This document shows, one piece after another, positions 1-64,000 of a stretch of 64,000 nt of DNA. Each line of letters starts with the position of its first letter. The first letter of the stretch is position 1. The DNA is from Myxococcota bacterium. Its GTDB lineage: Bacteria > Myxococcota_A > UBA9160 > JAFDDA01. A model generated the notes under the pieces. The model searched no databases, had not been told where the DNA came from, and saw only the letters and a program-made list of their open reading frames with translations. The stretch spans positions 4,160,001-4,224,000 of the forward strand of contig OZ245817.1 of assembly GCA_965228475.1 (NCBI GenBank), in the 5' to 3' direction. The position numbers were made by a program, and so were the translations under genes.

Positions 1-129
1 GGCCAGTGGTGGACGGAGACGCGCAAGCCCTCGGTCGAGAAGGTCGCGAGCCACCTCGCCGCCCTCGGCTGGATGGGGCTCCGCCACCTGCCGCGCAAGC
101 CGGATCCGCTCCGAAAGGGCGACGCCTAG
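1..129 (+). CDS. 3' end of a probable TetR-family regulator (5'-truncated by window)
   Basis: Frame 1 reads GQWWTETRKPSVEKVASHLAALGWMGLRHLPRKPDPLRKGDA*, resembling TetR C-terminal helices (GQWW..RKP...VA.HL..L.W.GL). Not in the ORF track. Confidence 0.5.
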   Translation, partial: GQWWTETRKPSVEKVASHLAALGWMGLRHLPRKPDPLRKGDA

Positions 130-161
130 CCGTACGTACGAAGACAAGATATCGTCCGTAC

Positions 162-389
162 ATGGTGAAACGGCTGACCCGCTCTGGAAACAGCTTGGCG
201 CTCGTCATCGACCGGCCCCTCCTGGAAGCGCTCGAGATCGACGGGGACACGGAGCTCGAACTCTCCACGGACGGTGACGTCCTGGTCGTGACTCCGGTCC
301 GCGACCGCCAGAGAAAAGAGCGGCTGGCCGATCTGGTCGCCGAAGCGGACGAGCAGTACGGCGGCGTGTTCCGCCGGCTGGCGGAGTGA
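162..389 (+). CDS. AbrB/MazE-type antitoxin
   Basis: MVKRLTRSGNSLALVID...LELSTDGDVLVVTP is an AbrB swapped-hairpin signature. It overlaps the toxin gene by GTGA. ATG at 162 is preferred over the ORF-track start. Confidence 0.85.
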   Translation: MVKRLTRSGNSLALVIDRPLLEALEIDGDTELELSTDGDVLVVTPVRDRQRKERLADLVAEADEQYGGVFRRLAE

Positions 390-781
390 CGGAACCGCTC
401 TTCCTCACACTCGACGAGGTCCTCGGCATCCATGCCAGCCGAATCCGGCGGTACGGCGGCTCTCCGGGGGTTCGCGATCTGAGCCTTCTCCGCTCGTCGG
501 TCGCCATCCCCCAGGCAACCTTCGGGGGAGAGTTCCTGCACGCCAGCCTGTTCGAGATGGCGGCTGCGTACTTGTTCCACCTCGTCCGAAACCACCCCTT
601 CGTCGACGGCAACAAGCGAACCGCGTTGATGTGCGCGCTCGCCTTCCTCGGAATGAACGGACAACGCCTCACCGCTTCGGAGGATTCTCTCTACGACCTG
701 GTCTACGGCGCCGCGGCGGGGAAGATCGGCAAAGCAGAGATCGCCGTGTTCCTTCGCGAAAGCTGCTCTCCACGCAGTTGA
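386..781 (+). CDS. doc: Doc (death-on-curing) Fic-domain toxin
   Basis: HPFVDGNKRT Doc-type Fic motif, YGG..GVRD N-terminus, 131 aa, directly after the antitoxin. Confidence 0.9.
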   Translation: MTEPLFLTLDEVLGIHASRIRRYGGSPGVRDLSLLRSSVAIPQATFGGEFLHASLFEMAAAYLFHLVRNHPFVDGNKRTALMCALAFLGMNGQRLTASEDSLYDLVYGAAAGKIGKAEIAVFLRESCSPRS

Positions 782-790
782 CGTGCCCCC

Positions 791-1354
791 CTACGGCCTT
801 CGCAGCGTCGTGTGGGACCAGTGCCCGGGCGTGCCGACGCGGGACCCCTCCCAGCCGCGCTTCCGGAGCGCCCCGCAGAGCAGGTAGTTGAAGAAGCCGT
901 GGGCCACGACGCCGATGTGCTCGCTCTCGCCGGACCACTCCCCGAGCTGATCCGCCGCCTCCGCGACGCGGCGGTAGGTGCCCCGGGCCGATTCGACGCT
1001 CCCGGCGTAGCCGCCGAGCCAGGCGAGCCGCCCGAGCACGCGCCAGCCGGCGCTCGGCATGCGGAGGATCGGAAGCGGGACGCCCGGGATCGGCGCCTCC
1101 CGGAAACGGGCGTCCTCGAGGGGTTTCGCGTCGGGGCGGACGCGCTCGAGGGAGTGCTTCGCCCGCCGCAGGTTGCTCGTCACGAAGCGGTCGCAGTCCG
1201 CGAGGGCCGGGGCGAGTTCCTGCGGGGGATGGGAGTCGTCCACGAGGCCGGCCTCGTCGTAGGCCTGCCACCAGGCATCGAAGGCCCGGGCCGGGATCCA
1301 GGAGTCCTCATCGCAGAGGGGACGGCCGTGTCGAACGAGGGTGATGCGCGGCAC
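791..1354 (-). CDS. Histidine phosphatase (phosphoglycerate mutase-like) family protein
   Basis: ITLVRHGRP, SNLRRAKHS and VVAHG motifs. GTG at 1354 chosen as start. Confidence 0.8.
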   Translation of the reverse strand: MPRITLVRHGRPLCDEDSWIPARAFDAWWQAYDEAGLVDDSHPPQELAPALADCDRFVTSNLRRAKHSLERVRPDAKPLEDARFREAPIPGVPLPILRMPSAGWRVLGRLAWLGGYAGSVESARGTYRRVAEAADQLGEWSGESEHIGVVAHGFFNYLLCGALRKRGWEGSRVGTPGHWSHTTLRRP

Positions 1355-1478
1355 GGGCGGCAGGATAGCGGCGCCTCGGGCCCACCCTTCCCTCCCCCGA
1401 GCGACTTTCGGCGCCGACTTGACCCTCGGCGTCCAGAGCGGGATCTTCCTCGGGTCCATCACGCCAGGGGGGTGAGCG

Positions 1479-3212
1479 GTGGCCGATCAGGAGAAATTCG
1501 TCTTCGCCTCCGGGGGAGGCGCGGTGAAGAAGAAAAAGAAGGCGCCGGCGCGCAAGGCGTCCGCGGCCAAGAGCAAGGCTCCCGCGAAGAAGGCGGCGCA
1601 CAAGAAGAAGGCGCCCCAGCGCTCCGCGAAGAAGCCCGCCGAGCCGCGCAAGCGCGCGACGGCCAAGGAGATGAGCGCCCAGGCGCGGGACATCTCCGTC
1701 TCCGAGTTCTTCGCCAAGAACCGGCACCTGCTCGGCTTCGACAACCCGAGCAAGGCGCTCCTCACGACGGTGAAGGAAGGCGTCGACAACTCCCTGGATG
1801 CGTGCGAAGAGGCCGGCATCGTTCCCGACATCCGGGTCGAGGTGACGCAGAAGGACGAGAACCGCTTCCGCATCGCCATCGAGGACAACGGGCCGGGGAT
1901 CGTCGCGGCCCAGGCGCCCAAGATCTTCGGACGGCTCCTCTACGGCTCGAAGTTCCACCGCCTGCGCCAGAGCCGCGGGCAGCAGGGCATCGGCATCAGC
2001 GCCGCGGGCATGTACGGCCTGCTCACCACCGGCAAGCCGATCGAGATCATCACCCGGACCAGCCCGAAGAAGCCGGCGCATCACTTCGTGCTCGTGATCG
2101 ACACGCGCAGCAACGAGCCGCGGGTGAAGAAGGACGAAGAGGTCGAGTGGCACCGCGATCACGGCACGCGCGTCGAGATCGAGCTCGAGGGCAACTACCG
2201 CGGCGGCCAGCACTCGGTCGACAACTACATCCGCCAGATCTCCCTCGCGAACCCGCATGCGCAGATCACCTACCAGCCGCCGAAGGCCGAGGCCTACGGC
2301 GCCGAGCACGTCTTCCCGCGCGTGACGGACGAGCTCCCGCCGGAGACGGAGGAGATCAAGCCCCATCCCTACGGGGTCGAGCTCGGCGTGATGATGCAGA
2401 TGTTCCGCGACACGAAGTCGCGCAACGTCCGCGGCTGCCTGACTGCAGACTTCAGCCGCGTGTCCGGCCGCATCGCCGACGAGATCCTGAAGACGGCCAA
2501 GGTGGCGCCGACGCGCCGTCCGCGCGAGGTCACCCGCGAGGAAGCCGAGAAGATCCACAAGGCGGTGCAGAAGACGAAGATCATGTCGCCGCCGACGGAT
2601 TGCATCGCCCCGATCGGCGCGGAGCTGATCGAGAAGGCACTGAAGGCCGAGGTGAAGGCCGACTTCTACGCCTCGGCCACGCGGCGCCCGACGGTGTACC
2701 GCGGCAACCCGTTCCTGATCGAGGCCGGCATCGCCTACGGGGGCGAGCTCTCGGGGGACGACGCCGCGACGGTCTACCGCTACGCGAACCGGGTCCCGCT
2801 GCAGTACCAGCAGGGCGCGTGCGCCATCACGAAGGCCGTCACCGGTACGGACTGGCGCGGCTACCAGATGCAGCAGCCGCGCGGCGCGCTGCCCGTCGGG
2901 CCGATGCTCGTCATGGTGCACATCGCGAGCGTGTGGGTGCCCTTCACCTCCGAGAGCAAGGAAGCCGTCGCCCACTACCCGGAGATCATCAAGGAGATGC
3001 GCCTCGCGCTCCAGGAGTGCGGGCGTCAGGTGGCGACCCACATCCGCAAGCAGCGCCGCGAAGCCGACGAGGCGAAGAAGCGCGCCTACATCGAGAAGTA
3101 CATCCCGCAGCTCGCCGTCGGCGTGCAGCAGATCCTCGAGCTCTCGGACCCCCAGCGCGACAAGATCGTGACCAACCTCTCCGACGTGCTCGAACGCAGC
3201 CGCAAGCCCTAG
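1479..3212 (+). CDS. top6B: DNA topoisomerase VI subunit B
   Basis: ISVSEFFAKNRHLLGF, KEGVDNSLDACE, EDNGPGI and SRGQQGIGIS (GHKL motifs), RYANRVPL, VPFTSESKEA. Confidence 0.97.
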   Translation: MADQEKFVFASGGGAVKKKKKAPARKASAAKSKAPAKKAAHKKKAPQRSAKKPAEPRKRATAKEMSAQARDISVSEFFAKNRHLLGFDNPSKALLTTVKEGVDNSLDACEEAGIVPDIRVEVTQKDENRFRIAIEDNGPGIVAAQAPKIFGRLLYGSKFHRLRQSRGQQGIGISAAGMYGLLTTGKPIEIITRTSPKKPAHHFVLVIDTRSNEPRVKKDEEVEWHRDHGTRVEIELEGNYRGGQHSVDNYIRQISLANPHAQITYQPPKAEAYGAEHVFPRVTDELPPETEEIKPHPYGVELGVMMQMFRDTKSRNVRGCLTADFSRVSGRIADEILKTAKVAPTRRPREVTREEAEKIHKAVQKTKIMSPPTDCIAPIGAELIEKALKAEVKADFYASATRRPTVYRGNPFLIEAGIAYGGELSGDDAATVYRYANRVPLQYQQGACAITKAVTGTDWRGYQMQQPRGALPVGPMLVMVHIASVWVPFTSESKEAVAHYPEIIKEMRLALQECGRQVATHIRKQRREADEAKKRAYIEKYIPQLAVGVQQILELSDPQRDKIVTNLSDVLERSRKP

Positions 3213-3223
3213 AGGACGATGCC

Positions 3224-4450
3224 ATGGCCGCACGCAAGAAGAAGACGGTGGCGAAGAAGAAGACCGCCGGCGGGCGCAAGAAGGCGCCCGCGAAGCGCAA
3301 GACGAAGAAGAGCGTCGCCGTCGACATCGCCGCCGTCCGCAAGCGCAACCAGCAGCTCGACAAGCTCGCGATCAAGGGCATCGTGAACGCCGCGAAGGAC
3401 GTGCACGAGCACATCCTGAAGCGGCGCAAGCCGGACCTCTCGTTCCCCGTCCGCTCGCTCGGCAACGTCGAGTACTCGAAGAAGCAGGGCTACTTCTCGA
3501 TCGGCAAACAGAAGAAGGTCCGCACGCTCACCGTGAACACGGTGAAGGGCTTCGCCCAGACGCTGCGCATGATGGGGCTCAGCAAGGAGCTGATCGAGAC
3601 CAACGACTTCGCCACCAAGCGAGACGCCTACTACCAGAGCAAGAACTGGGAGGACGCGCGCTTCGACGAGCAGACCGAGTCCGACTCGGTCATGGACGAC
3701 ATCGAGGCGCTGTTCAGCGTGGACGGCGTCTCCCGCGAGCAGCTCCGCTTCGTGCCGGACGAGCACGGCGGCGCCGTTGCCGGGCAGCTCATGGTGATCG
3801 ACCCGGACCGCGACACGGGCGAGATCGAGCGCATCGACTGCACGCGCTTCGGCTCCGGGGCGTACTCCATCCCGAGCAATGTCGAGCACCTCTCCTTCGA
3901 GACCGATGCCGAGTTCGTGCTCGTGATCGAGACGGGCGGTGTCTTCCAGCGCCTCCAGAGCCACAAGTTCTGGCAGACGAGCAACTGCATCCTCGTCTCC
4001 ATGGCCGGTGTGCCGACGCGCTCGACCCGGCGCTTCGTCCGCAAGCTCTCGGACGAGTGCGACCTGCCGGTCTACGCCTTCGTCGATTGCGACCCCTACG
4101 GGATCAGCAACATCTACCGCACGCTGAAGGTCGGCTCGGGCAACGCGGCCCACCTCTCCCAGTTCTTCTGCGTGCCCCAGGCGCGCTACCTCGGCGTGAC
4201 GCCGCAGGACATCGTCGACTACGAGCTGCCCACCCACCCGCTCCACGACGTCGACATCAAGCGGGCCAAGGACGCCTTGAAGAACGACCCCTTCTTCAAG
4301 ACCCACACCGAGTGGCAGAAGGCCATCAACCAGCTCCTCAAGATGGGCGTCCGCGCCGAGCAGCAGGCCCTGGCCAAGTGGGGGCTCAACTACGTGATCG
4401 AGGAATACCTGCCGCAGAAGCTCGATCAGCGGGCGCGCTTCCTGCCCTGA
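3224..4450 (+). CDS. top6A: DNA topoisomerase VI subunit A (Spo11-like)
   Basis: TKRDAYY catalytic Tyr region, LVIETGG, DCDPYG Toprim, AEQQAL. ATG 3224 follows a GAGG RBS; this is the real part of ORF 812..4450. Confidence 0.97.
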   Translation: MAARKKKTVAKKKTAGGRKKAPAKRKTKKSVAVDIAAVRKRNQQLDKLAIKGIVNAAKDVHEHILKRRKPDLSFPVRSLGNVEYSKKQGYFSIGKQKKVRTLTVNTVKGFAQTLRMMGLSKELIETNDFATKRDAYYQSKNWEDARFDEQTESDSVMDDIEALFSVDGVSREQLRFVPDEHGGAVAGQLMVIDPDRDTGEIERIDCTRFGSGAYSIPSNVEHLSFETDAEFVLVIETGGVFQRLQSHKFWQTSNCILVSMAGVPTRSTRRFVRKLSDECDLPVYAFVDCDPYGISNIYRTLKVGSGNAAHLSQFFCVPQARYLGVTPQDIVDYELPTHPLHDVDIKRAKDALKNDPFFKTHTEWQKAINQLLKMGVRAEQQALAKWGLNYVIEEYLPQKLDQRARFLP

Positions 4451-4480
4451 TCGGCCCGCCTTGCTACCGTACGCCGCGCA

Positions 4481-5350
4481 ATGAAGGGCATCATCCTCGC
4501 AGGCGGCTCCGGGACGCGGCTCCACCCCATCACGCGGGCGGCGAGCAAGCAGCTCCTCCCGGTCTACGACAAGCCGATGGTCTACTACCCGGTCTCGACG
4601 CTCATGCTGGCGGGCATCCGCGAGCTGTTGCTGATCAGCACGCCGGCGGACCTGCCGGGGTTCCAGCGGCTCTTCGGCGACGGCTCCCACCTCGGGCTCG
4701 ACATCTCCTACGCCGAGCAGCCGAGCCCGGACGGGATCGCCCAGGCCTTCCTGATCGGCGAGGACTTCATCGCGGGCCAGCCCTGCGCGCTCGCGCTCGG
4801 CGACAACGTCTTCTACGGCCACGGCCTGCCCGAGAAGCTCGAACGCGCGGCGGGCCGCAGCGAGGGCGCCACCGTCTTCGGCTACTGGGTGAACGACCCG
4901 GAGCGCTACGGCGTGGTCGAGTTCGACGCCGAGCAGCGCGCGGTCACGATCGAAGAGAAACCCGCCGTGCCGCGCTCCCACTGGGCGGTCACCGGCCTCT
5001 ACTTCTACGACAGCCAGGTCGTCGACGTGACCAGGAGCATCGAGCCCTCGGCGCGCGGCGAGCTCGAGATCACCGACGTGAACAAGGTCTACCTCGAGCG
5101 TCAGAACCTCCACGTCGAGCGGCTCGGCCGCGGCTTCGCGTGGCTCGACATGGGCACGCACGAATCGCTGATGCAGGCGGGCCAGTTCATCCACTCGATC
5201 CAGGCGCGGCAGGGCCAGCAGGTCGCCTGCCTCGAGGAGATCGCCTTCCGCAAGGGCTACATCGGGCGCGAGGCGCTGCTCGAAGAAGCGAACAAGCTCA
5301 AGCAGAACGCCTACGGCCAGTACCTGCAGCGGGTGGCGCAAGAAGGCTAG
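4481..5350 (+). CDS. rmlA: Glucose-1-phosphate thymidylyltransferase
   Basis: [43 protein letters not shown]. Confidence 0.97.
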
Positions 5351-5907
5351 TGCCGAAGTTCACCCCCCAGAGCGTCCCGGACGTCGTGCTCGTCGAGCCC
5401 GACGTCCACCGCGACGAGCGCGGCTTCTTCCTCGAGACCTGGCAGATCGAGCGCTACGCCGCCGGCGGCGTGGCGCGCGAGTTCGTGCAGGACAACCACT
5501 CGCGCTCCCAGCGCGGGATCCTGCGCGGCCTGCACGCCCAGCTCCGGAGCCCCCAGGGCAAGCTCGTGCGCTGCACGGAAGGCGAAGTCTACGACGTCGC
5601 CGTCGACATCCGGCACGGCTCGCCGACCTTCGGCCAGTGGGCCGCGGTGACGCTCACCGCCGGGAACTTCCATCAGCTCTGGGTGCCCCCGGGCTTCGCC
5701 CACGGCTTCTGCGTCGTCTCGGAGTCCGCGCAGTTCGAGTACAAGTGCACCACGCTCTACGCGCCGGACGACGAGATCACCCTTGCCTGGGACGACCCGG
5801 CGCTCGCGATCCCGTGGCCGATCTCGGAGCCCACGCTCTCCCAGAAGGACCGGCAGGGGCTCTCGATCGATGCCGTGCGCGAACGCGTGGCCGAGGTGGC
5901 GGGGTGA
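5350..5907 (+). CDS. rmlC: dTDP-4-dehydrorhamnose 3,5-epimerase
   Basis: DERGFFLE, VQDNHSRS, LRGLH, QGKLV, GFAHGF. GTG start overlaps the rmlA stop. Confidence 0.95.
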   Translation: MPKFTPQSVPDVVLVEPDVHRDERGFFLETWQIERYAAGGVAREFVQDNHSRSQRGILRGLHAQLRSPQGKLVRCTEGEVYDVAVDIRHGSPTFGQWAAVTLTAGNFHQLWVPPGFAHGFCVVSESAQFEYKCTTLYAPDDEITLAWDDPALAIPWPISEPTLSQKDRQGLSIDAVRERVAEVAG

Positions 5908-6749
5908 AGATCCTCGTCGTGGGCTCGAACGGCCAGCTCGGGCGCGCTCTCGCAAACGAGCTCCGCGCCCACGAACTCGTCCTGCGGGACCTCCCGGAGC
6001 TCGACGCCGCGGACGAAGCCGCCGTCGCGGCCCTGTTCGAAGCAGAACGCCCCGAGTGGGTGATCAACGCCGCCGCCTACACGGACGTCGACGGCGCCGA
6101 GACCGACGCCGAAGGCGCCGAGCGCGGGAACGTCACGGCGCCGCGGGTGCTGGCCGAGGCGAGCGCGGCGCGGGGCGTTCCGATCGTGCACGTCTCGACC
6201 GACTACGTCTTCGACGGAGAGACCGACCGCCCCTACACCGAGAGCGACGCCCCGAACCCGCAGACCGCCTACGGCCGGACCAAGCTCGCCGGAGAAGATG
6301 CCGTGCGCGCCGCCAACCCGAAGCACTTCGTCGCGCGCACCGCCTGGCTCTACTCGACGGGGGGCCGGAACTTCGCGCTCACCATGCTCGGCGCCGCGAG
6401 CCGCGGGAGCGTCCGCGTCGTCGACGACCAGACCGGGTCGCCGACCTACGCGCCGCACCTCGCCGCGGGCATCGCCCAGCTCCTCGCGCGCGACGACTGG
6501 GGCACCGTCCACCTCGCCAACGCCGGCCAGACCACCTGGTACGGCCTGACCCGCGCGCTCTACGAAGCCTGCGGCGTCGCCTGCGAAGTCGCCCCGTGCA
6601 CGACCGACGAGTTCCCCCGCCCGGCCCCGCGCCCGCGCTACTCTGCCCTCGCATCGAATGCGGAGCCCCCGATCAATCTCCCGAGCTGGGAGGACGGGGT
6701 CCGGGCCTTTGCCGCCGACCGCCTCGCTGCGCGCCGCGATACCCGATAG
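5904..6749 (+). CDS. rmlD: dTDP-4-dehydrorhamnose reductase
   Basis: GSNGQLG, NAAAYTDVDGAE, STDYVFDG, YGRTK, DQTGSPT. GTGA overlap with rmlC. Confidence 0.95.
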   Translation: MKILVVGSNGQLGRALANELRAHELVLRDLPELDAADEAAVAALFEAERPEWVINAAAYTDVDGAETDAEGAERGNVTAPRVLAEASAARGVPIVHVSTDYVFDGETDRPYTESDAPNPQTAYGRTKLAGEDAVRAANPKHFVARTAWLYSTGGRNFALTMLGAASRGSVRVVDDQTGSPTYAPHLAAGIAQLLARDDWGTVHLANAGQTTWYGLTRALYEACGVACEVAPCTTDEFPRPAPRPRYSALASNAEPPINLPSWEDGVRAFAADRLAARRDTR

Positions 6750-6758
6750 GAGCCCCCC

Positions 6759-7526
6759 ATGGACGTCGAAGGAAAAGCCGCTCTCATCACCGGCGGAGGG
6801 ACCGGCGTCGGCCGGGCGACCGCTCTCGAGCTGGCCCGCCGCGGCTGCTCGGTCGTGGTGAACTACAGCCGCTCGAAGGACGAGGCCGAGGAGGTCGCGG
6901 CCGCCATCTCCGCCGAGGGCGTGCGCGGCCTCGCCGTCCAGGCCGACGTCGCGAAGGACGAGGATTGCCGGCGGCTCGTCGAGACGACCGTCGGCGAGCT
7001 CGGCTCCCTGAACGTGCTCGTCCAGAGCGCCGGCGTGACGAGCTTCATCCCCCACCCGAACCTCGAAGACGTGAAGGACGAGGATTGGGACAAGATCTTC
7101 GGCGTGAACGTGAAGGGCAAGTTCCAGACCGCGCGCGCCGCCAAGCCGGCCATGGACGCGGCGGGCGGCGGCTCGATGGTGCTCGTCTCGAGCGTCGCGG
7201 GCATCGCCGGCGTCGGGAGCTCCATCCCCTACTGCGCTTCGAAGGCCGCCATCAACAATCTGACCATCACCCTAGCGCGCGCCCTCGCGCCGAAGATCCG
7301 CGTGAACGCGGTCGCTCCGGGCTTCATCACCGGCCGCTGGCTCGCCGAGGGTCTCGGCGAAGCCGCCTACGAAGCGGTCAAGGGCGCGATGGAAGCGCGC
7401 GCCCCGCTCGGCAAGGTGTGCGACCCGGAGGACGTCGCCGACGCGATCGTCTCGCTCGTCACCGGCTCGGAGCTCGTCACGGGGAACGTGCTCCCCGTCG
7501 AAGGCGGAATGCTGATCGCGGGATGA
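6759..7526 (+). CDS. SDR family oxidoreductase
   Basis: TGGGTGVG, YCASK, RVNAVAPG. AGGAG RBS. Confidence 0.92.
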   Translation: MDVEGKAALITGGGTGVGRATALELARRGCSVVVNYSRSKDEAEEVAAAISAEGVRGLAVQADVAKDEDCRRLVETTVGELGSLNVLVQSAGVTSFIPHPNLEDVKDEDWDKIFGVNVKGKFQTARAAKPAMDAAGGGSMVLVSSVAGIAGVGSSIPYCASKAAINNLTITLARALAPKIRVNAVAPGFITGRWLAEGLGEAAYEAVKGAMEARAPLGKVCDPEDVADAIVSLVTGSELVTGNVLPVEGGMLIAG

Positions 7527-7546
7527 GGCGCGCGGCACGCCCGGGG

Positions 7547-8059
7547 ATGACGCCGGTGCTCCGAGCGCCCCTGCTCACGGCCTTCGCCTTGTGGTTCTCG
7601 GCCTGCGCCACGGCCCGCGGCCCGGCGCCTCTCCCCGCCGACCACACGCTTCTGCCGGGAACGAAGATCTCCGTCGCCCTCCCACCGGACTTCCGGCTCC
7701 AGGCGAACGGCGAAGGGCTCGAGAGCGCCGACGGCCGCTCGGCGATCTTCGGGAACGAGCTCGCCGGCTCCGTCTACGCGACGATGCGCTCCTTCTCCTC
7801 GGACGGTTTCCGCAAGGGCGGGATGGACCTCCACACCCAGGAGCGCCTCACCATCGACGACTGGCCGGCGCGCCTCTACCGCGTGACCCAGCCCGTGGTC
7901 GGCGCCGAACTCATCCGCTTCGTGCTGGTCTTCGGCGACTCCGGAACGAGCGTCGTCCTGAACGCGGTCGCCCCCGGCCCGGACGAAGCGGCCGCCCTGC
8001 GCGAGACCCTGCTCTCGGCGCGCTGGCACCGGGCGGGCGTCCTCGAGGCCGGGCCCTAG
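7547..8059 (+). CDS. Hypothetical lipoprotein
   Basis: Signal MTPVLRAPLLTAFALWFSA-C. Alternative ATG at 7523. Confidence 0.65.
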   Translation: MTPVLRAPLLTAFALWFSACATARGPAPLPADHTLLPGTKISVALPPDFRLQANGEGLESADGRSAIFGNELAGSVYATMRSFSSDGFRKGGMDLHTQERLTIDDWPARLYRVTQPVVGAELIRFVLVFGDSGTSVVLNAVAPGPDEAAALRETLLSARWHRAGVLEAGP

Positions 8060-8217
8060 AAGTCCTCTTCGAGCTCGGCTTCTTCGTCCTGGGTGGGGAG
8101 CCGGGTCACCGTGAAGGGTGCCGTGCAGTACTGGCACACGACGGTGTCGCCGCGCTTCTCGTCGCCGGCGAAGAGCAGGTCCGCGTCGCAGAGCGGACAG
8201 GCGGAATCCTTGGCCAT
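8056..8217 (-). CDS. Small Cys4 zinc-ribbon protein, LysW/rubredoxin-like (53 aa; not in ORF track)
   Basis: MAKDSACPLCDADLLFAGDEKRGDTVVCQYCTAPFTVTRLPTQDEEAELEEDF*. Strong RBS AAGGGAGGGGG upstream; CxxC-17-CxxC followed by an acidic tail. Confidence 0.8.
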   Translation of the reverse strand: MAKDSACPLCDADLLFAGDEKRGDTVVCQYCTAPFTVTRLPTQDEEAELEEDF

Positions 8218-8326
8218 GGGTCACCCCCTCCCTTCGATTTCGGCCGCTTTGCGCCCGGCCTTGAGTGCGAGAACTCACACGGGCGCTCCGGCTCGCGATA
8301 GGATGGGCCCATCCTCAGGAGAACCC

Positions 8327-9421
8327 ATGGCCGAGCCCCAGCCCACCCCCTCCCTCCCCGAAGCGCATCCGAACGGCAGCCAGGTCCAGGCCGCCTTCGA
8401 CGCCGTCTACAACTGGAACTACGAGCCCGAGATCGACGAGCTGCGCACGCTCTACGCGAATGCCCTCGACCGCCAGTGGATCGCCATGCGCGACCTCGAC
8501 TGGAACCGCGAGATCGACAAGAGCGCCTTCGCCGAGACGCGCGTCGGGATGATCCCGGTCCAGGAGACCGACTACTGGCAGACCCTCGACGACGACACGC
8601 GCTGGGAGATCTCGCGGCGGAGCGCGGCGTTCCTGCTCTCGAACTTCCTCCACGGCGAGCAGGGCGCGCTGATGGTCGCGGCCCAGCTCGTGAACGCCGT
8701 CCCCCACATGGACGGCAAGTTCTACGCTTCGACCCAGACGCTCGACGAAGCGCGCCATGTCGAGGTCTTCGCGGCGTACATCAACAAGCTCGACGAGGTG
8801 CAGGAGATCGCGCCGTCCCTGAAGGAGCTCCTCGACGACGTCCTCGCCACGGACGACTGGATGAAGAAGGCCGTCGGGATGCAGGTCGTGACCGAGGGCC
8901 TCGCGCTCTACTCCTTCCGCGACATGCGCAACCAGACGCGCGAGCCCCTGCTGAAGGATCTGCTGACGAACGTCACCCGCGACGAGGCGCGCCACACGGG
9001 CTACGGCATCAAGTACCTGAACGCGATCGTCCCGACCCTCGACGAAGCCACGAAGGCCGAGATCGAGGACTACGCCTTCGAGGCCGCCCGCAAGCTCGTC
9101 GATTCGCGCGGCGGGACGTCCATGCGCGAGTCCGTCTTCCAGATCTGGCGCGAGGCCGGGGTCGACCCGATGGAAGCCTTCGCCGAGATCATGAAGGAGC
9201 GCGAGAAGATCGCGGCGGCGATCCAGGCCCAGGGCGGCCGGCGCGGCCCGATCCGCGGCTTCGTCATCCCGACCCTGCGCGGCATCGGCCTGTTCAGCGA
9301 GCGCATCCAGTCGCACTTCGACGACATGTTCCAGAACAACCTGGGCGCGCTCGCCGGCACGATCGCCGACGACCCGGCGGATCTCCCCGAAGACCTCGAG
9401 GCCTGGGCGCTCGGCGAGTAG
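8327..9421 (+). CDS. Ferritin-like di-iron oxygenase/desaturase family protein
   Basis: HGEQGAL...DEARH...TEGLAL...DEARH, i.e. two E..ExxH pairs. AGGAG RBS before ATG 8327. Confidence 0.85.
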   Translation: MAEPQPTPSLPEAHPNGSQVQAAFDAVYNWNYEPEIDELRTLYANALDRQWIAMRDLDWNREIDKSAFAETRVGMIPVQETDYWQTLDDDTRWEISRRSAAFLLSNFLHGEQGALMVAAQLVNAVPHMDGKFYASTQTLDEARHVEVFAAYINKLDEVQEIAPSLKELLDDVLATDDWMKKAVGMQVVTEGLALYSFRDMRNQTREPLLKDLLTNVTRDEARHTGYGIKYLNAIVPTLDEATKAEIEDYAFEAARKLVDSRGGTSMRESVFQIWREAGVDPMEAFAEIMKEREKIAAAIQAQGGRRGPIRGFVIPTLRGIGLFSERIQSHFDDMFQNNLGALAGTIADDPADLPEDLEAWALGE

Positions 9422-9530
9422 CCGAACGGATCACGGGACCGAGGCCTGGGCGCTCGGCGAGTAGCCGAACGGATCACGGGACCGAGGCCTGGGCGCTCGG
9501 CGAGTAGCCGAACGGAGCACGGAACCGAGG
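9397..9530 (+). repeat. 43-bp tandem repeat, 3 copies plus 5 bp
   Basis: Unit CGAGGCCTGGGCGCTCGGCGAGTAGCCGAACGGATCACGGGAC starts at 9397, 9440 and 9483 (third copy has 2 substitutions), with a partial copy at 9526. Confidence 0.95.
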
Positions 9531-9540
9531 GCGGGGCGCC

Positions 9541-10551
9541 CTACTCTTCCGGCTTCGCGGGCGGCGGGGCGAAGTCCACGGTGGCGTGGAAGCCGAGGGT
9601 CGACTGGCCGAAGCCGTCGGGCTCGAGCAGCATGGCTTCGACGCCCTCGTGATCCGCGAGCAGCGGGAAGGCTTCCTCGGGCGGGAGCACCAGCAACGCC
9701 TTGCTCCAGGCTTCGGCCACGGCGCCGCTCGGCGCGACGATCACCGCGCCGGTCTGGCGATCGACCGGCAGGCCCGAACGCGGATCGATCACGTGCCCGA
9801 GGCGCTTGCCGTCGACCACCGCGGACTCCCGGAAGCTCTCGCTCACGGAGACCGAGACGTCCGTCAGGCTGGCGATGCCGGCATAGCCGCCGCGCGGATC
9901 CTTCACGAGCACGCGCCAGACCGGGCCGTCCTCGGGCTCGCCGAGGGCGAGCAGGCTCGACTGGCCGAAGGACAGGAGCGCCCGCTCGATGCCGCGATCC
10001 TTCAGGAGCTCGCCGAGGCGGTCGAGGGTCCAGCCCTTGGCGAAGCCGCCGAGATCGATGGACATGCCGGCCCGCGCGAGCCGAACCTTCTCCTCGTCGA
10101 TCTCGATGCCCTCGAAGCCGGTCTGGGCGCGCGCCGCGGCGAGGGCCTCCTCCGCGGGCCAGACGCCGCTCTCGCCGGCCTGCTTCCAGACCCCGACGAG
10201 CGGGCCGACGGTCGGATCGAAGGCCCCCTGGGTCGCCCGCGCCAGGGCGACGGCGTCTTCCAGGATGCGCGTCACCTCCTCGGGAACCTCGGAGATCTCG
10301 CCGCCCGCGCGCCGGTTCAGCTGCGCGACGGCGGAATCCTCGCTCCAACCCGTAAAGAGCTTCTCGAGCGCGTCGGCCCGGGCGAAGCACGCCTCGAGGG
10401 CCGCGCGCGCCTTCTCCCCGTCCTCGGCAACGACGGTGATCTCGAGGGCGGTCCCCATGGCGGTCCGCCCTTCCCGCACGGTCTCGGCTTCGGCCACCGG
10501 CGCGAGCGCCAGTGCCAGTCCGAGCGCCCACCCCAGGAACCGCGAGATCAT
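9541..10551 (-). CDS. apbE: FAD:protein FMN transferase
   Basis: AMGT, GAFDPTVGPL, IDLGGFAKGW, HVIDPRSG. Signal peptide has no lipobox. Confidence 0.9.
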   Translation of the reverse strand: MISRFLGWALGLALALAPVAEAETVREGRTAMGTALEITVVAEDGEKARAALEACFARADALEKLFTGWSEDSAVAQLNRRAGGEISEVPEEVTRILEDAVALARATQGAFDPTVGPLVGVWKQAGESGVWPAEEALAAARAQTGFEGIEIDEEKVRLARAGMSIDLGGFAKGWTLDRLGELLKDRGIERALLSFGQSSLLALGEPEDGPVWRVLVKDPRGGYAGIASLTDVSVSVSESFRESAVVDGKRLGHVIDPRSGLPVDRQTGAVIVAPSGAVAEAWSKALLVLPPEEAFPLLADHEGVEAMLLEPDGFGQSTLGFHATVDFAPPPAKPEE

Positions 10552-11057
10552 CCGAAGTCCTCCCCGGACATGTAGTTCTCGGACTTCGCCGTGAAGACGG
10601 ACCACAGCGAGATCACGACCAGAACCGCGAGGCTCGATTGTAGCGAGACGAAGCCGAGCACCTTCACGAAGGCCAGGTCCGCGGAGACGAAGCGAACCAG
10701 CCAGCCGCCGGCCTCGTCGACGAGCGCGGAGGCGAAGGGGAGCACGATCAGCCAGAGCTTCCAGCGGTTCGAGATCGGCACGAACAGCATCAGATGCGTC
10801 AGGACCAGAAGGAGCATTCCCATCGCGAACAGATGGAAGTGCGAGACCTCGAGCAGGCCCTGGTAGCTCCGCGGCTGCAGGAACTGCTCCTCGTTGCCCA
10901 GGTAGTAGTGGACTACCGAGCTCGGCCAGAGGCTCATCTTGTTGAAGTAGAGGAGCGCGTTCGTCCACCAGAGGCCGATCACGTAGATCGAGTAGAGCAC
11001 GACGATCGTCTGGAGCAGACGATTGCGGTCCCATTCCCCGGTGACGACGAAGCGCAT
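10548..11057 (-). CDS. Membrane protein (about 4 TM) with HFHLF motif
   Basis: Hydrophobic helices, LLEVSHFHLFAMG and LTHL. Coupled to its neighbours by overlap or a 1-bp gap. Confidence 0.75.
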   Translation of the reverse strand: MRFVVTGEWDRNRLLQTIVVLYSIYVIGLWWTNALLYFNKMSLWPSSVVHYYLGNEEQFLQPRSYQGLLEVSHFHLFAMGMLLLVLTHLMLFVPISNRWKLWLIVLPFASALVDEAGGWLVRFVSADLAFVKVLGFVSLQSSLAVLVVISLWSVFTAKSENYMSGEDFG

Positions 11058-11058
11058 G

Positions 11059-11664
11059 CTACCGCTCTCCCAGGGGTTCATTAGCACCCCCCGCGGCGGG
11101 CGCCTCGTCTTTCACGAGGAGCCGGTGGAGCGCGAGCGCCCGGCGGACGCCCCCCGCGACCGCCCGCGCCGAGAGCGTCGAACCGGCGATGCCGTGGATG
11201 GCGCCCCCGATGCGGGTCTCGTCCTCGAGCCCGCGCGCCTCGAACTGCTCGAGCCAACGCTTCGAGGGCTCGTACTCGGGCGGCTCGTAGAAGGCCAGGA
11301 CCCGAAGGTTCCGAACCTTGCCCTCGGGCGTCATCACCACGAGGAACGCCTCCGGGAGGGTCCGGACGGTGTGGATGTCGATCACCGCGTAGCCGGTGGC
11401 CTGCCCCGCCGCGTCGTAGGCGGTGTAGAGCTTCACGATCTTGCTCTCGAGCTTCGACCGGGCGTCCTGCTCGACGGCATTCGCCTGGGCGGCACTCAGG
11501 ACGTGGGTCTTCTCCTCGACGCGGGCGGCGCCCGGGAAGGCCCACTCGAGCGCCTCCTTCCGCGAGAGATGCACCTTCGCCGTGGCCGGCAGAGCCAGTC
11601 CCACGGCGAAGATCGATCCGAGGAGAAGCGCGCCCCAGGCGCGCAGCGTGTGACTAGAAAGCAA
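11059..11664 (-). CDS. Exported FMN-binding (flavinylated) domain protein
   Basis: Signal peptide, LAFYEPPEY, and IHGIAGSTLS as a variant of the [S/T]GA[S/T] flavinylation motif. Sits upstream of apbE. TTG start is uncertain. Confidence 0.8.
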   Translation of the reverse strand: MLSSHTLRAWGALLLGSIFAVGLALPATAKVHLSRKEALEWAFPGAARVEEKTHVLSAAQANAVEQDARSKLESKIVKLYTAYDAAGQATGYAVIDIHTVRTLPEAFLVVMTPEGKVRNLRVLAFYEPPEYEPSKRWLEQFEARGLEDETRIGGAIHGIAGSTLSARAVAGGVRRALALHRLLVKDEAPAAGGANEPLGER

Positions 11665-12994
11665 GCCCCATTCCCACGGCGACCTCGTCGGGCCGCTCCC
11701 CGGCGTGCGGGTCGAAGTTCCGGTACTCCAGCTTCAGCACCACGTTCGGGTGCGGATAGAACTGGATCCCGGGATTGTAGAGCCAGAACGTACGATTGCG
11801 ATTCGCGATGAAGCCCGTTGGGACCTTGCGCTGGGTGTCGACGTACTCGACCCGGAAGAAGGGCTCGAGGCGCTTGCTGTGGTCCCCGAAGAGCAGCGAC
11901 CAGATGTCGTAGGCGAACTCGACGTAGCCGCCGAGCTGGGTGCCGGCGATCGGGGCGTTCACGCCGGGGACGCGGCCGAGCGAGAGGTTGAAGTCCCGCA
12001 CGTTCGAGAGGTGGGAGTACGCCAGCAGGACGCGGGTGTGGAAGCCACCCCGCTGAAACTGGCCGTGGAACTCGGCGATCATGAGCGCGGACTCGTCGAG
12101 GTCGACGCCGTTCACCTCGAGATCCTGATCGACCTCGCCGTAGAAGAACGAGCCGCCGAGCAGCAGGCCTTCGACGGCGTCCGGGCGCCAATCGAGCCGC
12201 ACCACGCCGGCCCAGTCTTCGGCGAGGGCTCGGTTGCCCTTCTGGCGGCCGCCGCGGATGCCCGCGTCGCTGAAGCGCGAGCCGTTCAGGCTGTTCATAG
12301 CGTAGACGCGGTACTCGAGCGTCTCGCTGAGCCGCCCGAAGATGCCCGCGCCGTTCTCGCGCCAGGTGGTCGGGATGATCGTCTGCTCCGTCACCGGGCG
12401 CTGGACGCCGTAGAAGAACGGCGGCTCGTGGATCTCGTTGACGAAGCCGATCGGCGCGAGCAGCATGCCGCCGCGGAAGTTCAGCTTCTCGTGGAAGAGG
12501 TAGTCGAGCGTCGCGAGCTCGACGGAGACGCTACCGCCACCGCTCACGTTGGTGATGGCGCTCGTGCTCGCGTGCTCGAACTCGATCTCGGTGTTGAAGA
12601 TCAACTTCTCGGTGAACTTGTACCCGAAGTACATGACCATGCGCAGGAAGTCGGCGCGGTCGAGGTCCGTCGAGTCCTTGTCGTCGACGAACATGCGGTA
12701 GTTCGCCTCGGCGTAGCCGCCGATCGAGAGGCCGCGCTCGACGCCGTAGATCTTGCTCGCCGCCGGGCCGAGGCCGTAGACGGAGGTGAGCTCGGGCTCG
12801 TCGGGTACGGCGACCTGATCGCGCAGGCGCGCGAGCTCGTCGATGACGGTGGCGAGGGTGCCTTCGAGCTGTTCGATCCGGTCGTCGCGGGCGCGGATCG
12901 CGTCCGCGTCCTCGCTAGCGGCGAAGGCCAGCGGCGAGAGGGTGATTCCCCAGGCAAGCGCCACGGCTACGGTCAGAGAAGTGGGTCGGGTCAC
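11654..12994 (-). CDS. Outer-membrane porin (OprO/P-like beta-barrel) with N-terminal coiled coil
   Basis: Signal peptide, coiled coil, IGGYAE, FNTEIEFEH, NEIHEPPFF, IIPTTWRE, terminal Phe. Confidence 0.8.
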   Translation of the reverse strand: MTRPTSLTVAVALAWGITLSPLAFAASEDADAIRARDDRIEQLEGTLATVIDELARLRDQVAVPDEPELTSVYGLGPAASKIYGVERGLSIGGYAEANYRMFVDDKDSTDLDRADFLRMVMYFGYKFTEKLIFNTEIEFEHASTSAITNVSGGGSVSVELATLDYLFHEKLNFRGGMLLAPIGFVNEIHEPPFFYGVQRPVTEQTIIPTTWRENGAGIFGRLSETLEYRVYAMNSLNGSRFSDAGIRGGRQKGNRALAEDWAGVVRLDWRPDAVEGLLLGGSFFYGEVDQDLEVNGVDLDESALMIAEFHGQFQRGGFHTRVLLAYSHLSNVRDFNLSLGRVPGVNAPIAGTQLGGYVEFAYDIWSLLFGDHSKRLEPFFRVEYVDTQRKVPTGFIANRNRTFWLYNPGIQFYPHPNVVLKLEYRNFDPHAGERPDEVAVGMGLAF

Positions 12995-13044
12995 GGAGCA
13001 CTCCCGGAACGGGCGCCGGCCTCATGAGCGGCGCGCGCGGGTGG

Positions 13045-13072
13045 GGACTCGGGACTCGGGGTCTCTGGCCTC
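13045..13072 (-). promoter_or_regulatory. Four tandem GAGNCC hexamers in porin leader (candidate Com-like protein binding site)
   Basis: Minus strand GAGGCC-a-GAGACC-cc-GAGTCC-c-GAGTCC at 13067-72, 13060-65, 13052-57 and 13045-50. Function is inferred. Confidence 0.45.
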
Positions 13073-13119
13073 TGCGGTGGACGAGAAGATCGTTCGTGAG
13101 GGTTCGGGCGGCGGGCACG

Positions 13120-13371
13120 CTAGCGCCCCCGCCCGATGGAATGGACGACGCGGGCCGCGGGCCGGCCCGGCGCCAGCGCCGGAGAGGATGTGGCCTCGAC
13201 CCAATCGTTCCCGGCGCTGAAGGGAACGAGCAGGTCGCGCTTGCAGCGCCGGCAGCGGATCTCGACGCCGTTCTCGACGATCCGGGCGAGCAGGCTGCCG
13301 CACTCGCAGCGGCACTGGTCCGTGGCGGGCGCGCGCCGAGACTCACTCGTTTCGGGCTGATTTAGCCCCAT
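13120..13371 (-). CDS. Com-family (Mu Com-like) zinc-finger protein
   Basis: RCECGSLLAR...VEIRCRRCKR matches the Com pattern RC.CG.LLA....I.C.RC. GGAG RBS; first gene downstream of the Fur-boxed promoter. Confidence 0.7.
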   Translation of the reverse strand: MGLNQPETSESRRAPATDQCRCECGSLLARIVENGVEIRCRRCKRDLLVPFSAGNDWVEATSSPALAPGRPAARVVHSIGRGR

Positions 13372-13447
13372 GATTGGACTCCCGGGTGCCTGGGCCGTTC
13401 GAGGCGGCCTCGTTCGGCCCGTTCGAGCGTCGTGCGCTTCAAATGAA

Positions 13448-13466
13448 ATTGAAAATGAAATTCAAT
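13448..13466. promoter_or_regulatory. Fur box
   Basis: ATTGAAAATGAAATTCAAT, a 19-bp imperfect palindrome in an AT-rich patch, like the deltaproteobacterial TGAAAATnATTTTCA Fur motif. A fur gene lies 1.7 kb away. Confidence 0.8.
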
Positions 13467-13477
13467 ATCCGGCGCGC

Positions 13478-13506
13478 AGAGTACGCCCGCTGCCCGGGGG
13501 TGTCAA
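13478..13506 (-). promoter_or_regulatory. Sigma70-type promoter for the com-porin operon
   Basis: TTGACA (13506-13501), 17 bp spacer, TACTCT (13483-13478). The Fur box is just downstream. Confidence 0.7.
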
Positions 13507-13526
13507 TGGCGGGGGAGGAGATGGGG

Positions 13527-15203
13527 CTAGTTCGTGGCGGGCGGTGCCGGTGCGGGCGGCTTCGGCGCCTGGAGCGGGAGGGCCCGGCCGTCGAGGACCT
13601 TCGGCGGGGGGATCCCGAGATGCTCGGCGAGGGTCGGGGCGAGGTCGACCGTGGCGACCTCCCCGGAGATCCGGCCCTTCTCGATGCCCGGCCCGTAGAA
13701 GACGAGCGGGACGTTGCGGTCGGCCGGGTACGGCGAGCCGTGGTTCGCGCCGGTCGGGTAGCTCGTATAGAGACAGGTGGGCTCGGCCTGGATCTCGAAG
13801 TCGCCGCCGCGCTCCGGGTCCCAGGAGTTCGCGTAGAGCGTGGCGTAGGGCTCGGGCCCGCTCCCCGCCTGGATCTCCGCGGCCGTCCAGACGCGGCGGA
13901 TCCCGGGCTGCTTCTCCAGGTAGCTCTTGGCCTCGGCAACGATCTCGTCGACCGCGACCTGCCGCTCGGCGGCGAAGGATCGGTTCACCGTGAAGCGGTA
14001 GCCCGAGCGCTGGGCCCACTCCCCGTCCGCGTGGGCGAAGTTCTTCTCGAGATGGGCGTTGAGCCCCGCCGCCAGGGCCCGGGAATCGGCGCGCCCGCCG
14101 GGGATCGGACACTTGCCCCGGCCCGTCTCGTGCAGCCACTCCGGGATGGGCGTCACACCGTGGTCCGAGGTGACCGCGATCCAGAGCTTGTCCTGGTCGA
14201 CCTCGTCCTCGACGTCGTCGAGGAAGTCCTCGAGCCAGGCATCGAGCCGCTGCAGCGCATCCAGGGCTTCGTGGCTCTCGGGGCCGTGGAGGTGGCCCAC
14301 GTAGTCGAAGCTCGAGAGGGAGACGGCCAGCAGGTCGAGGTGCCCGCGCCGCTGACCGAGGCGCTCGCCCTCGATCAGCTCCTTGGCGAAGCGCAGGACG
14401 ACCTCGTCGCCCCAGGGCGACCAGGTGAAGCGCTCCGCGTCGTCCGCCTCGTCTTCGCCGAGCAGGAGCGGGTGCGGGCTCCCGCGGCCGAAGCGGTCGG
14501 ACTCGAGCGCGTAGTCGTCGCGACGCCCGCTCGGCAGCGGCGCCGTCGCGTGCGTCCACATGCGCGGAGCCTCGTCGAAGAAGTCGCGCCGGTTGAAGCG
14601 CTTCACCCACTCCGGGAGGTCGCGCCGGTAGTAGCGGCTGGTCGTGAAGCCCGCGCCCTCGGCGCTGCGGAACCAGAACGCCCCTGTCGCGCGCCGGCCG
14701 CCCAGCATGATGGCCGCGCGGTCCTTGCTCGAGACCGCGTAGACCTTCGAACCCGGGTCCGCGCCGCGCATCCAGTCGCCGAGGGTCTCGACGCGCAGCC
14801 AGCGCGGCGAGCGCCCGCCGTCGCCGTGGAGCGTCGCGGTCGCGGGGTTCGGGTCTTCGACGCAGTAGCGCGTCTCCCCGGACTCCCGCTGGACGAAGAC
14901 GTTGCCGGGGATGCCGGCCGGGCCGGCGTGGCGCCCGCTCAGGATGACCGCGTGCCCGGGGCAGGTCTCGGTGTGCGCGTGGCCCACGGCGGCGTCCGTG
15001 AAGAAGCGGCCCTCGCGCGCCAGCCAGCCGAGCCCCCCCGGCAGCTCCGGGTCGAGCTCATCCGCGCGCAGCTGATCGATCACGAACACGAGCACGAGGC
15101 CCTCGACGCTCCCTTCCGGGGCATCGGCGGGGACCGCCATCGGCAGGCCCGAAGAGCAGCCGAGGACGGTGGCAGCCAGCAATGCGAGAGACCGCTTCGT
15201 CAC
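13527..15203 (-). CDS. Alkaline phosphatase family protein (PafA-like)
   Basis: VIDQLR, HTETCPGH (Thr nucleophile), SSKDRAAI, DYVGH, TSDHG, NHGSPY. Lipoprotein-like signal VLG-C. Confidence 0.88.
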   Translation of the reverse strand: MTKRSLALLAATVLGCSSGLPMAVPADAPEGSVEGLVLVFVIDQLRADELDPELPGGLGWLAREGRFFTDAAVGHAHTETCPGHAVILSGRHAGPAGIPGNVFVQRESGETRYCVEDPNPATATLHGDGGRSPRWLRVETLGDWMRGADPGSKVYAVSSKDRAAIMLGGRRATGAFWFRSAEGAGFTTSRYYRRDLPEWVKRFNRRDFFDEAPRMWTHATAPLPSGRRDDYALESDRFGRGSPHPLLLGEDEADDAERFTWSPWGDEVVLRFAKELIEGERLGQRRGHLDLLAVSLSSFDYVGHLHGPESHEALDALQRLDAWLEDFLDDVEDEVDQDKLWIAVTSDHGVTPIPEWLHETGRGKCPIPGGRADSRALAAGLNAHLEKNFAHADGEWAQRSGYRFTVNRSFAAERQVAVDEIVAEAKSYLEKQPGIRRVWTAAEIQAGSGPEPYATLYANSWDPERGGDFEIQAEPTCLYTSYPTGANHGSPYPADRNVPLVFYGPGIEKGRISGEVATVDLAPTLAEHLGIPPPKVLDGRALPLQAPKPPAPAPPATN

Positions 15204-15213
15204 CCGACCCTCG

Positions 15214-15645
15214 TCAGTCTTTGCCGCAATCCGAGCAGTGACCGTAGAGTTCGTGGCGGTGACGCAGGATGCGGAAGCCGTAGCGCTCCGCGATCCGGTT
15301 CTGCGTGGACTCGATCATCGCGCACTCGAACTCGATGATCTTTCCGCAGCGGGTGCAGACGAGGTGATCGTGATGCTCCTGCTCGATCTCGTAGCGCGTC
15401 ACGCCGTCTTCGAAGTTGCGCTCGATGGCGAGGCCTGCGTCGCACAGGAGTTTCAGCGTGCGGTAGACCGTCGTGAAGCCGATGTTCGGGTGGTCGTCGC
15501 GAACCTTCTGGAAGAGCTCGTCGCTCGTGATGTGGCCCTTGGCGTTCAGGAACACCTCGAGGATCGCGTCGCGCTGCTTCGTCTGCTTGAGGTTGTGGTC
15601 CTCGAGATAGCGCGCGAGTGCCTGTCGTTCGACCTCGTGGGACAT
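15214..15645 (-). CDS. fur: Ferric uptake regulator
   Basis: TKQRDAIL, TTVYRTLKLL, HHDHLVCTRCG, C-terminal CxxC. Confidence 0.92.
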   Translation of the reverse strand: MSHEVERQALARYLEDHNLKQTKQRDAILEVFLNAKGHITSDELFQKVRDDHPNIGFTTVYRTLKLLCDAGLAIERNFEDGVTRYEIEQEHHDHLVCTRCGKIIEFECAMIESTQNRIAERYGFRILRHRHELYGHCSDCGKD

Positions 15646-15715
15646 GGCGTTCCAACCTACTAGAGGGCATGGGGCCCGGCAACTTCCCCCGCAGGCACCC
15701 GCCTGCGGCCCGCTC

Positions 15716-16192
15716 TTAGAGACGGGCGAGCAGCTCCTCGGCCTCGTAGGCGACGTCGTCGTCGCCGCTGCTCTCGAGCACGCGAAGCTGGCTCTTCACG
15801 CCCCGGGAGATCTCGAACGCTCCGGCGTCGAGGCCCGCCGCGAGGCTCCGGATCGCCTCGGCCACGACGGCGGGATCGTCCGCATCGAGGAAGAGCGAAA
15901 GCAGAGAGGCATCGTCCGGCGTGCCGACGGCGGCGTGATACGCCTGGCAGGCTTCCGTGAAGGCCGGCGTCCCGTGGGCGTCTCGGACCGCCTTCGCCAG
16001 CTCCTCGCCGGCGGCGCCGCCCTTCGCCTCGCTGAAGAGTTTGTCGGCCTCCTTGAGGTAGCTCTCGGTGGCCTGCTTCATCTGGGCCTCGGCCCGTGCG
16101 CCGCGCGGCCGCCGGGGGCCCGGCCCATCGCCCTTCTCCTTCCGGAGACGGTCGAGCTCGCTGAAGGTCAGCTTCTGGCGGTCGTCACTCAT
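15716..16192 (-). CDS. Hypothetical protein
   Basis: MSDDRQKLTFSELDRLRKEK..., helical. GGGGAG RBS; overlaps the TPR gene. Confidence 0.65.
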   Translation of the reverse strand: MSDDRQKLTFSELDRLRKEKGDGPGPRRPRGARAEAQMKQATESYLKEADKLFSEAKGGAAGEELAKAVRDAHGTPAFTEACQAYHAAVGTPDDASLLSLFLDADDPAVVAEAIRSLAAGLDAGAFEISRGVKSQLRVLESSGDDDVAYEAEELLARL

Positions 16193-16568
16193 GGGACTCC
16201 CCCTTGGGCGCGCGCGGCTCCGCGGCGACGGGAGGCAGGAGCCGTCCGGCCCGGGCCGCCTGCAGGTTGTGCTGCGCCGCGTCGTTGTCGCAGTCGAGAT
16301 CCACGGCGCGCTCGAAGGCGCCGAGGGCCTCGGCGTCCCGCCCGACCCGCGCGTAGGCGAGGCCCAGGTGGTTGTGGACCTCGGAGGCCTCGGGCAGCAG
16401 CCTCGCCGCGGCCTCGAGATCCTCGACGGCGTGGGCGTGCCGCCCGGCGTCGAGGGCCTCCGTCCCGCTCGCGTAGAGCTGTGCGCCCCGGACGCCGGCA
16501 CATCCTGCCGCCGTCGAGAGCACCGCGAGGGCCAGGGCCCCGAACGGGCTGAACCACTGCCTACTCAT
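16185..16568 (-). CDS. TPR-repeat lipoprotein
   Basis: Lipobox AAG-C; TPR helices (HNHLGLAYARVGR..EALGAFERAV). Confidence 0.75.
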   Translation of the reverse strand: MSRQWFSPFGALALAVLSTAAGCAGVRGAQLYASGTEALDAGRHAHAVEDLEAAARLLPEASEVHNHLGLAYARVGRDAEALGAFERAVDLDCDNDAAQHNLQAARAGRLLPPVAAEPRAPKGESHE

Positions 16569-16838
16569 CGGGAAAAGGGTACCGCTTCCCATCCGGCCTC
16601 GGGCCCGGAATTGCCCGAACGAAGCGGGCGTGGTACTTCTCTGTCGTTGAACGAGCGGTCCGTTGCTCGTTCACGATTTCCTGCCGAGAGGATTCTCGAT
16701 GAATTCCAACTTCATGCAGAAGCGATTGCCGGGCGGGCGCCTTCGGGCCGGCCTGCCGTCTGGCACCCCCTATCGCGTTCGTCCATGAAGTAGGCGGCTC
16801 CCGATGCTTCACCGGAGGCCACGGACGCGAAAGCGACC

Positions 16839-18236
16839 GTGGCCTCCGTCGTTTCCGGCATCCGGAGTCTCCTCATGACCCAGCTCCAAGAATCCTACGA
16901 AGCCAACCCGCGCGCGCGCGGCGGGATGCGCGAACTCTCCCTGCTCGCCTACCCCGTCGTGCTCTCGCACCTCTCGGGCTCGGCCATGCAGGTGATCGAT
17001 TCCATCATGGTCGGCCGCCTCGGTCCGACCGAGCTCGCAGCCGTGGGCTACGGCGGCATCTGGATCTGGACCGCGCTCACGCTCTTCATGGGCACGGCCA
17101 CGGGCGTCCAGACCTTCGTGTCCCAGGCCGACGGCGCGGGCGAAGCCGAACGCTGCGGCCGCTGGACGTGGCAGGGCTTCTACGCGGTCGCGCCGGTGAC
17201 GGTGCTCTGGATCGGTGCGTTCGTCGCCGTCTTCCCGGCCCTGCTCGAGGCGCTCGGGCCGTCGGAGGCCCTGCGCGAGCACTCGATCGCCTACGTCTCG
17301 ACGCGCTCCCTCGGCTGCCTCGGGCTCGGCGCCTTCATGGTGCTGTCGTCCTTCTACCGGGGGATCGGCGACACCCGCACGCCGCTCGTCGCGAGCCTGA
17401 TCTCGACGGCGGCGAACGTCTTCGCGAACTACGTGCTGATCTTCGGCCACTTCGGGGCGCCGGCCCTCGGCGTGAAGGGGGCGGGCCTCGGGACGGCGAT
17501 CGCGGAGTGCACGGGCGCCCTCGTGCTGCTCGTGCTGGTCTTGCGCCCGCGCTTTGCCCGCTTCGAGCTCGGCATCGTCGCGCCCTCCCACCGGGAGATC
17601 GTGCGCTTCCTGCGCACGAGCCTCCCGATCGGCGGGCAGTGGTTCATCGAGATGTCCTCGTTCTCGGTGTTCTCGACCCTCGTCGCGCTGATGGGGGACC
17701 GGGCGATGGCCGCGAGCCAGGCGCTGATCGCGCTGCTCTCGCTCTCGTTCATGCAGGCGGTCGGGATCGGCATCGCCTCGGCGACGCTCGTCGGGCGCTA
17801 CATCGGCGCCCGGCACCTCGACGCGGCCGAGCGCGCGCACGGCAACGCCCTCCGGCTCGGCTGTCTGCTCGCGACGGTCGTCGGGCTGCTGCTCTTCTTC
17901 GGCGCCGAGAGCCTGATGCGTCTCTTCACGGACGACGCCGAGGTCGTCCAGCTGGGTGCGCCGCTGATCCGGGTCGGCATCCTCGTGCAGGCCTTCGACG
18001 CCCTGAACATCATCACGAGCGGCTCACTCCGGGGCGCGGGCGACACGCGCTGGCCCTTCGCGGTGCAATCGCTCATGGCCTGGGGCGTCGGCGTTCCGCT
18101 CGCCTATCTCTTCGGGGTGATGATGGGGCACGGCGTGATCGGCGCCTGGGGCGCCCTCGCCGTTTCGATGGCGCTGCTCTCGGCCCTGCTGGTGCGGCGC
18201 TTCCACGGAGGCGCCTGGCGGCGGATCCACATCTGA
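16839..18236 (+). CDS. MATE family efflux transporter
   Basis: DSIMVGRLG..ELAAVG, RGIGDTRTP, LIFGHFG.PALGVKGAG, about 12 TM. Start may be 16876. Confidence 0.92.
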   Translation: MASVVSGIRSLLMTQLQESYEANPRARGGMRELSLLAYPVVLSHLSGSAMQVIDSIMVGRLGPTELAAVGYGGIWIWTALTLFMGTATGVQTFVSQADGAGEAERCGRWTWQGFYAVAPVTVLWIGAFVAVFPALLEALGPSEALREHSIAYVSTRSLGCLGLGAFMVLSSFYRGIGDTRTPLVASLISTAANVFANYVLIFGHFGAPALGVKGAGLGTAIAECTGALVLLVLVLRPRFARFELGIVAPSHREIVRFLRTSLPIGGQWFIEMSSFSVFSTLVALMGDRAMAASQALIALLSLSFMQAVGIGIASATLVGRYIGARHLDAAERAHGNALRLGCLLATVVGLLLFFGAESLMRLFTDDAEVVQLGAPLIRVGILVQAFDALNIITSGSLRGAGDTRWPFAVQSLMAWGVGVPLAYLFGVMMGHGVIGAWGALAVSMALLSALLVRRFHGGAWRRIHI

Positions 18237-18259
18237 GGCGGCACGGGTGCCGCGGGCCG

Positions 18260-19267
18260 CTACTCGGCGTCCCAGTCTTCGGAGTCCGGGAGGCTCACGC
18301 GGGCGATCACCGGGAGGTGGTCGCTCGCCATGCGCGAGGCTTCCGTGTCGTGGGCCCAGACCTTGGCGACGTGGGCGCCGCGGGCGTAGATGCGGTCGAG
18401 CGCGAGGACGGGCTTCGCGGAAGGAAAGGACGACGGCCACTTCAGGTTGTCGTGCATGTGGAGCTCTTCGTCGAGCTCGCGCGTGGCCGGGCAGCGGCGC
18501 CAGGCGTTCATGTCGCCCATCAGGATGGCCGGGCCGTTCACCGCGAGCTCCGGGTGCCGCATCAGCGAACCCACCTGGCGCTTGCGCGTGCGGTCCACCA
18601 GGGAGAGGTGCGTCGCGATCACGGCGAAGCGCCCCATCTGGCCGGTGAACCGGGCCGCCAGCGCGGAGCGCTTCTCGATGCGCGAGTGCGAGATGTCGAG
18701 GGTGCTCGCGCTCTGGATGGGCCAGCGCGAGAGGATCGCGTTGCCGAGCTGGCCGCGCTTGTGCTCGCGCGCCGCGGCGAAGGCCACGTGCAGGCCGAGC
18801 CGGTCCGCGATGTCCTCGAGCACGCCGGGCTCGTCCCGCGGCCGGAGGACTTCCTGGAGTGCGATCACGTCGGCGCCGAGCTCGGAGAGCACGAACTCCG
18901 CGTGGGAAGCGTCGGGCGTTCGCCGGCCGTTCCGGCCGGTCCACCGGTGAACGTTGTAGGTGGCGACGGTGAGTTCGCTCGGCACGACCAGGGGTGTCTC
19001 CACGGGGGTCATCGGCACCCGCGGCGCGTGGACCAAGCACAAATAGGAGTGGCTCGGGCCCGCGGCGCGCTTGGCGCTGCGGAAGCTCAGGTTGCGGCGT
19101 TTTTTGCCTGTGCTCGAACCGGTAGTCACGCCCCGTTTGGACGCAGTTTCCCCGGAAGAGGTTCGCGACGATCGGGTCTCGAGCCCGGCCCCCGGCCCGC
19201 GTTCGGATTCGGGATCGGGGTCCGCTGCTTCGGGTTTGCGAGCCGTGCGCTTTTTCCGCAGAGCCAC
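18260..19267 (-). CDS. Endonuclease/exonuclease/phosphatase (EEP, YbhP-like) with basic N-terminal extension
   Basis: ATYNVH, IALQEV, GNAILSR, THLSL, GDMN, LDRIY, SDHLP. GTG 19267 has an AGGAGG RBS; alternative ATG at 19012. Confidence 0.85.
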   Translation of the reverse strand: MALRKKRTARKPEAADPDPESERGPGAGLETRSSRTSSGETASKRGVTTGSSTGKKRRNLSFRSAKRAAGPSHSYLCLVHAPRVPMTPVETPLVVPSELTVATYNVHRWTGRNGRRTPDASHAEFVLSELGADVIALQEVLRPRDEPGVLEDIADRLGLHVAFAAAREHKRGQLGNAILSRWPIQSASTLDISHSRIEKRSALAARFTGQMGRFAVIATHLSLVDRTRKRQVGSLMRHPELAVNGPAILMGDMNAWRRCPATRELDEELHMHDNLKWPSSFPSAKPVLALDRIYARGAHVAKVWAHDTEASRMASDHLPVIARVSLPDSEDWDAE

Positions 19268-19436
19268 CGGGGCGCCTCCTGGGGCGAGTGAGGAGGATAG
19301 CCCACAGCCTTCCCGCAGACGCATGAATTCAAAGCGGAAAGTCGTTGGCAATCGCGTGGCGAAACACCCTCCCGGCGCGGCGATTCCACGCTTGGGCCCA
19401 AGCGCCTGCCACGGCTTGCCGATACGCTTTCCCGCC

Positions 19437-20819
19437 ATGGCGAAACGAGGAAGAAGCCCGCTCGAGGCCCTGACCGACGCGCCCGCCGTCCGCGAAGCGG
19501 CGGCCGCACTGGTGAAGGCCGTGCAGGACGAATGGCACGGTCGCGCCCTCGAAGCGCGCAGCTACGACCGGGCGATCCGCGAGCTCGAGCGGCGGCGCGG
19601 GCGGCCCCTCGCCTTCCCCATGCTGACGGCCGGCCCGGGCCGCGGCGCCCGCATCACCCTCGCCGACGGCACCCACAAGCTCGACTTCGTCGGTGGGATC
19701 GGCGTCTACGGCTTCGGGCACTCGGACCCGGACCTGCTCGAGACCGCCGTCGCGGCCGCGGCCGTCGACACCGTCTTCCAGGGCCATCTGGCGCCCGGCC
19801 CGGAGTATCTGCGCCTGACCCGCGCCCTGCTCAAACATGCCGGAGCCTCGATCAAGCACGCCTGGCTCTCGGTCTCGGGCGCCATCGCCAACGAGAACGC
19901 CCTGAAGATGATCCTGCAGAAGCACGCCCCGGCGGACCACATCGTGGTCTTCGACGGCGCCTTCGCGGGGCGGACCCTGGCGCTCTCGGAGCTGACGGAC
20001 CGGCCGGCCTTCCGCGAGGGGATGCCGCTGCGCGGGAACGTCCTCCACGTCCCCTTCTACGACCCGGACGACGGCGATGCCTCGACCGAGCGGGCCGTCG
20101 CGGCCCTCGACCGGCACCTCGCGCGCCACCCGGGCCGCATCGCGGGGATCCTCTTCGAGCTGATCCAGGGGGAAGGCGGCATCCGCCCGGCCCCGCGTAG
20201 CTTCTTCACCGCGCTGATGGAGCGCTGCCGCGAGGCCGATCTCGCCATCTGGGTCGACGAGGTGCAGACCTTCGGCCGGACCCCGGGCCTCTTCGCCTTC
20301 CGCACGCTCGAGCTCGACGAGTACGTCGACCTCGTCACCGTCGGCAAGATGCTCCAGGGCAGCGCCGTGCTCTTCCGCAAGAAGTACAACCCGAAGCCCG
20401 GCCTCGTGGCCGGAACCTACGCCGGGTCCACCACGGGCATGGCGGTCGGCGCCCGCGTGATCGAGCGCATGGAAGAGGAAGGCTACCTCGGGGAGGAAGG
20501 CCGCATCGCCGTGCTCGGACGGCGCGTCGAGCGGCGCTTCGAGATCCTGCGCGAGCGGCTGCCGCGAGCCGTCGGCCCGAACGCCGGCATCGGCGCCATG
20601 CACGGCTTCGTGCCCTTCGACGGGAGCGCCGAGGTCGTGCGCGACGTGCTGCAGACCGCCTTCGAAGAGGGCCTCCTGGTCTTCGCCGCCGGCGCCAACC
20701 CGGGGCGCGTGCGCATGCTGCTCCCGGTGAACGTCACCGACGAAGAGCTCGAGGCGGCCTTCACCGTGCTCGAGAAGACGCTGACCCGCGTCGCGGAGGC
20801 CCGGGAGCTCCCGTGCTAG
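19437..20819 (+). CDS. astC: Class III PLP aminotransferase, succinylornithine transaminase-like
   Basis: SGAIANENALK, ELIQGEGG, DEVQT, VGK. Coupled to astA; the symbol rests on gene context. Confidence 0.7.
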   Translation: MAKRGRSPLEALTDAPAVREAAAALVKAVQDEWHGRALEARSYDRAIRELERRRGRPLAFPMLTAGPGRGARITLADGTHKLDFVGGIGVYGFGHSDPDLLETAVAAAAVDTVFQGHLAPGPEYLRLTRALLKHAGASIKHAWLSVSGAIANENALKMILQKHAPADHIVVFDGAFAGRTLALSELTDRPAFREGMPLRGNVLHVPFYDPDDGDASTERAVAALDRHLARHPGRIAGILFELIQGEGGIRPAPRSFFTALMERCREADLAIWVDEVQTFGRTPGLFAFRTLELDEYVDLVTVGKMLQGSAVLFRKKYNPKPGLVAGTYAGSTTGMAVGARVIERMEEEGYLGEEGRIAVLGRRVERRFEILRERLPRAVGPNAGIGAMHGFVPFDGSAEVVRDVLQTAFEEGLLVFAAGANPGRVRMLLPVNVTDEELEAAFTVLEKTLTRVAEARELPC

Positions 20820-21829
20820 TCCTGCGGCCGGTGCGCAGCGCCGACCTCGACGACATCGTCGCCCTCGCCGAGGGCCTCGACTCGGTCAATCTCCCGAAGG
20901 ACCCGGGCTTCATCGCCGGGCGGATCGCCGCCTCGGTGCGCTCCTTCGGCGGCGGCCTCGAAGACTGGCGCGACGGCGTCTACATGTTCGCGCTCGAAGA
21001 CACCGAGGCGCGCCGCTGCGTCGGGACGTCGATGATCCTCGCCAAGGTCGGCCGTCCGGGCGAACCCTACTACTGGCTCGAAGTGACGACGGAGGAGCGC
21101 CGCAGCGTCGAGCTCGACAAACGCTTCGAGCACAAGCGGCTGCAGCTGCGCAGCACCGAAGACGGGCCGACCGAGATCGGCGGCCTGATCCTCGACCCGG
21201 CCTACCGCGGCCACGCGGAGAAGTGCGGCAAGGCGCTCTCGATCGTGCGCTTCGCCTACATCGCGGCACACCCGGACCGCTTCGAGCGCGACGTCATCGC
21301 CGAGATGCTCTCGCTCTTCGCGGCGCCCGGGAAGAACCGCCTCTGGGACGCCTTCGGCAAGCGCTTCACCGGCCTCCCCTACCGCGAGGCCGACCAGCTC
21401 TCCGCGCAGAACCGCCGCTTCATCGCGGATCTCTTCCCGCGCGAACCCGTCTACGCGACGCTCTTTCCCGAGGACGTACGCGCCGAGATCGGCCAGGCCC
21501 AGGCGAAAGCCGCCATCCGCATCCTCGAGCGCGTCGGCTTCCACGACCTCGGGCAGGTCGACCCCTTCGACGGCGGCCCCTACTACGGCGCCGCGCGCAA
21601 CGCGATCCGCTCGGTGCGCGAGCGGCGTGAGCTCGTACTTCCGGCCGTGCCGCGGGAGCCCGAAGACTGCGAAGGGCCGCTGGCGCTCGTCTCCGCCGAG
21701 GGCCTCGAAGGCTTCCGGGCCACGGTGGCGCCCCTCGAGTACGACGGCTCGCCCTCCGTTCCGAAGGAAATGCGCGACCGGCTCGGCGTCGCCGCCGGCG
21801 ATCGCGTCGCCGTGACGCCGCTTCCGTGA
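20813..21829 (+). CDS. astA: Arginine N-succinyltransferase
   Basis: MLVLRPV...NLP, YMFALED, TEIGGLILDPAYR, IAEM, DPFDGGP. Confidence 0.9.
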   Translation: MLVLRPVRSADLDDIVALAEGLDSVNLPKDPGFIAGRIAASVRSFGGGLEDWRDGVYMFALEDTEARRCVGTSMILAKVGRPGEPYYWLEVTTEERRSVELDKRFEHKRLQLRSTEDGPTEIGGLILDPAYRGHAEKCGKALSIVRFAYIAAHPDRFERDVIAEMLSLFAAPGKNRLWDAFGKRFTGLPYREADQLSAQNRRFIADLFPREPVYATLFPEDVRAEIGQAQAKAAIRILERVGFHDLGQVDPFDGGPYYGAARNAIRSVRERRELVLPAVPREPEDCEGPLALVSAEGLEGFRATVAPLEYDGSPSVPKEMRDRLGVAAGDRVAVTPLP

Positions 21830-21851
21830 GTTGGAGTTGGACCCCGCTGCC

Positions 21852-23279
21852 ATGAACGACGACGTTCTCGAAAGCCGAAACCCCGCGAACCCCGATGAGG
21901 TACTCGGGACCGTTCCGATCGCCGACGCCGCGGCGGTGGCTGCCGCCGTCGGCCGCGCGCGCGGGGCCTTCCCCGCCTGGCGCGACGCCGGCTTCGACGC
22001 GCGCGCCGAGGTGATCCGCCGCTTCCAGGAGATCACCGCGGCACCCGCGCGCAAGGAGGAGCTCGCGCGGCTCATCGCCCGCGAAGCCGGCAAGGCGCTC
22101 TGGGAGGCCCGCGCGGAAGCCGCGCTCGTCCCGGCGAAGGTCGACGTCTCCCTCGGGCCGGGCATGGAACGCGTGGCCGAGCGTGACATCGGCGGCGGCG
22201 CGCGCGCGACCTACTTCCCGCGCGGCACCCTGGCGGTCTTCGGCCCCTTCAACTTCCCGGCGCACCTCCCGAACGGACACATCGTTCCGGCGCTGGCCTG
22301 CGGCAACACCGTCGTCTTCAAGCCGAGCGAGCAGACACCGCTCGTCGGCGAGTGGATGCTCGAGCGCTGGCAGGAAGCCGGCTTGCCCGAGGGCGTGATC
22401 TCGATCGTCCACGGCGGTGCCGAGACCGGGCGCCGCCTCGCGAGCTACCGCGCCATCGACGGCATCCTCTTCACGGGCTCCTACGGCGTCGGCCGCTCGA
22501 TCCAGGAGGCGAACCTCGACCAGCCCGGGAAGATCCTCGCCCTCGAGATGGGCGGGAAGAACGCCATCGTCGTGCTCGCGGACGCGGACTTCGAGCTGGC
22601 CGTCGCGCAAACGGCGCTTTCGATCGCCGCGACGACCGGCCAGCGCTGCACCTGCGCGAGCCGCATCTTCGTCGAAGCCGGCCTCTACGACGACTTCGTC
22701 GAGCACCTGACGGAGACGCTCGGTTCCCTCGTGATCGGCGACCCGCTCGCGGAGGGCACCTTCATGGGCCCCCTGATCAACCAGGACGCCTACGACCGCG
22801 TCGAGAAGGTCCGCGCCACGGCGCGCGAGGCCGGCGGCGAACGCATCGACCTGCGCGTGGACCTCCCGGCACCGTTCGTCGGCCCGGGCCTCGTCCGCTT
22901 CCCGGAGGTCCGGCAGAGCCACCCCTACCAGCGCGACGAACTCTTCGCGCCGGAAGCCGCGATCTATCCCGTTTCGGACCCGGAAGCGGCCATCACCGCC
23001 GTGAACGATTCGGACTACGGCCTCGCCGCCGCCCTCTTCACGCGGGACCGCGAACGTTACGAGCGCTGCATCGGCCGGATCCGCACGGGCATCCTCAACT
23101 GGAACCACGGCACCATCGGCGCGAGCGGAAAGCTCCCCTTCGGCGGCATCGCGAAGAGCGGCAACGACCGCCCCGCCGGCGTGGAGGCCAGCGTCTACTG
23201 CACCGTCGCCCAGGCCCACCTGGAAAGCGACGCGCCCTTCGACCCGAGCACCCTGCCCCCGGGATTCCCGAAGCCATGA
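21852..23279 (+). CDS. astD: Succinylglutamate-semialdehyde dehydrogenase
   Basis: FGPFNFPAHLPNGHIVPAL, ILALEMGG, GQRCTCA, GASGKLPFGG..SGN.RP are AstD signatures. Confidence 0.9.
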   Translation: MNDDVLESRNPANPDEVLGTVPIADAAAVAAAVGRARGAFPAWRDAGFDARAEVIRRFQEITAAPARKEELARLIAREAGKALWEARAEAALVPAKVDVSLGPGMERVAERDIGGGARATYFPRGTLAVFGPFNFPAHLPNGHIVPALACGNTVVFKPSEQTPLVGEWMLERWQEAGLPEGVISIVHGGAETGRRLASYRAIDGILFTGSYGVGRSIQEANLDQPGKILALEMGGKNAIVVLADADFELAVAQTALSIAATTGQRCTCASRIFVEAGLYDDFVEHLTETLGSLVIGDPLAEGTFMGPLINQDAYDRVEKVRATAREAGGERIDLRVDLPAPFVGPGLVRFPEVRQSHPYQRDELFAPEAAIYPVSDPEAAITAVNDSDYGLAAALFTRDRERYERCIGRIRTGILNWNHGTIGASGKLPFGGIAKSGNDRPAGVEASVYCTVAQAHLESDAPFDPSTLPPGFPKP

Positions 23280-24235
23280 CGACCGAGATGAAGCGCACCG
23301 TGCTCATGGGCGATCCGAGCCACTTCAGCGTGCAGGGCGGCGCGAACCCGCACACGCGGACGCGCTGGGGCACGCGGCGGCAGGTCGACCGCGCGAAGGC
23401 CGTCCGCCAGTGGCACGAACTCAAGGCCGTGCTCGAGAATCTCGGCGTCCGCGTGATCGTCGTTCCGCCGGACCCGGCCCAGCCCGGCCTCGTCTACCCG
23501 GCGAACGCCGGCTTCCTCACCGAGGTCGACGCGCGCAAGCCGATCGCCGACAAGACCTTCTACCTCTCGAACCTCCTGCCGACCCGCGCCGGCGAGCGGC
23601 CCCACTACGAGCGTGCCGTTCGCGAGACCGGCTTCCGCATCGGCGAGATCGACGAGAAGTTCCGCTTCGAAGGCGAAGCGGATTTCTTCCCCGTCGGCGA
23701 CTTCTACCTGCTCACCTACGGCGGGCTCGAGAGGCAGCGCTTCGTCCCGGCCTTCGGCATCCCGCCCTGGAAGCGCGTCTACGGCTTCCGCACCGACGGA
23801 CGCCTGATCGCCACCCTCGGCCCGATGGTCCTGCCGCGCAAGACCCTGCGCGTCCGCCTCACCGACGAAGCCCACTACCACGGCGACACCGCCCTGTGTG
23901 CCTTCGGCCCGCGCCGCAAGCACCTGCTCGCCTACCGCGCCGGCATCGACCGCGACAGCTGGAACGTGCTCCTCGACCACCTCGCCAACGCCATGATCGA
24001 ACTCAGCGAAGAAGACGCCCGCGTCTACGCCGCGAACTCCTTCACCCTCACCGAGCCGGCCTCCGACGGCGGCGCCGACGAATCCTTCCTCGTCATGCCC
24101 GCCGGCGTCTCCGACCGCCTCCAGGACGAGATCCGCGAACGCGGCACCACCCCCATCACCGTCGACGTCTCCGAGTTCCTCAAGAAGGGCGGCGGCAGCG
24201 TGAAGTGCATGATCGGGGATCTCGGGCCGGTCTAG
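23276..24235 (+). CDS. Amidinotransferase/DDAH-like pentein hydrolase (candidate succinylarginine dihydrolase)
   Basis: VYPANAG, FEGEAD, YHGDT, C-terminal SEFLKKGGGSVKCM with catalytic Cys. ATGA overlap with astD. Confidence 0.85.
   Translation: MTTEMKRTVLMGDPSHFSVQGGANPHTRTRWGTRRQVDRAKAVRQWHELKAVLENLGVRVIVVPPDPAQPGLVYPANAGFLTEVDARKPIADKTFYLSNLLPTRAGERPHYERAVRETGFRIGEIDEKFRFEGEADFFPVGDFYLLTYGGLERQRFVPAFGIPPWKRVYGFRTDGRLIATLGPMVLPRKTLRVRLTDEAHYHGDTALCAFGPRRKHLLAYRAGIDRDSWNVLLDHLANAMIELSEEDARVYAANSFTLTEPASDGGADESFLVMPAGVSDRLQDEIRERGTTPITVDVSEFLKKGGGSVKCMIGDLGPV
24087..24195 (+). repeat. 109-bp direct repeat copy 1 (3' part of amidinotransferase gene)
   Basis: Matches 26242-26350 with 7 mismatches by manual alignment. 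Confidence 0.92.
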
Positions 24236-26112
24236 AGCGTCGACCCGCTGCCCCCGGGCCCTTTGCCACTGCGCCGTGGCGTGGAGGCCAGGCGATCCGT
24301 CGGCACTCGCTTCCCCATCCGCGCCACCTCGCGGCTCAGCGCCTCGACGACGTCGCGGCCGTGGAAGGGCTTGCCGATGAAGCCGAATCGTTCGGTGTCG
24401 AGGCGGCTCAGCGCCTCCGAGCGATCGAAACCGCTCATCACGAGGATGGCAAGATGGGGGGCGCGGATGGCCAGCTCGTCGGCCAACTCGGCGCCGTTCC
24501 CATCCGGCATGGAGAGGTCGACGAGAGCGACATCGAAGTCCCGCAACGTCGCTGGGTCGATCGCCCTCGCACTGCGGCAGCCATCTGCATCGACCACCTC
24601 ATACCCTGCATGCTGGAGAAGCTTGCGGGCCACGCGTCGAACAGCCGGCTCGTCATCCACGACCAGTACCCGCAAGCAACCGCTCGCGACGCCCTCGGCC
24701 TCCGCGTCGGTTGCCGAGACCAGTATTGCGTCGCTTGCGGGCAGAAAGAGCCGCACCGTCGTACCCACGCCCGGCTCGCTCTCCACCTCGAATCCACCGT
24801 TCTGGGCGTGGGAAAGCCCGAGGGCCGCCGCGAGCCCGAGCCCGGTGCCCGAAGCCTTCGTCGTGAAGAAGGGGTCGAACATCCTCTTGCGGGTGGCTTC
24901 GTCCATGCCGCAACCGGAGTCCCGAACCTCGATGCATGCGTATCGACCGGGCCCGGCTTGCTCCGGGAACTGCAAGCGTGCGATCTCCGCATCGTCCAGG
25001 TTCTCGGACCGGATGTCGATCGTCACCGTGCCCCGCTGGCCGGGAAGCGCGTCCGCAGCATTCTGGACCAGATTCACCACGATCTGCGCCGTCGCCGTTG
25101 GGTCGACCTCAACCGAGGGCGTATCGGGAGCCACACGGACCTCGAGCGCCGTAGTTTTGGCCAGCGACACCTCGATCAGCCGCAGAGGCTCGCGCAACAA
25201 CCCCTCCAGGCTCAAGACGCGGGGCTCGATGGGGGCCCGCCCGGAATAGGCCAGCATCTGACGGCTGAGGTGAGCCGCCAGTTCGCCCGCGGACAGAATC
25301 TCGCCGAGCGATGCTCGCACTTCCGGGTCGCGCGAGCTGAGCATCGCGAGCTCCGCGTGCCCCAGAAGCACGGTCAGGAGGTTGTTGAAGTCGTGGGCGA
25401 CGCCGCCGGCCATGACGCCGAGGCTCTCGCGGCGTTGTGCTTCCGCAAGACGCTGGTCCCGATCGCGCACCTCCTGCTCCGCGCTCTCGCGCCGGATCAA
25501 CTCCTCTTCCGCGCGAGCCAGAGCGCGGTTCGCCTCTGCGCGACGGCGCTCGGCGAGTTCGCGGAGGGCGACCAACCGGAAGACGCCCCGAAGCCGCACC
25601 TCGTGGACCGTTGCAGCGAGCAGGCACGCCAATCCCAGCATCGCGCCCCAGTGGAACCAGGCCGGATCCGGCGCCGCTGCGGCCGCTGCGAGGCTCCAAC
25701 CCGCCGCGTTCAAGCCGAGGACGGCGAACAGCCATGGACGCGAGAGCAGCAGGAGCCCCGCCGCGAGGGCCAGGATGATCATGTTCGAAGTCTGGATGGG
25801 CTGAGGCACCCAGAAGAGGTACGCGGTGGCATTGGCGACCATCGCAGTGCCGAACGCGAAGAGCGTTGGATGTGCGCGCTCGGAGCGTACGGGAGCCCGG
25901 CGAAGCAGCACCCACGCCAGACCGAACCCAACCGAGGTGACCGCTGCAAGGAGCGCGGCCTGGGGAGGCGAATACGGTTCGCCGAAGAGCCACCGACTGA
26001 GAGGGTGACAGGCAGCGAGGAACGCGTAGACGACCGAGAGCGAGGCCGCCGCGGGGACCACGGCGCGCGCCGCGAGCTTGTCGGGGCTTCCGGGCGACTT
26101 CTCGCGACCCAC
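24232..26112 (-). CDS. Membrane-bound hybrid sensor histidine kinase (HisKA-HATPase-REC)
   Basis: N-terminal TM helices, AGGVAHDFNNLL, NLVQNA, DSGCGM, FFTTK..GTGLGL, and REC VLVVDDE...DLSMP...KPF. Start is uncertain. Confidence 0.92.
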   Translation of the reverse strand: MGREKSPGSPDKLAARAVVPAAASLSVVYAFLAACHPLSRWLFGEPYSPPQAALLAAVTSVGFGLAWVLLRRAPVRSERAHPTLFAFGTAMVANATAYLFWVPQPIQTSNMIILALAAGLLLLSRPWLFAVLGLNAAGWSLAAAAAAPDPAWFHWGAMLGLACLLAATVHEVRLRGVFRLVALRELAERRRAEANRALARAEEELIRRESAEQEVRDRDQRLAEAQRRESLGVMAGGVAHDFNNLLTVLLGHAELAMLSSRDPEVRASLGEILSAGELAAHLSRQMLAYSGRAPIEPRVLSLEGLLREPLRLIEVSLAKTTALEVRVAPDTPSVEVDPTATAQIVVNLVQNAADALPGQRGTVTIDIRSENLDDAEIARLQFPEQAGPGRYACIEVRDSGCGMDEATRKRMFDPFFTTKASGTGLGLAAALGLSHAQNGGFEVESEPGVGTTVRLFLPASDAILVSATDAEAEGVASGCLRVLVVDDEPAVRRVARKLLQHAGYEVVDADGCRSARAIDPATLRDFDVALVDLSMPDGNGAELADELAIRAPHLAILVMSGFDRSEALSRLDTERFGFIGKPFHGRDVVEALSREVARMGKRVPTDRLASTPRRSGKGPGGSGSTL

Positions 26113-26241
26113 CGAGGATCCCTCCCGAAGCGAGCGTCCGCGCCGTCCTGGGGAATCTCGGCTCGCCGATCATCCCAGAGACGAATCTACCAGAATCTCA
26201 CCACCCCGAGGCGGCCTTCGGCCGCGGAATCGAGGGGACGA

Positions 26242-26350
26242 TCCTCGTCATGCCCGCCGGCGTCTCCGACCGCCTCCAGGACGAAATCCGCGAACGCAGC
26301 ACCACCCCCATCGTCGGCGACGTCTCCGAGCTCCCCAAGAAGGGCGGCGG
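26242..26350 (+). pseudogene. Degenerate duplicate of the amidinotransferase 3' segment (repeat copy 2)
   Basis: About 94% identical to 24087-24195. Weaker similarity extends about 55 bp upstream; the copy breaks before the catalytic SVKCM. Confidence 0.8.
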
Positions 26351-26358
26351 GACCGTAC

Positions 26359-28566
26359 CTACTCGATGACGGGAACCCCGGAGAGAGCGCTCTCGTAGAA
26401 GTCCACGCGCTGGGGTTCGCTGTCGCCCTGCGCACAGTAGTGGCCCTCGAAGCCCGGGCAGGCGTACTGGACGATGGCCGCCGTGGTGTTCGCGTCGACG
26501 TTGCCCTGGATCGGTCCGGCCAGCTCGGGCAGGTCCGGCACCGGCACGGGCGCGAACCCGGTGAGCTGCGGGATGCCGCCGAGCTGCCGGGCCAGCGAGC
26601 GCGTGCTGTTGTTGGCGGTGAAGCTGTCGTCGATGCCCTCGACGACCAGAATGCTCGCCTTCTGCGTCGTGCCATCGACCCCGAGCGGTTCGCGATAGAG
26701 GAAACGCGCGTGGTTGTGGGGGTCCTGGGGGTCGTAGGACAGCGCGAAGAGGTGCAGGCCCATCCACAGGTCCGCCGCGCGAAGGCCGGGCAGGAAGCCC
26801 GGGAGCTGTGTGCGCAGCAGCGGGGCTCCGCCCAGGGGCAGCGTGCGATCCTGATGCTCGAGCAGCTCGGCGAAACGCACCGCGCCCACCACGAGCGCCG
26901 CGGCGTCGATCTGGGGCTCGTAGGCGAGGAAGGCCTGGGCGTGGTTCGAGCCGTAGCTGATGCCCTCGTAGCCGAGCACGCTCGGGTCCACGTCCGGGAC
27001 GCCATCGGGGGCGCCGATCGGCAGCACGTCGAGCGTGCCGAGGGTCTTCAGCGCCTGGGCGAACGCCATCTGCTCGCCATAGGTCTGGACGTAGAAGTCG
27101 GGGGACGCCCCGTTCAGCAGCACGTTCGCGAGGATGGCGATGGTCTGCTCCTGCACGCCCGCGAAGGACCGGTTGATGACGTCGGTGAAGCCGGCGACGG
27201 CGAAGCCCGCCGCGCCCATGTGCGAGACCGCCGCGCTCGGCACTTCCAGCTGGGCGCTACCCGGGTTGCCGTGCTGATACATCACGAGCGGGGCATGGCC
27301 AGAGACCGCAGCTTCGGCGGGCAGCGCGAGCACGAACTCGACCGACTCCGTGCCGCTCGCGAGGGGCAGTCCATCGGGGCCGCGGTCGAAGTAGGGCCCG
27401 GTGCGCCACACGGGCACGTCGAAGGTGCCGTAGACGAGGGCCGCGACGTTCGGGTCGCCAAGCGCGTCGACGACGTCGATCACCACGTTCGGGGGCGTGG
27501 CCTGCACGTCCTGGCGCATCGAGAGCGGATCGTCGACGAAGTGGCCCGTGCTGCGGATGGTGATGCGCATGGCGGCCACCACGTCGGACTGCGGAATGGG
27601 CACCGGGGAGAGCGCCTCCGCCGCGGCGAGCACCTCGGCCACGAGCGGCCGGGTCGCGGTGATTTCGGGCGCCTCGCCGGCCTGGGGTGCGGCCACGGCC
27701 GCCTCGAAGAAGCTCGAGCGCGCGAGGGGCTCGCCCGCGGCGTCGAGCACGCGGTCGGTGGCCACGAAGCCGTAGGTGCCCTCGGGCTCGAGCGCGATGC
27801 CGGGCGAGATCACCCAAGCGTGGACGACCGGGTTGGGCGCGAAGGTGTCGCTGCGCGGGATCAACGAGAACGGGATGCGCTCGCCGAAGCTCGGGCTTCC
27901 GGGGGTCATGTCGATCAGGGCGACGGTCGAGAGCGGGTCGAGCGAGGCGGCGCGGTCCAGCGGCAGCGTCGTCGGGTCGGCCGGCGCGTCGATCTCCACG
28001 CTGATGTGTCCGAGCGGGCTCCAGCCGTCGGCTTCGGCCTCGACGACCCCGGCCAGCGCCGTCAGAAGGTTGAGGGACGGAGCCGTTGCGTTCGGCAGCA
28101 CGAGATCGAGCCCGAAGCCCGTGGGGTTTGCCGGGTTGGGCACGAGATAGAGATCGTCCGGGAACGGCAGGGGCTTGTCGGGCGCCGTGCGGTCGAACAC
28201 GACCTCGAAGGGCGCGCCGGCCGCCTGGGTCTGGAAGGCGATCGTCTCCTGGCCGGCCGTCGTATCGAGTTCGATCTCGCAGGCGGCGCCGGCCGGAAGC
28301 TCCGGCTGAAGGATGAGGGTGTCGGCGTCGAGCTGATTCGGGCGGGGCGGGATCCAGACGCCCGCGCAGCGCACGGCGGCATGCGAGGCACTCAGGGCCT
28401 GAAACGAGCCCGCAAAGTCGAGCACCAGCCAGGCGGAGCGGGCGACCGTCTCGCCGGCGGCGGGCGAGCTGGCGGCGAGTGCCGGGAGGAGCGGGGCCGG
28501 CGTGCACGTCGGGGCGAGCAGCCAGGGCAGCAGGAGCAGGGCGAGCAGGGGCGCGCGGCGCGGCAT
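26359..28566 (-). CDS. Secreted/lipoprotein alpha-beta hydrolase (lipase-like) with N-terminal Ig-like domain
   Basis: Signal ending LLAPT-C, PFPDD and DGWSP (lipase N-terminal type motifs), YQHG, GISYG nucleophile elbow. Confidence 0.75.
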   Translation of the reverse strand: MPRRAPLLALLLLPWLLAPTCTPAPLLPALAASSPAAGETVARSAWLVLDFAGSFQALSASHAAVRCAGVWIPPRPNQLDADTLILQPELPAGAACEIELDTTAGQETIAFQTQAAGAPFEVVFDRTAPDKPLPFPDDLYLVPNPANPTGFGLDLVLPNATAPSLNLLTALAGVVEAEADGWSPLGHISVEIDAPADPTTLPLDRAASLDPLSTVALIDMTPGSPSFGERIPFSLIPRSDTFAPNPVVHAWVISPGIALEPEGTYGFVATDRVLDAAGEPLARSSFFEAAVAAPQAGEAPEITATRPLVAEVLAAAEALSPVPIPQSDVVAAMRITIRSTGHFVDDPLSMRQDVQATPPNVVIDVVDALGDPNVAALVYGTFDVPVWRTGPYFDRGPDGLPLASGTESVEFVLALPAEAAVSGHAPLVMYQHGNPGSAQLEVPSAAVSHMGAAGFAVAGFTDVINRSFAGVQEQTIAILANVLLNGASPDFYVQTYGEQMAFAQALKTLGTLDVLPIGAPDGVPDVDPSVLGYEGISYGSNHAQAFLAYEPQIDAAALVVGAVRFAELLEHQDRTLPLGGAPLLRTQLPGFLPGLRAADLWMGLHLFALSYDPQDPHNHARFLYREPLGVDGTTQKASILVVEGIDDSFTANNSTRSLARQLGGIPQLTGFAPVPVPDLPELAGPIQGNVDANTTAAIVQYACPGFEGHYCAQGDSEPQRVDFYESALSGVPVIE

Positions 28567-28732
28567 GGGGCCTCCCGGGGCGGATGCCCCACGAGACTCC
28601 TTCTACCACATCGTCGCCCTCTCCCGTGGGGCGCGGAGGCGCATCCGCCGTGCAGCTTGGCCATCAGCGCTCCGGAAACCCAGCGGGTACGCTCGCGCCA
28701 TCCCGGAGGCCCCGGGCCGGAGGAAGGACGCC

Positions 28733-29869
28733 ATGACCATCGGTTCCGGATCGCTCGCCGACCTCGCCCGCCTGCGCGACTTCGAACGCCACCGCCTCTC
28801 CTCCTGGGACCGCTCGGGCGGGAACGCGGACGCGCTCGTCATCGCGCCTGGCGAGACCGCCGAGCTCGGGACGATCGAAGGCGCAGGCTGCGTGAAGCAC
28901 TGGTGGGTCACGACCATGACCCTGCCGAACGACCCGCACGAGCTCGTGAAAAGCGTGCTGCGCATGTACTGGGACGGCGAAGCCACCCCGAGCGTCGAGG
29001 CCCCGCTCGGCGACTTCTTCGGCATGGGCTTCGGACGCCGCCGCAACTTCGTCTCCCTGCCGCTCCAGATGAGCCCCGAGGACGGCAAGAGCATGAACTG
29101 CTGGTTCCCCATGCCCTTCGCCGACGGCGCCCGCTTCACGCTCGAGAACCAGGGCGAGAGCCGCGTCGTCTTCTACTACTACGTGGACTACGAGGCCTAC
29201 GCCACGCTCGAGCCCGGCCTCGCGCGCTTCCATGCCGTCTGGAACCGCGCGAACCCGAGCGCGGGGCTCGCACGCGAGAAGGGCTTCACGCGCAAGGACT
29301 ACCGGCTCGACGACCGGCGCCCGGTCGGCGCCGGCCTCGGCTTCGGCGCACCGTGGTCCGAGCCGAACCTCACCGGCGAGCACAACTACACGCTGCTCGA
29401 GACGACCGGCCGCGGCCAGTACGTGGGCTGCGTGCTGAACGTCGACGTCTTCGAGCGCCAGGTGAACGACTGGTACGGAGAGGGCGACGACATGATCTTC
29501 GTCGACGGCGAGGCCTGGCCGCCGCGCCTCCACGGAACCGGCACCGAGGACTACTTCAACACCGCCTTCTGCCCGACCCAGGAGTACTCGGCGCCCTACC
29601 ACGGCATCACGCTCTACAGCGGAACCCCCGCGTGGCCCTGGGGCGGCAAGAACAGCATGTACCGCTTCCACGTCGAGGACCCGATCCCCTTCCGCGAATC
29701 CATCCGCGTGACGATCGAAACCGGCCACGCCAACGCCCTGGCCAACGACTACTCGAGCACGGCGTACTGGTACCAGCAGGGGCGCAGCGAGCCGCTCCCT
29801 CCCCTACCGCCGGTATCGGAACGCCTGCCGCGGCCGGACCCGCCCGAGCTCGCCGCCCCGCGCGGCTGA
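28733..29869 (+). CDS. DUF2961 / glycoside hydrolase family 172 protein
   Basis: SSWDRSGGNAD, LRMYWDGE..PSVEAPLGDFF, WYGEGDDM, GTGTEDYF, YRFHVEDPI. Confidence 0.9.
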   Translation: MTIGSGSLADLARLRDFERHRLSSWDRSGGNADALVIAPGETAELGTIEGAGCVKHWWVTTMTLPNDPHELVKSVLRMYWDGEATPSVEAPLGDFFGMGFGRRRNFVSLPLQMSPEDGKSMNCWFPMPFADGARFTLENQGESRVVFYYYVDYEAYATLEPGLARFHAVWNRANPSAGLAREKGFTRKDYRLDDRRPVGAGLGFGAPWSEPNLTGEHNYTLLETTGRGQYVGCVLNVDVFERQVNDWYGEGDDMIFVDGEAWPPRLHGTGTEDYFNTAFCPTQEYSAPYHGITLYSGTPAWPWGGKNSMYRFHVEDPIPFRESIRVTIETGHANALANDYSSTAYWYQQGRSEPLPPLPPVSERLPRPDPPELAAPRG

Positions 29870-29877
29870 GCCGACGC

Positions 29878-32800
29878 CTAGAACGTCCGGCGGAAGATCA
29901 CCCAGAGCTCGTCCTTCTCGCGCACGGCGTTCAGGCGGGTGAAGCGCTCGCTCTGGTAGGTCTGGTTGGACTCGCCGGCCGCACCGAGGCCGATCGGGAT
30001 CCGCCAGGCGGCGCCCGGCCCGTAGAAGTGGCTCATCCCGATGGTGACCGTGAAGTTCGCCGTGTAGCGGTACCGCAGGTCGAGGGCGACGGCGCCGGAC
30101 TCGGACTTCACGTCGTAGACGAAGGTCGCGCTCGGCACGAGGCGGTCCTGCAGGAAGCCCGTCTCGACGGTGAACACGCCGAGTGCGGTGAAGGGCCCGT
30201 CGACGGCGAAGCCGCGGTGCCGATCGTCCGGCCCCCGCCCGACGTAGTCCGGGATGTACTCCATGAACCACTGCATGTTGAAGAAGAACGTGCGCTCGCG
30301 GTTCAGGAAGCGGATGAAGGTCGGGCGATCGATCGAGACCGTCAGGGCCAGGAGGTCGCTGTCGCTGCGCAGCGACGGCACCTCGCTGTTCACGAAGTCC
30401 TTGCTGGCGGTCCAGGTGAACTCGACGCCCCAGTTGGTGGCGGTGACGTCCTCCGCGAAGTCCACCGCGAAGCCGAGCGTGTTGACCTTCTCGTACTCGA
30501 GCACCACCTCGCCCGCCGCCGCCCAGGCGAAGTCGCGCCGGCCGTAGGCGCCGTTGCCCCCGGCGCGGAGCTCGGGGCGCGTCACCTGGGTCACGGAGAA
30601 GAAGTCCTGCACCGTGGGACAGTTGATCGGCGCGGTGGGGTCGACCGTGCCGCCGGCCGGGGCCACGTCGGGGAAGAAGCACGGAAGCGGCACGCCCGTC
30701 CCCACGTCGAGGGCCACCACGAACTGGAGCGCGTTCACGGAGAAGGCCTCGAGCTCGCTGCGGTACGGAAGCCCGGTCACGGGGTTCAGACCCGCGGGCG
30801 GTGTGCCGTCGACGAGCGGGGTGTAGCCCGGGTCGCCCGGCCCGCGCGCGCCAGGCAGGATGACGGTCTGGCCGTTCACGAAGCGCGTCGCGGTGGGGGA
30901 ACCGGGCGTGCGGCCCGGCCAGGCCTGGAAGACGACGCTCGCCTCGGCGTTGAACAGGTCGATGCCATCACGGTCGCAGTCGCTGCCGAAGTACGGCCCG
31001 CAGCCGAGGAGCGCCTCCTGCTGGACCGTGAGCACGTCGCGCAGGCCGCGGCCGACGTTGCCCACCGCCGGTGCGGACTGCACCGTGAACGGGCTGTCGT
31101 TCGCGAAGCTCTGGTTGACGTTGGCGATGCCGGGCAGGAACGGCGCCGGGAGGGGCGCCGGCGTCACGCAGTCCGCCAGGAAGGCATCGCAGGCGTCGAA
31201 GTTGAGCGGTGTCACGGCGAAGGGAGAACCGGCGAGCCCGGCCAGGATGCCCGACGCATCGGTATTCCCGGCGGCCGTCGCGCTGATGATGTGACGCAGC
31301 TGGACCGCCTGGAGGAGCGTCGCGAAGTCCGGCAGCGTCGCGAGCTGGGTCTTGGCGAGCGAGTTGGTGATGGTCAGCGCGCACACGGACGGATCGAGCG
31401 TGAAGAACGCCACGCTCGAGGCGCAGATCACGTCGTAGATCTGCCTGTTCTGGGGCGAGTGGGCCAGCGCGTTGTTCTCGCCCGAGGTCCCGGGCCGGAG
31501 GCACCAACGCTCGGCGCCCGTTTCGCACCGGGCATCCGGCGGTGCCAGCGCGGCAAGGGGCCGGCCGGAGTCCGGGTCCACCCGCCGCTGGTAGCGGTTG
31601 AAGATGCGCGGCAGCGCCGTGTCCTCGTAGTGCCAGAAGTCGGTGATCGCGAAGCTGAAGCGGTCCCAGCGAAACTCGAGCCGCGCGCCGATCTCGACGC
31701 CCGAGAGGTCCTCCCACCAGTTCGGCGGACGGCGCTCCCCCGCGAGCCCGATGCCGAGCACGGCGTGCTCGAAGACCCCGAAGCTCTTGTCGCAAACCGG
31801 AAGCGGCGCGTACGGCTCGCCGCAGCGGCCGACGTCGTGGGGCTCGAAGTCGTCCATCATCCAGGCGATCTCGAGCCGCACGTCGTCCAGGGGCCCGACG
31901 TTCCAGAAGGACCAGATGGCGCGCATGGACCAGAGCGGAATGCGCGATTGCTCGAGGTCCGGCAGGGTCACGAGCGCGAGGTCGCTCGGGTTGAACTGGT
32001 CCATGTTCCGGAAGAGCTCGGTCTTGCCCCAGATGATGGTCTGCTTGCCGAGGCGCAGGAACAGGCGCGAATCGAACAGGTTCAGATCGACGTAGGCCTC
32101 GCGCAGCACGTACTCGTCCTGGCTCGCGCCGAAGTTCCACTCGAGCTCGCTCTGGGTGAAGTTCTGGTCGTAGCGGTCGAGGTTGTGCTTCGCGTCGAGG
32201 CGGCGGAAGGCGGCCGAGGGGTTGAACAGACCCCGCCCGACGCGCGTGGAGTCCGTGTACTGGATCCCGCCGGCGGGAACGGCGGGGCGGAAGGGCAGCC
32301 CCGGGCTCGACTGGTTCGCGACCGAGGCCAGCAGCCCGACGTTGGTGATCCGGTCCTTGGGCCGCCACATCAGGATCGTGGCGTCGGCACCCGAGGCATC
32401 GCCGCCCGAGGTGGTGAAGGCGTCCTGCTTGATGGCGAAGCGGTAGTCGAGCAGCGGCGCGAAGGCCGTGTTGAAGGAGAAGTTCGGCCCGAGGATCTCG
32501 AAGGGCGGCGTGTCGGCGATGCCGACCAGCCGGCTCGTGCGCTCCCGCGGCGTGTCGAAGGGCAGGAAGCGTCCGGGGCCATCCGGGGTCGCCGGGTCTG
32601 CGTCCTCGAGGAACAGGTTCGCCGCGGGCGTCTGGTGGTACGGATCGCCCGGGTTCACCGGGTTGAGCAGCGGGTCGTCGCCGACGAAACCGTTGCGCTT
32701 GCCGTCGCGGTAGCGCGAGGGGATCCCCTTGGCCCGGTCGCCGTAGGTGTCGGCGGAGGGGAAGACGCCGCAGCCGCGCCGCCACACGCAGTCGTAGCTG

Positions 32801-33081
32801 GCCTCGATGCGGAAGAAGACCGAGGCGTCGTCGAAGATCGAGATGGGCTCGTCGAAGAGCGTCACCTCGGCTTCGAGCTGGAGGATGTGCTTCCACTGGG
32901 ACAGATCCCACTCGTGGCGGAAGTCCTGGTTCAGGGTCCGGAACTGCATCTCGTAGGCGCCGTGGATCTCGACCCGGCCGTCGGCCAGCTCGATGGCACC
33001 CGAAGGGAAGCTCGCGAGGAGCGACGCTCCCAACGAGAGGACGCCGAAGCCACGCCCGAAGTCGAAGTCGCGCGAACCCAT
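29878..33081 (-). CDS. Large DUF1302-like outer-membrane protein
   Basis: Signal peptide, LREAYVD...LRLGKQTIIWGKTE..R..D.FNP, amphipathic C-terminal strands ending in Phe, Cys-rich inserts. Confidence 0.75.
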   Translation of the reverse strand: MGSRDFDFGRGFGVLSLGASLLASFPSGAIELADGRVEIHGAYEMQFRTLNQDFRHEWDLSQWKHILQLEAEVTLFDEPISIFDDASVFFRIEASYDCVWRRGCGVFPSADTYGDRAKGIPSRYRDGKRNGFVGDDPLLNPVNPGDPYHQTPAANLFLEDADPATPDGPGRFLPFDTPRERTSRLVGIADTPPFEILGPNFSFNTAFAPLLDYRFAIKQDAFTTSGGDASGADATILMWRPKDRITNVGLLASVANQSSPGLPFRPAVPAGGIQYTDSTRVGRGLFNPSAAFRRLDAKHNLDRYDQNFTQSELEWNFGASQDEYVLREAYVDLNLFDSRLFLRLGKQTIIWGKTELFRNMDQFNPSDLALVTLPDLEQSRIPLWSMRAIWSFWNVGPLDDVRLEIAWMMDDFEPHDVGRCGEPYAPLPVCDKSFGVFEHAVLGIGLAGERRPPNWWEDLSGVEIGARLEFRWDRFSFAITDFWHYEDTALPRIFNRYQRRVDPDSGRPLAALAPPDARCETGAERWCLRPGTSGENNALAHSPQNRQIYDVICASSVAFFTLDPSVCALTITNSLAKTQLATLPDFATLLQAVQLRHIISATAAGNTDASGILAGLAGSPFAVTPLNFDACDAFLADCVTPAPLPAPFLPGIANVNQSFANDSPFTVQSAPAVGNVGRGLRDVLTVQQEALLGCGPYFGSDCDRDGIDLFNAEASVVFQAWPGRTPGSPTATRFVNGQTVILPGARGPGDPGYTPLVDGTPPAGLNPVTGLPYRSELEAFSVNALQFVVALDVGTGVPLPCFFPDVAPAGGTVDPTAPINCPTVQDFFSVTQVTRPELRAGGNGAYGRRDFAWAAAGEVVLEYEKVNTLGFAVDFAEDVTATNWGVEFTWTASKDFVNSEVPSLRSDSDLLALTVSIDRPTFIRFLNRERTFFFNMQWFMEYIPDYVGRGPDDRHRGFAVDGPFTALGVFTVETGFLQDRLVPSATFVYDVKSESGAVALDLRYRYTANFTVTIGMSHFYGPGAAWRIPIGLGAAGESNQTYQSERFTRLNAVREKDELWVIFRRTF

Positions 33082-33316
33082 ACCGCTCCTCCCGCCTCGC
33101 CCCCTGCGAGACGAAAGTGCAAGCGTCGTGCCCGGGCTCGGGTTGCGCTGTTCGTACGGAGCCCTGCCTGCCGCCCCACGCCGGGGCGGCGTGTCACGTC
33201 ATGCGAGCTATTTCGTCACGCTGCAGTGTCGCAGGTGCACCGTGCGCACGATGGCGCCGCCGCGAGGCGCTGGGATAGATTCAAGCCAGATCGAGAAGAC
33301 CCGGAGTCGCCAAGCC

Positions 33317-33739
33317 ATGCCTGCTCTCCGCACCACCGCGATCGCATCCCTCGTCCTGCTGCTCGGCCTGCTCCCGGGCTGCCGCAGCGCCGAGGAGCGC
33401 CGCCTGCAGGCGGCGCGCGGCCTCTACGACCAGTACTGCTCCGGCTGCCACGGGCTCTCGGAAACCGGGCCCGCGCCCGTGGCCGGGCTCGGCTTCGAAC
33501 CGGCAGACCTGCGCCGGCTGCACGAGCGCTACGACAGGCCCCTCGACCGGACCCGCGTCGCGGCGTACATCGACGGCCGCCACGGCGGTGCCTCCGAGAC
33601 GACGCGAGCCATGCCGGTCTGGGGCGAGAAACTCTACGAGCAGTTCCCGGAGAGCGTCGAGGTCGACGAGATGCGCGCCGGCACCATCGATCTCCTGATC
33701 GACTATCTGGATTCGATCCAGGAGCCCGAGGCGGACTGA
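33317..33739 (+). CDS. Monoheme cytochrome c lipoprotein
   Basis: Lipobox LPG-C, CSGCH heme motif, MPVWG axial Met. Confidence 0.88.
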   Translation: MPALRTTAIASLVLLLGLLPGCRSAEERRLQAARGLYDQYCSGCHGLSETGPAPVAGLGFEPADLRRLHERYDRPLDRTRVAAYIDGRHGGASETTRAMPVWGEKLYEQFPESVEVDEMRAGTIDLLIDYLDSIQEPEAD

Positions 33740-33754
33740 GGCCACGCGGAACGC

Positions 33755-34159
33755 TCAGGCCTGCTTCGCGAGTCCCTTCAGCACGAGCTGGTCGTAGGTG
33801 ACGATGCCCTGGATCTCGTCCCCGGCGATCACGGGCGCCGTCGAGATGCCGAAGCTGTGGAAGAGCCGCGCGCAGTAGCGGATGTCCATCTCCGGCTTCA
33901 CCGAGATCACGGGCTTCGACATGATCTCGTAGACGTTCGTCCGCTCGGGCGAGCGGTGCGGCGCCAGGACGTGCTCGGCGATGTCCCGGATCAGCACGAT
34001 GCCGAACTCGTCGTCGGCGTGGCGCTTGGCGACGATCAGGCAGTGCGCGTTCGTCTTCGTGAGGATCGCCAGCGCTTCGTCCACGGTGGCGACGCCGTCG
34101 ACGGTGGAGAACTCCCGCTCCATCACGTCGGCGACCCGGATGACGTTGCTCTCGCTCAC
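33755..34159 (-). CDS. CBS domain pair protein
   Basis: VADVM..., VYEIMSKPVISV, GIVT. Confidence 0.88.
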   Translation of the reverse strand: MSESNVIRVADVMEREFSTVDGVATVDEALAILTKTNAHCLIVAKRHADDEFGIVLIRDIAEHVLAPHRSPERTNVYEIMSKPVISVKPEMDIRYCARLFHSFGISTAPVIAGDEIQGIVTYDQLVLKGLAKQA

Positions 34160-34509
34160 AGCTCCTCCTTCCGCAGGCTCGGCGTGATGCTCTCGACCTG
34201 GTGGGCCACGCCGACCGCGTCCTCCACGTCGACCTGGAAGGCGATCCCCGTCCCCGGGGTGGCGTCGAACTCCCCGGCCTTCCCAACGGTCTCCAGGATG
34301 TTCCGCGCCCGGTGCTCCTCGACGAGCAGCAGGATCACGTCCCGCTGCGTTTCGAGGCTCAGCCCGAGGAAGGTCTTCTTCTTCTTGAGCCCCTCGCCGC
34401 GCGCGTTGGTCAGCACGGTACAGCCGGTCGCGCCGGCATCCCGGGCGGCCTGGGTGACCGTGCCCGTCAGGTGGTCGTCCACCATGGCGACCAACAGCTT
34501 GAATCTCAT
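34156..34509 (-). CDS. P-II family (GlnB-like) signal protein
   Basis: AARDAGATGCTV..ARGEG, PGTGIAFQVDVEDAVG. GAGGA RBS before ATG 34509. Confidence 0.85.
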   Translation of the reverse strand: MRFKLLVAMVDDHLTGTVTQAARDAGATGCTVLTNARGEGLKKKKTFLGLSLETQRDVILLLVEEHRARNILETVGKAGEFDATPGTGIAFQVDVEDAVGVAHQVESITPSLRKEEL

Positions 34510-35315
34510 GTTCGATCCTCCTCGGACGCTAGCCGATCGTCGTCCTTCGCCGCCCGAGTGCGGGCGCGCGCAGCCCTCCATTCCGAGGCCTGCGCGTACG
34601 TCATCACCGTCATCATGGGAAAGAGGCTCGCGAAGGCGATCAGTCCGAAACCGTCGAGCAGCGGGCTTCGGCCGGGAAGCGCCTCCGCGAGGCCGAGCCC
34701 GAGCGCGGCGACCAGCGGAACCGTCACCGTCGAGGTGGTGACCCCGCCCGAGTCGTAGGCGAGCGGCACGATCCGCTTCGGCGCGAAGAGCGTCTGGATG
34801 ACGACCACCACGTATCCGACCCCGATGAAGTAGTGGAGCGGCGTACCGAGCACGATGCGCACCACGCCGAGGCTGATGCCGATCGCGACCCCGATCGCCA
34901 CGGCGATCCGCAGGCCGAACGCCGGCATCGCGCCGCCGGAGAGGTCTTCGGCCTTCAGCGCCACCGCGATCAGCGCCGGCTCCGCGATGGTCGTACTGAA
35001 GCCGATCGCGAAGGCGAAGGCGTAGACCCAGAGGAAGGCCATCGGGTCGATCGTGCCGGCCTCGAGCGCCTCGACCTGCGGCGCCATCAGCTGGGCCGCC
35101 ATGGTCCGGCCGAGCGGGAACACGGCCTGCTCGAGACCCAGCAGGAAGAGCACCAGCCCGGCCAGGACGAACCCGACGCCCTGCAGGAGGCGCATCGGGT
35201 CGGGTAGCCGTTCGCGCAGCACGAACAGCCGGAAGAACGCGAGGATCGCGACGATGGGGAGGACGTCGCGCAGGGTCGACAGCGTGGTCCCGAGCAGCTC
35301 GCCGAGGAACGTCAT
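34506..35315 (-). CDS. DUF1538 membrane protein
   Basis: [34 protein letters not shown]. Confidence 0.9.
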
Positions 35316-36046
35316 CCGATCCAGATCCCGTAGAACAGGACGAAGGCGATCGGCGTGAGCGAGGCGAAGGCGATCAGCCCGAACCCGTCGAGAACGGGGT
35401 TGCGGCCCTCGATCGAGGAGGCGAGCCCCACCCCGAGGGCCGTCACCAGCGGCACCGTGATGGTGGAGGTCGTGACGCCTCCGGAGTCGTAGGCGATGCC
35501 GATGATCTCCTGGGGCGCGAAGCCCGTCATCACGATCACCAGCAGGTAGCCCCCGGCGATCATGAGATGGATGGGCCAGCCGGTAAGGATGCGGAGGACG
35601 CCGATCACGAGGGCCACGCCGACGCCCAGGGCCACCGTCAGCCGAAGGCCCACCGCGTAGCTCTCGCGTGCGGACTCCGTGTCCTCGATGGCGCCCGCCC
35701 CGGCCGCGACCTCCCCCGCTTCCGCCGCGATGGCGATGAGCGCCGGCTCGGCGACGGTGGTGCCGAAGCCGAGCGCGAAGGAGAACGCGAGGAGCCAGCC
35801 GAGGGAGCCCTTGCGCGCGAAGGAGTGGGCCATGGCCTCGCCGATCGGAAAGAGCCCGAGGTCGAGGCCGCGCACGAAGAACGCCAGGCCCAGCAGGACC
35901 ATGAACAGGCCGAACAAGACGTTCGCGAGATCGGGAAACGGCTGGCGCACCACCAGCAGCTGGAACAGCGAGATGACGCCGACGATCGGCGCGAGGTCAC
36001 GGGCACTCCCCGAGAGGAGCCGCAGGAGAGATCGCAACCCAGACAC
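35312..36046 (-). CDS. DUF1538 membrane protein (paralog)
   Basis: [37 protein letters not shown] 36046 chosen as start. Confidence 0.88.
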
Positions 36047-36215
36047 GCCGCGGAAGATGTCCTCTTCGCGCGCGGGGCGCCACGGAAGTCGGGGGCTCGC
36101 CCGCACTCCGGCAGACCCGCTGCGGGGGATGCCCCGCCACGGACACGAGAGTGCCGTGACGGGGCGCCCCGATCGGCGCTTCGGGTTGTATGGGAAGGAA
36201 GAGCGCCTTGCGGGG

Positions 36216-37022
36216 TCAGGAGCTCCGGCGACGCACGATCGCGGCGACGCCCAGCGTCGCGATCAGGGCCAGCACCGACGGCTCGGGAACCGCCTCGGAG
36301 TTCAGCGCCTCGCCCTCCCAGGTGAGGCCGCCGAACAGCGCGACGCCGAAGGCGCTGAAATCGACCGGGCTGCTGGCGGCGCCGGTCACCGGATCCACCA
36401 CGTACACCGAATTGCCGTAGGTCCCGTACAGGACCCCGTCGCTCCCTGTGGCGAGCCCGTAGACGTCCGGGATGCCGAAGCTGCCGACGAGGCTCGACGC
36501 GCCGGGGTTCGCCGGGTCCATCTGCACCAGGCGATCCGGGTCGCCCGAGAGCACCGGCTGGGCGGCCAGCAGGAGCTCACCCTGATGGAAGGTGAGGTCT
36601 CCCGAGGAGCTGAACGCGCTCAGACCGATCGAGGTCGCCTGGTTCGTGCCGCCGAGATCGACGGTGTACAGGTTGTTGTCGTTCCAGGCCGCCCCGTACA
36701 GCACCCCGCTGGCGTCGAAGGTGATCGCGTTCAGATCGTTCCCCATCGGGCCGAGCCAGGTCACCGCAGCGGTGCTGGTGTTGATGACGTAGAGGTCGTC
36801 GTTCCCGACACCGTAGAGCGTGCCGTCCGGCGCGAAGGCGATGTCCCAGATCGTGACGCCCATGGACCCGACGACCGTCGCCGTCCCCGCCCCTACGTCG
36901 AGGCGCGAGAGCTGACCCGCACCGTCCGACGCCCACAGGATGGGCGCCGCCTCCGCCGGTCGCGCGAACACCAGCGCGATGGCCAGCGCGAACCAGCGAA
37001 GGGCCGGGCTCGGGCGCTTCAT
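36216..37022 (-). CDS. PEP-CTERM surface protein (beta-propeller-like repeats)
   Basis: Signal peptide, [16 protein letters not shown] repeats, VPEPS-TM-RRRSS. Confidence 0.88.
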
Positions 37023-38542
37023 CGGGCCGCCCGCCCGCGGCCGGCGCGCACGGCCAGCAGCAACGCGCCGAGACCGAGCAACGCCGCGCTGCCGGGCTCG
37101 GGCACCGCCGCCTCGAAGACCGTGACGCTCCAGTTGTCGTAGTCGGCAACGAAGTCGAGCAGCGCACCGCCGTTGTTCCCCGAGTTCGCGATCTTGAAGC
37201 CGAAGGTCATGCTCGCGCCACCGGCCGAGAAGTCGAGCGGCGGCTCGCCACCGGTGCCGAAGGGCACGGTGAACTGGTTGGCCGTGAGCACGGGCGACGT
37301 CAGCCGCTCCCAGCGTCCGCGGATCCCGCTGAAGCCGAAGGAGACCGAGTAGCGCGTACCGCCCTGGAGGATGTAGCCGCTGACCTCCTGGCCCTGGGAA
37401 CCGCCGCCGAACTGCGGGAAGGCGCGCGCGTCGATGCTGAACTGCACACCGGAGACGGCGCCGTCGGTGCCCGGGTCCCAGGTCGCCAGGGAGTTCTCGA
37501 GGAAGACCTGGACGTTCGAGAGCGTGTCGAGCGTGGTCGTGACCTCGAAGTACGGGTCCGGGTTGGTCCCGCTGCTCCCGCCGGTGGCCACGATCGTCGA
37601 GCTCCCGGTCGAGGCGTGGCCGGGGACCGTCTCGAAGCTCGTCGACCAGTGGGGACCGAAGTCCTGGTCTTCGAAGATCGTCGCGGCCGTGGCGGGCGCC
37701 GCGAGGAACGATCCGGCAAGCACGGCCACGAGGGCGCCCCGCCGACTCTTCCGCCGAAGCGAACCGCCCAACGCGAGCACGGCGAACCCACCCAGCAGCG
37801 CGATCGGAGACGGCTCCGGAACGGCGATCAGGTTGATCGTGGCGGTCGACGTGCGCGAGAAGAAAACGCCGATGGAGGAGCCGTCGGAGAGCGTTCCGAC
37901 GATCGTGCCGTTCGGATCGCTGATCGCGCCGAAGGCCCGGTTGAAGCTCGTGCCGTAGATGTTGATCACGGCATCGTTGGCAGCCTTGAGGTCGGTCCCC
38001 ACCCCGAAGGCTCCGCCGAAGATGTCGATCGTGCCGTTGGCCGAGGCGGTGACGAGCGAAGAGTCGATCGAGCCGCCGGTGATGGTTGCCGAGCCGGTGT
38101 CGAACACCGTGATCAGGTCGTCGATCACGCCGCCGGAGACGTCGAGCGTAGAGTTCCCGGCGACCTCGAGCGTGCCCGAGACCGTGCCGCCGGAGATCGA
38201 AGCCGAGGAGTCGTCTTCGAGGAAGATCTCGAAGGCGTCCCCGCCGTCGATCACGAGTTCGGAGTCGTCGAACATGAGGAAGAAGCCACCGGCCTGGCCG
38301 GACCCGAGCAGACGGATCAGCGCCGTGTCGTTGCCGTCGGCGCTGTCGATGACGCCACCGCTCACGATGTCGACCTGGGCCGTGCCCGAAGCGAAGACGT
38401 CATCGGGACTGATGGCGGTGGAAACGATGTGGAGTCCACTCGAGACCGTGAGGGCATGGGAGTTGGCTGCCGGAAGCAACACGAAGGCGGCAGCGAGGCA
38501 CGCCAGCGGGAGCGAGCGGCGGAGCGTGGTGAGTGAGGACAT
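37019..38542 (-). CDS. Tandem double PEP-CTERM protein (two passenger domains, two VPEP anchors)
   Basis: ATG 38542 after AGGAG. Internal VPEP at 37811-37822 and terminal VPEP at 37094-37105, with no stop between them. Confidence 0.85.
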   Translation of the reverse strand: MSSLTTLRRSLPLACLAAAFVLLPAANSHALTVSSGLHIVSTAISPDDVFASGTAQVDIVSGGVIDSADGNDTALIRLLGSGQAGGFFLMFDDSELVIDGGDAFEIFLEDDSSASISGGTVSGTLEVAGNSTLDVSGGVIDDLITVFDTGSATITGGSIDSSLVTASANGTIDIFGGAFGVGTDLKAANDAVINIYGTSFNRAFGAISDPNGTIVGTLSDGSSIGVFFSRTSTATINLIAVPEPSPIALLGGFAVLALGGSLRRKSRRGALVAVLAGSFLAAPATAATIFEDQDFGPHWSTSFETVPGHASTGSSTIVATGGSSGTNPDPYFEVTTTLDTLSNVQVFLENSLATWDPGTDGAVSGVQFSIDARAFPQFGGGSQGQEVSGYILQGGTRYSVSFGFSGIRGRWERLTSPVLTANQFTVPFGTGGEPPLDFSAGGASMTFGFKIANSGNNGGALLDFVADYDNWSVTVFEAAVPEPGSAALLGLGALLLAVRAGRGRAAR

Positions 38543-38649
38543 GATCGATTCTCCTGACGGATCGGGGGTCAGACCCGGCCGGGCCGGGCCCTGCGCGAGG
38601 CCAGCCGGTGCCGGCCCCGCGCGGTGGAAGAAAGAAAGGGTGGAAACCC

Positions 38650-39435
38650 TCAGCACTGGCCGCCGCCGCGGCGGCCGCGGCCGAACCAGGCGAGACCGAG
38701 CAAGCCGCTGGTCAGCAGCGCCAGGGAGCCCGGCTCCGGCACGGCCAGCCCGATGCTCGAGGGGAAGCCACCGAAGGCCGTGAGGTCCGCGATGTCGCCG
38801 TACTCGAACATGTAGAGCTCGGCTTCGCTCGCGCCCTGGTTCGAATCACCGAAGGCCGCGATGCCGTTCACCGGCGAGCCGGGGCCGTTGACCGCGAAGC
38901 CGCTGAGGACTGTGGTCCCATCGATGATCAGATCGGCGATGGGATTGCCGCCGTTGTCGTCGGTGACGACGCGGTAGTGGTGGAAGTTGCCGTCCGTGAC
39001 GTTGAACACGACGGTGTTGCCGTTCACGATCAGCTTGTCTTCGTCGAAGCCGATCGTGACACCGACGTTCGTGTCCGCGATCGCGGCGTAGTAGCCCTGG
39101 CTTCCGTTGGCCCCGTCCGTCGAGGACGTGAGCCGAAGGCCGATCTCCATGTAGTAGTCGCCGGTGGTGAAGTCACCGCCGGGGACGAAGGAGCCGGTCC
39201 ACCACAACTGGTCCGAGGTCGTCGTGACCGTGTGATAGGTGTCGTTCACCATCTGGGCCGTACTCGAGCCCGTGGTGCCGCCACCGGGGAACCAACCGTA
39301 GGTGCCGGGGTCGACGTCCACACCGCCGAACCAGATGTCGTTGTCGGCCAGGTAGTTGAATGAAGCGGCCGAGGCCGGGCCCGCCGCCGACAGCCCGACG
39401 AGGGCGGCGGCCAGGCAGAAGATGCGAAGTCGCAT
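38650..39435 (-). CDS. PEP-CTERM surface protein
   Basis: AAGGAG RBS, signal MRLRIFCLAAALVG...ASA, VPEPGS-TM-RGRR. Confidence 0.88.
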   Translation of the reverse strand: MRLRIFCLAAALVGLSAAGPASAASFNYLADNDIWFGGVDVDPGTYGWFPGGGTTGSSTAQMVNDTYHTVTTTSDQLWWTGSFVPGGDFTTGDYYMEIGLRLTSSTDGANGSQGYYAAIADTNVGVTIGFDEDKLIVNGNTVVFNVTDGNFHHYRVVTDDNGGNPIADLIIDGTTVLSGFAVNGPGSPVNGIAAFGDSNQGASEAELYMFEYGDIADLTAFGGFPSSIGLAVPEPGSLALLTSGLLGLAWFGRGRRGGGQC

Positions 39436-39528
39436 TGGGGTTCTCCTTCTCACGGGAAGGAGGAACAGCCCATCAGCGCGCCGGCGTCGCATCGACACCG
39501 GCGGCCCCTTCCCATGGCTCTGGGGAAG

Positions 39529-39544
39529 TGCAAGCACGGTGCCA
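39529..39544 (-). promoter_or_regulatory. Sigma54 -24/-12 promoter for the PEP-CTERM cluster
   Basis: TGGCAC-CGTGC-TTGCA, an exact consensus match about 95 bp upstream of ATG 39435. Confidence 0.85.
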
Positions 39545-39547
39545 AAA

Positions 39548-39683
39548 ATGATCAGACGGTTACGTGATCAGATGATCCTATTTTCGCTGGGGTTTTCGCG
39601 GGGCGCCCACAGGCCGAGCCAGCGAAGGGCCCGCGGATGGGAAGGAGAGTTCCGTTATTGGGAAAACCTGTTCGCATGATCAG
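39548..39683. promoter_or_regulatory. Three TGATC-N4-GATCA-type palindromic sites
   Basis: ATGATCAGACGGTTAC (39548), GTGATCAGATGATCCT (39564), CTGTTCGCATGATCAG (39668). Confidence 0.7.
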
Positions 39684-39723
39684 GTCGGGGGCGCCGCCCG
39701 AATCCCGACCGCGGGACCCAGAC

Positions 39724-40410
39724 CTAGGAGCCGGAAGGCTCGGAGCCCGGCCCGGCCCCGGCGGGCGCCGCGGCGATCCGCGCCATCACCGACTCGAAGT
39801 GGTGTAGCGGGAGGTTCATGTCCATCGGGGTCCCGAGATCGAGCATTCGGACGTGCAGCGCGAACAGGCCGATCTCGATCATCTCCCAGGCCACGCGCAC
39901 GACGTCGATGTCCGCGCGGAACTCGCCCGCCTCGATCCCGTCCCGCAGCGTGGAAACGAGCAGATCCTCGAAGCGCGAGAGGGTCCGTTGGATCTCGCCG
40001 CGAATCATCGAATCTTGGGTGGCCTCGCCCATCAGGATGACGACCAGGTCGTCACCGCGCCGACGCTCTTTGCGAAGCTGCAGGGAGGCGAGCATCCGGA
40101 GCTTCATGGTCGCGGTGGCGTTGGCATCGTTCGCGAGACGCTCGGTCTCTTCGAGCAGCAATTCGTGCGCCCACTTCACCACGGCGCGCACCAAGTCGTC
40201 GCGAGTGCCGTAGATGCGGAAGATGTTGGCTGCCGAGCAGCCGGCGCGCTCGCCGACGGCGCGGACGCCCACGGACTGCACGGAACCCCGTGCAATGGCT
40301 TCCTCGACGAAAGCCATGATGACGACCTCTTGGCGCTCTTCCGCGGGCATCCGGGTGAAGGAGCGCTTCGGGGCGCGACGCACGTCTGTGCCGTCTTCGA
40401 GCGTCGCCAC
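39724..40410 (-). CDS. TetR/AcrR family transcriptional regulator
   Basis: RMPAEERQE..., VRAVGERAGCSAANIFRIYGTRDDL HTH, GIEAGEFRADID. GGAGGGGAG RBS. Confidence 0.88.
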   Translation of the reverse strand: MATLEDGTDVRRAPKRSFTRMPAEERQEVVIMAFVEEAIARGSVQSVGVRAVGERAGCSAANIFRIYGTRDDLVRAVVKWAHELLLEETERLANDANATATMKLRMLASLQLRKERRRGDDLVVILMGEATQDSMIRGEIQRTLSRFEDLLVSTLRDGIEAGEFRADIDVVRVAWEMIEIGLFALHVRMLDLGTPMDMNLPLHHFESVMARIAAAPAGAGPGSEPSGS

Positions 40411-40852
40411 GAACTCCCCTCCAGGTCAGCGTTGGCCCCGGCGCGAACCGGTCGGCGCGTTCCTTGCGCCTCCTTGAAAGTAACATGCTTGAGGGGGCGT
40501 GTATCGGCGGACTGGGGAGAGAGCGAAGGTTTGAACTCCAGCGACGCACTGTGACAGGTCGACCCGTTCGAATCGCCGTACGCCGGTACTTGCAGCGGGA
40601 CGTCGCTTCCTCGAACGGGCGAAACAGTTGCGCCTGCACCTTCGATGAACGAAGGCGTCCTGCGCGAACCGCGGAAGCCGGATACCCGCTTCGTTTTCGT
40701 CGATTCGGGTGGCGCATAACGGCGGGCTCGGAGTCCCTCCTCCGAAGCCGAGGTCCGAACACCATGAAGGGCGCTGGGCACGGCCTGCCCGGAGCGCGGG
40801 GCTCCGCCCGGACTTTCGTCGGGCCGGCCGGGATCCTCGAGACGCATCAGAT

Positions 40853-40936
40853 ATGATCGAGTGGTCATGTTTAAGGACTCCGGAGATCTGCTGCGCCCCG
40901 GACAAACATGATCGAATGATCATGTTTGTCCGGGGC
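40853..40936. promoter_or_regulatory. Two palindromic sites, the second within a perfect 19-bp-arm inverted repeat (operator and/or terminator)
   Basis: ATGATCGAGTGGTCAT (40853); GCCCCGGACAAACATGATC-GAAT-GATCATGTTTGTCCGGGGC (40895-40936). Confidence 0.7.
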
Positions 40937-40994
40937 AGACGTTGAGGCTCACCCGGGGTCGTTCACCCGGGCCTGGGGCTCGTTGGGGAGGCGA

Positions 40995-43118
40995 TCAGGG
41001 GGTCAGATCGAAGAAGAGCGACAGCGAGTCGCCCGCACGGGCGGACTCCAGGTGGTCGAGGGTGATCCCGGCCAGGGTCGGCAGGCCGAAGCTCTGCAGG
41101 GAGTCGGCCAGGACCGGCAGGATGTCGGACTCGAGGAAGCCGGGCCCGCCCGAGACCCCATTCAGGAGCGCCTCCACGAGCGACGTGGTGACGGGGAGGA
41201 CCGGGTTCGCGTTCGGGAAGTTCGTGAAGAGCGCCGTCGCCGCTCCCGCCGGCACACCGCAATCGGCGGGCGGGCAATAGACCAGATCGAAGTCGATGGC
41301 GTCGGCGACCGGGTCGTAGGACATGTTGATGCCGGCATCCACCGAGATCCGGAGGCTCGTGAGCGTGGTGGGCAGGCCGCCGGGAACCGGCTGCTGCAGC
41401 TCGAAGCCCAGACCGCGGATGGCGAGCTGGGCCATGGAACCCGAAGGGAAGGGAAGACCCGTGACCACCGGCGGCGTCGTCGCGTAGTAGGCGAGCCGCA
41501 CGGGATCCGTCGGCGCGAGCCCGGTGATGAACAAGGCCGTCGGGTTGCCCGCGAACAGACAGTCCGCCGTCAGCGTCGGGTCGTTCCCGTTCTGCGGCGT
41601 CGCGCACTGGTCGAGCTCTTCGATGTAGCCACCCAACGCGCCCTGAGCGGTGAGCACGCGCAGGATCTGGCCGAAGAAGGGTTCGGTCATGCCGAGCCCG
41701 AGACCGAAGGGCAGACCGCCCGGCGTCGTGGTGATGGCGGCCGGGATTCCGGGAAGCGAGAACGGCGTATTGTAGGAAGCCGGGCCGGGATCGGGGCAGA
41801 AGTAGGGCGGCAGGGTCAGATCGAGGTCGCAAGCCGTCGGCGCGGTGACGACGGGCGCCGTTCGCACGAGGTAGAGGATCCCGTCGTCGTCCTCGGTGAT
41901 CGACGTGAACTCCGCGTTCAGGTCCGCGCCGAGACTCTGACCGACGCCCTGCCCGATCTGGAGGTCCGCCAGAGCGACCTCGACGGCCTCCTCGATCAGC
42001 GGCCGATTCGCGGCGTCCCCGTCGAGCGCGTCGACGAACTGCGCCTCCGCATCGGCCTGGAACTGCGGGCTCACCACGTTCGCGAGCGCCGGCGCGAGGC
42101 CGGTGTTGGCGCAGATCGTGTCCGGCGTGGTGATGACGAGGTTGAAGCTCTGGAGGTCCGCAACGACCTGCGTCTGGCTGACGGCGACGTTTGCCCCGGC
42201 CGGGGTCTGGTCGAGATAGCTGCGCAGGATCAGCGGATTGCCCTGCATGTAGCCCTCGCAGTAGACCGTTCCGAAGATCCCCTGGGAGGGGTCGGGTTCG
42301 ATGTCCCAGACGACGAAGTCGATGCGGAAGCTCGGGATCTCCACGATCACCTCGGTCACCGAGGGCGTCGGGCTCGCCGCGCCGTGGGCGTCGAGCGCGA
42401 CGGTGAGCGGCCCGTGGGTCAGGCCGGTGACGTAGCCGTCGAGCAGGGGGAAGCCCGGAACGGAGGGCAGCACGTCCTCCTGGTCGAGGATCTGCTCGGG
42501 GAATCCGTTCGGTGCCACCTGCGCGGGGATGTCGACGTTGGCCAGCAGGTTCGCCGCGAGCGTGTCGACGAGCGCGTCGAAGCCACCTTGCTCGTTCACG
42601 CGAAGCTCGACGCCCGGGTCGGCGAAGACGCTCCAGACGCCGGCCTGCCAACCGGACACGACCGTGACCGCCTTTCGCCGGAACGGCCGCGGCGAGAGCG
42701 TCGGCGCTCCGTAGAAGGCTTCGATGTAGATCGTGTTGATCGCCTCGTGCGCGCCCGTGCTCGCGGTGCGCGCGTCGATGTCGATCTCGACGGAGAACGC
42801 GCCGGTCACGGGATCGATCACGACCGGAACCCCCGACATGGCGCCGGCGCCGCCGGCGTAGGCGTCGGCGAGCTCCTGGTTCAGGTACGCGTGGGCCTCG
42901 ATGTCGGCGATCGTCCCGACGTTGCCGGCGACGACCTGCCCCGTGACCAGGAGCAGGTTCGCGGAGGCGGTCGGACCGAGGTCGTGATAGTGGTTGTCCG
43001 TAGGTGACTGAATGATCAGGTTCGGTTGCCCGACGCAGCTGGGGCCCAGGTTGGCGACTCCCGTGATCAGCAAGGCCAGCACGACCCAATGACGATTCCC
43101 CACGTTCAAACCCTCCAT
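40995..43118 (-). CDS. Large lipoprotein, BPI/LBP (TULIP)-like; paralog of 43288..45345
   Basis: Signal ending LGPS-C, DPGVELRVNEQGGFDAL, C-terminal SFGLPTLAGITL...LSLFFDL. Fold is inferred. Confidence 0.65.
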   Translation of the reverse strand: MEGLNVGNRHWVVLALLITGVANLGPSCVGQPNLIIQSPTDNHYHDLGPTASANLLLVTGQVVAGNVGTIADIEAHAYLNQELADAYAGGAGAMSGVPVVIDPVTGAFSVEIDIDARTASTGAHEAINTIYIEAFYGAPTLSPRPFRRKAVTVVSGWQAGVWSVFADPGVELRVNEQGGFDALVDTLAANLLANVDIPAQVAPNGFPEQILDQEDVLPSVPGFPLLDGYVTGLTHGPLTVALDAHGAASPTPSVTEVIVEIPSFRIDFVVWDIEPDPSQGIFGTVYCEGYMQGNPLILRSYLDQTPAGANVAVSQTQVVADLQSFNLVITTPDTICANTGLAPALANVVSPQFQADAEAQFVDALDGDAANRPLIEEAVEVALADLQIGQGVGQSLGADLNAEFTSITEDDDGILYLVRTAPVVTAPTACDLDLTLPPYFCPDPGPASYNTPFSLPGIPAAITTTPGGLPFGLGLGMTEPFFGQILRVLTAQGALGGYIEELDQCATPQNGNDPTLTADCLFAGNPTALFITGLAPTDPVRLAYYATTPPVVTGLPFPSGSMAQLAIRGLGFELQQPVPGGLPTTLTSLRISVDAGINMSYDPVADAIDFDLVYCPPADCGVPAGAATALFTNFPNANPVLPVTTSLVEALLNGVSGGPGFLESDILPVLADSLQSFGLPTLAGITLDHLESARAGDSLSLFFDLTP

Positions 43119-43190
43119 GGAGCCACGAATCGGCGCAGCTCTCGGTCCCGGAGCATCCTGGGGCAGCCGCCCCGGCGATGTCCAGAAAAA

Positions 43191-43261
43191 GTGACCAAGT
43201 GATCATACAATATGTTCACATGGTCATGTAGAGATGGTATTGCTGTTGGCGCACACGTTGG
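43191..43261. promoter_or_regulatory. Two palindromic sites plus a sigma54-like element in the divergent intergenic region
   Basis: GTGACCAAGTGATCAT (43191), ATGTTCACATGGTCAT (43212), and TGGCGC-ACACG-TTGG (43247-43261, + strand, imperfect -12). Confidence 0.6.
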
Positions 43262-43287
43262 GGATGCCCCCCGGGGAGACGTGAAAC

Positions 43288-45345
43288 ATGCGAAGGATCG
43301 TCGTTCTTTGGGCCGGCCTGGTATTCGCCGCCACGCTGGGGCCCGCCTGCTCGAGCAACCCGAAGGTCAGCATCACCTCCCATCAGGACGGCGACTTCCA
43401 CTTCGTCATCGAGGACGGCGGGACGATCGAGCTCTCGGGCATCTACAAGAACCTGGGTCTCGATGCATCGCTGTGCGTCTGGACGAACGAGATCCAGGTC
43501 GGCGCCCCCTGCCCCATCGCCGTGGTTCGCAACCTCACGACCAAGACGTGGACCGCTTCGATCCCGGTGCCGTTCCCCTTCGGCGGGCCCGACTCCCCGC
43601 TCGCACCGCTGCTCCCGGTCTTCGTGACGGCGAACTACGGAAGCGGAGGCTCGCTCCAGGTGCGCGACCACGTTGCCCTGAACCTCGCCTTCGACGTCGC
43701 GAGCAATCACGGAACGGGCCGGGACGAAGCGATCGTCATGCGGCTCTCGCAGCAGGGGCTCGGATCGATCGCGTCCTTCGTCGCCGATCAGGCCGGCCAG
43801 GCGCTCGACCTCTCGGCGCTCGTCGGCACGCCCTTCCTCTCCGAGTGCGTGAAGGACTTCACCATCCTCGGCGTCACCTACTGCTACATCGAGATGGTCT
43901 CGGCGGAGATCTACGCAATCGAAGCTCCCTCGGCGCCCTCGATCAATCTCACCTCGATGCCCGGTGCGGTGCGCGCCAATTTCTCGCTCTCGGATCTCGA
44001 GTTCACCGCCAAGTTCACGTTCCGCTTCCGCGCTCCGCTACCGACGGCGATCTGGTCTCCGCCGATGACCTGCTTCTACGACGCGGAGCCGGCCCTCACG
44101 ATGACCCACGTCGACCTCGACCTCCTGCCGAACCCGAGCGATCCGCGCTTCGTCGCCGCCACCCAGCTCAACGATCCGACGGCCACGATCTTCGCCTACA
44201 CGGACAAGGTCACCTCCTGCAACAACGGCCTGAGCGGCGTGCTCGCCGAGCTACTCGACTTCATCGAGGAGACGAACGAGCTGATCGGGTCCACGCAGAT
44301 CGAGGCGGCCCTCGAATCCAAACTCAGCGTCGCCGGAGGGGCACCCATCGCCGGTGCCGTCGAGACGGCGCTCGCGGACGTCCAGCTGAGCGCCAACCTC
44401 GAGCAGATGCTCGACATGGATCTCGCCGGAACGGTCTCGGACGTTCAGGAAGACTCCGGCGGCATCACTGCGACCTTCGCGATCCACCCGCAGCCCACCG
44501 ACACGCAGTGCTCGCTCGGCAACCTTCCCGCGTGGGCGTGCCCGGACTTCGCGCCGGAAAGCTACATGTGGCCCATCTCCGATCCGGACGACTGGGATAC
44601 GGTGATCGCGCCGACTCCCTACGATCTCCTCCTGGGCCTCAATGCCAACGCGTTGAACCCGCTGCTCGGCGCCCTGGCGGAGCAGGGCGGACTCTCCTCG
44701 GGTCCGATCACGGAGCTCGACTCCTGCAACTACACACCGCCGCCGAACGGCCCCGGCTTCCCGCCGCACGGACCCGAACTCGATGTCGGCTGCCTCGTCG
44801 GGTACAACCCGCTCGCGTGCGCCGTGCTCGGCTACCCCTGCGACAAGGCGCTGCAGATCCGTGTCGTCCCGAGCAACAAGCCGGTGGTGCGGCCGAACAC
44901 GACGATGTTCGACGAGAACGGCGATCCGGCCCAGGCGAGCCTCGTCCTGCAGCTCCGGATCGAGGTCTGGGAGCGCGACACCGTGAACGACAAGCTGCTC
45001 GTGCAGCTTTACGCGAGTTTCGAGGCCGGCCTGAGCCTCGAGGTGGACACCGACACCGGCGAACTCGGTTTCGATCTCTTCGTGTGCGAAGACACGAACC
45101 CCTTCTGCACCTCGCCCATCCGGATGCAGACCACGATCAGCACGATGCCCGAGACGTCGATCGTCGCGAGCTTGATCGACGTCTTCCTGGGAGGCGGCGG
45201 CGGCTTCTTGAACGGGACGCTGAACGACTCGCTCCAGAACGCGGTCGTGTCGTTCCCCCTGCCGACGATCCTCGGTCTGACGCCCAGCGCGATCACCACG
45301 CTCGAGCATGAGCAGTACCTCTCGCTGTTCACGAATCTCCAGTAG
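43288..45345 (+). CDS. Large lipoprotein, BPI/LBP (TULIP)-like; paralog of 40995..43118
   Basis: Signal ending LGPA-C, AIVMRLSQQGLGSIA, C-terminal SFPLPTILGLTP...EQYLSLFTNL. Fold is inferred. Confidence 0.65.
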   Translation: MRRIVVLWAGLVFAATLGPACSSNPKVSITSHQDGDFHFVIEDGGTIELSGIYKNLGLDASLCVWTNEIQVGAPCPIAVVRNLTTKTWTASIPVPFPFGGPDSPLAPLLPVFVTANYGSGGSLQVRDHVALNLAFDVASNHGTGRDEAIVMRLSQQGLGSIASFVADQAGQALDLSALVGTPFLSECVKDFTILGVTYCYIEMVSAEIYAIEAPSAPSINLTSMPGAVRANFSLSDLEFTAKFTFRFRAPLPTAIWSPPMTCFYDAEPALTMTHVDLDLLPNPSDPRFVAATQLNDPTATIFAYTDKVTSCNNGLSGVLAELLDFIEETNELIGSTQIEAALESKLSVAGGAPIAGAVETALADVQLSANLEQMLDMDLAGTVSDVQEDSGGITATFAIHPQPTDTQCSLGNLPAWACPDFAPESYMWPISDPDDWDTVIAPTPYDLLLGLNANALNPLLGALAEQGGLSSGPITELDSCNYTPPPNGPGFPPHGPELDVGCLVGYNPLACAVLGYPCDKALQIRVVPSNKPVVRPNTTMFDENGDPAQASLVLQLRIEVWERDTVNDKLLVQLYASFEAGLSLEVDTDTGELGFDLFVCEDTNPFCTSPIRMQTTISTMPETSIVASLIDVFLGGGGGFLNGTLNDSLQNAVVSFPLPTILGLTPSAITTLEHEQYLSLFTNLQ

Positions 45346-45348
45346 AAC

Positions 45349-45502
45349 CTGATCGAGTGAACATCTTTTCCCTTTTTGAGCATCGGCTTGCTTCGGGCTG
45401 CCAGAGGTTCGACTGTCCCGCGGGGCGCAGCATCGATTTCCTGTTCATCTACGGGATCTTGCAAAATATGATCAGATGATCCTGTTTGGCACTCGGGTTG
45501 CA
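45349..45502 (+). promoter_or_regulatory. Sigma54 promoter with distal and proximal palindromic sites
   Basis: CTGATCGAGTGAACAT (45349), ATGATCAGATGATCCT (45468), TGGCAC-TCGGG-TTGCA (45487-45502). Confidence 0.85.
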
Positions 45503-45595
45503 CTCCGTCCCGGCAGGGGAGGCCGCCCCACGGCGGACTTCCCCGCCTCGCGCCGCCAGAGAGCGCGGGGCCATCCATCCTGGGAAGGAGAAACC

Positions 45596-46324
45596 ATGCG
45601 AACCCGAACGGGCGCTCGCTGGGCCGGGCTCGCCGCATGCGCGGCGTTCCTGATGGCGACGCCGGCTTCCGCCGGCACGATCATCTCGGCACCGACGACG
45701 AGCTCGCCCCACCTGACCATCACGTTCGACCAGGTCACGACGCCGGCCCCCGACAACGACGACGTCGTCTTGTCGCCGAACTTCGTCGGCATCAACGCGG
45801 ATTGGAGCGGCGGGGTCAGCCCGCAGATCCAGTACTTCGACTTCGACGTCCAGACGCCGACGGCAACCCCCGGTGGCTCCGCCTCCGAGAGCACCGAGTA
45901 CGACGTCCGGCTCACGATCCAGAACCTGGGCTCCGCCACCTGGAACGGCTTCGAGGTGAGCTTGCTCGGCGACCTGGCCCAGGTGGGCCTCGGCGGCACG
46001 ATCGCCTGGGACTCCGCCCTGAACCCGACACTCGAGGGCCCGGGAGACTCCTCCCCGCCCTTCTCGAACAGCCTGCCGACGGTGGCGCTGGTCGGCGGGA
46101 CGCTCGTGTTCACCGGCGCCACGATCGACCCGGGACAGCTCGTGAAGGTCACCATCGCCATGGACCTCGAGACCGTCGTCAACAGCTACACGACCGCGGG
46201 GCCGGTCTCGGACGTGATGACGCTCGGCGTCGGCGTCCGACCGCTCGCCGTCCCCGAGCCGGCCCTTGCGGCCCTGGTCGGATGCATGGCGCTCGCCAGC
46301 GTCCTCTGGGCCCGGCGCCGCTAG
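45596..46324 (+). CDS. PEP-CTERM surface protein
   Basis: AAGGAG RBS, signal ending PASA, VPEPAL-TM-RRR. Confidence 0.88.
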   Translation: MRTRTGARWAGLAACAAFLMATPASAGTIISAPTTSSPHLTITFDQVTTPAPDNDDVVLSPNFVGINADWSGGVSPQIQYFDFDVQTPTATPGGSASESTEYDVRLTIQNLGSATWNGFEVSLLGDLAQVGLGGTIAWDSALNPTLEGPGDSSPPFSNSLPTVALVGGTLVFTGATIDPGQLVKVTIAMDLETVVNSYTTAGPVSDVMTLGVGVRPLAVPEPALAALVGCMALASVLWARRR

Positions 46325-46334
46325 CGTCGAGCAA

Positions 46335-46377
46335 GCGAGCCCGTCGAAGACCGAGGCCTCGGCTTCGACGGGCTCGC
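46335..46377. terminator. Hairpin between convergent genes (probable bidirectional terminator)
   Basis: GCGAGCCCGTCGAAG...CTTCGACGGGCTCGC 15-bp stem. No clear U-tract. Confidence 0.6.
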
Positions 46378-46389
46378 CGCCTTCGGTTC

Positions 46390-46770
46390 CTATCCCGCGA
46401 ACCCGCCCGCGATGGCCTCGAGCTTGTGGCCGAAGGGGTCGACCACGTAGGCCGCGTAGGCGGTCTCGCCGAGGGCGGGCCGGGGCCCCGGCTCGCCGGC
46501 GCAGACCGCGCCGCGTGCGATCGCCGCGGCATGGAAGCGGGAGACGGCGTCCGGCGAGGCCGCGCGGAACGCGATGTGGGTGCCGTTCCCCGAGCTCTTC
46601 GGGGCCCCGTCGTAGGGCTTCATGGCGATGAACACGATCCGATCCTCGCCGAATCCCACGCCCCACTCGGCGCGCAGCAGTTCCTTGTAGCCCAGGGCTT
46701 CGAGCGCGGGGCCGTAGAAGTCGGCGGCCGCGGTCACGTCGTCGGTGCCGACGCTCAGGTGGTCGATCAT
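46390..46770 (-). CDS. VOC/glyoxalase family protein
   Basis: MIDHLSVG..D, GNGTHIAF.A, YAAYVVDPFGHKLE. Confidence 0.9.
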   Translation of the reverse strand: MIDHLSVGTDDVTAAADFYGPALEALGYKELLRAEWGVGFGEDRIVFIAMKPYDGAPKSSGNGTHIAFRAASPDAVSRFHAAAIARGAVCAGEPGPRPALGETAYAAYVVDPFGHKLEAIAGGFAG

Positions 46771-46993
46771 CGGAGTCTCTCCTCGTGCGTTCGCGCCCGG
46801 GGCGCGAGTGCAATCGCGGCGCGCTCGCGCGGGAGATTCCCGGTCCACGCCCGCAAAGGGTGATGCGACCGGGAACCGTCCCGATCACGCACGGTCTGGG
46901 ATGACGGGGGCGTCCGGAGGAATTGCCCGAGCGGCCGAGACGCTTGCCCGGGGGTCCGGAACGGACCCGCCGCGGCCTCTTCGTGAGCGGGCG

Positions 46994-48472
46994 CTAGGAC
47001 GCCCGCGCGCCCTCGCCCGACGGCGCGGACGCCACACGGTCGCGTCCGGCATCCTTGGCCCGGTAGAGCGCGGCGTCCGCCCGGGCGAGCGTGTCTTCCG
47101 AACGCTCGCCTCCTTCGTGGACGGCCACGCCGGCGCTGAAGGTCATCTTGGGCTCGAGATGCAGCCAGCCCTGGCGGAAGCGCTCGGCCGCCTCGACCCC
47201 GTGGCGGCCCGGGCCCTCGAGGACCACGAGGAACTCCTCGCCGCCCATCCGGAACACTTCGTCGCCGGTCCGCAAGGTCCCTGCCATGAACGCACCGAAC
47301 TGGCGCAGAACCTCGTCGCCGGCGGCGTGGCCGTGCCGGTCGTTGACCTGTTTGAAGTGGTCGAGATCGATCAGGACGAGGGCATCGCCCGGCTCGAGCC
47401 GATCGAGCCGCTCGTCCGCCTTGCGGCGATTGCCGACGCCGGTGAGCTCGTCGTGCAGGGAAGCTGCGCGCAGGGTCTCTCCCAGCTGGACCCGCTCGAT
47501 GGCGAGCCCCGCCTGCACGGTCAGCGTCCGCACGAGGTGCTGGTTGAAATCGTCGAGGGGCACCGAGCCCAGGGGCCGGGCGAGCAGCACGATCCCCGCG
47601 CACGCGGTCGAGCCGGGCAACGCCGCCACGGTCACGCGCGGCATCCCGAGCCGTTCGGCCAGCGCCAGGCACCGGGGGTCGTCGAAACCGAGCGTCTCGC
47701 CGCTGCGCATCACCTGGACCAGGGCCGGCTCCTCGGCCAGCTCGAAGCGCTCGGGGAGCTCGTAGATCGTGCCCGCCTCGGCGGCGAGTTCGAGACCGCG
47801 CCGCGGCGCGGGCAGCAGCACGCCGGCACCCATCGCCCCCGGGAGTTCGGTCGCGAGCCGCGCGATGCAGCGTGCCAGCCCGCGGCGTTGATCCTGGCGC
47901 GCGAGCTGCCCGCTCGCCTCGACCATCCAGGCCATCCGCTGCATGTGCCGGCCGTCGATGCCCTCGACCGAACGCAGGCGGTTCGAGATCCAGGCGACCG
48001 ACTCCCCGATGATCACGCAGATCGGTGTCACCATGGCGACGCTCGCGACCTGGCGCGGATCGCCCTGCAGCGCGAGCGGCAAGGCGTAGGCGACCACGAG
48101 CAGCGGCGCGTAGGCGAGCGGCGCACCGCGCGGGAGAGCGATCCCCATCCAGACGTAGACCAGGACGAAGTGGATCGAATAGGAGTAGGGCCCGAGCCCG
48201 CCGAGCAGGTTGGCCCATGCCTTCACGCCCAAACCGACTGCCGGCAGGAAGAACAGGCTCCAGCGCGGCCAGCGCTGCCAGGGCGCGAACCAGATCAGGA
48301 ACCCACCGACGAGGCAGGTGAGCGTGATCGCCGAGCGGGCCATCGCGCTCATCTCCGTCAGGTTCGGGAGCGGGTGGACCAACGCGCTGACGACGCCGCT
48401 CGTGGCGAGCAGGGCGGCGAAGTAGCGCGCGACGAGGCGTTGGGAAAGCGACGCTGACACGTTCCGGGTCAT
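46994..48472 (-). CDS. Membrane-anchored GAF-GGDEF diguanylate cyclase
   Basis: TM region, GAF-like segment, HDELTGVGNRR, DLDHFKQVND..GH..GD, RTGD I-site, GGEEF. Confidence 0.9.
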   Translation of the reverse strand: MTRNVSASLSQRLVARYFAALLATSGVVSALVHPLPNLTEMSAMARSAITLTCLVGGFLIWFAPWQRWPRWSLFFLPAVGLGVKAWANLLGGLGPYSYSIHFVLVYVWMGIALPRGAPLAYAPLLVVAYALPLALQGDPRQVASVAMVTPICVIIGESVAWISNRLRSVEGIDGRHMQRMAWMVEASGQLARQDQRRGLARCIARLATELPGAMGAGVLLPAPRRGLELAAEAGTIYELPERFELAEEPALVQVMRSGETLGFDDPRCLALAERLGMPRVTVAALPGSTACAGIVLLARPLGSVPLDDFNQHLVRTLTVQAGLAIERVQLGETLRAASLHDELTGVGNRRKADERLDRLEPGDALVLIDLDHFKQVNDRHGHAAGDEVLRQFGAFMAGTLRTGDEVFRMGGEEFLVVLEGPGRHGVEAAERFRQGWLHLEPKMTFSAGVAVHEGGERSEDTLARADAALYRAKDAGRDRVASAPSGEGARAS

Positions 48473-48523
48473 CGGCGAAACCCGCAGCGGCTCTCACCGG
48501 GGAACCCCGGAGATTCCTACGAA

Positions 48524-49141
48524 TTACACCCGATCCCGGGGTGGGCGCCGGCGGACCCTCGCTCCCCCCGCTGCAAGCAGCCCGGCCAGGACCGGCAGCG
48601 CAGGCTCGGGAACGCTCCGCACCAGATAGTGCCCCCGGATCGTCGCGGCCACGTCGCTGGCGATGGCGTTCGGCAGAACCTCGGCGCTGCTCGCCTGGAT
48701 GCCGGGCGGGATCACGAAGAAGACCTGCGCCGCGGTGCCGACGTTCGGGCCAGCGTCGCCGTCGTCGTAGATGCCGATCTGGAAGCCCGATGGCGCGGAG
48801 CCGAAGAAGGCGTGCAGGGCACCCCCCTGCGTGCCGTTGCCGCTGATGCTCCCCGGGCAAGGCTGCGGCGCGAAGCCGTGGCGGTCGTAGAGGTCGCAGA
48901 CCTCGGCGGCGTTCGCGTGGCGCCAGCCATCGGCGACCCACCCCCCGGCGCCACCGAGAACGTCGTCCCAGGAGAGGCTCCGCGTGGGCGTGAGGTCGAG
49001 CCAGTCGAGCCCGGTCTCGGTGTCGTGGGTGACGAGCCCGTCCCCCGGTGCGAGGAGATCGACCACCAGCAGCGTCGCGGACGCCGGCGACGCGGCCCCG
49101 ATCGCGAGAGCGGCCATGAAGGCGGCGAGTCCTTTCCTCAT
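48524..49141 (-). CDS. PEP-CTERM surface protein
   Basis: Signal peptide, DTETGLDWLDL, GWRHA, VPEPAL-TM-RVRRR. Confidence 0.85.
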   Translation of the reverse strand: MRKGLAAFMAALAIGAASPASATLLVVDLLAPGDGLVTHDTETGLDWLDLTPTRSLSWDDVLGGAGGWVADGWRHANAAEVCDLYDRHGFAPQPCPGSISGNGTQGGALHAFFGSAPSGFQIGIYDDGDAGPNVGTAAQVFFVIPPGIQASSAEVLPNAIASDVAATIRGHYLVRSVPEPALPVLAGLLAAGGARVRRRPPRDRV

Positions 49142-49209
49142 GGCCCCATTCTACACCGCCGGGAAAGGCCCTTTACGCGGACGGCCGGGAGAGGCGATGC
49201 TGAACGGTC

Positions 49210-50580
49210 ATGACGCCGGGCCAGAAGCGCTTCCTGAACCTGCTGCAAGAGTTCTCGATCCCGCTGATCGCCGGCGTCTTCTGCGCCCTGCTCGCGGCGA
49301 ACCTCGCTCCGGAGGCCAACGCGTACTTCTTCGGCGCAGGCCACGAAGGCGAGCATTGGACGCTGCCCGGCGAGCCCTCGATCTTCGGGCATGCCCTCAC
49401 GCTCAACTTCCTGATCAACGACGTGTTCATGGTGTTCTTCTTCGGGATGGCCGCGAAGGAGATCACCGAGGCACTCCTCCCGGGCGGGACCCTGAACCCG
49501 CTCGAGAAGGCACTGACGCCGCTCTTCGCGACGGTCGGCGGTGTGCTCGGCCCCATCGCCGTGTTCTTCGTCGCGCTCACACTCGCCTTCCAGGCGGGCG
49601 TGTTCCCCGCGTCCTACGAGTTCGAAACGCTCCGCCGGGGCTGGGGGATCCCCACCGCCACGGACATCGCCCTCGCCTGGCTCGTCGCGCGCACGGTCTT
49701 CGGCCGGGGCCACCCGGCCGTCGACTTCCTCCTCCTACTCGCGGTCGCCGACGATGCGATCGGGCTCGGCATCATCGCCCTCTTCTACGGCGACCCCGAG
49801 CTTCCGGTCCGCCCGGAGTGGCTGCTCCTCTGTGGCGCGGCCATGGCGGTCGCGTACGGCATGCGGCGTTTCGAGGTCGAGTCCTGGATTCCCTACATCG
49901 TCGTCGCCGGGCCCATGGCGTGGTCGGGCTTGATCCTGGCGCACCTCCACCCGGCGCTCGCTTTGGTCTTCGTCGTGCCCTTCCTGCCCGGCCCACGGCG
50001 CGACACCGGCCTCTACCGCACCGCCGACGAAGTCGACGAAGCCCACGCCGAGTTCTGGCTGCAGCACTCGCCGCTGCACCAGTTCGAGATCCAGCTCCGG
50101 ACCTTCGTCGACTTCGGACTCTTCTTCTTCGCCCTCGCGAACGCCGGGGTCGCCTTCAGCGGGATCGGACCCATGACCTGGATCGTGCTCGGGTCGCTCC
50201 TCGTCGGGAAGACCGCGGGCATCGGGCTGTTCGCGAGCTTCGCGGTCCGGGCCGGGTTCGCGCTTCCGGATCACATGGGAACGAAGGAGCTCCTGATGAC
50301 GGGCTTCGTCGCCGCCCTCGGCCTCACCGTCGCGCTCTTCGTCTCGGGGGCGGCGTTTCCCGCGGACCCGGTCCTCCAGGGGCAGGCCAAGATGGGCGCC
50401 CTCTTCTCCGCCGCGGTGGGCGTAGTCGCGATCGCGATCGGCCGCGGGCTGGGGATCGAGCGACGCCCGGGCGCCTCGAAGGCCAGGGCTTCGGCCTCGG
50501 GTCCTTCGCACCCCGATCTCGTCGGGACGGGCCCGATCCGTCGGGGCCGCGCGGCACTCCGAACGCCCAGGGACCTCTGA
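49210..50580 (+). CDS. nhaA: Na+/H+ antiporter NhaA family
   Basis: INDVFM.FFF, GWGIPTATDIA, LAVADD, FFALANAGV, GK..GI. Confidence 0.9.
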   Translation: MTPGQKRFLNLLQEFSIPLIAGVFCALLAANLAPEANAYFFGAGHEGEHWTLPGEPSIFGHALTLNFLINDVFMVFFFGMAAKEITEALLPGGTLNPLEKALTPLFATVGGVLGPIAVFFVALTLAFQAGVFPASYEFETLRRGWGIPTATDIALAWLVARTVFGRGHPAVDFLLLLAVADDAIGLGIIALFYGDPELPVRPEWLLLCGAAMAVAYGMRRFEVESWIPYIVVAGPMAWSGLILAHLHPALALVFVVPFLPGPRRDTGLYRTADEVDEAHAEFWLQHSPLHQFEIQLRTFVDFGLFFFALANAGVAFSGIGPMTWIVLGSLLVGKTAGIGLFASFAVRAGFALPDHMGTKELLMTGFVAALGLTVALFVSGAAFPADPVLQGQAKMGALFSAAVGVVAIAIGRGLGIERRPGASKARASASGPSHPDLVGTGPIRRGRAALRTPRDL

Positions 50581-50667
50581 CCCCGCGGGGGTGTCACCCG
50601 CCCGACAGACGGATCGTCGCGGGATCGTGACAATTCGAGGTCATTTGCGTGAGGAGGCCATCGCGCC

Positions 50668-51519
50668 GTGACCGTCTTCGCCCCCGCCCCGACCGGTTCC
50701 ATCGCCCCGAACATGCCGACGGTGGATCACGCCATCGGCCTTCACGATTTCGGGCTGGTCGCGCACCTCCTCGACGGGGCCCGCCACGCCGACAGCGCCC
50801 CCGCCATCCGCGCCGGCCTGCTCGGCCTGGCGGGAGACGCCCTGGACCGGGCGGCCGAACGTCATCTCGGCCCGGATTCCGAGGCGCCCGAGTTCGCGAA
50901 CGCCGCGGTGAGCGAGCTGTCCGACCGCATGCAGGCGGTCCACGTCGAGCTCGGCTCCGCCCTGGCCGCGCGCGGCACGCATCTGACCACGCCCTCGGCC
51001 CTCGAACCCGGCCCGCGCGCGGCGCTCCGCTCCCTGTTCGCCGAGGAACTGTTCCCGATCCTCACGCCGCAGACCTCGACCTCGGCGCGCTCGTTCCGCT
51101 TCGTGCCCCCCGGATCGCTGAACCTCGTGGTCGCGATGCACCTCCCGTCCCACGACGGCCTGACGCTCGGCCGCGTGACGGTTCCCCGCGGCGTCGGCCT
51201 TCCCAGGTTCATCGCGGTACCCGGTTGCGAGCACACCTTCGTCGCGCTCGAGCGGGTGGTCGAGGCATCGCTCGATCTCCTCTTTCCCGAGGCCCGACTG
51301 GAAACGTGTGGCGCGTTCCGCGCCATCCGCGCAAAGCGGGCGGAAGACGAACTCGAGGGCCCGGTCGTCCGGCTGGAAGTCGAACCCACGATGCCGGAGC
51401 TGCAGCAGGCGCTCCTCGCGAGCCACCTCCACCTCGACCTCAACCGCGACGTACAGAGCGCCGCGTTCCTCGCCGCCTCGGACTGGAAGTCTCTGGCCGA
51501 GTTCCTCCCGGTTCGATGA
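50668..51519 (+). CDS. Polyphosphate kinase 1 N-terminal/head-domain-like protein lacking catalytic domains (or degenerate ppk fragment)
   Basis: LFAEELFPILTP, SLNLVV, LPRFI, LFP..., FRAIR and PVVRLEV resemble the PPK1 head domain. The ORF stops before the HHPY catalytic region. Confidence 0.6.
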   Translation: MTVFAPAPTGSIAPNMPTVDHAIGLHDFGLVAHLLDGARHADSAPAIRAGLLGLAGDALDRAAERHLGPDSEAPEFANAAVSELSDRMQAVHVELGSALAARGTHLTTPSALEPGPRAALRSLFAEELFPILTPQTSTSARSFRFVPPGSLNLVVAMHLPSHDGLTLGRVTVPRGVGLPRFIAVPGCEHTFVALERVVEASLDLLFPEARLETCGAFRAIRAKRAEDELEGPVVRLEVEPTMPELQQALLASHLHLDLNRDVQSAAFLAASDWKSLAEFLPVR

Positions 51520-51532
51520 ACGAAATGGTTCG

Positions 51533-53242
51533 GTGAACGAAACGATCGGAACCGCCTCGCCGGAAACCATCGACTGGCTCAAGCTCTGCGTGACCCTGTT
51601 CGGGGGCCTCGGACTCTTCCTGTTCGGGCTCGAGCAGATGACCTCGGCGCTCAAGCAGGTCGCGGGCGACCGGCTCCGCCTCCTGATCTCTCAGCTCACG
51701 ACGAACCGGGTGGCCGGAATGGCGACCGGGGCCTTCGTCACCTCCGTCATCCAGTCGTCGTCGGTCACCACCGTGCTGGTGGTGAGCTTCATCAGCTCGG
51801 GTGCGATGACGCTGGCCCAGTCCGTCGGGGTGATCCTCGGCGCGAACATCGGCACGACCATCACGGCCCAGATCGTGGCCTTCAAGGTGACGGGGCTGGC
51901 CTACGGGCTGGTCGGGCTCGGCTTCGCCACGAGTTTCATCGCGCGGTCCGAGCCGCTTCGTCAGCACGGCTCGGGCATGCTCGGACTCGGTCTCGTCTTC
52001 CTCGGCATGACGGTGATGAGCGAGTCGATGGAGCCCCTGCGCGGGTATCCGCCGTTCCTCGACGCCATGGCCCGCATCCAACACCCGCTCATCGGGATCG
52101 CGTTGAGTGCCGGCTTCACCGCGCTCGTGCAGTCGTCTTCCGCCACCACCGCGGTCGTGATCTCGATGGCGACCCAGGGGCTGATCACGCTGCCGGCGGG
52201 AATCGCCCTGATCCTCGGTGCGAACGTCGGAACCTGCATCACGGCGCTCCTGGCCTCGCTCGGGAAACCGCGGGAGGCGGTGCGAGCCGCCTGGGTTCAC
52301 GTCCTGTTCAACCTCCTCGGCGTGGCGCTCTGGTTCTCCTGGGTGGACGAACTCGCGGGCTTCGCTGCACTGGCCTCGCCCACGGCCGAGGGCCTCGTCG
52401 GGCTCGAGAAGCTGGCCGCCGAAACGCCCCGCCAGATCGCGAACGCGCACACGCTGTTCAACATCGCCAACGGCGTCTTGTTCCTGCCCTTCACGACGCT
52501 CCTCGCCTGGACGGCCGAACGGCTCGTTCGCGAGGTTCCGGCCGAAGCGGAGCGGAGGGCTCCCGTCGAATTCCTCGACACGTCCCTCCTCACCGCACCC
52601 GCCCTCGCGCTCGAGCAGGCACGTTGGGAGATCGGCCATCTGGGCACCCTGGTCCTCGAGATGCTGATCGCCGTCCTGCCCGCCATGACCCGGGGCGACG
52701 CGCGTGCGCTCGACCGCATCCACGCCATGGACGAACCGGTCGACCGGCTGTACGAGCAGGTCGTCGAGTATCTGGGCCAGATCAATCGGGCCGACCTCTC
52801 TTCCCGCGAAGCGAAACGCCTGATGAACCTGATGGAGATCGCCAACGCGCTCGAGAGCATCGGCGACCTGATCGAGAACGACCTCGTCGAGCGCGGGCGA
52901 CAGCGCGCCAGTGCCGACCTCCGCATCAGCGAAGGCACCCTCGAGATCCTCACCGCCTTTCACGGTGAGATCGAAAGCGCCCTCCACGACGTCCTCGAGG
53001 CGCTGGACCAGGAAGACCGCGAGCTGGCCCGCCAGGTGAGCGGCCGCAAGTCCCGGGTGGCCTCGCTCGCCAAGGATGCCGGGATCCACGGAGCGAATCG
53101 CCTGATCGCCGAGGAGTCGGGGCGGCTCACCGCCTATGGCATCGAGATGGACATGATCGAGGACCTGCGCCGCGTCTTCTACTTCACCCGCCGCGTGGCG
53201 AAGGCGGTCGTGAAGCTCACCAAGCACACGCGCGGGACCTGA
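51533..53242 (+). CDS. Na/Pi cotransporter family protein with PhoU-like C-terminus
   Basis: GGLGLFLFG, QSSSVTT, GANIGTT (repeated), QIANAHTLFN, LESIGD. Confidence 0.92.
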   Translation: MNETIGTASPETIDWLKLCVTLFGGLGLFLFGLEQMTSALKQVAGDRLRLLISQLTTNRVAGMATGAFVTSVIQSSSVTTVLVVSFISSGAMTLAQSVGVILGANIGTTITAQIVAFKVTGLAYGLVGLGFATSFIARSEPLRQHGSGMLGLGLVFLGMTVMSESMEPLRGYPPFLDAMARIQHPLIGIALSAGFTALVQSSSATTAVVISMATQGLITLPAGIALILGANVGTCITALLASLGKPREAVRAAWVHVLFNLLGVALWFSWVDELAGFAALASPTAEGLVGLEKLAAETPRQIANAHTLFNIANGVLFLPFTTLLAWTAERLVREVPAEAERRAPVEFLDTSLLTAPALALEQARWEIGHLGTLVLEMLIAVLPAMTRGDARALDRIHAMDEPVDRLYEQVVEYLGQINRADLSSREAKRLMNLMEIANALESIGDLIENDLVERGRQRASADLRISEGTLEILTAFHGEIESALHDVLEALDQEDRELARQVSGRKSRVASLAKDAGIHGANRLIAEESGRLTAYGIEMDMIEDLRRVFYFTRRVAKAVVKLTKHTRGT

Positions 53243-53268
53243 GCCGCGTGCGCTACGGTCCGAACGCG

Positions 53269-53961
53269 ATGCAGGACGTCACGCCCCTGAAGCGCCTCGC
53301 CTGGCTCTCCGACGAGCTCGAAGAAGCGGACTGGAAGGAACTGTCGGAACGCGCCGTCCGCCGCGATCACTCCGCTGGCGAGGTGATCTTCGAGCCGACT
53401 TTGGAGGCCCGTTCCGTCTACCTGCTCGAGGCGGGCCGCGTCCGCATCTACCGGATCTCCCGCACCGGGGACCGGGTCATCTTCGGCTTCATCCACCCGG
53501 GCGAAGTGTTCGGCGAGCTCGCCGGCTTCGGGGATCACGAACGCGAGAGTTTCGCCGACGCGGAGGCACCCTCGACGTCCTGGCGGCTTCCGCTGGATCT
53601 CTTCCGAGGATGGGTCCGGACGCGCCCCGGGTTCGCCCACGCCGTCGCGAGCCAGATCGGCGACCGCATGAAGCGGGTCGAATCGCGCGTCGAGGGGCTC
53701 GTGTTCCACGACGTGCGGGCGCGCCTCGCCGCCGTGCTCGTCGAGCTGGCACAGGACTTCGGCGAAGCGACGGACGACGGGCACCGCATCGCGCTGCGCC
53801 TCTCGCAGGAATCGCTCGCGCATCTGATCGGCGCCAGCCGCCAGAGCGTGAACGTCGCCATGACGCGCCTGAGGCGGGAAGGGCTGGTGGACCGGGCCAA
53901 CGGACACCTCCTGCTCTCGGACCCGGAGCGCCTGCTCAGCATCCGCGACGCCGGCCGCTAG
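53269..53961 (+). CDS. Crp/Fnr family transcriptional regulator
   Basis: GEVFGELA cNMP fold, V.ARLA, LSQESLAHLIGASRQSVN HTH. Confidence 0.9.
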   Translation: MQDVTPLKRLAWLSDELEEADWKELSERAVRRDHSAGEVIFEPTLEARSVYLLEAGRVRIYRISRTGDRVIFGFIHPGEVFGELAGFGDHERESFADAEAPSTSWRLPLDLFRGWVRTRPGFAHAVASQIGDRMKRVESRVEGLVFHDVRARLAAVLVELAQDFGEATDDGHRIALRLSQESLAHLIGASRQSVNVAMTRLRREGLVDRANGHLLLSDPERLLSIRDAGR

Positions 53962-54052
53962 GGCGGACGTGCCGTCCGGGGCGGCACTTTTCCGGCCCCC
54001 CTTCGCAACCAGCTGATACGATCGAAGCCCCTGGGAGGCTCGGAGGCCCGTC

Positions 54053-54679
54053 GTGCTTCGATGGCCCGGTCTCGTCCTCTTCTCCGCACTCCTCCTCTGC
54101 TCCCGGGCAGGCGCCGCGACCCTGGTCATCGATGCCGCGGACTTTGCATCCGGGACCGACCTCGACGCGATCCTCCCCGGCGTCCTCCTCGAGCACGAAG
54201 CCAACGGAGGCCTCCTGACCGGCCAACCGATCGCGGTGACCGATGACGTCGGAGGCCCCGCAATCGGACGGCGCGATCTGCCGGGGAGTTCGATCCTGCG
54301 TTTCGGGACCCTCTTCATCTTCAACAACGAGTTCGCGAGCACCCTGCGCATCTCGGTGACCGACCCGGTTGCGAGCATCCGGCTCCGCACCCGAGCCACC
54401 GGGATCGGCCGCGGAGATCACATCCTCGCGGCATTCGATGCGGCGGGGGACGAACTCGCCCGCCACGCCGTCGGCGTCGGCGCCTCGAGCGAGACGGTGA
54501 TGCTCGAACTCCTCGCGATCCCCGAAACGACGGCCTACTTCCGCTTCACGCCACAGCGCAGCCAGGTCGAACTTCTGGCCTGGGTCGAGAGGATCGAAAT
54601 CACTACCGTGCCGGAACCCGGGGCGGGCATCCTGCTCCTCGCGCTCGCCGCCGCCGCGGGCCGGAGACCCTCATCATGA
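54053..54679 (+). CDS. PEP-CTERM surface protein
   Basis: Signal peptide, VPEPGAG-TM-RRP. Confidence 0.75.
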   Translation: MLRWPGLVLFSALLLCSRAGAATLVIDAADFASGTDLDAILPGVLLEHEANGGLLTGQPIAVTDDVGGPAIGRRDLPGSSILRFGTLFIFNNEFASTLRISVTDPVASIRLRTRATGIGRGDHILAAFDAAGDELARHAVGVGASSETVMLELLAIPETTAYFRFTPQRSQVELLAWVERIEITTVPEPGAGILLLALAAAAGRRPSS

Positions 54680-55581
54680 GACTGCTGATTCGAATCGTGC
54701 TGGGCCTGGTCGGCGTCGCCGTGCTCGGCCTCGCGATCCTGCTCGTTCCGCCCCACGTCCAGACTCGCGGAATCGAACCGGCCCTTCCGGCCGCGGAGGA
54801 CTTCCGTGCGCTGCTCACGGCGCCGGGTGGTCCGGTGGGCCTCCGCTACCTCGTGGTGGCCGAACAGCCGGTCTCGCGCGGCCTGCTCGGCCACACGGTC
54901 TTCCTCGCAGAGTGGGCGGACGGCCGGACGTTCATGATCGATGCGGGCATGGACGCGCAGGGCGCCGCCGACTTCGCGGAGCTGATCGGCCTGCTCGGCG
55001 ATTCCGGCGAGGCACGGTTCCATGGCAACGTGGCCGCCCAGCTCGGGGGCAACGTGGCGCGCGTGCACGGCGTCGGATTCACCCACCTCCACATCGACCA
55101 CACCCAGGGCATCGGCGCCCTCTGCGCCGAGCGCGGGCCGGGCGCCGCCGTCTTCCAGACCCACTGGCAGGCGACCGAGCACAACTTCAACACGACCGAG
55201 AGTGACGATCTCATCGAAGCGTCGTGCCTCGAGCGGCGCGTGCTCGAGGGTGAGGGACTCCTCCAGCCCGAGGGCCTTCCGGGCCTGGCCCTCGTCCCGC
55301 TCGGCGGGCACACGCCCGGTTCGACCCTGTTCGCCCTCGCGGTGGACGGACACCTCTGGCTCTTCTCGGGAGACACCACCAACAGCAAGGCGGACCTGCT
55401 CGAAGATCGCGGGAAGGGCTTCGTCTACAGTGGCCTGCTCGTCCCGGAGCACACGGCCCGAACCGGGGAGCTCCGCCGCTGGCTGGCGGCGCTCGACGCG
55501 GAGCCGGACATGACGGTCGTCGTCAGCCACGACCTCGACGACGTGCGCGCGAGCCGCCTCGAGGCGTACCCGGCGCCCTAG
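54676..55581 (+). CDS. Metallo-beta-lactamase fold hydrolase, membrane-anchored
   Basis: IDAG, THLHIDH, GHTPGS, SGD, SHD. Confidence 0.88.
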   Translation: MRLLIRIVLGLVGVAVLGLAILLVPPHVQTRGIEPALPAAEDFRALLTAPGGPVGLRYLVVAEQPVSRGLLGHTVFLAEWADGRTFMIDAGMDAQGAADFAELIGLLGDSGEARFHGNVAAQLGGNVARVHGVGFTHLHIDHTQGIGALCAERGPGAAVFQTHWQATEHNFNTTESDDLIEASCLERRVLEGEGLLQPEGLPGLALVPLGGHTPGSTLFALAVDGHLWLFSGDTTNSKADLLEDRGKGFVYSGLLVPEHTARTGELRRWLAALDAEPDMTVVVSHDLDDVRASRLEAYPAP

Positions 55582-55678
55582 GCGTGCGCGGCCCGGATGG
55601 AGACATGCCCCGGCTTCACCGCCGGCGACGCTCCGCCGATGTGCTGACGAGGAACGAGAAGCGAGGATCGCCAAGCCC

Positions 55679-56536
55679 GTGAACGCCGACGCCTTATGGA
55701 CCCTCGCCGGCAAGATCGTGACGGCCCTCGGCCTGACGGAGCCGGTCTTCTACGTCGCCGTGGGGCTGATCCTCCTGCTCGAGTGGCGCTTTCCCGCGGT
55801 GCCTTCCCAGCCCCTGGTCGGGCGCTCGTTCTGCTTCGACGCGCTGTGGAGCGTCGTCCGGCTGGCGGGCAACGTCGCCGTGCTCGGACCGTTCGTCGCC
55901 CTGATGAACGCCGTGTACGAGAACCACCTGGCGTTCCTCACCGTGCCCGGCATCGCGTCACTGCCGACGCCGGCCCGGCTCACGCTCGGCATCCTCACGG
56001 CCGACCTCCTCGCCTGGTTCCACCACTTCGTCCGGCACAAGATCGCCTGGAGCTTCCACGCGGTGCACCACTCCCAGCCGGAGATGAACCTCTTCACGGA
56101 CGACCGGAATCACGTGATCGACCTGGTCGTCGCCGCGGCCGTCCGCGTCTTCCCGATGCTCATGCTCTCGGTGGAGGTGCCCCAGGTCCTGGCCTGGACG
56201 CTCTTCTCGACCTGGTTCACCCGGCTCTACCACGCGAACCTCCGGACGGACTTCGGCCCCCTGCGCCATGTGCTCGTGACGCCCCAGTCCCACCGCATCC
56301 ACCACTCGACCGACCCGCGTCATCACGAGAAGAACTTCGGCCTGATCTTCAGCTTCTGGGACCGGCTCTTCGGGACCCAGTACCAGGGTTGGGACGAATA
56401 CCCGGAGACGGGCGTGAAGGATCCGACCTTCCCCCTCGAGCACGGTGGCCCCTTCGAGATGGCGCGCGCGCTCGTCGCACAGCAGATCCACCCCTTCACG
56501 GCCCTGTGGACGGCGCGACGGAGCGGGGAGCGCTAG
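55679..56536 (+). CDS. Sterol desaturase / fatty acid hydroxylase family
   Basis: His boxes HHFVRH, HAVHHS, HAN, HRIHHS; NFG..FSFWDRLFGT. Confidence 0.9.
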   Translation: MNADALWTLAGKIVTALGLTEPVFYVAVGLILLLEWRFPAVPSQPLVGRSFCFDALWSVVRLAGNVAVLGPFVALMNAVYENHLAFLTVPGIASLPTPARLTLGILTADLLAWFHHFVRHKIAWSFHAVHHSQPEMNLFTDDRNHVIDLVVAAAVRVFPMLMLSVEVPQVLAWTLFSTWFTRLYHANLRTDFGPLRHVLVTPQSHRIHHSTDPRHHEKNFGLIFSFWDRLFGTQYQGWDEYPETGVKDPTFPLEHGGPFEMARALVAQQIHPFTALWTARRSGER

Positions 56537-57762
56537 TCGAGGATCACGGGATCGCGGTAGTAGGGGATCGCCGTCGCGCGGAGCGGCTCCCAGAGACGGC
56601 CGAAGGGCCAGGGCGTCGCACGGGCGAAGCGCTTCAAGAGGTTCCGCGCCGTGGCAGCGCGCCGGACCCCGGCCGAGGCCGATTCCGTATTGCACAGGGA
56701 AGGCGCGTCGGGCAGGCACGGCGTCCGCCAGGTCGTCGCCTGCGCGTGGTCCGCCCCGTAGGTGCTGCCCATCGTCACGAAGAGTTCGTCCTTCCAGAGG
56801 AAGGCCACCGGTGCTCGGAGCGCACGCGGGAGGTGCGGGAGCGGGTGGAAGGTGTCCGTTGCGGGCTCGTAGGCGAGCAGGTCGGCCATCGCCGTCTCGT
56901 CGAAGTAGCCCGAGGCGTTGTCGCGTCCGCCCACCAGCAGGATGCGATCGCCGACGACCAGGGTGCCGGGCTCGATGTGGGAGCGGGGCGCCGGGAGGGG
57001 CGCGAAGTGCTCCCAGCGGTCGCGAGCCGGGTCGTAGCGGACGTTGCTCGCGATGTCCTCGGGGATGGGGTGATGCACGTGCGTTCCCCCGAAGACGTAG
57101 ATCCGGCCCTCGAAGACGGTGGAGCCGGCGTGCCCGCGGGTCTCCGGAAGCTTCGCGCGCGGTTGCCAGCCCGCTGCCTCGTCGTCGAGATCGAGCGCCC
57201 AGTGATGATCGGCGCCCTCGGGTTCCTCGGCCGCGTAGTAGCCGCCGAAGTAGTGGAGCTTCCGGCCGACCCGGACCAGCCCGCCGCCACCGAGCGGAAC
57301 GGGCAGCGAGGGCCGCTCGCTCCAGGAATCGTCGCGTGTGTCGTAGCGCCAGACCGCCGCCGAAGCCGCTCCGGGGTAGTCGCCGATGAAGCCTCCCGCG
57401 ATCCACACGTAGGGTCCGTCGGCCGCGGGAACGATGTGCGTCAAGGCCGTCGGCGCCTCGCCGAGCCGTTCCCAGCGATCCGCCGCGGGGTCGTAGGTCT
57501 CGACGACCCGGACCGCATTCAGGCGGCCCTCGGCGAAACCCTCGTCGTTGAAGCCGCCGAAGAAGTAGACCTTGCCGCCGACCACGACGCCCGGCCCTTC
57601 GAAGCGCGGCATCAGCGCAGAAGCGGCCGGCTCCCAATCGGCGACCTCATCCCCGGTCGTGAGAAACGTCAGCGCCACACAGGCGAGCACGAACCCGATC
57701 AATCCAGCGCCCACGAGCCGAAGCCACACGTCGTTCCTCCTTCGCCCTGCCGCTCTAGTCAT
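56533..57762 (-). CDS. Kelch-repeat beta-propeller protein with N-terminal TM
   Basis: Repeated GKVYFFGG / YDP...W Kelch units. Start is uncertain. Confidence 0.85.
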   Translation of the reverse strand: MTRAAGRRRNDVWLRLVGAGLIGFVLACVALTFLTTGDEVADWEPAASALMPRFEGPGVVVGGKVYFFGGFNDEGFAEGRLNAVRVVETYDPAADRWERLGEAPTALTHIVPAADGPYVWIAGGFIGDYPGAASAAVWRYDTRDDSWSERPSLPVPLGGGGLVRVGRKLHYFGGYYAAEEPEGADHHWALDLDDEAAGWQPRAKLPETRGHAGSTVFEGRIYVFGGTHVHHPIPEDIASNVRYDPARDRWEHFAPLPAPRSHIEPGTLVVGDRILLVGGRDNASGYFDETAMADLLAYEPATDTFHPLPHLPRALRAPVAFLWKDELFVTMGSTYGADHAQATTWRTPCLPDAPSLCNTESASAGVRRAATARNLLKRFARATPWPFGRLWEPLRATAIPYYRDPVILD

Positions 57763-57803
57763 AGCGGAGTCGGATTGTGGGCTACACCGGGACGCCGAGA
57801 GGT

Positions 57804-58334
57804 CTACGCCCACCGCTCCTTGGCCGTCTCGAGCGCGGCGAGGACCTCGTCGCCGTACGCGACGAGCTGGACCCGATCGACCGCGCCATCACGGGAGAGG
57901 GCTTCTCGGACGGCGCGGACCGCTACACGCGCGGCATCTGCCGGCGGGTAGCCGAACACGCCGCAGCTGATCGCCGGGAACGCGACCGTCGCGAGGGAGC
58001 GCTCGGCCGCGGCTCGGAGGGCGTTGCGGTAGCAGTCCGCCAGAAGCTCCGCCTCGCCTTGGGCGCCTCCGCGCCATACCGGCCCCACCGCGTGGATCAC
58101 GTAGCGCGCGGGCAGCCGGAAGCCGGGCGTGACGCGGCACTCGCCGGTCGGGCAACGAACCCCAGGGCGAACCTCCGGCACGGCGCGGCACGCTTCGAGC
58201 AGCTCCGGCCCCGCCGCGGCGTGGATCGCGCCGTCGACCCCGCCGCCGCCGAGCATGCGCTCGTCCGCTGCGTTGACGATGGCATCGACTTCGAGGGTGG
58301 TGACGTCGGCGCGAAGCACTTCGATGCGCGGCAC
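57804..58334 (-). CDS. Macro domain O-acetyl-ADP-ribose deacetylase (YmdB-like)
   Basis: DAIVNAA, GGGGVDGAIH, VIHAVGP, FPAISCGVFGYP. Confidence 0.92.
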   Translation of the reverse strand: MPRIEVLRADVTTLEVDAIVNAADERMLGGGGVDGAIHAAAGPELLEACRAVPEVRPGVRCPTGECRVTPGFRLPARYVIHAVGPVWRGGAQGEAELLADCYRNALRAAAERSLATVAFPAISCGVFGYPPADAARVAVRAVREALSRDGAVDRVQLVAYGDEVLAALETAKERWA

Positions 58335-58357
58335 GGTCGATGGCTCGGCGGACGCCG

Positions 58358-59044
58358 CTAGCCGGCGGATCGCAGGTAGGGGAGGCCCGCGCGCTTGACG
58401 TAGAGCGTGCAGCCCGCTTCCGAAACCGGACGGTGTTCTTCCCCGGCCGGCAGCCGCAACCAGCTCCCCTCGGGATAGGTACCCCCCTCGTCGGCGAAGC
58501 CACCGTCGAGCACGAAGAACTCGACACCGCGTTCGTAGACCTGCGGGCCGCGCTCGACTCCGGGCTCCCAGCGTTCGAACTCCATGAGATCCGAGAACCC
58601 CGCCTGCTCGTAGAGCGGTTTGCGGGCCACGCCCGGCGTCGCGGAAGGCTGCCAGGCGCGTGCGTTCGTATCGATCGCATGGTGCTCACGCGCCGCACCC
58701 GGATACTGGCGCAGCTTCACGAACAGCCTGCACCCCGGCTCCGAGAAGGGCGCGTGGCGGAAGCCTTCGGGGTTCAAGAGGAACGTTCCGGCTGGCCAGT
58801 CCCCCTGCTCGTCCGAGAAGACCCCCTCGAGCACCAGGATCTCCTCCCCTTCGGGATGGTCGTGGGCCGGGAACCGCGAGCCCGGCTCGTAGCGAACGAC
58901 CGACGTGACCTGCCCCGACTCCGGAGGTCCGACGCGATGGACGCGCTTGCGCCAGACGGAACCGCTCGGGCTCGCCGTCCAGTCCATCTGTTGCGTGTCG
59001 GCACTGGCGCGGACGGACAGATCTCCGTGGATCGCTTCGTCCAT
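58358..59044 (-). CDS. ChrR-like double cupin protein
   Basis: HDHPEGEEILVLEGVFSDE.G.WPAG, duplicated cupin. Confidence 0.88.
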   Translation of the reverse strand: MDEAIHGDLSVRASADTQQMDWTASPSGSVWRKRVHRVGPPESGQVTSVVRYEPGSRFPAHDHPEGEEILVLEGVFSDEQGDWPAGTFLLNPEGFRHAPFSEPGCRLFVKLRQYPGAAREHHAIDTNARAWQPSATPGVARKPLYEQAGFSDLMEFERWEPGVERGPQVYERGVEFFVLDGGFADEGGTYPEGSWLRLPAGEEHRPVSEAGCTLYVKRAGLPYLRSAG

Positions 59045-59048
59045 CGCG

Positions 59049-59423
59049 CTAGGTGGTTTCGCGCCGCCGCGCGAGCAGCAGCGCACCGAGGGCGATCAGG
59101 CCAGGCACGGCCTGGATGAAGAGGATCGAGGCGCTCGCCGTGGCGGCGCCGAAGACGCCTGCAACGACGACGCAGGCGAGGAAGAAGACCTTCACGTCGA
59201 AGCCGTCGTTTCCGCGCAGGAGTCCCCAGCCGAGCCCCGCAGCGAGGAAGCCGTTGTAGAGCCCCTGATTGGCCGCGAGGCTGGCCGACTGCTCCGCGAA
59301 GTCCGGCGTCGTCCCGAAGACCTGCATCCCGGTGGGCGAGGTCCAGAGGAACATCTCGAGCACCAGGAAGCCGACGTGCTGCAACGCGACGAAGGCGACG
59401 AGGGCGTTGGCGGCGAGTTTCAT
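59049..59423 (-). CDS. DUF1304 membrane protein
   Basis: LEMFLW, LAANQGLYNGFLA, IQAVP. Confidence 0.88.
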   Translation of the reverse strand: MKLAANALVAFVALQHVGFLVLEMFLWTSPTGMQVFGTTPDFAEQSASLAANQGLYNGFLAAGLGWGLLRGNDGFDVKVFFLACVVVAGVFGAATASASILFIQAVPGLIALGALLLARRRETT

Positions 59424-59854
59424 GGTGCCTCCAGAGGGTCGATGCGCAGCGTCGTGACCCGCGGCACCTCTCCCTCGACTTCGAGCCGAAGCGTAACGAG
59501 GGCCGGGGCGTTCTCAAACCGGGCCAGGAGTTCGAAGATCCCCGAGCTGCCGCCGGCGCCTGCGAAGTAGGTCTCGACTTCGAGGCTCGTGATCTCCCGG
59601 AGCGGGCCCATCCGCCGGAACAGGGAGACGGCCTCCTCGCCTCGACCGGACTGGATCTCGAGCAGCATCTCCTTCGAGACGCGATCCCGCACGTCTTCGA
59701 TGCGCCACGCTTGCGAGTAGTCCGCGAGGAAGCGTCTCACGAACGGTTCGTGATCCGCCTGGAAGTCTCCCTGAAGGCGGAACATCAGCGTCACGAGCAC
59801 GGCGAGCGCGCCGGCCGCCGCGGCCACTCCAAGCAGGAATCGCACGCTCGACAC
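59420..59854 (-). CDS. Hypothetical protein with N-terminal TM
   Basis: Fits operon packing (1-bp gap upstream, ATGA overlap downstream); ARFEN motif. Confidence 0.6.
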   Translation of the reverse strand: MSSVRFLLGVAAAAGALAVLVTLMFRLQGDFQADHEPFVRRFLADYSQAWRIEDVRDRVSKEMLLEIQSGRGEEAVSLFRRMGPLREITSLEVETYFAGAGGSSGIFELLARFENAPALVTLRLEVEGEVPRVTTLRIDPLEAP

Positions 59855-59855
59855 G

Positions 59856-60683
59856 CTAGCGCGGGAGGTCGTGCAGGCCGATGGTCGAGCCGCCCGTCTC
59901 GAGGGACACGCTCCGGATCAGACCGAAGCTGACCGACTCCGCGACGCCCCCGATGGCGATGATGTCGAGGCGCGTGCCCACGCGCGCCAGCGTTGCCGCG
60001 GCGTCGAAGGTGGCGTCCCAGTCGCTCGGGTCCGACTCGCTGGCCGGCAGGTGCGGGAGCGTGGGGATGCCGTCGGTGATCAGTACGATCCGGCGCGCGC
60101 GGCCGTCCTGCGGCCGAAGGAGCCGGTCCGACTCGCGCAGCGCGGCCTCGTAGTTCGTCCCGCCCGTCGGACCCGCCTCGAAGACGGCGTCGATGCCGTG
60201 GACGACGTGCATCAGATCGTCGGTCGGGGCGACCAGCGGCTTCGCGTCCGGCGTGGCCGGGTCGGCGTCGCCCGAGAAGATCACGAGGCCGACGCGGCTG
60301 CCCGAGGACCGTGCCTCGCGCAGCAGCGCGCAGGCGACGGAGACCTCCGCAGCCAGACGCGTCGAATCCGCAGGGACCCGGTAGCGATCAACCACCGAGA
60401 GGCCGGCCGCGTAGGCCGGCATCGAGAGCCGGGTGGATTGCGAGACGTCGATTGCGAGGACGACGTCGGTTGCGGGCTCGAAACGGAGCGAAAGCGCTTC
60501 GTCGAGGGCGCCACGCCGATCGATCTGGCAGCGATCGGGATCCGCCGGGCCCGGGTTCCAGCGCGGAACGGTCGGGCCGCACGCCAGGAGAGCAACGAAG
60601 GGCAGGATGGCGAACGCGAACTTCCACGCACCGGTTTCCGTGACACGGAACCCGAACCGTTCCCGCTTCGCCCGATTCTTCAT
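59856..60683 (-). CDS. vWA domain lipoprotein
   Basis: LLA-C lipobox, DVSQS MIDAS, GGTNYEAAL, LITDG. Start is uncertain. Confidence 0.78.
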   Translation of the reverse strand: MKNRAKRERFGFRVTETGAWKFAFAILPFVALLACGPTVPRWNPGPADPDRCQIDRRGALDEALSLRFEPATDVVLAIDVSQSTRLSMPAYAAGLSVVDRYRVPADSTRLAAEVSVACALLREARSSGSRVGLVIFSGDADPATPDAKPLVAPTDDLMHVVHGIDAVFEAGPTGGTNYEAALRESDRLLRPQDGRARRIVLITDGIPTLPHLPASESDPSDWDATFDAAATLARVGTRLDIIAIGGVAESVSFGLIRSVSLETGGSTIGLHDLPR

Positions 60684-60828
60684 CGCCTTCGGTGCCGCAT
60701 TCCCCGCAGCGAGCATACCAGCCAGCGCCCCCGGCGTGGGCCGCTCGGGCGGGGCGCAAGCCACACGCAGCTTGCCCGCAAGAACGCGTCGTTCGTAGAA
60801 TGACCGCTCCAAACTCGTGGAGGTCCCC

Positions 60829-61218
60829 GTGCCGCTCCCCATCACCGCTCTCTACCTCGCCGTGTTCGCGGTCTTCGCGGGCGTGCTCGCCGTCCTCCCA
60901 GGAAGGATGCGCGGGGCTGCCGGAGTCTCGGTCGGCGACGGCGGGCGCGCGGACCTGCTCGTCGCGATGCGCCGGCACGCGAACTTCATCGAGTGGGTTC
61001 CCTACTTCATGCTGATGTTCGCCGTGCTCGAGTTGAACGGCGCGTCTGCGGGTTTCCTGCACGGCATCGGCATCGCGATGATCCTCGCGCGCGTCCTGCA
61101 CGCGATCGGCCTGAAGGAAACGATCGAATCGATCCCGCGCGGGATCGGCGCGCTCGGCACGTTCCTCTTGAACCTGACCGCAGCGGGCGCGCTCGTCCGG
61201 CAGTTCCTGGCCGTCTAG
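60829..61218 (+). CDS. MAPEG family membrane protein
   Basis: GVSVGDGG, RRHANFIEWVP, ARVLHAIG. GGAGG RBS before GTG 60829. Confidence 0.88.
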   Translation: MPLPITALYLAVFAVFAGVLAVLPGRMRGAAGVSVGDGGRADLLVAMRRHANFIEWVPYFMLMFAVLELNGASAGFLHGIGIAMILARVLHAIGLKETIESIPRGIGALGTFLLNLTAAGALVRQFLAV

Positions 61219-64000
61219 GCCCCTGGCCGAAGGGCGTCTTCGAGTCCGCACTCGCTCGCGATCCGGTCCGCCGCGGCGCGCTCGTCTGCGGCTTCCGCGG
61301 CGTCCCCGGCCTGGACGAGCAGGCTCGCGAGGTCGCGGCGATGCCGCATCTCCTGAGGCCGTGCTCCGAGCGCCGCGGTGCTCGCGACCGCGCTCCGGGC
61401 GAAGCCGATGGCGGCGTCGGTCTCTCCGCGCAGCGCGTGAAGCCCCGCGAGGGCCCCCGCGATCGGGCCTCCGTAGTTCACCGGGATGCAGAAGACGCCG
61501 TGAAGCGTCGAGACAGGCGAGAGGAGCTCGATCAACGGATCGGCGTGCCCGTCCTCACCAAGCTCGACGCAGAGGTGGGCGGCTTCGAGGATGGAGTTCA
61601 GCCAACGAATGCCGCGCGGGACCCGCGAGAAGGCATCGACGGCGATGCGCTCGAAGTAGTCGCGTGCCCGCGTTTCGTTCCCGAGGCTCAGGTGGCAGCG
61701 GCCGCAGACGCCGAGGATCCAATGGTTCGGTTGCGCTGAAGCATCGACGCCCCGCTCGAGGAGGCGAAGGGATTCCCCTGCCCTCCCCTGCCAACGCGCG
61801 GCCTCGGCGCGCTGGGCGAGCCAGCATGCGTTGGCATACGGATGGGAGATGCGGCGGCCGAGCTCCACGGCGTGCTCGGTGAGGCCGAGACCCTCGGAGA
61901 GGCGGCCTTCCATCAGTGCGATGCCGGCGTCGTAGATCGCGAGATGCCACGCGAAGCCCTGGTGCGGGCGCGTTCCGCAAAGGGCCTCGGCACGGTTGCG
62001 GCGCCGTCCGGCCGCCGCCGCGCTGCCCTCGGCGAGCGCGTCGCAGGCGGAGTCGATCAGCGCGACCAGCGCCGGGTCGCGATCGCCGGAGTCCGGGGCG
62101 AGATCCGCCAGCTCCGAGGCCAGGCTCGCGCGCTCGCCGAGCTGGTCCGGCCCGGCGAGGATGTACATCAGCGTGAAGAGCGCTTCCTGGATGGCGTCCG
62201 CATCGCCGGTCTTGCGCGCGGCGGCGAGGGCTTCGCGGCCACGCGCTTCCACCGCCGCGCGGTCCGCGCCGACCTCGAGATGCTTCGACCCGGCCTCGAG
62301 ATAGCTGAGGCGGACGAGGATCTTCGCGCGTTGCACGCTCGCCACATCACCGAGCAGTTCGAGCGCCTCGTGGAGTGCGCGCGCGGCTTCCGGATCCACG
62401 GGCGACCACTCGGTGATCTCGCAGAAGGCGATGGCCGCACGCGCGAACTCCCGCGGCCGCTCCAGCGAACGCGCGAGATCCATGGCCTGCTCGGCCCGCT
62501 CGCGCCGCGCGCCGCGCTCGCCCGCGAAGCCGTGGGCCTCGGCCAGCTCGATCAGCAGCGCCAGACGGCGATCCGCGTCGGGCGGATCGCGGTGTTCGAG
62601 GGCCGCCAGCGCCTGCTCGTAGTGCTGGGCGGCCTGGTCGTCGGCACCGAGTGCCCGCGCCTGGGTGGCAGCGCGCTCGGCGATCTCGAGGGCATGTCCC
62701 GGGTCGCCCAGGGCGAGGGAGCGGTGCAGGTGGTACGAGAGCTCCGGCAACACTTCACCGGGGTCGGCCACGAGGCGGGGCTCGAGCCGCTCGGCCACCC
62801 GGTGATGCAGGCGGACGCGCTGGTGCGGGCCCAGCCGCTCGTAGGCGGCGTCGCGAAAGAGCGCATGGGCGAAGCGGAAACGGCCCGGGTCTTCCGCGGC
62901 GGGCTCGAGCACGCCGCCCGCGACGGCCACGTCGATGCGAGAGAGGGCCGTCTCCCGGTCGACCTCGGCGATGGAGGCCACGAGCGGCACGGAAAAGTCG
63001 CGCCCGAGCGCAGCCCCGACGCTCACGAGTTCCACCGCATCCGAAGGGAGCGCATCGAGGGAGCGATGGATCAACTCGAAGGAGTGGAGCGGAAGCGCGA
63101 CCCCGCGCCGGGAGAGCGCCTCCGGGTCCGCGAGGTCGCCGCGCGTGGCGAGCAGGCGGATCGCCTCGCGCACGAAGAGCGGCACCCCCTCGGTCCGCGC
63201 GAAGACCTCCGAACTGAGTTCGCTCGGTGGGTGGCGGCCGATCGCTTCGGCGAGCAGGCTCGCGACTTCCCCGCGTGAAAGGCCGTCCAGCGGAACCTCG
63301 AGATTCCCGTCGACGCCCTTCAAGCCCGCGAGCGTGCGCCTCAAGGCAGGGTTCGGCTCGGCCTCGTCGCGCACCGTCGCCAGCAGCAGTGCCCGGCACC
63401 CGCCCACCCCGAGCGCCACGTGTTCGAGCAGACCGAGCGCCGCCGCGCTCGACCAATGCAGATCCTCGAGAACGACGAGCAGGGCCTCCCGGCGGCTGCA
63501 CTCGAACAGGCTCCGCCCCGCCGCGTCGAACAGGAGGAACTGGCGCTCTTCCTTCGAGAGGCGTTCGACCTCGGCTTCCTTGCCTCGACGCGCCTCGGCA
63601 ATGCGGTCGGTCAGCTCGGGCACCCAGCGCGCGAACTCCTTGCCGTACTCGAGCACGGGGACGAGCGCATCGGCGAACTGCGGGTGCCGCCCGAGCTCCC
63701 GGAGCACCGGCGTCCAGATCCAGAGCGGAGGAACGCCGGCCCCCTGTCGGCCATGGGCGACGATGACGCGCGCTCCGCGTGCGCCGGCACGCCGGGCGAA
63801 CTCCTGGGCGAGGCGCGACTTCCCGATCCCCGCCGGCCCCCGCAGCACCGCGACGCCGCCCCGGCCCGCGGCAGCCTGGCCCCATGCCGCATCGAGCTGG
63901 GCGAGCGCCGCTTCGCGTCCGACGAAGGGATCGCGCGGCGTCCCGGCCGGGACCGCTTCCGCCCCGGCCTTCGCGGCGTCCGGAACGCCCGGCGCGGGGA
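61215..64000 (-). CDS. STAND/AAA ATPase regulator with TPR-like C-terminus (5'-truncated by window)
   Basis: Frame is open to the window end: PFVGREAALAQL, GPAGIGKS Walker A, VLEDLHW Walker B, TEGVPLFV, FRFAHALFRD. Confidence 0.88.
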   Translation of the reverse strand, partial: PAPGVPDAAKAGAEAVPAGTPRDPFVGREAALAQLDAAWGQAAAGRGGVAVLRGPAGIGKSRLAQEFARRAGARGARVIVAHGRQGAGVPPLWIWTPVLRELGRHPQFADALVPVLEYGKEFARWVPELTDRIAEARRGKEAEVERLSKEERQFLLFDAAGRSLFECSRREALLVVLEDLHWSSAAALGLLEHVALGVGGCRALLLATVRDEAEPNPALRRTLAGLKGVDGNLEVPLDGLSRGEVASLLAEAIGRHPPSELSSEVFARTEGVPLFVREAIRLLATRGDLADPEALSRRGVALPLHSFELIHRSLDALPSDAVELVSVGAALGRDFSVPLVASIAEVDRETALSRIDVAVAGGVLEPAAEDPGRFRFAHALFRDAAYERLGPHQRVRLHHRVAERLEPRLVADPGEVLPELSYHLHRSLALGDPGHALEIAERAATQARALGADDQAAQHYEQALAALEHRDPPDADRRLALLIELAEAHGFAGERGARRERAEQAMDLARSLERPREFARAAIAFCEITEWSPVDPEAARALHEALELLGDVASVQRAKILVRLSYLEAGSKHLEVGADRAAVEARGREALAAARKTGDADAIQEALFTLMYILAGPDQLGERASLASELADLAPDSGDRDPALVALIDSACDALAEGSAAAAGRRRNRAEALCGTRPHQGFAWHLAIYDAGIALMEGRLSEGLGLTEHAVELGRRISHPYANACWLAQRAEAARWQGRAGESLRLLERGVDASAQPNHWILGVCGRCHLSLGNETRARDYFERIAVDAFSRVPRGIRWLNSILEAAHLCVELGEDGHADPLIELLSPVSTLHGVFCIPVNYGGPIAGALAGLHALRGETDAAIGFARSAVASTAALGARPQEMRHRRDLASLLVQAGDAAEAADERAAADRIASECGLEDALRPGA

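Follow-up and report, generated by a model that had tools for sequence, protein, structure and literature searches.

What does a gene for a small four-cysteine protein resembling Com of phage Mu do on a bacterial chromosome, between a promoter with a Fur-box-like palindrome and a porin-like gene? The window analysed here is a stretch of 64,000 nucleotides from a Myxococcota bacterium. The com-like gene in it lies just 5′ of a conserved RNA element, apparently a lock on the ribosome site of the next gene, so that the protein and the element together are probably a protein-operated on-switch for iron-uptake genes, with counterparts in several bacterial phyla.

The locus and its promoter

On the minus strand of the window a TTGACA-17-TACTCT promoter is followed by a Fur-box-like palindrome, the com-like gene, a leader of 125 nt and the porin-like gene. 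All of the parts listed by an earlier, sequence-only reading of this DNA (promoter, box, Cys4 gene, leader, GTG start and hexamers) are present where that reading had placed them.

13501..13506, minus strand: −35 hexamer TTGACA (sequence reading; kept in related loci)
13478..13483, minus strand: −10 hexamer TACTCT, 3/6 to consensus, 17-nt spacer from the −35 hexamer
about 13438..13468, minus strand: Fur-box-like AT-rich palindrome ATTGAATTTCATTTTCAATTTCA (sequence reading; counterpart in relatives)
13120..13371, minus strand: com-like gene, ATG start, 83 aa, CxC...CxxC zinc ribbon and variable tail (open reading frame and homologues)
12995..13119, minus strand: leader from com-like stop to porin start, 125 nt (sequence and open reading frames)
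13043..13074, minus strand: conserved RNA element with four GNRNCC units, reading GGCCAG, hairpin, CCGAGUCC (covariance model R1, 38.8 bits)
13053..13063, minus strand: mini-hairpin P2, GAC / loop CCCGA / GUC (covariation, 66 distinct instances)
13043..13050, minus strand: last unit GAGUCCCC, 5′ arm of a Shine–Dalgarno (SD)-sequestering hairpin (predicted folds)
13009..13038, minus strand: inner hairpin of the leader (MFE fold)
12996..13005, minus strand: GGGAGUGCUC, Shine–Dalgarno sequence and 3′ arm pairing with GAGUCCCC (predicted folds)
11654..12994, minus strand: porin-like outer-membrane β-barrel gene, GTG start at 12994, 446 aa, signal peptide and N-terminal coiled coil (open reading frame)
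11059..11664, minus strand: FMN-binding (RnfG-like) protein (Pfam FMN_bind E 3e-4; NCBIfam rnfG E 3e-5)
10548..11087, minus strand: 179-aa membrane protein, Aq_1264_TM-like (PF27139 on Atlas clusters, 0.96)
9541..10440, minus strand: ApbE flavin transferase, start codon approximate (Pfam ApbE E 1.8e-60)
15214..15645, minus strand: fur-family regulator gene (Pfam FUR E 3.7e-36; NCBIfam Fur models)

The porin-like gene receives just a weak Autotransporter β-domain match from Pfam (E 9.5e-7); its nearest Atlas clusters are annotated ‘Porin family protein’ (0.99), and 19% of their members carry Porin_O_P. A porin homologue lies downstream of com, in the same order as in the window, in 38 of 80 related loci. 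The FMN-binding gene and the gene for the 179-aa membrane protein, which has no match in a local copy of Pfam, are syntenic in relatives.

A strict scan of positions 12900–13600 for σ70 promoters and for terminators returned none of either, the promoter escaping it because the −10 hexamer matches the consensus at only three of six positions. The arrangement TTGACA-N17-TAnnnT followed by (A)ATTGAAAATGATTTTCAATTTCA recurs 5′ of com in the majority of the 33 related loci that were compared, with −10 hexamers at the same 17-nt spacing (for example, TACTCT in locus L050 and TAGTCT in L004, L041, L046 and L061). Found in relatives from several phyla, ATTGAAAATGATTTTCAATTTCA is the counterpart of ATTGAATTTCATTTTCAATTTCA in the window, and one locus (L062) carries a classical GATAATGATAAT-type box upstream of com. 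Palindromes of the Fur regulon overlap the promoter or lie just 3′ of it, and ATTGAATTTCATTTTCAATTTCA follows the −10 hexamer; fur itself adjoins com in 22 of the 80 loci. These features point to Fur control of the com-like promoter.

Relationship of the encoded protein to Mu Com

The com-like protein has the putative N-terminal four-cysteine zinc ribbon (C22, C24, C40 and C43) and the variable, disordered tail of the Com family, and its gene is placed as Com-family genes are, just 5′ of the putative target and on the same strand. Com-like proteins are 55–85 residues long, and 50 homologues share the invariant pattern RCxCGSLLAR...E.xCRRCKR, including all four cysteines. The view of the sequence-only reading that this protein is Com-like is favoured by profile comparisons: hhalign aligns the profile of the 50-member family with residues 4–36 of Mu Com (94%, E 1.4e-7), and PHROG 13819 gpCom matches 47 of the 50 relatives at E ≤ 0.1 (best 6.1e-5) and the window protein at E 0.01 (16.8 bits). 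The PHROG ‘translational regulator’ matches 39 of the 50. The Pfam family PF10122 (Zn_ribbon_Com) gives no match to the window protein even at E ≤ 10 and matches just three of the 50 relatives at E ≤ 1; NCBIfam likewise returns no Com match for the window protein. The first zinc knuckle of the window family is CxC, one residue shorter than the CxxC of Mu Com, and we read the family as a distant member or a sister family of Com.

The AF2 model of the protein is of low confidence (pLDDT 65.9), with a core of three strands (residues 27–50, pLDDT 77–89) and a tail below 65. A Foldseek search of this model against BFVD gave nothing at E ≤ 0.001 and is uninformative for a ribbon so small. Among PDB sequences the family profile met only faint zinc-ribbon resemblances (E 0.019 and 0.32), and a tblastn search of 50,697 phage records with the protein gave nothing better than E ≥ 5.

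A conserved RNA element behind com-like genes

GAGNCC hexamers, the feature on which the sequence-only reading had dwelt, stand on the minus strand in a tandem of four (13072–67, 13065–60, 13057–52 and 13050–45), as a fifth copy further along the leader (13023–18) and at the ribosome-binding site (RBS) of the com-like gene (13381–76). Single hexamers occur in the window at chance density (341, compared with 342 ± 18.6 in shuffles), so the fifth and the RBS copies carry no weight. The tandem is another matter: four or more hexamers on one strand within 30 nt occur at just three places in the whole 5.0-Mb genome and are absent from five of five mononucleotide shuffles of it. Of the other two clusters, the one at 620204 falls at the end of a gene and the one at 1458790 in a coding Glu-Pro repeat; neither is the element described here.

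Comparison of related loci identifies the four hexamers (13072–13045) as the local form of a conserved RNA element of about 28–32 nt, a single unit with a covarying mini-hairpin in place of four separate sites. It is composed of GGCCAG on the left, a variable 3-bp stem closed by a CNNGA loop, and C(A/C)GAG(C/U)CC on the right; GCGGCC and GCGGUC stand as the first two units in other lineages. The array is preserved in homologous loci: its covariance model matches 62 of the 80 related com loci, a count that overstates independence because the loci are related by descent, and all 66 strong matches lie on the com strand, whereas the highest score on the other strand is 21 bits. The window copy is the only strong one in its genome. 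In 54 of the 62 loci the element starts between −40 and +300 nt from the end of the com match (median 65.5 nt). A strong element is lacking in the remaining 18 of the 80 com loci; the Sorangium loci L055 and L058 are examples of com without it.

Linkage was also assessed in a phylum sample of 151 genomes, 13 of which have the element, 15 com (E ≤ 1e-9) and 11 both; in all 11 the two are adjacent. Two genomes have only a weak element (27–29 bits), and four of the 15 com-bearing genomes have com with no strong element. An Rfam search of the window region and eight loci found no family for the element, the sub-threshold matches Twister-sister (19.3 bits) and COG2908 (20.7 bits) being unrelated.

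The genes behind the element belong to iron uptake: ExbB/ExbD/TonB, HemP, a TonB-dependent receptor, cupredoxin, Haem_bd, a ferritin-like gene, DUF6662 together with FMN_bind and ApbE, and porin. Paralogues of com themselves also stand behind it, as targets.

Across the 66 distinct instances, the second pair of mini-hairpin P2 is GC in 47, AU in nine, GU in nine and UG in one, and the third is UA in 41, CG in 17 and UG in six. This covariation, which the sequence-only reading had proposed to look for in collected loci, involves 29 cells changed on both sides, compared with 8.8 ± 2.2 in shuffles, and none of 500 shuffles reaches the score. An alternative stem, P1, in which GUC of the last unit pairs with GGC at 13070–13068, barely varies (GC 62, AU 2, GU 1 and other 1) and is weakly supported.

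Downstream of P2, the last unit appears to serve as the 5′ arm of one of two structures: an intrinsic terminator in low-GC lineages, or an SD-covering hairpin in the window and other Myxococcota-like loci; L042:4181–4270 is an example of a terminator-type leader. A hairpin starting in the last unit and ending in a U-run is found behind 22 of the 66 element copies. Of 33 leaders of the SD type, 27 have at least four of the six nucleotides of the arm paired no further than 18 nt from the start codon, where a shuffled-arm control averages 0.42. For the window alone, where the control gives 0.54, the structure is statistically indistinguishable from chance. Its two predicted folds, OFF and ON, differ little in energy (−25.0 and −24.6 kcal/mol). 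The fold of the whole window leader, to which the sequence-only reading had looked for confirmation, is likewise not unusual (z = 0.71, not significant). When duplex energies between the last unit and the sequence ahead of the start were compared, with crude start calls, only 13 of 33 loci fell within −3 to +12 nt. The test was not significant across loci, and it was dropped as uninformative, shuffled arms doing equally well in most of them. Relatives have GGAG..(G)GCUCG immediately 5′ of AUG, and their leaders also form an inner hairpin at the equivalent place, though its sequence is unrelated. The GGAG-TG-CTCC at the porin start, previously taken as self-complementary, is better read as the 3′ arm pairing with the last GAGUCC unit. 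The translational output proposed with it would apply to the SD hairpin of the window and its kin, and gives way to transcription termination in many other lineages.

A candidate on-switch and its alternatives

The target of Mu Com, as given in PMC6483171, is by SELEX a 5′-GAG(N)2CC-3′ motif present twice and flanking a 3–4-bp stem, which confirms the GAG..CC-type target that the sequence-only reading had suggested. The same source reports that an accessible GA is crucial, and that Com binds a hairpin adjoining the translation-inhibition structure. The element resembles this motif, since its conserved CNNGA-loop hairpin is flanked by GAG/CC segments and abuts an SD hairpin or a terminator. Both systems comprise a small Cys4 zinc-ribbon protein with a variable tail, encoded directly 5′ of the regulated gene on one transcript, and a short hairpin with accessible GA and GAG/CC motifs beside a hairpin that hides the SD and the start codon, described for Mu in PMC6483171 and here predicted from sequence. 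They differ in that the window system is chromosomal and outside a prophage, with a Fur-box promoter and iron-uptake genes where Mu has a DNA-modification gene. Unlike that of Mu, the element also has a conserved sequence of its own (GGCCAG ... CMGAGCCC) and occurs in one to four target copies per genome, clustered near com, and its output in many lineages is an intrinsic terminator and not a translation-inhibition structure.

Two other comparisons bear on this arrangement. Com-like genes of Pseudomonas that precede llpA, encoding a lectin-like bacteriocin, are likewise in host genomes, 5′ of a presumed target other than mom, and their regulatory role is unexplored according to the review PMC6240691. 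Those proteins match PF10122 directly and sit in bacteriocin or tailocin clusters, unlike the window family, and the available part of that review describes them without an RNA element, terminator or iron link. RNA-binding antiterminator proteins, among them BglG/LicT-RAT, HutP and TRAP-type attenuation, follow the same logic, in which a protein on a leader site overlapping the 5′ arm of an intrinsic terminator decides read-through, but their protein folds are unrelated to that of the Com-like proteins.

On this comparative evidence, we consider it fairly probable that a Fur-controlled activator or antiterminator of the Com type acts on an iron-uptake operon. The 83-aa gene would encode a chromosomal zinc-ribbon RNA-binding protein of the Mu Com family, expressed from a Fur-repressed promoter, with the element at 13074–13043 as its cognate site. 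By default, GAGUCCCC would pair with GGGAGUGCUC and bury the Shine–Dalgarno sequence beside the porin GTG start. Iron limitation would lift Fur repression, allowing the com-like reading frame to be translated and the protein to bind the element; binding would probably stabilize the small P1/P2 stem-loop, withholding the last unit from the inhibitory hairpin, and translation of the porin, FMN-binding, membrane-protein and ApbE iron-uptake operon would start. In lower-GC lineages the last unit is predicted to form the 5′ arm of an intrinsic terminator, and antitermination would be the role of the protein there.

A chance origin of the hexamer cluster in a GC-rich spacer is hardly credible: the background density of single hexamers and the ordinary fold of the window leader are what chance would give, but the rarity of such clusters in the genome and its shuffles, and the conservation of the element across phyla, are not. 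The repeats might instead be a DNA operator for the zinc-ribbon protein. Tandem short repeats 3′ of a promoter can be operators, repeats lie near promoters in some loci, and the name under which NCBI presumably lists such proteins is ‘Com family DNA-binding transcriptional regulator’. The strict strand specificity of the strong matches relative to the downstream gene argues against this, as do the tolerance of the stem for G-U and U-G, which pair in RNA only, and the part played by the last unit in terminator stems, making an operator very improbable.

An RNA conserved in front of terminators is reminiscent of a riboswitch, and the element could be a protein-independent cis-regulatory RNA (for instance a small riboswitch, a sensor of metal or temperature, or the target of an sRNA), with the com-like gene a co-regulated neighbour having another role. 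The genomes that contain only one of the two partners would suit such an RNA, but both element-only genomes had weak matches, and element and com are adjacent wherever the sample has both. A riboswitch has an aptamer large enough for a ligand pocket and is independent of any one protein gene, whereas the element, which has two 3-bp stems in about 28 nt, falls short of the size that known ligand pockets require. Its lack of an Rfam match and the agreement of its layout with the Com SELEX target (PMC6483171) also make this unlikely. Linkage and homology would be the same if the protein bound the element and repressed, stabilizing the terminator or SD hairpin or blocking the ribosome in negative feedback on iron-uptake genes, and the computed evidence is silent on the sign of the effect. 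We regard repression as quite unlikely: the inhibitory hairpins are strong unaided (terminators with U-runs, and −25 kcal/mol in the window), so that the default state is already off; the 5′ arm of the hairpin is part of the element, whose occupancy should therefore compete with hairpin formation; and Mu Com is an activator, as the same source reports.

Iron uptake is the territory of Fur and sRNAs. If the Com-type on-switch is correct, a phage-type zinc-ribbon leader switch above Fur would be a new class of regulator in iron homeostasis, in poorly studied phyla. Our literature search, which covered openly accessible main texts, turned up neither the element nor any case of iron genes under Com-like control. 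A zinc-ribbon protein would also add to the short list of RNA-binding antiterminators, since neither ‘zinc’ nor ‘phage Mu’ occurs in the available text of a 2025 review of antiterminators (PMC12591593). More broadly, and tentatively, Com zinc ribbons could be widespread and so far undescribed bacterial antiterminators or translational activators that, acting with Fur, put the iron-acquisition operons of Myxococcota, Binatia, Nitrospirota and further phyla under two-key (feed-forward) control. The Cys4 metal site might then supply a second input by sensing cellular zinc or iron.

Owing to the shortness of the element (32 nt) and the small size of the protein (55–85 aa), the hypothesis is directly testable, and a compact synthetic RNA switch could be built from the pair. 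For the study of Mu Com, the family would provide something lacking so far: covariation across hundreds of natural protein/RNA pairs would allow the recognition code (loop GA, 3-bp stem and flanking GAG/CC segments) to be read.

The com-like gene and its locus

Preceding the porin-like operon in the window is a minus-strand gene for a small four-cysteine protein, in the following setting:
15645-15214, minus strand: fur-family gene
15203-13527, minus strand: PafA-like alkaline phosphatase (NCBIfam E 3.2e-88, under the equivalog cut-off)
13506-13501, minus strand: −35 TTGACA, 17 nt before the −10
13483-13478, minus strand: −10 TACTCT
about 13468-13438, minus strand: AT-rich palindromic box
13371-13120, minus strand: com-like ORF, 83 aa, four cysteines
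between the com-like ORF and the porin-like GTG, minus strand: leader, 125 nt
GTG start at 12994, minus strand: porin-like ORF, 446 aa
after the porin-like ORF, minus strand, in this order: FMN-binding protein, 179-aa membrane protein, ApbE
8093-9421, plus strand: AurF-like / R2-like di-iron oxygenase family protein (Pfam AurF E 2.1e-15)

The AurF-like gene is convergent with the operon end. In the window and its closest relative, L001, the PafA-like gene separates fur from the com promoter; in most other loci fur directly abuts com. No phage genes lie near the com-like gene in the window.

The window protein has no match in Pfam or NCBIfam even at E ≤ 10, and its match to PHROG gpCom is weak (E 0.01, residues 20–49). 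A word-indexed search recovered 50 relatives at E ≤ 0.01, four of them carrying the JGI name 'phage FluMu protein Com'; 721 cluster representatives are related at E ≤ 0.001, and 332 loci in species genomes carry com-like relatives. Common to the relatives is an invariant core, RCxCGSLLAR...E.xCRRCKR. PHROG 13819 (gpCom) matches 47 of the 50 and PHROG 6417 ('translational regulator') 39, while only three touch PF10122. Aligned by hhalign with Mu Com (sequence from the annotated Mu record), the 50-relative profile covers the Com zinc finger, residues 4–36, over 31 columns with a probability of 94% and E 1.4e-7. By these comparisons the window protein reads as Com-like, as the sequence-only reading had it, either a distant member or from a sister family. 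Its first knuckle is an invariant CxC (RCECGS, residues 22–24) where Mu Com has CxxC, and the alignment requires a one-residue gap there. Structure prediction gave a three-stranded ribbon at moderate confidence only; fold and PDB-sequence searches were uninformative.

A conserved element in the spacer after com

Six GAGNCC hexamers lie exactly where the sequence-only reading had placed them. Single hexamers occur in this GC-rich window at chance density (341 observed, 342 ± 18.6 in shuffles), so the lone fifth hexamer (13023-13018) and that at the com ribosome-binding site (13381-13376), both listed in the same reading, carry no meaning alone. The 5.0-Mb genome has only three clusters of at least four same-strand hexamers within 30 nt, and five mononucleotide shuffles produced none; of the two outside the leader, one is at a gene end and the other is a coding Glu-Pro repeat.

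Comparison of the spacers 3′ of the com-like gene at 80 loci fetched around com-like relatives revealed an element of ~28 nt, with the consensus GCGGCCAGNGGUCNNGAAYCCAGAGCCC, of which the window version GAGGCCAGAGACCCCGAGUCCCGAGUCC (13074-13043, minus strand) is a variant. Trained on 54 instances, a covariance model finds 66 strong copies (at least 27.9 bits) in 62 of the 80 loci. All share the strand of com; no hit on the opposite strand exceeds 21 bits. In 54 of the 62 loci a copy starts −40 to +300 nt from the end of the com match (median 65.5 nt). The proposed tandem-repeat leader is thus conserved in homologous loci, with the 'four hexamers' being one element with a covarying stem. No element is detected within 4 kb at the com-like loci L055 and L058 (Sorangium cellulosum chromosomes), L009, L011, L031, L037, L043, L044, L051, L060 and L076; paralogues of this kind may recognise another RNA or serve a different function. 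Rfam 15 holds no matching family.

Inside the element is a mini-hairpin, P2 (window 13063-13053), composed of a 3-bp stem and a five-nucleotide CNNGA loop. Its second pair (GC 47, AU 9, GU 9, UG 1) and third pair (UA 41, CG 17, UG 6) covary: both sides differ in 29 cells, where shuffles give 8.8 ± 2.2. The covariation score was reached by 0 of 500 shuffles, and sliding the partner destroyed the pairing. Across 17 hits outside the initial regular expression the stem is kept in 97.9% of cells, in an alignment that was fitted to the covariance model and leans towards it. Enclosing P2 is a 3-bp helix, P1, between GGC and the G[C/U]C of the last unit (the final GAG(C/U)CC segment), which is always possible (GC 62, AU 2, GU 1, other 1) and, being almost invariant, weakly supported. 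The isolated 32-nt window element folds alone into the P1/P2 form at −4.4 kcal/mol.

Mu Com, a 62-residue protein that combines a CCCC zinc finger and a disordered tail, binds a hairpin adjoining the translation-inhibition structure of mom (PMC6483171). When the Com finger of Haemophilus sputorum was put through SELEX, 5′-GAG(N)2CC-3′ was recovered, mostly twice, flanking a 3–4-nt variable stem, with an accessible GA crucial for recognition (PMC6483171), in agreement with the GAG..CC-type target named in the sequence-only reading. The element resembles this target in its 3-bp variable stem, loop GA, GAG/CC-containing conserved flanks and abutting inhibitory hairpin.

In an even sample of 151 genomes from the window's phylum, 13 carry the element (E ≤ 1e-3), 15 a com-like gene (E ≤ 1e-9) and 11 both; in each of these 11 the element follows com closely, in the same orientation. 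Two genomes have the element only (weak, 27–29 bits) and four com only. The association is overstated by relatedness of the genomes; the adjacency is constant nonetheless. Five other genomes carry one to four copies each, grouped within a few kb of com. In the window's own genome a single copy scores strongly and two more are marginal, at 21.8 bits. One of the marginal copies, outside the window (G000:C1:4986492-4986523, minus strand; L082:1501-1532; E 0.027 genome-wide), reads GCGAGGCCAGCGGCCCCGCCCCCAGAACCC and is intergenic; about 35 nt further on is the GGAGCC..ATG belonging to a small basic ORF, MKKAKPLPHRNRGK... This copy may be a degenerate target site or a chance match.

Predicted inhibitory hairpins and the proposed switch

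In minimum-free-energy folds starting from the last unit, 22 of the 66 copies form a hairpin with 5′ arm GAGCCC(GG) and a U-run after the 3′ arm, a predicted intrinsic terminator placed after the element and ahead of the next ribosome-binding site. These copies come mostly from low-GC Binatia, Nitrospirota and similar records. The high-GC porin loci have no U-run; there an inner hairpin of unrelated sequence is followed by GGAG and then by (G)GCUCG immediately 5′ of AUG. When only the segment that runs from the last unit up to the start codon is folded, 27 of 33 leaders pair at least four of the six arm nucleotides with the final 18 nt ahead of the start, against a mean fraction of 0.42 with shuffled arms. 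In the window, GAGUCCCC (13050-13043) is predicted to pair with GGGAGUGCUC (13005-12996), beside the GTG at 12994, a pairing that alone is not significant (shuffled-arm fraction 0.54); the window leader fold is not significantly unusual (z-score 0.71), and a cruder duplex-energy test of pairing across loci failed. For the full window leader, forms with the Shine–Dalgarno (SD) closed and open are nearly isoenergetic (−25.0 and −24.6 kcal/mol); the L042 leader, of the terminator type, strongly favours the closed form (−30.7 versus −18.5 kcal/mol).

The inhibitory hairpins are stable unaided, and their 5′ arm is part of the conserved site; the most parsimonious reading is therefore an activator. 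Fur derepression would allow the transcript to be made; the com-like ORF would be translated and its product would bind the element, keeping the last unit out of the SD hairpin in the window, or out of the terminator in other lineages, and the iron-uptake genes would be expressed, forming a Fur-AND-Com feed-forward gate. We consider this activator/antiterminator reading, in which protein–RNA binding, the sign of the effect and Fur binding are all predicted from sequence, reasonably probable.

That the com-like protein represses instead is unlikely, given hairpins that form unaided, and an element working as RNA independently of the protein is likewise improbable. Repeats serving as a DNA operator are very improbable: the strict strand bias and the G-U pairs argue that the element works as RNA. 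A chance cluster of hexamers can be practically discounted from its rarity in the genome and absence from the shuffles.

Genes behind the element

The porin/FMN_bind/membrane/ApbE operon is found at 38 of the 80 loci. This conserved set (porin-like barrel, RnfG-like FMN-binding protein, Aq_1264_TM membrane protein and ApbE; window 9541-12994, minus strand), in which DUF6662 takes the place of the porin in other lineages, looks like an undescribed flavin-dependent module for iron uptake or iron reduction. Elsewhere the element precedes ExbB, ExbD and TonB; HemP with a TonB-dependent receptor; cupredoxin-like, haem-binding and CCP_MauG-like proteins; or DUF6662 with FMN_bind and ApbE. Placed first after element and terminator, directly before exbB-exbD-tonB, is a ~70-residue Cys/His-rich protein (MYGIKS..WSVSLCNCS..HFHYGNVVLHI..), for which the one copy searched (the first below) matched no Pfam family:
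L057:4366-4578
L066:4345-4557
L067:4407-4619
L075:7622-7834

A fourth copy in genome G151 (L100:1501-1532, locus minus strand) is accompanied by a terminator and lies in front of the gene for a ferritin-like protein, MGTKGREIVGMDVDQLLKLLNMAFADEWLAYYQYW..., and the regulon may include iron storage or handling besides uptake. At L029 (3804-3835, before com at 3938-4174) and L045 (6080-6111, before a paralogue at 6208-6378) element and hairpin lie ahead of a com-like gene, which suggests autoregulation; no full element lies upstream of the window com.

Upstream of com in relatives from several phyla is TTGACA-N17-TAnnnT followed by (A)ATTGAAAATGATTTTCAATTTCA, which reads as a 7-1-7 Fur-type palindrome, and the window has the same layout. 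Some element copies have their own promoter of this kind directly in front, and fur is a neighbour of com at 22 of the 80 loci.

In Pseudomonas, com-like genes precede about 90% of llpA bacteriocin genes, in a role described as unexplored (PMC6240691). A term search of PMC12591593, a review from 2025 on antiterminators that bind RNA, returned neither 'zinc' nor 'phage Mu', and in the open-access article texts searched nothing was found on the element or on iron genes controlled in a Com-like way. The sequence-only observation of a Com-like gene and leader repeats is confirmed, and its interpretation as a translational switch on a Fur-controlled operon gains comparative support after correction of several details. 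The comparisons support a Com/mom-type switch that would be chromosomal and iron-linked, and would act as an antiterminator in many lineages.

Follow-up and report, generated by a model that had tools for sequence, protein, structure and literature searches.

Within the window (the whole 64,000-nucleotide stretch of DNA that was analyzed), a 6-kb locus holds a TetR-family regulator gene and a divergent pair of lipoprotein genes, with transcription units for PEP-CTERM proteins on both sides. The genes are as follows:

36216–39435, minus strand: three-gene PEP-CTERM operon (38650–39435, 37019–38656, and 36216–37022), driven by the left sigma-54 promoter
39724–40410, minus strand: TetR-family regulator gene, 228 aa, with a GTG start behind the ribosome-binding site GGAGGGGAG
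40995–43118, minus strand: lipoprotein 1, 707 aa, a paralogue of lipoprotein 2
43288–45345, plus strand: lipoprotein 2, 685 aa, with an N-terminal Ig-like domain and a probable BPI/LBP/CETP-like part
45596–46324, plus strand: single-gene PEP-CTERM unit, 242 aa, with the C-terminus VPEP...RRR in its translation

All three operon genes had Pfam PEP-CTERM matches as well as matches to NCBIfam TIGR02595; their reading frames overlap by a few bases, and GC3 of the first is 0.91. The single-gene product matched NCBIfam NF038129 weakly (22.2 bits; cut-off 65), and convergent glyoxalase and GGDEF genes lie downstream of it. The C-terminal domain of the regulator matched Pfam TetR_C_13 (34.6 bits; cut-off 27) and its N-terminal HTH scored below the cut-off for TetR_N (20.7 bits; cut-off 24), while the profile of its clade aligned from approximately profile position 10 with 90 TetR-family sequences in the PDB (best E = 1.1e-11). 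The closest relatives with solved structures are TetR proteins that respond to fatty acids or steroids, e.g., FadR and KstR. The clade is very small: a search of 1.84 billion representatives gave nine proteins at E ≤ 1e-10. A preliminary description of this DNA had proposed the embedded TetR as a candidate regulator of the locus, and it retains that position as the sole regulator or DNA-binding gene found between ~29.9 and 56.5 kb of the window, i.e., within roughly 10 kb on either side.

The profile of the lipoprotein family matched only BPI in the PDB (1bp1, 1ewf; E = 0.005). In Pfam, Glucodextran_B was found in six of 11 family members and LBP_BPI_CETP_C in three of 11 (best E = 0.0028); a Pfam search with the window's own lipoprotein gave no match, and the AF2 model of lipoprotein 2 was poor (pLDDT 52). 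A paralogous locus at genome positions 1527812–1532822 contains a TetR paralogue, then a lipoprotein 1-like gene, and then a lipoprotein 2-like gene, and this preserved order ties the TetR clade to such lipoprotein pairs. No sigma-54 promoters or PEP-CTERM genes lie alongside the paralogous locus, so the coupling to sigma-54 and PEP-CTERM genes is unique to the main locus, in one genome; a search for an orthologous locus found none.

Two perfect sigma-54 promoters (TGGCAC-N5-TTGCA) point outward from the locus, both where they had been placed previously, and the intergenic DNA carries repeated copies of a palindrome with the core TGATC-N4-GATCA and a 20-bp extended form, ACATGATC-N4-GATCATGT. 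All nine 16-bp sites of the preliminary description were found again at the same coordinates, every one intergenic; they adjoin the regulator gene and its divergent candidate targets in four intergenic regions. Palindrome copies, listed as candidate operators, are given without strand:

39529–39544, minus strand: left sigma-54 promoter, TGGCACCGTGCTTGCA, perfect match
39548–39563: weak proximal operator copy, left, with two core mismatches, ending 3 bp from TGGCAC
39564–39579: strong operator copy, left, adjoining the weak copy at 39548 and lying 16 bp further upstream
39668–39683: distal operator copy, left, overlapping the left half of UAS1
40853–40868: operator copy upstream of tetR, within a 584-bp non-coding spacer
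40896–40935: 40-bp perfect palindrome with 18-bp arms, whose center (40908–40923) is the only perfect operator copy
43004–43023: possible tenth operator copy, in the lipoprotein 1 coding region ~95 bp past the start codon, ranking 12–13 genome-wide
43191–43227: operator pair (43191–43206 and 43212–43227) in the 169-bp intergenic region of the divergent lipoprotein genes
45349–45364: distal operator copy, right, overlapping the left half of UAS1
45468–45483: proximal operator copy, right, ending 3 bp from TGGCAC
45487–45502, plus strand: right sigma-54 promoter, TGGCACTCGGGTTGCA, perfect match

The core is intact at 40908, has one mismatch at each of 39564, 39668, 40853, 43191, 45349, and 45468, and has two at 43212 and at 39548, the weakest of the nine. 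The core of site 39564 is the reverse complement of that of 45468, the proximal site of the right promoter. In each distal copy the right half reads GAACA in place of GATCA, and affinity there may be low for this reason. The pair between the lipoprotein genes has a center spacing of 21 bp, with a TACAAT hexamer between its members. The spacer ahead of tetR is considered non-coding because its GC3 is 0.58–0.80 in every frame, compared with 0.87–0.94 in genes.

Mere GATC bias had been named as one example of a finding that would undo the motif, and the distribution of the sites argues against it. At up to two core mismatches, the window contained 21 sites against 20.55 expected, 12 of them between 39549 and 45482. 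At up to one mismatch, seven of the eight sites in the window, and seven of the 46 in the genome, fell inside the 6-kb locus (Poisson, λ = 0.055, P for seven or more = 2.8e-13). GATC is 3.1-fold in excess in this genome, an excess already allowed for in P, since λ is the genome's own empirical rate. Cross-validation used a matrix trained only on 40853, 40908, 43191, and 43212 and scored on ~5 million genome positions; it ranked 45468 fourth, 39564 sixth, 45349 seventh, 39668 eighth, and 39548 ninth genome-wide. Reverse training ranked 40908 first, 43212 fourth, and 40853 seventh, with 39548 and 43191 at 14th and 15th. The genome scan found no motif of comparable score elsewhere, the best other matches being isolated, weaker, and unclustered, which fits a single local factor whose regulon does not extend beyond this locus.

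The genome contains one rpoN gene (214.7 bits). Sigma-54 matches at up to one mismatch numbered three in the window against 0.59 expected, a count reached in none of 100 shuffles, and the genome has 22 perfect matches, the left promoter among them. The geometry reported for both promoters stands: the proximal site ends 3 bp before TGGCAC, and the distal sites, which have ACCTGATC-N4-GAACA-N2-TTTTCCC in common, begin 139 bp upstream on the left and 138 bp upstream on the right. Among the sigma-54 promoters, only these two have a site adjoining the -24 element. The left and right promoter regions have diverged everywhere except in the motif blocks, which argues for selection on the blocks rather than recent duplication. 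A search for sigma-70-type promoters across the locus, including the regions upstream of the lipoprotein genes and tetR, recognized none.

The distal sites contain a second element, GGAAM-N3-4-TTTTCCC, which occurs genome-wide, unlike the nine-copy palindrome. It lies 113–127 bp before TGGCAC at a minimum of eight sigma-54 promoters, both local ones included, and most of the promoters carrying it belong to PEP-CTERM genes. TTTTCC occurs 399 times in the genome; it lies at -160 to -80 in 12 of 85 sigma-54 promoter candidates, against 0.27 expected, and at -113 to -127 in eight of the 85. A matrix built from seven other promoters, with the local sites excluded, ranked the right copy (UAS1) 12th and the left copy 17th genome-wide. 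The element is very probably the site of an enhancer-binding protein. The activator-type sites at the locus are as follows:

39639–39653, minus strand: UAS2 of the left promoter, GGAACTCTCCTTCCC, a second activator-type palindrome by sequence
39660–39675, minus strand: UAS1 of the left promoter, GCGAACAGGTTTTCCC, with TTTTCC at -122 from TGGCAC
45357–45372, plus strand: UAS1 of the right promoter, GTGAACATCTTTTCCC, with TTTTCC at -121 from TGGCAC

The UAS2 type, GGAA-N6-TTCC, recurs at other promoters of the regulon. TGATC at a fixed offset before the UAS motif occurs at the two local promoters only. Each distal site is a composite of a local TGATC half-site and the genome-wide UAS, the added TGATC making a copy of the local palindrome out of the left half of the UAS; the earlier treatment of it as a further copy of the motif is retained for the TGATC half, while the GAACA-N2-TTTTCC part belongs to the UAS.

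These distinctions bear on the identity of the factors involved. The TetR protein and a sigma-54 enhancer-binding protein had been offered as alternative binders of the palindrome, and both are kept, but because the activator motif and the palindrome are distinct they are not alternatives. Most likely, the TTTTCCC element is recognized by an enhancer-binding protein whose gene lies elsewhere, and the palindrome by a separate, local factor. Binding of the palindrome itself by an enhancer-binding protein is not supported: at four of the nine sites no sigma-54 promoter is detectable, so that the palindrome factor is not tied to sigma-54, and the activator motif differs. The proposal that one factor controls the whole local regulon is upheld in part, in that the confined motif fits one local factor, while the sigma-54 promoters probably also use a second, genome-wide activator.

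A duplicated inverted repeat of 16–20 bp in the divergent region beside a regulator gene is the classic layout of TetR-family operators, as in TetR/tetO and QacR. We infer that the nine, possibly ten, palindromes are operators of the protein encoded at 39724–40410, which probably represses tetR itself, the two divergently transcribed genes for BPI-like lipoproteins, and the PEP-CTERM units at both sigma-54 promoters. Ligand-free repressor would sit on the two operators between the lipoprotein genes and, through the two in the spacer ahead of tetR, would autoregulate its synthesis. At both sigma-54 promoters the distal operator shares 6–8 bp with the left half of UAS1, where repressor would compete with the activator, and from the proximal operator, 3 bp before -24, it would crowd the -24 element. 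These promoters would form part of a genome-wide PEP-CTERM regulon turned on by an NtrC-type activator encoded elsewhere, over which the local repressor would exert a veto, with the PEP-CTERM genes expressed only when an active global activator coincides with the presence of the TetR ligand. A probable ligand is a lipid or hydrophobic compound akin to what the lipoproteins carry. Looping between distal and proximal sites, suggested earlier, is unsupported because their centers lie 119 bp apart at the right promoter and 104 or 120 bp apart at the left one, with no consistent helical phase. We suggest more tentatively a two-input enhancer, in which a ligand-responsive TetR-family repressor might lock both ends of the sigma-54 loop, possibly bridging them, so that expression of these two members of the PEP-CTERM regulon would depend on a lipid-type local signal coinciding with the global activator.

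The layout resembles the TetR/tetO and QacR type in placing a TetR-family gene among its targets, in 16–20-bp inverted repeats duplicated in a divergent region, and in operators ahead of the regulator's own gene. It differs in that its nine to ten operators are spread over four regions, including two sigma-54 promoters where an operator overlaps the activator site and another abuts -24, and in that its targets are surface or lipid-binding proteins rather than an efflux pump.

The strongest competitor, though an unlikely one, is that a regulator encoded elsewhere binds the palindrome and the embedded TetR is merely one of its targets. Only adjacency links the TetR protein to the palindrome DNA, its HTH domain scores under the Pfam cut-off, and the genome encodes ~21 enhancer-binding proteins and many other regulators. 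It would be an odd coincidence, however, for the sole detectable sites in 5 Mb to surround a TetR gene; the best palindrome matches outside the locus form no cluster, and the enhancer-binding-protein motif at the local promoters differs from the palindrome. Somewhat more doubtful is a TetR protein that binds the sites but whose role at the sigma-54 promoters is positive or architectural, and which might still repress the lipoprotein genes. LuxR, a TetR-type protein, directly activates the sigma-54-dependent qrr2-4 genes from sites beside those of LuxO (PMC2680268), and the distal site here is right beside an activator site. Against this, the distal operator overlaps the activator half-site and does not flank it, an operator 3 bp from -24 should, given sigma-54 promoter geometry, hinder holoenzyme or activator contact, and characterized TetR proteins nearly all repress.

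A methylation-dependent epigenetic switch of the pap/agn43 type, producing phase variation of surface proteins through paired GATC sequences, is very improbable: GATC is present once or twice in every site, the products of the controlled genes are surface or secreted proteins, and the distal–proximal spacing of ~104–120 bp recalls pap, but a PF02086 search of the 96%-complete genome found no Dam-type (D12-class) methyltransferase, conserved positions reach far past GATC to ACATGATC...GATCATGT, and the four intergenic regions have a density of GATC close to that of the genome. It is just as hard to credit that the copies lack function and are left over from a small repeat or promoter duplication, for while two sites lie in promoters sharing ancestry with other PEP-CTERM promoters, and AGACCGAG/C replaces TGATCGAG at two other promoters, the flanks of the copies are unrelated, with the palindrome alone common to them, and copies occupy promoter-relevant positions in all four intergenic regions of the locus and nowhere else.

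The veto by the local TetR protein, our preferred reading, can be set beside three described systems. Like the PEP-CTERM site associated with PrsK/PrsR/PrsT (Haft et al., 2006; PMC1569441), the local promoters place an activator motif and a sigma-54 -24/-12 promoter before PEP-CTERM genes, mostly single genes with large upstream regions and leaders of ~70–85 nt. In that report, the motif is 17 nt long, ends in TTTACA, and is followed by a spacer of ~63 nt, whereas here GGAAM-N3-4-TTTTCCC lies about 105 bp before the promoter, and a superimposed local operator forms no part of the description found there. Neither local sigma-54 promoter has TTTACA within the 200 bp that precede it, and a genome search for PrsR (TIGR02915) found none at the cut-off (best 418.5 bits against 502.6).

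The preliminary description had called TetR control of sigma-54 promoters unusual, a fair remark that is tempered by the precedent of LuxR, which in Vibrio harveyi binds at the qrr2-4 promoters, themselves dependent on sigma-54 and LuxO (PMC2680268). Both cases, the local one by prediction, involve a TetR-family protein binding in a natural enhancer beside activator sites. LuxR is a global regulator that activates, from sites that flank the LuxO sites without overlap and of which none abuts -24, whereas the local TetR is proposed as a repressor. In synthetic sigma-54 enhancers, output falls when TetR is bound near the activator site and promoter or between them (Brunwasser-Meirom et al., 2016; PMC4740811). 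The ligand-controlled second input is alike; those enhancers use engineered cassettes within the loop and act by excluded volume, whereas the local arrangement is natural, with sites at both loop ends, over the activator site and beside -24.

The composite operator/activator site and the -24-adjacent operator are precisely defined. Sigma-54 promoters are usually described as being under activator control only; to our knowledge, natural dedicated repressors at such promoters amount to few cases, and the logic has been explored mostly with synthetic TetR-bearing enhancers. If the proposed mechanism is true, the locus would be a compact natural example of repressor logic at sigma-54 promoters, in which a local signal could veto a genome-wide activation program. 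Single members of a large PEP-CTERM surface-protein regulon could thereby gain an extra local signal, to which the uncharacterized BPI-like lipoprotein pair would be linked. The candidate operators on the tetR side lie 443–513 bp upstream of the tetR start codon, which is unusually far, and the 40-bp palindrome among them folds as minus-strand RNA with a predicted energy of -39.6 kcal/mol (z = -7.0).

The genome is a single contig of 5.0 Mb with 70.5% G+C, in which the window corresponds to G000:C1:4160001-4224000 (C1 being that contig). The locus DNA is identical in three runs from two studies, with 0 variants, which indicates that the assembly is sound here and shows nothing beyond that. A look-up of RNA runs covering the locus returned none. 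The gene cluster is organized as follows.

36216-39435, minus strand: three-gene PEP-CTERM operon
39724-40410, minus strand: TetR-family gene (tetR)
40995-43118, minus strand: lipoprotein 1
43288-45345, plus strand: lipoprotein 2
45596-46324, plus strand: single PEP-CTERM gene

The preliminary description had listed nine palindromic sites with the core TGATC-N4-GATCA, starting at 39548, 39564, 39668, 40853, 40908, 43191, 43212, 45349 and 45468; all were found, and all lie within four intergenic regions of this one cluster. Alignment of the nine sites in a count matrix widens the original 16-bp consensus to a 20-bp palindrome, ACATGATC-N4-GATCATGT. The sole perfect copy is 40908-40923, and the weakest, 39548, carries two core mismatches. 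By a loose count the palindrome is not above chance, as the whole window contains 21 matches with up to two mismatches against 20.55 expected, 12 of them inside 39549-45482. When at most one mismatch is allowed, 7 of the 46 sites in the genome fall inside these 6 kb (lambda 0.055, P = 2.8e-13), and the remaining 39 are scattered, 22 of them within a crude coding mask. GATC itself is 3.1-fold over-represented genome-wide (42,471 copies vs 13,557 expected). Position matrices were trained twice, independently, on four sites away from the sigma-54 promoters and on four promoter sites. The former ranks the five promoter sites 4, 6, 7, 8 and 9 genome-wide; with the latter, 40908 comes 1st, 43212 4th and 40853 7th, and the weakest pair, 39548 and 43191, come 14th and 15th. 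The top matches outside the locus are lower-scoring, single and heterogeneous, and a tenth candidate copy, within the lipoprotein-1 gene (43004-43023), ranks 12-13. The clustering of sites with at most one mismatch, together with both matrix trainings, rules out simple GATC bias, which had been considered as a possible explanation of the motif.

A larger perfect palindrome of 40 bp (40896-40935), with 18-bp arms and a 4-nt centre, has the perfect copy in its middle; it is located 60 bp 3' of the lipoprotein-1 stop codon and lacks a U-tract. As minus-strand RNA it folds with -39.6 kcal/mol (z = -7.0) and might also serve as an RNA hairpin or terminator; an Rfam search with the hairpin returned only a sub-threshold miRNA match. 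The contigs of one run break at this palindrome. The surrounding lipoprotein 1-tetR spacer (40411-40994, 584 bp) has a GC3 of 0.58-0.80 in all frames vs 0.87-0.94 in genes, and its ORFs were ruled out as genes on this measure. Simple scans of 39300-45700 found neither a sigma-70-type promoter nor an intrinsic terminator.

The two outward-facing sigma-54 promoters recognized earlier (39544..39529, minus, and 45487..45502, plus) are both perfect TGGCAC-N5-TTGCA matches, of which there are 22 genome-wide, with about 3 estimated from base composition; the genome has one rpoN gene. The upstream regions of other sigma-54 promoters preceding PEP-CTERM genes in this genome have in common GGAAM-N3-4-TTTTCCC, here termed UAS1, a GGGAAA...TTTCCC-type palindrome that is often followed by a second, GGAA-N6-TTCC. 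TTTTCC has just 399 copies on both strands of the genome, yet occurs at -160 to -80 in 12 of 85 sigma-54 promoter candidates vs 0.27 expected, and at -113 to -127 in 8 of the 85, including both local ones (-122 and -121). When an activator-site matrix is built from seven promoters outside the locus, the two copies at the locus come 12th and 17th among about 10 million positions. These sequence patterns of the TTTTCCC element are what one would expect of an enhancer-binding-protein site.

The distal site of each promoter (39668 and 45349) had been described as one element, ACCTGATC-N4-GAACA-N2-TTTTCC. That sequence is present, but because GGAAM-N3-4-TTTTCCC is common to other PEP-CTERM sigma-54 promoters, the site is better divided into two elements that share 6-8 bp, namely the local palindrome, TGATC-N4-GAACA, and the UAS1 of the regulon, GAACA-N2-3-TTTTCCC. 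Among nine aligned activator sites, TGATC stands at this offset in two, the local pair only, and two others have AGACC in its place. The chance of TGATC occurring exactly there in both promoters is estimated at <=1e-5 from base composition, with the GATC excess allowed for. The two local promoter regions have diverged outside these elements; a GC-rich stretch of 10 bp shared by the two promoter loops is, by estimate, compatible with chance. The proposal that one factor controls the locus holds in part; two factors, rather than a single one, would read the distal element. Elsewhere in the genome, three consecutive GGGAA-N6-TTCCC palindromes (G000:C1:1192917-1192975) lie about 200 bp 5' of an NtrC-type response-regulator gene (1193182 onwards), whose product is a candidate for the autoregulated activator of the PEP-CTERM sigma-54 regulon.

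The case for the embedded TetR as the protein that binds the palindrome is circumstantial but consistent. The entire genomic distribution of the palindrome surrounds this one regulator gene, and no other DNA-binding gene was found in about 29.9-56.5 kb of the window. The protein matches TetR_C_13 above the cut-off and TetR_N just below it. Its clade is tiny, with 9 members at E <= 1e-10 in a set of 1.84 billion representatives, and the clade profile matches 90 TetR-family PDB sequences, led by fatty-acid- and steroid-responsive members. In the textbook TetR layout, operators are paired in a divergent intergenic region and also precede the regulator's own gene; here, two candidate operators are 21 bp apart in the divergent intergenic region and others lie before tetR. 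Binding of the palindrome by a distant factor is unlikely. The window encodes none of the genome's ~21 enhancer-binding proteins. A scan that tolerated three mismatches and asked for a sensible orientation found no sigma-54 promoter at four of the nine sites, which counts against an enhancer-binding protein in this role.

With TetR as the repressor, the lipoprotein genes and tetR would be controlled by ordinary occupancy of the predicted operators, including tetR autoregulation, and the geometry suggests a double block for the sigma-54 units. The predicted distal operator covers the left half of UAS1, which should bring repressor and activator into competition. The predicted proximal operator spans about -45 to -30, with its end 3 bp before TGGCAC, and a dimer bound there should interfere with the closed complex or with the contact between activator and sigma-54. 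The left promoter has an extra strong operator contiguous with its weak proximal one; reverse-complemented, the core of this extra operator equals the core of the proximal operator at the right promoter. Distal-proximal looping is possible; the operator centres are 119 bp apart at the right promoter and 104 or 120 bp apart at the left, spacings without a consistent helical phase to support it. In effect, the arrangement would be an AND gate requiring both a global activator signal and release of the local repressor. A hydrophobic TetR ligand is a reasonable guess, and only a guess, based on the weak BPI-type domain of the lipoproteins and the lipid-responsive nearest TetR relatives. A co-activator role for TetR, like that of LuxR at qrr2-4 (PMC2680268), seems quite unlikely. 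The GATC pairs are very improbable as a Dam-type epigenetic switch, since no D12-class methyltransferase was found in the genome despite its GATC excess, and it is just as hard to credit that the copies are inert repeats.

Haft et al. (2006; PMC1569441) already described PEP-CTERM genes under sigma-54 control via an upstream activator motif. Their system differs from this one in motif and spacing and is tied to PrsR; among the proteins of this genome, none scores as high as the PrsR cut-off. The nearest precedents are LuxR at qrr promoters (PMC2680268) and synthetic TetR-bearing enhancers (PMC4740811). A TetR operator set and a sigma-54/PEP-CTERM enhancer are each a known kind of system; what appears to be new is their superposition, in which one predicted operator is fused to an activator half-site and another abuts the -24 element. 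Full-text literature searches turned up no description of a TetR repressor at PEP-CTERM genes or overlapping an activator site, and no study of repressors overlapping activator sites was found by title or abstract.

All of these findings are based on one genome. Searches of 40 relatives, of species-representative genomes and of a metagenome collection yielded no orthologous locus. Outside this genome, lipoprotein 2 had only weak matches among the 40 relatives (best E = 2.2e-9), and TetR homologues with 36-38% identity in two relatives lack a lipoprotein neighbour, the palindrome and a sigma-54 promoter. Pattern searches gave 58 matches for TetR in genome contigs and 28 for lipoprotein 2 in metagenome contigs, with 0 relatives in either, and a search of 5.8 billion proteins with TetR found only itself. 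The perfect 20-bp palindrome occurs at at least 121 metagenome loci; among the matches listed, none encodes a relative of any locus protein, and most are 8-bp tandem repeats of low GC content or isolated sites attributable to chance.

The lipoproteins have an N-terminal Ig-like domain and a weakly supported BPI-type domain, with which Atlas leads agree; the AF2 model of lipoprotein 2 is poor (pLDDT 52). Two further divergent pairs of the same family occur in this genome (G000:C1:1527812-1532822 and 1016700-1020963). The first has a TetR paralogue placed in the same order, and its intergenic region is very AT-rich; the second lacks a TetR paralogue. In the former, locus 2, the TetR paralogue (32-34% identity) is followed by lipoprotein 1-like and lipoprotein 2-like genes, as here. 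A parallel repeated operator was sought at locus 2, where one perfect GATATC-N4-GATATC, the genome's only perfect copy, stands beside a lipoprotein start without further copies. It has the same 5-N4-5 geometry as the local palindrome and a different sequence, and as an operator it is a lead, not evidence. At locus 2, about 125 bp separate the lipoprotein stop from the point where the TetR-paralogue match begins; this gap is much shorter than the local spacer and contains a GC-rich hairpin.

Within the PEP-CTERM operon, a 545-aa ORF (37019-38656, minus) has a PEP-CTERM-like segment at its terminus and another at an internal position (about residues 271-299), and may have arisen by fusion of two PEP-CTERM genes. 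At 33118-33133 (minus), a third near-consensus sigma-54 promoter, GGGCACGACGCTTGCA, with one mismatch, lies 37 bp 5' of the ATG of the gene for a 1067-aa DUF1302 protein (29878-33081). The leaders of both local PEP-CTERM genes, with lengths of 83-84 nt inferred from the promoters, have similar purine blocks before the ATG, GAGAAGGAGAACC (39436-39460) and GGGAAGGAGAAACC (45575-45598), and GGGAAGG-type blocks are also present in other leaders of the PEP-CTERM sigma-54 regulon.
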